From: Naegleria gruberi
Taxonomy: Eukaryota
Assembly (NCBI GenBank): GCA_000004985.1
Contig: GG739449.1
Direction: 5' to 3' (one strand)
Length of the DNA: 1,315 nucleotides
Shown: positions 1 to 1,315 of the stretch, in pieces
How positions within the stretch are numbered: position 1 is the first letter of the stretch
How the letters are laid out: every line of letters begins with the position of its first letter
The notes under the pieces: generated by a model
Told to the model about the DNA's origin: nothing
Database searches by the model: none
Seen by the model: only the letters and a program-made list of their open reading frames with translations
Translations under genes and position numbers: made by a program

Positions 1-98
1 TTGTTATTAATACATGAGTCTGTGGAGAAGAGAAAGGTTTGGTGGTTTCGGGTTCTTGCTTTTGCTTTTTGTTTTTAGGACCATCACCTACAGTTAGA

Positions 99-138
99 CG
101 TTTTGTGCATTTTTTCATTATTGTTTGGCGGGAAGATC
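99..138. repeat. Left arm of an imperfect inverted repeat flanking the gene (cgttttgTGcat[15-nt insertion]tggcgggaaGatc).
   Basis: The reverse complement of 1201..1226 is cgttttgcattggcgggaaaaatcgt. It matches the left arm as cgttttg(99..105), cat(108..110), tggcgggaa(126..134) and atc(136..138). The left arm carries a 15-nt insertion (tttttcattattgtt, 111..125). The GC-rich 9-mer tggcgggaa is unusual in a sequence with about one-third GC. Confidence 0.45.
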
Positions 139-198
139 CCCCGAAATCCCAAACAACAACTTTTATTTCTTGTTGGAATTCCAAGTATTAAAATCCAC

Positions 199-206
199 TA
201 TATTAG
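199..206 (+). promoter_or_regulatory. TATA-like element (ctATATTAg) about 113 bp upstream of the ATG.
   Basis: TATATTA lies at 199..205 in the 5' flank. In sequence this AT-rich, a TATA-like heptamer is weak evidence on its own. Confidence 0.2.
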
Positions 207-317
207 ACAAAATAAAAGCAATAAATTCAAATGAACATGTAAATTTCAACTTATTTTTATTCATGGATCATTTGGATGGTTGACTGGATATGGGCCACTT
301 AAAATCTTGAGAAAAAA

Positions 318-650
318 ATGTCAAACCAATTACTGTCCAACAGTGGAGTCCTTGTACAGGAAATTGTTGCCTTCCTTGCAAATGATGAAGATAAATCCAA
401 CATTGGTCAAATTCTCATGATGAGATTAGTTTGCAAAGATTGGAACGAAACTTTTATTAATTCTCATGATTTCTGGCACAGTATGATGATTGCCAATTTG
501 GATAAGGGTATGAAAGCAAGAGGAATTGAAGAGAAGGTTGAAATTCTTTCACATCCCAATCGAAACAATACTCAGTTCATGTTAAATTGTATTCGAAACT
601 GTTTTCTTGCTCAACAATCGATTGACTGTTTGAAATCAGTGGAAGCCTAA
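318..650 (+). CDS. F-box domain-containing protein, N-terminal segment (110 aa).
   Basis: The translation contains LVQEIVAFLANDEDKSNIGQILMMRLVCKDWNETFINSHDFW. This matches the F-box consensus (…eiLleIlsrLdpkdLlrlrlVsKrWrslvdsdrlW). The hydrophobic spacing fits, the V-C-K-x-W core is present and the trailing W is conserved. The canonical LP dipeptide is missing. The start context aaaaATG is typical of nematodes. The product ends …SVEA followed by the TAA stop. Confidence 0.6.
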   Translation: MSNQLLSNSGVLVQEIVAFLANDEDKSNIGQILMMRLVCKDWNETFINSHDFWHSMMIANLDKGMKARGIEEKVEILSHPNRNNTQFMLNCIRNCFLAQQSIDCLKSVEA

Positions 651-656
651 CAATCA

Positions 657-1181
657 ATGTGTTATGAGCCTGCTATCCTTAACGAATCCAATGACGAATT
701 AGTTTCCGAAATGATTCGCCAACTTTCACCTTACATCTTTATCCAGAAAACCTCTTTTGATTTCTTTTCTTATGATCAGTCAGATTGTGAATATGATTTT
801 ATCATTCCAAATATTCAAGGAAATACCGAATTGACTCAACTATATTTTAAAGTTTATAGATGCGATTATGGAAGTGGTAATGGTTCACTACTAAGATCTA
901 TTGTAGTAATTTTCCAAGAAGAAAAAGAAATTCTAAAAAATGATGTTTGCTACGAGTATGATGGCTCACGCTCAGAATACGTTGCAGATAAGGAGATGAT
1001 TAAGGTTGTTATGGAGAGAATTGGGTTGAGTGCAGAAATGATTAATTCTAAAGCTTGTTTCGATGAGTTTATGATTGCATTGTATTGTAAAGCAGTTGTG
1101 GGAATAATTCCTATTGCTCTCTGTGAAAGAGATTTGTTTTATATGGATAGAACAAGCAGAATAAAAGATATTGAAGAATAA
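657..1181 (+). CDS. Uncharacterised C-terminal region (174 aa from the first ATG; the frame is open from 651), probably the F-box-associated substrate-recognition part of the same gene.
   Basis: It lies in the same frame as the upstream F-box ORF, 6 nt after its stop. It has no promoter or A-rich start context of its own (caatcaATGt). The ORF is long for such an AT-rich sequence. Its TAA stop at 1179..1181 overlaps AATAAA. I recognise no named domain. It contains three spaced Cys-x-Tyr-Asp/Gly motifs. Confidence 0.5.
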   Translation: MCYEPAILNESNDELVSEMIRQLSPYIFIQKTSFDFFSYDQSDCEYDFIIPNIQGNTELTQLYFKVYRCDYGSGNGSLLRSIVVIFQEEKEILKNDVCYEYDGSRSEYVADKEMIKVVMERIGLSAEMINSKACFDEFMIALYCKAVVGIIPIALCERDLFYMDRTSRIKDIEE

Positions 1182-1182
1182 A
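1177..1182 (+). promoter_or_regulatory. Poly(A) signal AATAAA overlapping the stop codon.
   Basis: The sequence gaagAATAAAcaaatgg has the TAA stop (1179..1181) embedded in AATAAA. Very short 3' UTRs of this kind are common in compact nematode genes. Confidence 0.45.
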
Positions 1183-1201
1183 CAAATGGTAAACTTGGTA
1201 A

Positions 1202-1226
1202 CGATTTTTCCCGCCAATGCAAAACG
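1202..1226. repeat. Right arm of the inverted repeat (cgatttttcccgccaatgcaaaacg).
   Basis: See the left-arm entry. The arms are about 1.06 kb apart and enclose ATG 318 through poly(A) signal 1182. T-rich flanks (about 50..80 versus about 1235..1260 reverse-complemented) show a possible weaker extension of the similarity. Confidence 0.45.
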
Positions 1227-1315
1227 ACAAAATTATTGACAAAAAAAAGCAACAAAATTACACTTGGTTAATTTACAGGTCCAGTTGTGTATGCTGACAT
1301 ATTGAATAACCGGAA

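What the first reader, a model, noticed from the sequence alone, without database searches (positions are those of the whole stretch)
99..1226. Imperfect inverted repeat brackets the entire F-box gene unit
cgttttg..cat..tggcgggaa.atc at 99..138 recurs as its reverse complement at 1202..1226, and the left arm holds a 15-nt insertion. The arms enclose the start codon, the coding region and the poly(A) signal, about 1.1 kb in total. The two arms could be degenerate terminal inverted repeats of a transposon that captured or mobilised the gene. They could be a breakpoint signature of the inverted duplications that expand nematode F-box clusters. They could be paired regulatory sites. The GC-rich tggcgggaa core stands out against the AT-rich background, so chance is less likely, though I cannot compute a statistic here.
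Basis: seen in the sequence. Interest (0 to 1): 0.5.

Follow-up and report, generated by a model that had tools for sequence, protein, structure and literature searches.

The report
Chance inverted match around E2F-like motif
The "inverted repeat" around this gene is not a transposon end or a duplication scar; it is a 10-base GC-rich word, matching the binding site of the cell-cycle factor E2F, that occurs once in each non-coding flank of a decaying Naegleria gene, padded by chance matches.

Summary
As an extended inverted repeat they are not above chance: in shuffled sequence the best inverted match equals or beats the arms in 78-99% of trials under valid local scoring.

The window is a complete 1,315-bp scaffold of the amoeboflagellate Naegleria gruberi, not a nematode. 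The outer half of the left arm (99-118) is the first seven codons of a neighbouring minus-strand gene. There are no target-site duplications and no transposase. The few paralogs lie on different scaffolds.

The only part above chance is TTGGCGGGAA (125-134, and its reverse complement at 1208-1217). It is shared by the two non-coding flanks (P=0.008) and matches the E2F consensus GCGSSAAA (right 8/8, left 7/8). N. gruberi encodes E2F, with the DNA-reading stretch [22 protein letters not shown] identical to human E2F4.

The most likely reading is two independent E2F-type sites, or plain coincidence, and not a structural unit.

The enclosed "F-box" gene has only sub-threshold F-box matches. It carries an in-frame TAA in two independent assemblies, so it looks like a pseudogene. 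Interest is low.

The parts
1..118 (-). 5' end of a divergently transcribed neighbouring gene (ATG at 118-116; MKKCTKRLTVGDGPKNKKQK...). It is an orphan P-loop (FGIGKTT) NTPase-like protein.
   Evidence: Called gene 3-734(-) in L001, open for at least 244 codons. Weak sub-threshold AAA_22/NB-ARC hits. No homologs found.
99..138 (.). Bases 99-118 are coding sequence of the neighbouring gene (codons 1-7), and 119-138 is its immediate 5' flank.
   Evidence: Identical in the second assembly L001.
125..134 (+). TTGGCGGGAA, an E2F-like core (GCGGGAAg, 7/8 to GCGSSAAA). It lies 7-16 nt upstream of the minus-strand ATG and 184-193 nt upstream of ATG 318.
   Evidence: Consensus taken from PMC4862756.
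117..160 (-). Local dyad/hairpin that contains the left core and abuts the neighbour's AUG. It is the most stable 44-nt fold in the window.
   Evidence: -17.9 kcal/mol, z=-3.49, 0 of 200 shuffles. Window-wide scan: mean -3.7, sd 2.75.
318..650 (+). ORF1 (110 aa), the N-terminal half of a Naegleria-specific protein with a weak F-box-like signature. It ends at an in-frame TAA (648-650).
   Evidence: Paralogs P0002, P0004 and P0006 read through this point.
651..1181 (+). The same reading frame continued. ORF2 (174 aa from ATG 657) is the annotated N. gruberi 'predicted protein'. Stop TAA is at 1179-1181.
1177..1182 (+). AATAAA poly(A) signal overlapping the stop codon ('dual-use' stop). The predicted cleavage site is about 15-20 nt downstream, i.e. 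about 1197-1202.
   Evidence: Read from the sequence. N. gruberi usage of AAUAAA, dual-use stops and the 15-20 nt spacing are from PMC11529991. The cleavage position is inferred.
1202..1226 (.).
   Evidence: Identical in L001, which has a 5-nt AACGA tandem duplication immediately 5' of it.
1207..1217 (-). TTGGCGGGAAA on the minus strand, a perfect E2F consensus (GCGGGAAA at 1207-1214; it reads TTTCCCGCC on the plus strand).
1273..1315 (-). Possible 3' end of a convergent minus-strand ORF (...PNSGYSICQHTQLDL*). Uncertain: a 1-nt indel between assemblies changes its tail, and a plus-strand ORF from ATG 1292 is open in L001 instead.
   Evidence: Unresolved.

Best explanation
There is no structural inverted repeat here.

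(a) A 10-nt GC-rich word, TTGGCGGGAA, occurs once in each non-coding flank, in opposite orientation.

(b) Short AT-rich matches (CGTTTTG, CAT, ATC) fall nearby with different spacing. This happens routinely in 33%-GC DNA. On the left side these matches lie inside the first seven codons of the neighbouring gene.

The 10-mer matches the binding site of the E2F/DP transcription factor. The most likely mechanism is two independent promoter-type E2F sites. The left one sits in the roughly 200-bp divergent promoter between the minus-strand P-loop gene and the F-box-like gene, only 7-16 nt from the former's ATG. The right one sits in the short spacer downstream of the poly(A) site, possibly serving the next gene. 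E2F/DP, with RB-family repression, would bind each site separately and couple the adjacent gene to the cell cycle.

Shown: the sequence facts, the statistics, the gene layout, and the presence of E2F in the organism. Inferred: that E2F binds these sites and that they regulate anything.

The enclosed gene is probably a pseudogene, so 'bracketing a gene unit' has no functional meaning.
For: - The extended arms are not above chance. The core alone is: it is shared between the two non-coding flanks at P=0.008.
- GCGSSAA occurs twice against 0.10 expected from shuffles.
- The rate in 42.6 kb of real heterolobosean DNA is 0.093 per 1,315 nt, giving Poisson P=0.004 for two copies.
- The E2F consensus GCGSSAAA is taken from PMC4862756. 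The right copy matches 8/8 and the left 7/8.
- N. gruberi has E2F, DEL and RB (supplement of PMC4862756). Its E2F carries Pfam E2F_TDP. It aligns to the DNA-bound human E2F4 structure 1CF7 at E=7e-25, and the stretch [22 protein letters not shown] is identical.
- The three GCGSSAA matches in N. lovaniensis and Willaertia DNA all lie near gene 5' ends: 88 and 45 nt upstream of starts, and +47 in the E2F gene itself.
- The left arm overlaps the neighbour's coding sequence.
- Both cores are unchanged in a second assembly that is 96.7% identical.
Against: - All statistics on the core are post hoc. I recognised E2F after seeing the word, and window-wide a 10-mer this informative arises in 12.8% of shuffles.
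- The right copy is not demonstrably in a promoter. It may lie between two convergent genes.
- Conservation between the two assemblies has almost no power (about 1.6 changes expected in the arms, 0 seen).
- The left core is also half of a strong local hairpin, which could be the real reason for its sequence.
- Heterolobosean background sample: it is small (3 sites).
- Source genome: it could not be searched.
Confidence: 0.5

Rival explanations
1. Pure coincidence. Both copies of the 10-mer, and everything around them, are chance matches with no function at either site.
For: - The best inverted match in shuffles equals or beats the arms in 78-99% of trials.
- A single inverted exact block this informative appears in 12.8% of shuffles.
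- My rough prior that two neighbouring spacers both carry real E2F sites is about as small as the chance probability.
Against: - The word is rare in real heterolobosean DNA (3 GCGSSAA matches in 42.6 kb) and in shuffles.
- Both copies fall in the 25% of the window that is non-coding.
- The word matches the consensus of a factor the organism encodes.
Confidence: 0.33
2. Only the left core is functional, and as part of the local hairpin/dyad at 117-160 (a 5'-leader structure or dyad-symmetric promoter element of the neighbouring minus-strand gene). The right copy is coincidental.
For: - The hairpin is the most stable 44-nt fold in the window: -17.9 kcal/mol, z=-3.49, 0 of 200 shuffles.
- Position: it abuts the neighbour's AUG.
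- Conservation: it is kept in L001 apart from one loop-closing pair.
- The right arm region has no structure (z=+0.3 to +0.4).
Against: - The segment was chosen after inspection, and its GC content (45%) is above the window's.
- One second haplotype gives no covariation.
- The transcription start is unknown, so it is not known whether this sequence is in the mRNA.
Confidence: 0.1
3. The arms are degenerate terminal inverted repeats of a DNA transposon or MITE-like element that captured or mobilised the gene.
For: An interrupted inverted match lies on either side of a 1.1-kb unit. The tailor-made two-block test gives P=0.036.
Against: - No target-site duplication.
- Only 7 nt of perfect terminal match, with spacing of 19 versus 2 nt to the core.
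- The left terminus lies inside the neighbour's coding sequence.
- No transposase domain.
- Nothing resembling the right-arm 25-mer (up to 6 substitutions allowed), and no good local match to either arm, in paralog contig L002; no right-arm-like copy in 42.6 kb of related genomes.
- The 19-mer's nine metagenome hits are 19-22-nt chance matches in unrelated, mostly GC-rich contigs.
Confidence: 0.04
4. The arms mark the breakpoints of an inverted segmental duplication that expanded the gene family. A variant of this idea is that the two sites cooperate (looping or insulation) to delimit the gene unit.
For: The arms bracket one family member.
Against: - Family members lie on five different scaffolds and share only 25-54% amino-acid identity, so there is no recent local duplication.
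- No inverted paralog lies within L001.
- The enclosed gene carries nonsense mutations, so there is little to insulate.
- No evidence of any kind for cooperation between the sites.
Confidence: 0.03

Closest known systems
E2F/DP transcription-factor binding sites (consensus TTTSSCGC / GCGSSAAA) in promoters of cell-cycle genes of animals and plants
   Same: - Sequence match: the right copy, TTTCCCGCC/GCGGGAAA, is 8/8 and the left is 7/8.
- Position: the left copy sits close to a gene start in a short divergent promoter.
- Factor: the organism encodes E2F, DEL and RB, with an E2F4-like recognition helix.
   Different: No binding or expression data exist for Naegleria. The right copy lies in a 3' spacer with no established downstream promoter. 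The flanking genes are orphans with no known cell-cycle role, and one is probably a pseudogene.
Terminal inverted repeats of class II DNA transposons / MITEs (Tc1-mariner, hAT, PIF-Harbinger)
   Same: Inverted orientation of similar sequence at the two ends of a unit of about 1.1 kb.
   Different: - No target-site duplication.
- Very short perfect termini.
- Large unequal internal gaps.
- No transposase.
- One end lies within a neighbouring gene's coding sequence.
- No detectable copy number.
Chance inverted matches in AT-rich eukaryotic DNA
   Same: The score of the arms falls below the typical best inverted match in dinucleotide-shuffled versions of the same window.
   Different: The GC-rich 10-nt core is individually rarer than typical chance matches when only the non-coding flanks are considered.

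Membership tests
Class II TIR transposon / MITE | Terminal inverted repeats of roughly 10 nt or more of high identity exactly at the element ends | tested here: not met
   The perfect terminal match is 7 nt (CGTTTTG/CAAAACG). After that come gaps of 2 and 15 nt. The arms score below shuffles.
Class II TIR transposon / MITE | Target-site duplication immediately outside both termini | tested here: not met
   Flanks are ...CAGTTAGA| and |ACAAAATT. The best direct repeat over all boundaries within about 10 nt of each end is a 3-nt GAC with shifted ends.
Class II TIR transposon / MITE | Multiple copies in the host genome | not testable with these tools
There are no arm-like copies in L002, L021 or L022. 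Metagenome and viral scans gave only chance hits.
Class II TIR transposon / MITE | Transposase inside (autonomous element), or a short non-coding interior (MITE) | tested here: not met
   The interior is an 861-nt host-family reading frame with no transposase domain.
E2F/DP binding site | Match to consensus GCGSSAAA / TTTSSCGC | tested here: met
   Right copy 1207-1214(-) GCGGGAAA, 8/8. Left copy 128-134 GCGGGAA followed by G, 7/8. Consensus from PMC4862756.
E2F/DP binding site | The organism encodes E2F/DP with a conserved DNA-binding domain | tested here: met
   NgruE2F, NgruDEL and NgruRB are in the PMC4862756 supplement. P0008 is 100% identical to NgruE2F and carries PF02319. It aligns to 1CF7 E2F4 at E=7e-25 with an identical recognition helix. 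A DP subunit was not explicitly confirmed.
E2F/DP binding site | Promoter-proximal position | tested here: inconclusive
   The left copy is 7-16 nt upstream of the neighbour's ATG and 184 nt upstream of ATG 318. The right copy is in a 3' spacer whose downstream gene and strand are unresolved.
E2F/DP binding site | Factor binding and cell-cycle-dependent expression of the adjacent gene | not testable with these tools
   Needs EMSA, DAP-seq or ChIP, plus synchronised-culture RNA-seq.
F-box protein | F-box domain detectable above the curated threshold | tested here: not met
   - Window ORF1: F-box-like E=0.06, 13.6 bits against a cut-off of 24.3.
- Paralog P0006: F-box 14.9 bits against 20.5.
- A family profile finds no F-box structure in the PDB.
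- The AF2 model is unusable, pLDDT 42.7.
- The RLVCKDW motif is F-box-like, and UniRef names P0006 'F-box domain-containing', so the label is possible but unproven.
Inverted segmental duplication breakpoint | An adjacent paralogous copy in inverted orientation with high nucleotide identity | tested here: not met
   There is none in the 1,994-bp L001. The paralogs are on different scaffolds at 25-54% amino-acid identity.

The most novel reading that the evidence does not exclude
TTGGCGGGAA is a functional E2F/DP site in Naegleria. In that case the left copy, embedded in a stable local hairpin 7 nt from a start codon, and the right copy would be among the first cis-regulatory elements identified in Heterolobosea. 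They would be direct evidence that E2F site specificity has been conserved since the last eukaryotic common ancestor. The handful of GCGSSAA sites seen near gene 5' ends in N. lovaniensis and Willaertia (including one in the Willaertia E2F gene itself) hint at this.
Probability: 0.4. Interest if true: 0.3.

Novelty: not a real feature. Interest (0 to 1): 0.1.

Why it matters
It matters little as originally framed. There is no evidence for gene capture by a transposon or for a duplication mechanism, and the organism was misidentified. The useful outcomes are corrective. An interrupted 20-25-nt inverted match in 33%-GC DNA is expected by chance, and the left arm is partly a neighbouring gene's coding sequence. 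If the residual 10-nt E2F-like word proves functional, it would be a modest but real data point on cis-regulation in Naegleria. I found no paper describing promoter motifs in Naegleria, although the E2F-RB machinery is known to be present.

Tried and rejected
- Cheap-gap alignment schemes that could absorb the 15-nt insertion went into the linear regime, with whole-window scores of about 100-390 in real and shuffled sequence alike. They are uninformative.
- The metagenome scan with the 19-mer CGTTTTGCATTGGCGGGAA gave 9 hits, all 19-22-nt matches in unrelated, mostly 41-60% GC contigs, as expected by chance.
- The viral scan with a gapped pattern covering both arms gave 9 unrelated hits.
- I tried to fetch N. 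gruberi genomic loci of the gene, its paralogs and E2F. None is on record, so copy number in the source genome could not be tested.
- The homology search with the upstream P-loop protein found nothing.
- The Rfam scan gave only a sub-threshold SNORD33 hit inside the coding region (E=0.5, 22 bits against 44). I rejected it as chance.
- The family profile against PDB found no F-box hit.
- The AlphaFold2 model on the 5-sequence family alignment had pLDDT 42.7, so I ran no fold search.
- Ciliate-type code (TAA = Gln) as an explanation for the in-frame TAA: rejected. The source is Naegleria, the gene also ends at TAA within AATAAA, and L001 adds a TAG.
- Long-range RNA pairing of the arms: rejected. 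The right arm lies at or beyond the predicted poly(A) site, and the left arm is about 180 nt upstream of the ATG and overlaps the opposite-strand gene.
Full report
**1. The observation**

The window reads as the finding says.
- The left arm, 99-138, is CGTTTTGTGCATTTTTTCATTATTGTTTGGCGGGAAGATC.
- The reverse complement of the right arm, 1202-1226, is CGTTTTGCATTGGCGGGAAAAATCG.
- The shared blocks are CGTTTTG, CAT, TGGCGGGAA and ATC. The longest exact block is actually 10 nt: TTGGCGGGAA at 125-134 and its reverse complement at 1208-1217.
- The left arm has extra insertions of 2 and 15 nt. As a result the outer 7-mer is 19 nt from the core on the left but only 2 nt on the right.
- The generic repeat finder reports a different, ungapped 26-nt pairing at 77% identity around the same core, among 70 inverted pairs in this window.

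**2. Is it more than chance?**

I compared the window with dinucleotide-preserving shuffles of itself.

| Test | Result for the arms |
|---|---|
| Composition-blind local alignment against the reverse complement | Arms score 10-11; best inverted match in shuffles averages 12.0-13.8; 98.5-99% of shuffles reach the arms' score |
| Log-odds scoring that rewards G/C matches, gap costs kept in the local regime | Arms score 20-22; shuffles average 23-26; P = 0.78-0.93 |
| Cheaper gaps | Linear regime; meaningless |
| The 10-mer alone, window-wide | P = 0.128 |
| The 10-mer as the most informative word shared by the two non-coding flanks (119-317 and 1182-1315), either orientation | P = 0.008 |

The extended inverted repeat is therefore not distinguishable from chance. 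One sub-feature is: the 10-mer core.

**3. What the locus is**

*Source.* ORF 657-1181 is 100% identical to a 'predicted protein' of Naegleria gruberi, and the contig on record is 1,315 bp. The window is therefore a whole small scaffold of that amoeboflagellate and not nematode DNA.

*A second copy of the locus.* An independent ENA metagenome assembly carries the same locus on a 1,994-bp contig (L001). It is 96.7% identical and extends 616 bp upstream and 39 bp downstream.

*The upstream neighbour.* L001 shows a minus-strand gene that is open for at least 244 codons, with its ATG at window 118-116. It encodes an orphan protein with a P-loop (FGIGKTT). It has only sub-threshold AAA_22/NB-ARC matches and no detectable homologs. 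Two consequences follow:
- Bases 99-118 of the left arm are codons 1-7 (MKKCTKR) of this neighbour.
- The left core lies 7-16 nt upstream of its ATG, in a 199-bp divergent spacer.

*The 3' end.*
- AATAAA (1177-1182) overlaps the stop codon TAA (1179-1181).
- This is the 'dual-use' arrangement described for N. gruberi, where cleavage occurs about 15-20 nt past the signal (PMC11529991).
- The mRNA should therefore end near 1197-1202, and the right arm lies at or beyond it (inference).
- What lies further downstream is unresolved. A minus-strand ORF ends at about 1273, but a 1-nt indel between the assemblies changes its tail and instead opens a plus-strand ORF from ATG 1292 in L001.

**4. The enclosed gene**

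- ORF1 (318-650) and ORF2 (657-1181) are in one frame, separated by a single TAA at 648-650.
- An exhaustive HMMER search found only a handful of relatives. All named ones are from N. gruberi.
- P0002 (54% identity), P0004 and P0006 read straight through the position of the TAA. The TAA is therefore a nonsense mutation in a formerly continuous gene.
- The TAA is present in both assemblies, so it is not a sequencing error. L001 adds a second nonsense change, CAG to TAG at window 357.
- Coding differences between the two assemblies are 1 nonsense, 3 missense and 2 synonymous. That is what relaxed constraint would give, although the numbers are tiny.
- The F-box label is weak:
  - Pfam F-box-like scores E=0.06, 13.6 bits against a cut-off of 24.3, for the window.
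  - Paralog P0006 scores 14.9 bits against a cut-off of 20.5.
  - A family profile finds no F-box structure in the PDB.
  - An AlphaFold2 model was unusable (pLDDT 42.7).
- The paralogs sit on scaffolds of five different lengths, so the family is dispersed and not a tandem cluster.

**5. Testing the mobile-element and breakpoint readings**

- There is no target-site duplication at the stated boundaries or anywhere within about 10 nt of them. The best is a 3-nt GAC if the ends are shifted by one base.
- There is no transposase domain.
- Nothing resembling the right-arm 25-mer (up to 6 substitutions allowed) occurs in the paralog contig L002 or in 42.6 kb of N. lovaniensis and Willaertia DNA, and neither arm gives a good local match to L002.
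- The exact 19-mer of the right arm occurs 9 times in JGI metagenome contigs, and a gapped pattern occurs 9 times in viral contigs. All are bare 19-22-nt matches in unrelated, mostly GC-rich sequences, which is the number expected by chance.
- The source genome itself could not be reached. Copy number there remains untested. This is the main gap.

**6. What the core most likely is**

*Match to a known site.* TTGGCGGGAA contains GCGGGAA. The E2F consensus is GCGSSAAA (Rabinovich et al. 2008, as quoted in PMC4862756). The right copy matches 8/8, and reads TTTCCCGCC on the plus strand. The left copy matches 7/8.

*Rarity.*
- GCGSSAA occurs twice in the window against 0.10 expected from shuffles.
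- In 42.6 kb of real heterolobosean DNA it occurs three times, a rate of 0.093 per 1,315 nt. The Poisson P for two copies is 0.004.
- Those three sites lie 88 nt and 45 nt upstream of gene starts, and at +47 in the annotated Willaertia E2F gene.

*The factor is present.*
- The supplement of PMC4862756 lists N. gruberi E2F, DEL and RB sequences.
- The E2F is in the protein database with Pfam E2F_TDP.
- It aligns to the DNA-bound human E2F4 structure 1CF7 at E=7e-25.
- The stretch [22 protein letters not shown] is identical between the two proteins.
- From established knowledge of that structure, the same DNA specificity is a reasonable inference.

*Caveats.*
- I recognised E2F only after seeing the word.
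- The background sample is small.
- The right copy is not shown to be in a promoter.
- Identity of both cores in L001 has almost no statistical power.

I put functional E2F-type sites at about 0.4-0.5 and pure coincidence at about 0.33.

**7. A local structure that competes for the left core**

Positions 117-160 form a dyad: TTGTTTGGCGGG ... CCCG ... CCCAAACAA.
- As minus-strand RNA it folds at -17.9 kcal/mol, with z=-3.49 and 0 of 200 shuffles as stable.
- It is the most stable 44-nt fold in the window, where the mean is -3.7 and the sd is 2.75.
- It abuts the neighbour's AUG and contains the left core.
- It differs in L001 only at a loop-closing G-U pair.
- The right arm region has no structure.

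The left core may therefore owe its sequence to this local element and not to any relation with the right arm.

**8. Verdict**

- **Observation:** partly confirmed. The letters match, but only the 10-nt core exceeds chance.
- **Interpretation:** the transposon and nematode-duplication readings are not supported. The 'regulatory sites' reading survives, but as two independent E2F-like sites and not as a pair that delimits a gene.
- **Novelty:** the feature as described is not real. If the sites are functional, they are new instances of a very well known kind.
- **Interest:** low.

Noticed in passing
window 648-650 and 357; L001 1261-1263 and about 973: The two ORFs are one reading frame interrupted by an in-frame TAA that is present in both independent assemblies. 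L001 adds a second nonsense change (CAG to TAG). Paralogs read through, so the annotated 174-aa 'predicted protein' is probably the tail of a pseudogene or a split gene.
   Followed up: yes
window 117-160 (minus strand): A strong local hairpin/dyad lies immediately 5' of the neighbouring gene's AUG: -17.9 kcal/mol, z=-3.49, the most stable 44-nt fold in the window. It contains the left E2F-like core. Its function is unknown (5'-leader structure or dyad promoter element).
   Followed up: partly
window 1-118 (minus strand); L001 3-734: The upstream divergent gene encodes an orphan protein of at least 244 aa with a P-loop (GIGKT). It has only sub-threshold AAA_22/NB-ARC matches and no homolog in a 5.8-billion-protein search. 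It is cut off by the scaffold end.
   Followed up: partly
window 1177-1182: AATAAA overlaps the TAA stop codon. This is the 'dual-use' stop/poly(A) signal reported for 11-13% of N. gruberi genes. L001 has a 9-nt in-frame insertion just before it that preserves the overlap.
   Followed up: partly
window 173-190: A perfect 12-nt palindrome, TTGGAATTCCAA (173-184), is the most informative inverted match in the window. It is replaced by different sequence in L001, so it is not conserved.
   Followed up: partly
window 1199-1302 vs L001: The 3' spacer is indel-rich between the two assemblies.
- A 5-nt AACGA tandem duplication abuts the right arm.
- A 12-nt insertion creates AATAAA on the minus strand in L001.
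- A 1-nt indel near the scaffold end switches which strand has an open frame.
   Followed up: partly
window 410-421 and 459-470: An exact 12-nt direct repeat, AATTCTCATGAT, occurs 49 nt apart inside ORF1. It was not evaluated statistically.
   Followed up: no
L022 10047 and 15211; L021 1033: The only three GCGSSAA matches in 42.6 kb of Willaertia and N. lovaniensis DNA sit near gene 5' ends.
- TTTGGCGC at +47 of the Willaertia E2F gene itself.
- TTTGCCGC 45 nt upstream of an MGMT-like gene.
- CGCGCCAA 88 nt upstream of an uncharacterised gene.
This is a hint of promoter-proximal E2F sites in Heterolobosea.
   Followed up: partly
window 375-437 (+): A sub-threshold Rfam hit to SNORD33 (22.2 bits against a gathering score of 44, E=0.5) lies inside the coding region. 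I judged it a chance match.
   Followed up: no

What the first reader, a model, noticed from the sequence alone, without database searches (positions are those of the whole stretch)
640..665. One in-frame TAA splits an F-box gene, in a stop-CAR-YYA readthrough context
The F-box ORF (318..650) and the 174-aa downstream ORF (657..1181) share a reading frame and are separated only by TAA-CAA-TCA. That is three possibilities. (a) A recent nonsense pseudogene. This is the prior expectation, because nematode F-box families carry many pseudogenes. (b) An intron I failed to recognise. (c) Programmed or leaky stop-codon readthrough. The six nucleotides after the stop, CAA UCA, fit the stop-CAR-YYA motif, established for type I readthrough in tobamoviruses and also functional in animal cells. 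Readthrough would yield a short F-box-only isoform and a full-length F-box plus recognition-domain isoform from one mRNA, which would be a way to regulate an E3 adaptor.
Basis: partly seen in the sequence, partly recalled or inferred. Interest (0 to 1): 0.6.

Follow-up and report, generated by a model that had tools for sequence, protein, structure and literature searches.

The report
Nonsense-interrupted F-box-like gene in Naegleria
One gene of a small Naegleria gruberi-specific family is cut in two by a genuine premature TAA stop, and it looks like an ordinary young pseudogene or truncated paralogue, not a case of programmed stop-codon readthrough.

Summary
ORF 318..650 and ORF 657..1181 share a frame and are separated only by TAA-CAA-TCA.

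The window is a whole 1,315-bp scaffold of the amoeboflagellate Naegleria gruberi, not a nematode. The downstream ORF is the annotated NAEGRDRAFT_55004.

Four N. gruberi paralogues exist. Three of them align continuously across the stop, with Glu, Ile or Ser at the TAA column. The two ORFs are therefore one ancestral gene, the stop replaces a sense codon, and no intron is needed.

An independent, roughly 99%-identical metagenome contig (L001) carries the same TAA, so it is not a sequencing error. L001 also carries a second in-frame stop in the upstream half (CAG to TAG at window 357).

The CAA-UCA after the stop does fit CAR-YYA. However:
- The CAA is an inherited Gln codon ("EQT" in the closest paralogue).
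- About 1% of in-frame codon pairs in this gene fit the motif anyway.
- The stop is UAA, not UAG.
- The 5' context lacks the stimulatory adenines.
- There is no 3' RNA structure.

The F-box assignment is only sub-threshold.

Best reading: a young nonsense pseudogene or truncated paralogue. Programmed readthrough is unsupported but not formally excluded. Interest is low.

The parts
318..647 (+). Upstream half of the ancestral gene (110 codons). It covers the N-terminal F-box-like region and a helical region, and it is not annotated in the public record.
   Evidence: The frame is open for 115 codons against 8-10 stops in the other frames, P about 5e-5. It is homologous to the N-terminal parts of N. 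gruberi paralogues P0003 and P0007. There is a sub-threshold Pfam F-box-like hit at residues 32-56. hhalign against F-box motifs gives 60.6% probability over 23 columns.
357..359 (+). Codon 14 (CAG, Gln). It reads TAG in the independent contig L001, making a second in-frame stop in that copy.
   Evidence: Alignment A1 shows C357T. The L001 context is TAG-GAA-ATT. The gene caller on L001 called only a 77-aa ORF starting at the ATG that corresponds to window 417.
648..650 (+). Premature in-frame TAA that replaces a sense codon of the family.
   Evidence: This column is Glu in P0003, Ile in P0005 and Ser in P0007. The TAA is identical in the independent assembly L001.
651..656 (+). CAA-TCA, codons inherited from the ancestral reading frame (Gln-Ser) that happen to fit CAR-YYA.
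   Evidence: The closest paralogue reads E-Q-T where the window reads *-Q-S. In this gene 3 of 283 in-frame codon pairs fit CAR-YYA.
657..1181 (+). Downstream half of the ancestral gene (174 codons). It is annotated alone as NAEGRDRAFT_55004 (XP_002668018.1). It encodes the C-terminal domain, which has no Pfam match.
   Evidence: 100% match to P0001. It is homologous to the C-terminal parts of P0003, P0005, P0007 and P0006/P0008. There is no Pfam hit. Its initiator Met aligns with a family-conserved Tyr.

Best explanation
Positions 318..1181 are a single intron-less gene of a small Naegleria gruberi-specific paralogous family. The family has an N-terminal F-box-like region, a variable linker and a C-terminal domain of unknown fold.

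A point mutation in the variable linker turned a sense codon into TAA. The original codon was most simply GAA (Glu), as in the closest paralogue, or CAA/AAA/TAT.

Ribosomes that start at ATG 318 terminate at 648-650. They produce at most a 110-aa N-terminal fragment. The C-terminal 176 codons are no longer translated as part of that protein.

The locus is therefore a young pseudogene, with one lesion in strain NEG-M and two in the related isolate. The public annotation rescued its longer half as a 174-aa 'predicted protein'.

Shown here: one ancestral gene, a genuine stop, a sense codon in the paralogues, and a second stop in the other isolate.

Inferred: loss of function, and absence of translation of the downstream half.
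For: - Paralogues P0003 (54% identity, query 28-238), P0005 (query 63-276) and P0007 (query 12-274, 281 aa against 287) align collinearly across the stop. They have E, I and S at that column.
- The TAA is present in an independent ENA metagenome assembly, so it is neither a sequencing error nor private to one clone.
- That same contig has a further nonsense change, CAG to TAG at codon 14, in an otherwise conserved frame. This is what relaxed constraint predicts. Only about 5% of random substitutions create stops.
- The substitutions between the two copies are 4 non-synonymous (including the nonsense) and 2 synonymous, plus an in-frame 9-nt indel at the C-terminus. Omega is about 0.5-0.7, not distinguishable from 1.
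- No intact 287-aa orthologue appears among 5.8 billion cluster representatives or 1.84 billion 50% representatives.
- UAA with a GCC 5' context and no downstream structure is an efficient-termination setting.
Against: - Neither copy has a frameshift in 861 nt of ORF, whereas the 451 nt of flanks carry 4 indel events. The decay is therefore very recent, or some constraint persists.
- The TAA is shared by two haplotypes or strains that differ by about 1%, so it has persisted for some time.
- An ATG sits 6 nt after the stop, at a position where the paralogues have a conserved Tyr. The downstream half could therefore be expressed on its own.
- The CAR-YYA context could allow a low level of readthrough.
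- With only 6 substitutions, dN/dS cannot demonstrate neutrality.
- No expression data could be examined.
Confidence: 0.6

Rival explanations
1. Functional truncated gene. After the nonsense mutation, the C-terminal domain (ORF2, 174 aa) continues to be made on its own from ATG 657. This would be through an internal transcription start or through reinitiation. The F-box-like half is left to decay. This is what the public annotation implies.
For: - ORF2 is intact in both copies, while the extra stop in L001 lies in ORF1.
- An ATG lies 6 nt after the stop and replaces a conserved Tyr.
- Other family members are modelled without the N-terminal region: P0005 at 215 aa, P0008 at 147 aa and P0006 at 102 aa.
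- There are no frameshifts in ORF2, whereas the flanks are indel-rich.
Against: - ORF2 shows 3 non-synonymous changes, 1 synonymous change and a C-terminal indel between the two copies. Omega is about 0.7, so purifying selection is not evident.
- From the ancestral promoter, a scanning ribosome meets ATG 318 and many further ATGs before reaching 657.
- Reinitiation after a 110-codon ORF is inefficient in eukaryotes (general knowledge).
- One extra stop falling in ORF1 (39% of the length) rather than ORF2 does not discriminate between the readings.
- The short paralogue models may themselves be annotation artefacts.
Confidence: 0.2
2. Leaky or programmed type-I-like readthrough. UAA-CAA-UCA lets a fraction of ribosomes insert an amino acid at 648-650. 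This would give a short F-box-like isoform and a full-length 287-aa isoform from one mRNA.
For: - The six bases after the stop fit CAR-YYA. Chance expectation is 0.2% by base composition and about 1% among in-frame codon pairs.
- The motif is documented as a readthrough stimulator in plant and yeast systems (PMC3159437).
- The stop and its context are identical in two independent copies.
- The downstream frame is still fully open.
Against: - The motif is defined with UAG. Type I is 'generally UAG-CAA-UYA', whereas here the stop is UAA.
- The stimulatory adenines at -1 and -2 are absent; the sequence there is GCC.
- There is no 3' RNA structure, z = +0.87.
- The CAA is an inherited Gln codon, 'EQT' in the closest paralogue, so the motif needs no selection to explain it.
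- All paralogues have a sense codon at this position.
- L001 has a second stop upstream, in the non-permissive context TAG-GAA-ATT. In that copy, full-length protein from ATG 318 would need two readthrough events.
- The region 552-903 is invariant between the two copies, so conservation of the stop carries no information.
- The literature search found no report of readthrough in Naegleria.
Confidence: 0.08
3. An unrecognised spliceosomal intron removes 648..650, so the mature mRNA encodes an uninterrupted protein.
For: - N. gruberi has spliceosomal introns (PMC6142364).
- Many frame-preserving GT..AG pairs can be drawn around the stop, for example 639..668 (30 nt), 628..702 (75 nt) and 508..702 (195 nt, donor AGG|GTATGA).
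Against: - The paralogue alignment is collinear through the whole region, and the window is already 3-4 residues shorter than the paralogues in this linker.
- Every candidate removes residues that align with paralogue residues, including the most conserved motif, Y-x-P-A-x-L-N-E.
- The candidate 'intron' sequence has zero other in-frame stops and is homologous to coding sequence.
- 30 nt is below usual spliceosomal intron sizes (general knowledge).
Confidence: 0.02
4. Sequencing or assembly artefact in a tiny low-coverage scaffold. On this reading the real genome has a sense codon.
For: The window is an entire 1,315-bp unplaced scaffold.
Against: An independent Illumina metagenome assembly (ERZ929261, contig k127_288808) has exactly the same TAA and surrounding bases, while differing elsewhere.
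Confidence: 0.01

Closest known systems
Unitary or duplicated-gene nonsense pseudogene (a young disabled paralogue in a lineage-specific gene family)
   Same: Intact paralogues span the lesion. A single base change turned a sense codon into a stop. A second disabling mutation is present in a related isolate. The substitution pattern is compatible with neutrality.
   Different: The locus is very young, with no frameshift yet. The stop is shared by two diverged copies. The downstream half keeps an ATG right after the stop and is annotated as a gene. Loss of expression has not been shown.
Type I stop-codon readthrough signal of tobamoviruses (UAG-CAR-YYA; Skuzeski et al., Beier and Grimm, as summarised in PMC3159437)
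   Same: The hexanucleotide CAA-UCA immediately 3' of the stop fits CAR-YYA and CAA-UYA.
   Different: The stop is UAA, not UAG. This is a cellular gene of a heterolobosean amoeba. There are no adenines at -1 and -2. The paralogues have a sense codon at this position. The related copy has an additional upstream stop. There is no evidence of selection on the context.
F-box proteins (SCF E3 substrate adaptors; Pfam PF00646 and PF12937)
   Same: The 'L-x-x-R-x-V-C-K-x-W ... W' stretch resembles helices 2-3 of the F-box. The architecture is an N-terminal F-box-like region followed by a C-terminal putative recognition domain. One paralogue (D2VPN9) is labelled an F-box domain-containing protein by UniRef.
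   Different: All Pfam hits fall below the curated thresholds. The LPxE first half of the motif is not detected. No PDB relative was found. The C-terminal domain matches no known substrate-recognition family.

Membership tests
Type I (CAR-YYA) programmed readthrough site | The hexanucleotide CAR-YYA lies immediately 3' of the stop. | tested here: met
   651-656 = CAA TCA.
Type I (CAR-YYA) programmed readthrough site | A leaky stop codon of the class (generally UAG). | tested here: not met
   The stop is TAA. The class is described as UAG-CAR-YYA / UAG-CAA-UYA in PMC3159437.
Type I (CAR-YYA) programmed readthrough site | A favourable 5' context (adenines at -1 and -2). | tested here: not met
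   645-647 = GCC. The criterion is taken from PMC3159437.
Type I (CAR-YYA) programmed readthrough site | The stop and its context are conserved among homologues, with purifying selection on the extension. | tested here: inconclusive
   The only orthologous copy (L001) is about 99% identical and invariant over 552-903, so it carries no information here. All paralogues have a sense codon. Omega downstream is about 0.7 from 4 substitutions.
Type I (CAR-YYA) programmed readthrough site | Measured readthrough product or ribosome density past the stop. | not testable with these tools
   No expression, ribosome-profiling or proteomic data are accessible. RNA-seq exists as PRJEB23822.
Nonsense pseudogene of a paralogous family | Intact homologues are collinear across the lesion, with a sense codon there. 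| tested here: met
   P0003, P0005 and P0007 span the junction, with E, I and S at the column.
Nonsense pseudogene of a paralogous family | The lesion is real and not a sequencing error. | tested here: met
   The same TAA is present in the independent contig L001.
Nonsense pseudogene of a paralogous family | Further disabling mutations have accumulated, or constraint is relaxed. | tested here: inconclusive
   A second stop (C357T) is present in L001 but not in the window. There are no frameshifts. Omega of 0.5-0.7 rests on 6 substitutions and has no power.
Nonsense pseudogene of a paralogous family | No functional product. | not testable with these tools
   This needs transcript, ribosome or proteome data.
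F-box protein (Pfam PF00646 / PF12937) | The score reaches the Pfam gathering threshold. | tested here: not met
   ORF1 scores 13.6 bits against 24.3 (E = 0.06). Paralogue P0007 scores 14.9 bits against 20.5 (E = 0.025). P0003 has no hit.
F-box protein (Pfam PF00646 / PF12937) | Profile-level similarity over the whole 40-50-residue motif, including the LPxE half. | tested here: inconclusive
   hhalign of the family's N-terminal alignment against five remembered F-box motifs gives 60.6% probability. Only 23 columns align, all in the C-terminal half. A PDB profile search found no F-box protein. The AF2 model is too poor to use, with pLDDT 51.
F-box protein (Pfam PF00646 / PF12937) | Binds Skp1. 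| not testable with these tools
   This is a biochemical property.

The most novel reading that the evidence does not exclude
In N. gruberi NEG-M, UAA-CAA-UCA supports a biologically used low level of readthrough. One mRNA would then yield both an F-box-like-only fragment and a full-length adaptor-like protein. This would be the first cellular tobamovirus-type readthrough site in a heterolobosean. The second stop in L001 would then mark loss of the system in that isolate.
Probability: 0.06. Interest if true: 0.55.

Novelty: new member of a known kind. Interest (0 to 1): 0.12.

Why it matters
Mostly this is an annotation correction. NAEGRDRAFT_55004 is not a stand-alone 174-aa gene. It is the downstream 60% of a nonsense-interrupted member of a Naegleria-specific F-box-like family with at least five loci.

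It also shows why a post-hoc match to a short readthrough motif should not be over-read. About 1% of codon pairs in this gene fit the motif.

If readthrough were real, it would extend type-I signals to a deep-branching free-living protist. Nothing found here points that way.

Tried and rejected
- Phage DNA search of the whole window: no match.
- Exact-protein contig look-ups for P0001, ORF1 and P0003: nothing on record. Paralogue DNA, and therefore codon-level dN/dS along the family, could not be obtained.
- JGI metagenome scan with ORF2: only a spurious 21-residue match, L002. No further alleles or orthologues were found.
- Word-indexed protein searches found only the locus itself. The exhaustive HMMER search was needed to find the paralogues.
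- AlphaFold2 on the 5-sequence alignment gave mean pLDDT 51 and pTM 0.43. I judged it unusable and ran no fold search.
- PDB profile searches with the whole family and with the N-terminal region: no meaningful hit.
- Literature searches for the locus tags, for the ENA project PRJEB11402 and for Naegleria readthrough: nothing relevant.
- Bare GT..AG enumeration gave 154 frame-preserving candidates. It is uninformative on its own, and the intron reading was rejected on the paralogue alignment.
- Downstream RNA structure as a readthrough stimulator: none, z = +0.87.
- Rfam and tRNA scans: only a sub-threshold SNORD33 hit (E = 0.5) and no tRNA.

Full report
**Observation**

The window contains ATG 318..TAA 650 (110 aa) and ATG 657..TAA 1181 (174 aa) in the same frame. 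They are separated by TAA(648-650)-CAA-TCA. The upstream frame is open for 115 codons (303..647), while the other two frames of the same stretch hold 8 and 10 stops. A stop-free run of that length has a probability of about 5e-5 by shuffling and 7.6e-5 from flank composition. The upstream ORF is therefore coding sequence, or recently was, and its sharing a frame with the downstream ORF is not an accident.

**Origin**

The downstream ORF is 100% identical to 'predicted protein' NAEGRDRAFT_55004 (XP_002668018.1 / D2W6M8) of Naegleria gruberi. That protein lies on a contig of exactly 1,315 bp. The window is thus a whole, tiny, unplaced scaffold of the N. gruberi assembly. It is not nematode DNA. 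The public annotation covers only the downstream ORF.

**Is the stop real?**

The 90% cluster of that protein has a second member, P0002 (177 aa). It comes from an ENA metagenome assembly (ERZ929261, run ERR1078381) on a 1,994-bp contig, fetched as L001. L001 aligns with the whole window at about 99% identity and extends it by 613 bp on the left.

The bases GGAAGCC-TAA-CAA-TCA-ATG are identical in L001. The TAA is therefore not a sequencing error, and it predates the split of the two haplotypes or strains.

The differences between the two copies are as follows:
- In ORF1, C357T changes CAG to TAG (Gln14 to stop).
- In ORF1, there is one synonymous change at 551.
- In ORF2, there are three non-synonymous changes (904, 909, 1104) and one synonymous change (1121).
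- In ORF2, a 9-nt in-frame insertion before the stop adds Asn-Tyr-Lys.
- In the flanks, there are several substitutions and four indel events.

The gene caller on L001 accordingly called only a 77-aa ORF, starting at the ATG that corresponds to window 417.

**One gene or two?**

An exhaustive HMMER search of 1.84 billion representatives with the joined 287-aa translation found four N. gruberi paralogues:
- NAEGRDRAFT_46382 (P0003): 755 aa, 54% identity, aligned to query 28-238.
- NAEGRDRAFT_75271 (P0005): 215 aa, aligned to query 63-276.
- NAEGRDRAFT_80777 (P0007): 281 aa, aligned to query 12-274, named 'F-box domain-containing protein' by UniRef.
- NAEGRDRAFT_72136 (P0008, with P0006).

Three of them cross the stop, which is query position 111. 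In the multiple alignment the window reads ...SVEA*QSMCYEPAILNE..., P0003 reads ...YKYEQTYVYNPAILNE..., P0005 reads ...EGIGNYVRTPATLNE... and P0007 reads ...NSSCEYVYAP....

The alignment is collinear. The TAA column holds Glu, Ile and Ser. The stop lies in a variable linker just before the most conserved motif of the family.

It follows that the two ORFs are halves of one ancestral gene, and that the stop replaces a sense codon. GAA to TAA is the simplest single step. No homologue outside N. gruberi was found, and no intact 287-aa orthologue exists in either protein collection.

**Intron**

A bare enumeration gives 154 frame-preserving GT..AG pairs around the stop, which is what any open frame would produce. 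All of them are contradicted by the paralogue alignment. The window is already 3-4 residues shorter than its paralogues in this linker, and every candidate removes residues that align with paralogue residues. The candidates include 639..668 (30 nt), 628..702 (75 nt) and 508..702 (195 nt). I reject the intron reading, pending RNA-seq.

**Readthrough**

CAA-UCA does fit CAR-YYA. Several results nevertheless argue against a selected signal:
- The Gln codon after the stop is inherited. The closest paralogue reads E-Q-T where the window reads *-Q-S.
- Within this gene, 3 of 283 in-frame codon pairs fit CAR-YYA. A random nonsense mutation therefore lands in this context about 1% of the time. That is before allowing for the other known readthrough contexts that a reader might equally have noticed.
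- The motif was defined with UAG. Type I is 'generally UAG-CAA-UYA', and adenines at -1 and -2 stimulate readthrough (PMC3159437). Here the stop is UAA and the preceding bases are GCC.
- The 123 nt after the stop fold no better than shuffles (z = +0.87).
- In L001 a second stop sits upstream in the context TAG-GAA-ATT. In that copy, full-length protein from ATG 318 would need two readthrough events, one of them without any motif.
- The stretch 552-903 is invariant between the two copies, so 'conservation' of the stop context carries no weight.
- The literature search returned nothing on readthrough in Naegleria.

A low basal leak at this context cannot be excluded, and it would be an interesting footnote. 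Nothing indicates a programmed mechanism.

**Pseudogene versus truncated gene**

The nonsense change in L001 is what relaxed constraint predicts. About 5.4% of random substitutions in these ORFs create stops, so seeing one among six changes is unremarkable under neutrality and unexpected under selection. Omega is about 0.5 overall and about 0.7 for ORF2. With 6 substitutions it cannot be distinguished from 1, or from about 0.2.

Two observations count against complete neutrality. Neither copy has a frameshift in 861 nt, while the 451 nt of flanks carry four indel events. Also, an ATG follows the stop by 6 nt, at a position where the paralogues have a conserved Tyr. A functional ORF2-only product, which is what the annotated model implies, therefore remains a serious rival.

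That rival would need an internal transcription start or inefficient reinitiation, because ATG 318 and many further ATGs precede position 657.

My estimates are: pseudogene about 0.6, ORF2-only gene about 0.2, functional readthrough below 0.1, intron about 0.02 and artefact about 0.01.

**F-box**

ORF1 hits Pfam F-box-like at E = 0.06, scoring 13.6 bits against a cut-off of 24.3 (residues 32-56). Paralogue P0007 hits F-box at E = 0.025, scoring 14.9 bits against 20.5, over the homologous stretch. P0003 has no hit.

A profile of the three N-terminal regions found no F-box protein in the PDB. It gave 60.6% probability over 23 columns, restricted to the 'VCKxW...LW' half.

AlphaFold2 with the shallow alignment gave mean pLDDT 51, which is too poor for a fold search. 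'F-box-like' is plausible, but membership is not established. The C-terminal domain has no known relatives.

**Context**

- The first 118 bases encode, on the minus strand, the N-terminus of a divergent neighbour gene (MKKCTKRL...). In L001 this continues as a 244-aa partial product with weak P-loop NTPase similarities.
- The decamer TTGGCGGGAA, which contains the E2F-type core GGCGGGAA (from my own knowledge), occurs at 125-134 (+) and 1208-1217 (-). None is expected by chance, and both copies are invariant in L001.

**Verdict**

The sequence observation is correct. The single-gene inference is confirmed by paralogues. The stop is genuine and replaces a sense codon. The most likely state is an ordinary young nonsense pseudogene, or an N-terminally truncated paralogue, in a lineage-specific F-box-like family. 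The readthrough reading rests only on a hexanucleotide that is inherited coding sequence. Interest is low. The practical outcome is a corrected annotation and a short list of decisive expression experiments.

Noticed in passing
window 125-134 (+) and 1208-1217 (-); longer imperfect inverted repeat 109-134 / 1208-1233: The decamer TTGGCGGGAA contains the E2F-type core GGCGGGAA. It occurs once in the divergent promoter region and once, inverted, just downstream of the gene. That is 2 matches against 0 in 200 shuffles, and both are invariant in L001. They could be shared cell-cycle promoter elements, or the ends of a duplicated or mobile segment that flanks the gene.
   Followed up: partly
window 1-118 (-), continued in L001 3-734 (-): A divergent neighbour gene starts at ATG 118-116 on the minus strand (MKKCTKRLTVGDGPKNKK...). 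The 244-aa partial product in L001 has only sub-threshold P-loop NTPase hits (AAA_22, NB-ARC, E about 0.01). The scaffold ends inside this gene.
   Followed up: partly
window 657-662 (ATG TGT), compared with paralogues in alignment A2: The Met-Cys that opens ORF2 aligns with a family-conserved Tyr-Val. CAATCA-ATGTGTTATGAG can be derived from a hypothetical CAATCATATGTG-TATGAG by a -1/+1 pair of indels 6 nt apart. That would be a compensated frameshift which created an in-frame ATG just after the stop.
   Followed up: no
window 173-190: This is a hypervariable patch in the intergenic region. There are 10 substitution columns and a 3-nt indel between the window and L001, within an otherwise ~99% identical alignment. 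It looks like a small replacement or inversion and not like point divergence.
   Followed up: no
window 1176/1177 (L001 about 1789-1797): L001 carries a 9-nt in-frame insertion (AAAATTATA) just before the ORF2 stop, which adds Asn-Tyr-Lys to the C-terminus. Three further indels (5, 12 and 1 nt) lie in the 3' flank.
   Followed up: partly
paralogues P0005 (NAEGRDRAFT_75271, 215 aa), P0008 (NAEGRDRAFT_72136, 147 aa), P0006 (ENA, 102 aa): Several family members are modelled without the N-terminal F-box-like region. P0005 starts at the equivalent of window residue about 63. They may be similarly interrupted genes whose longest ORF was annotated, which would make this family pseudogene-rich. Their DNA could not be fetched.
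   Followed up: no
window 410-421 and 459-470: There is an exact 12-nt direct repeat, AATTCTCATGAT, 49 nt apart inside ORF1. It is probably a chance or slippage product.
   Followed up: no
window 375-437 (+): A sub-threshold Rfam hit to the C/D-box snoRNA family SNORD33 (22.2 bits against a gathering score of 44, E = 0.5) lies inside ORF1. It is most likely chance.
   Followed up: no
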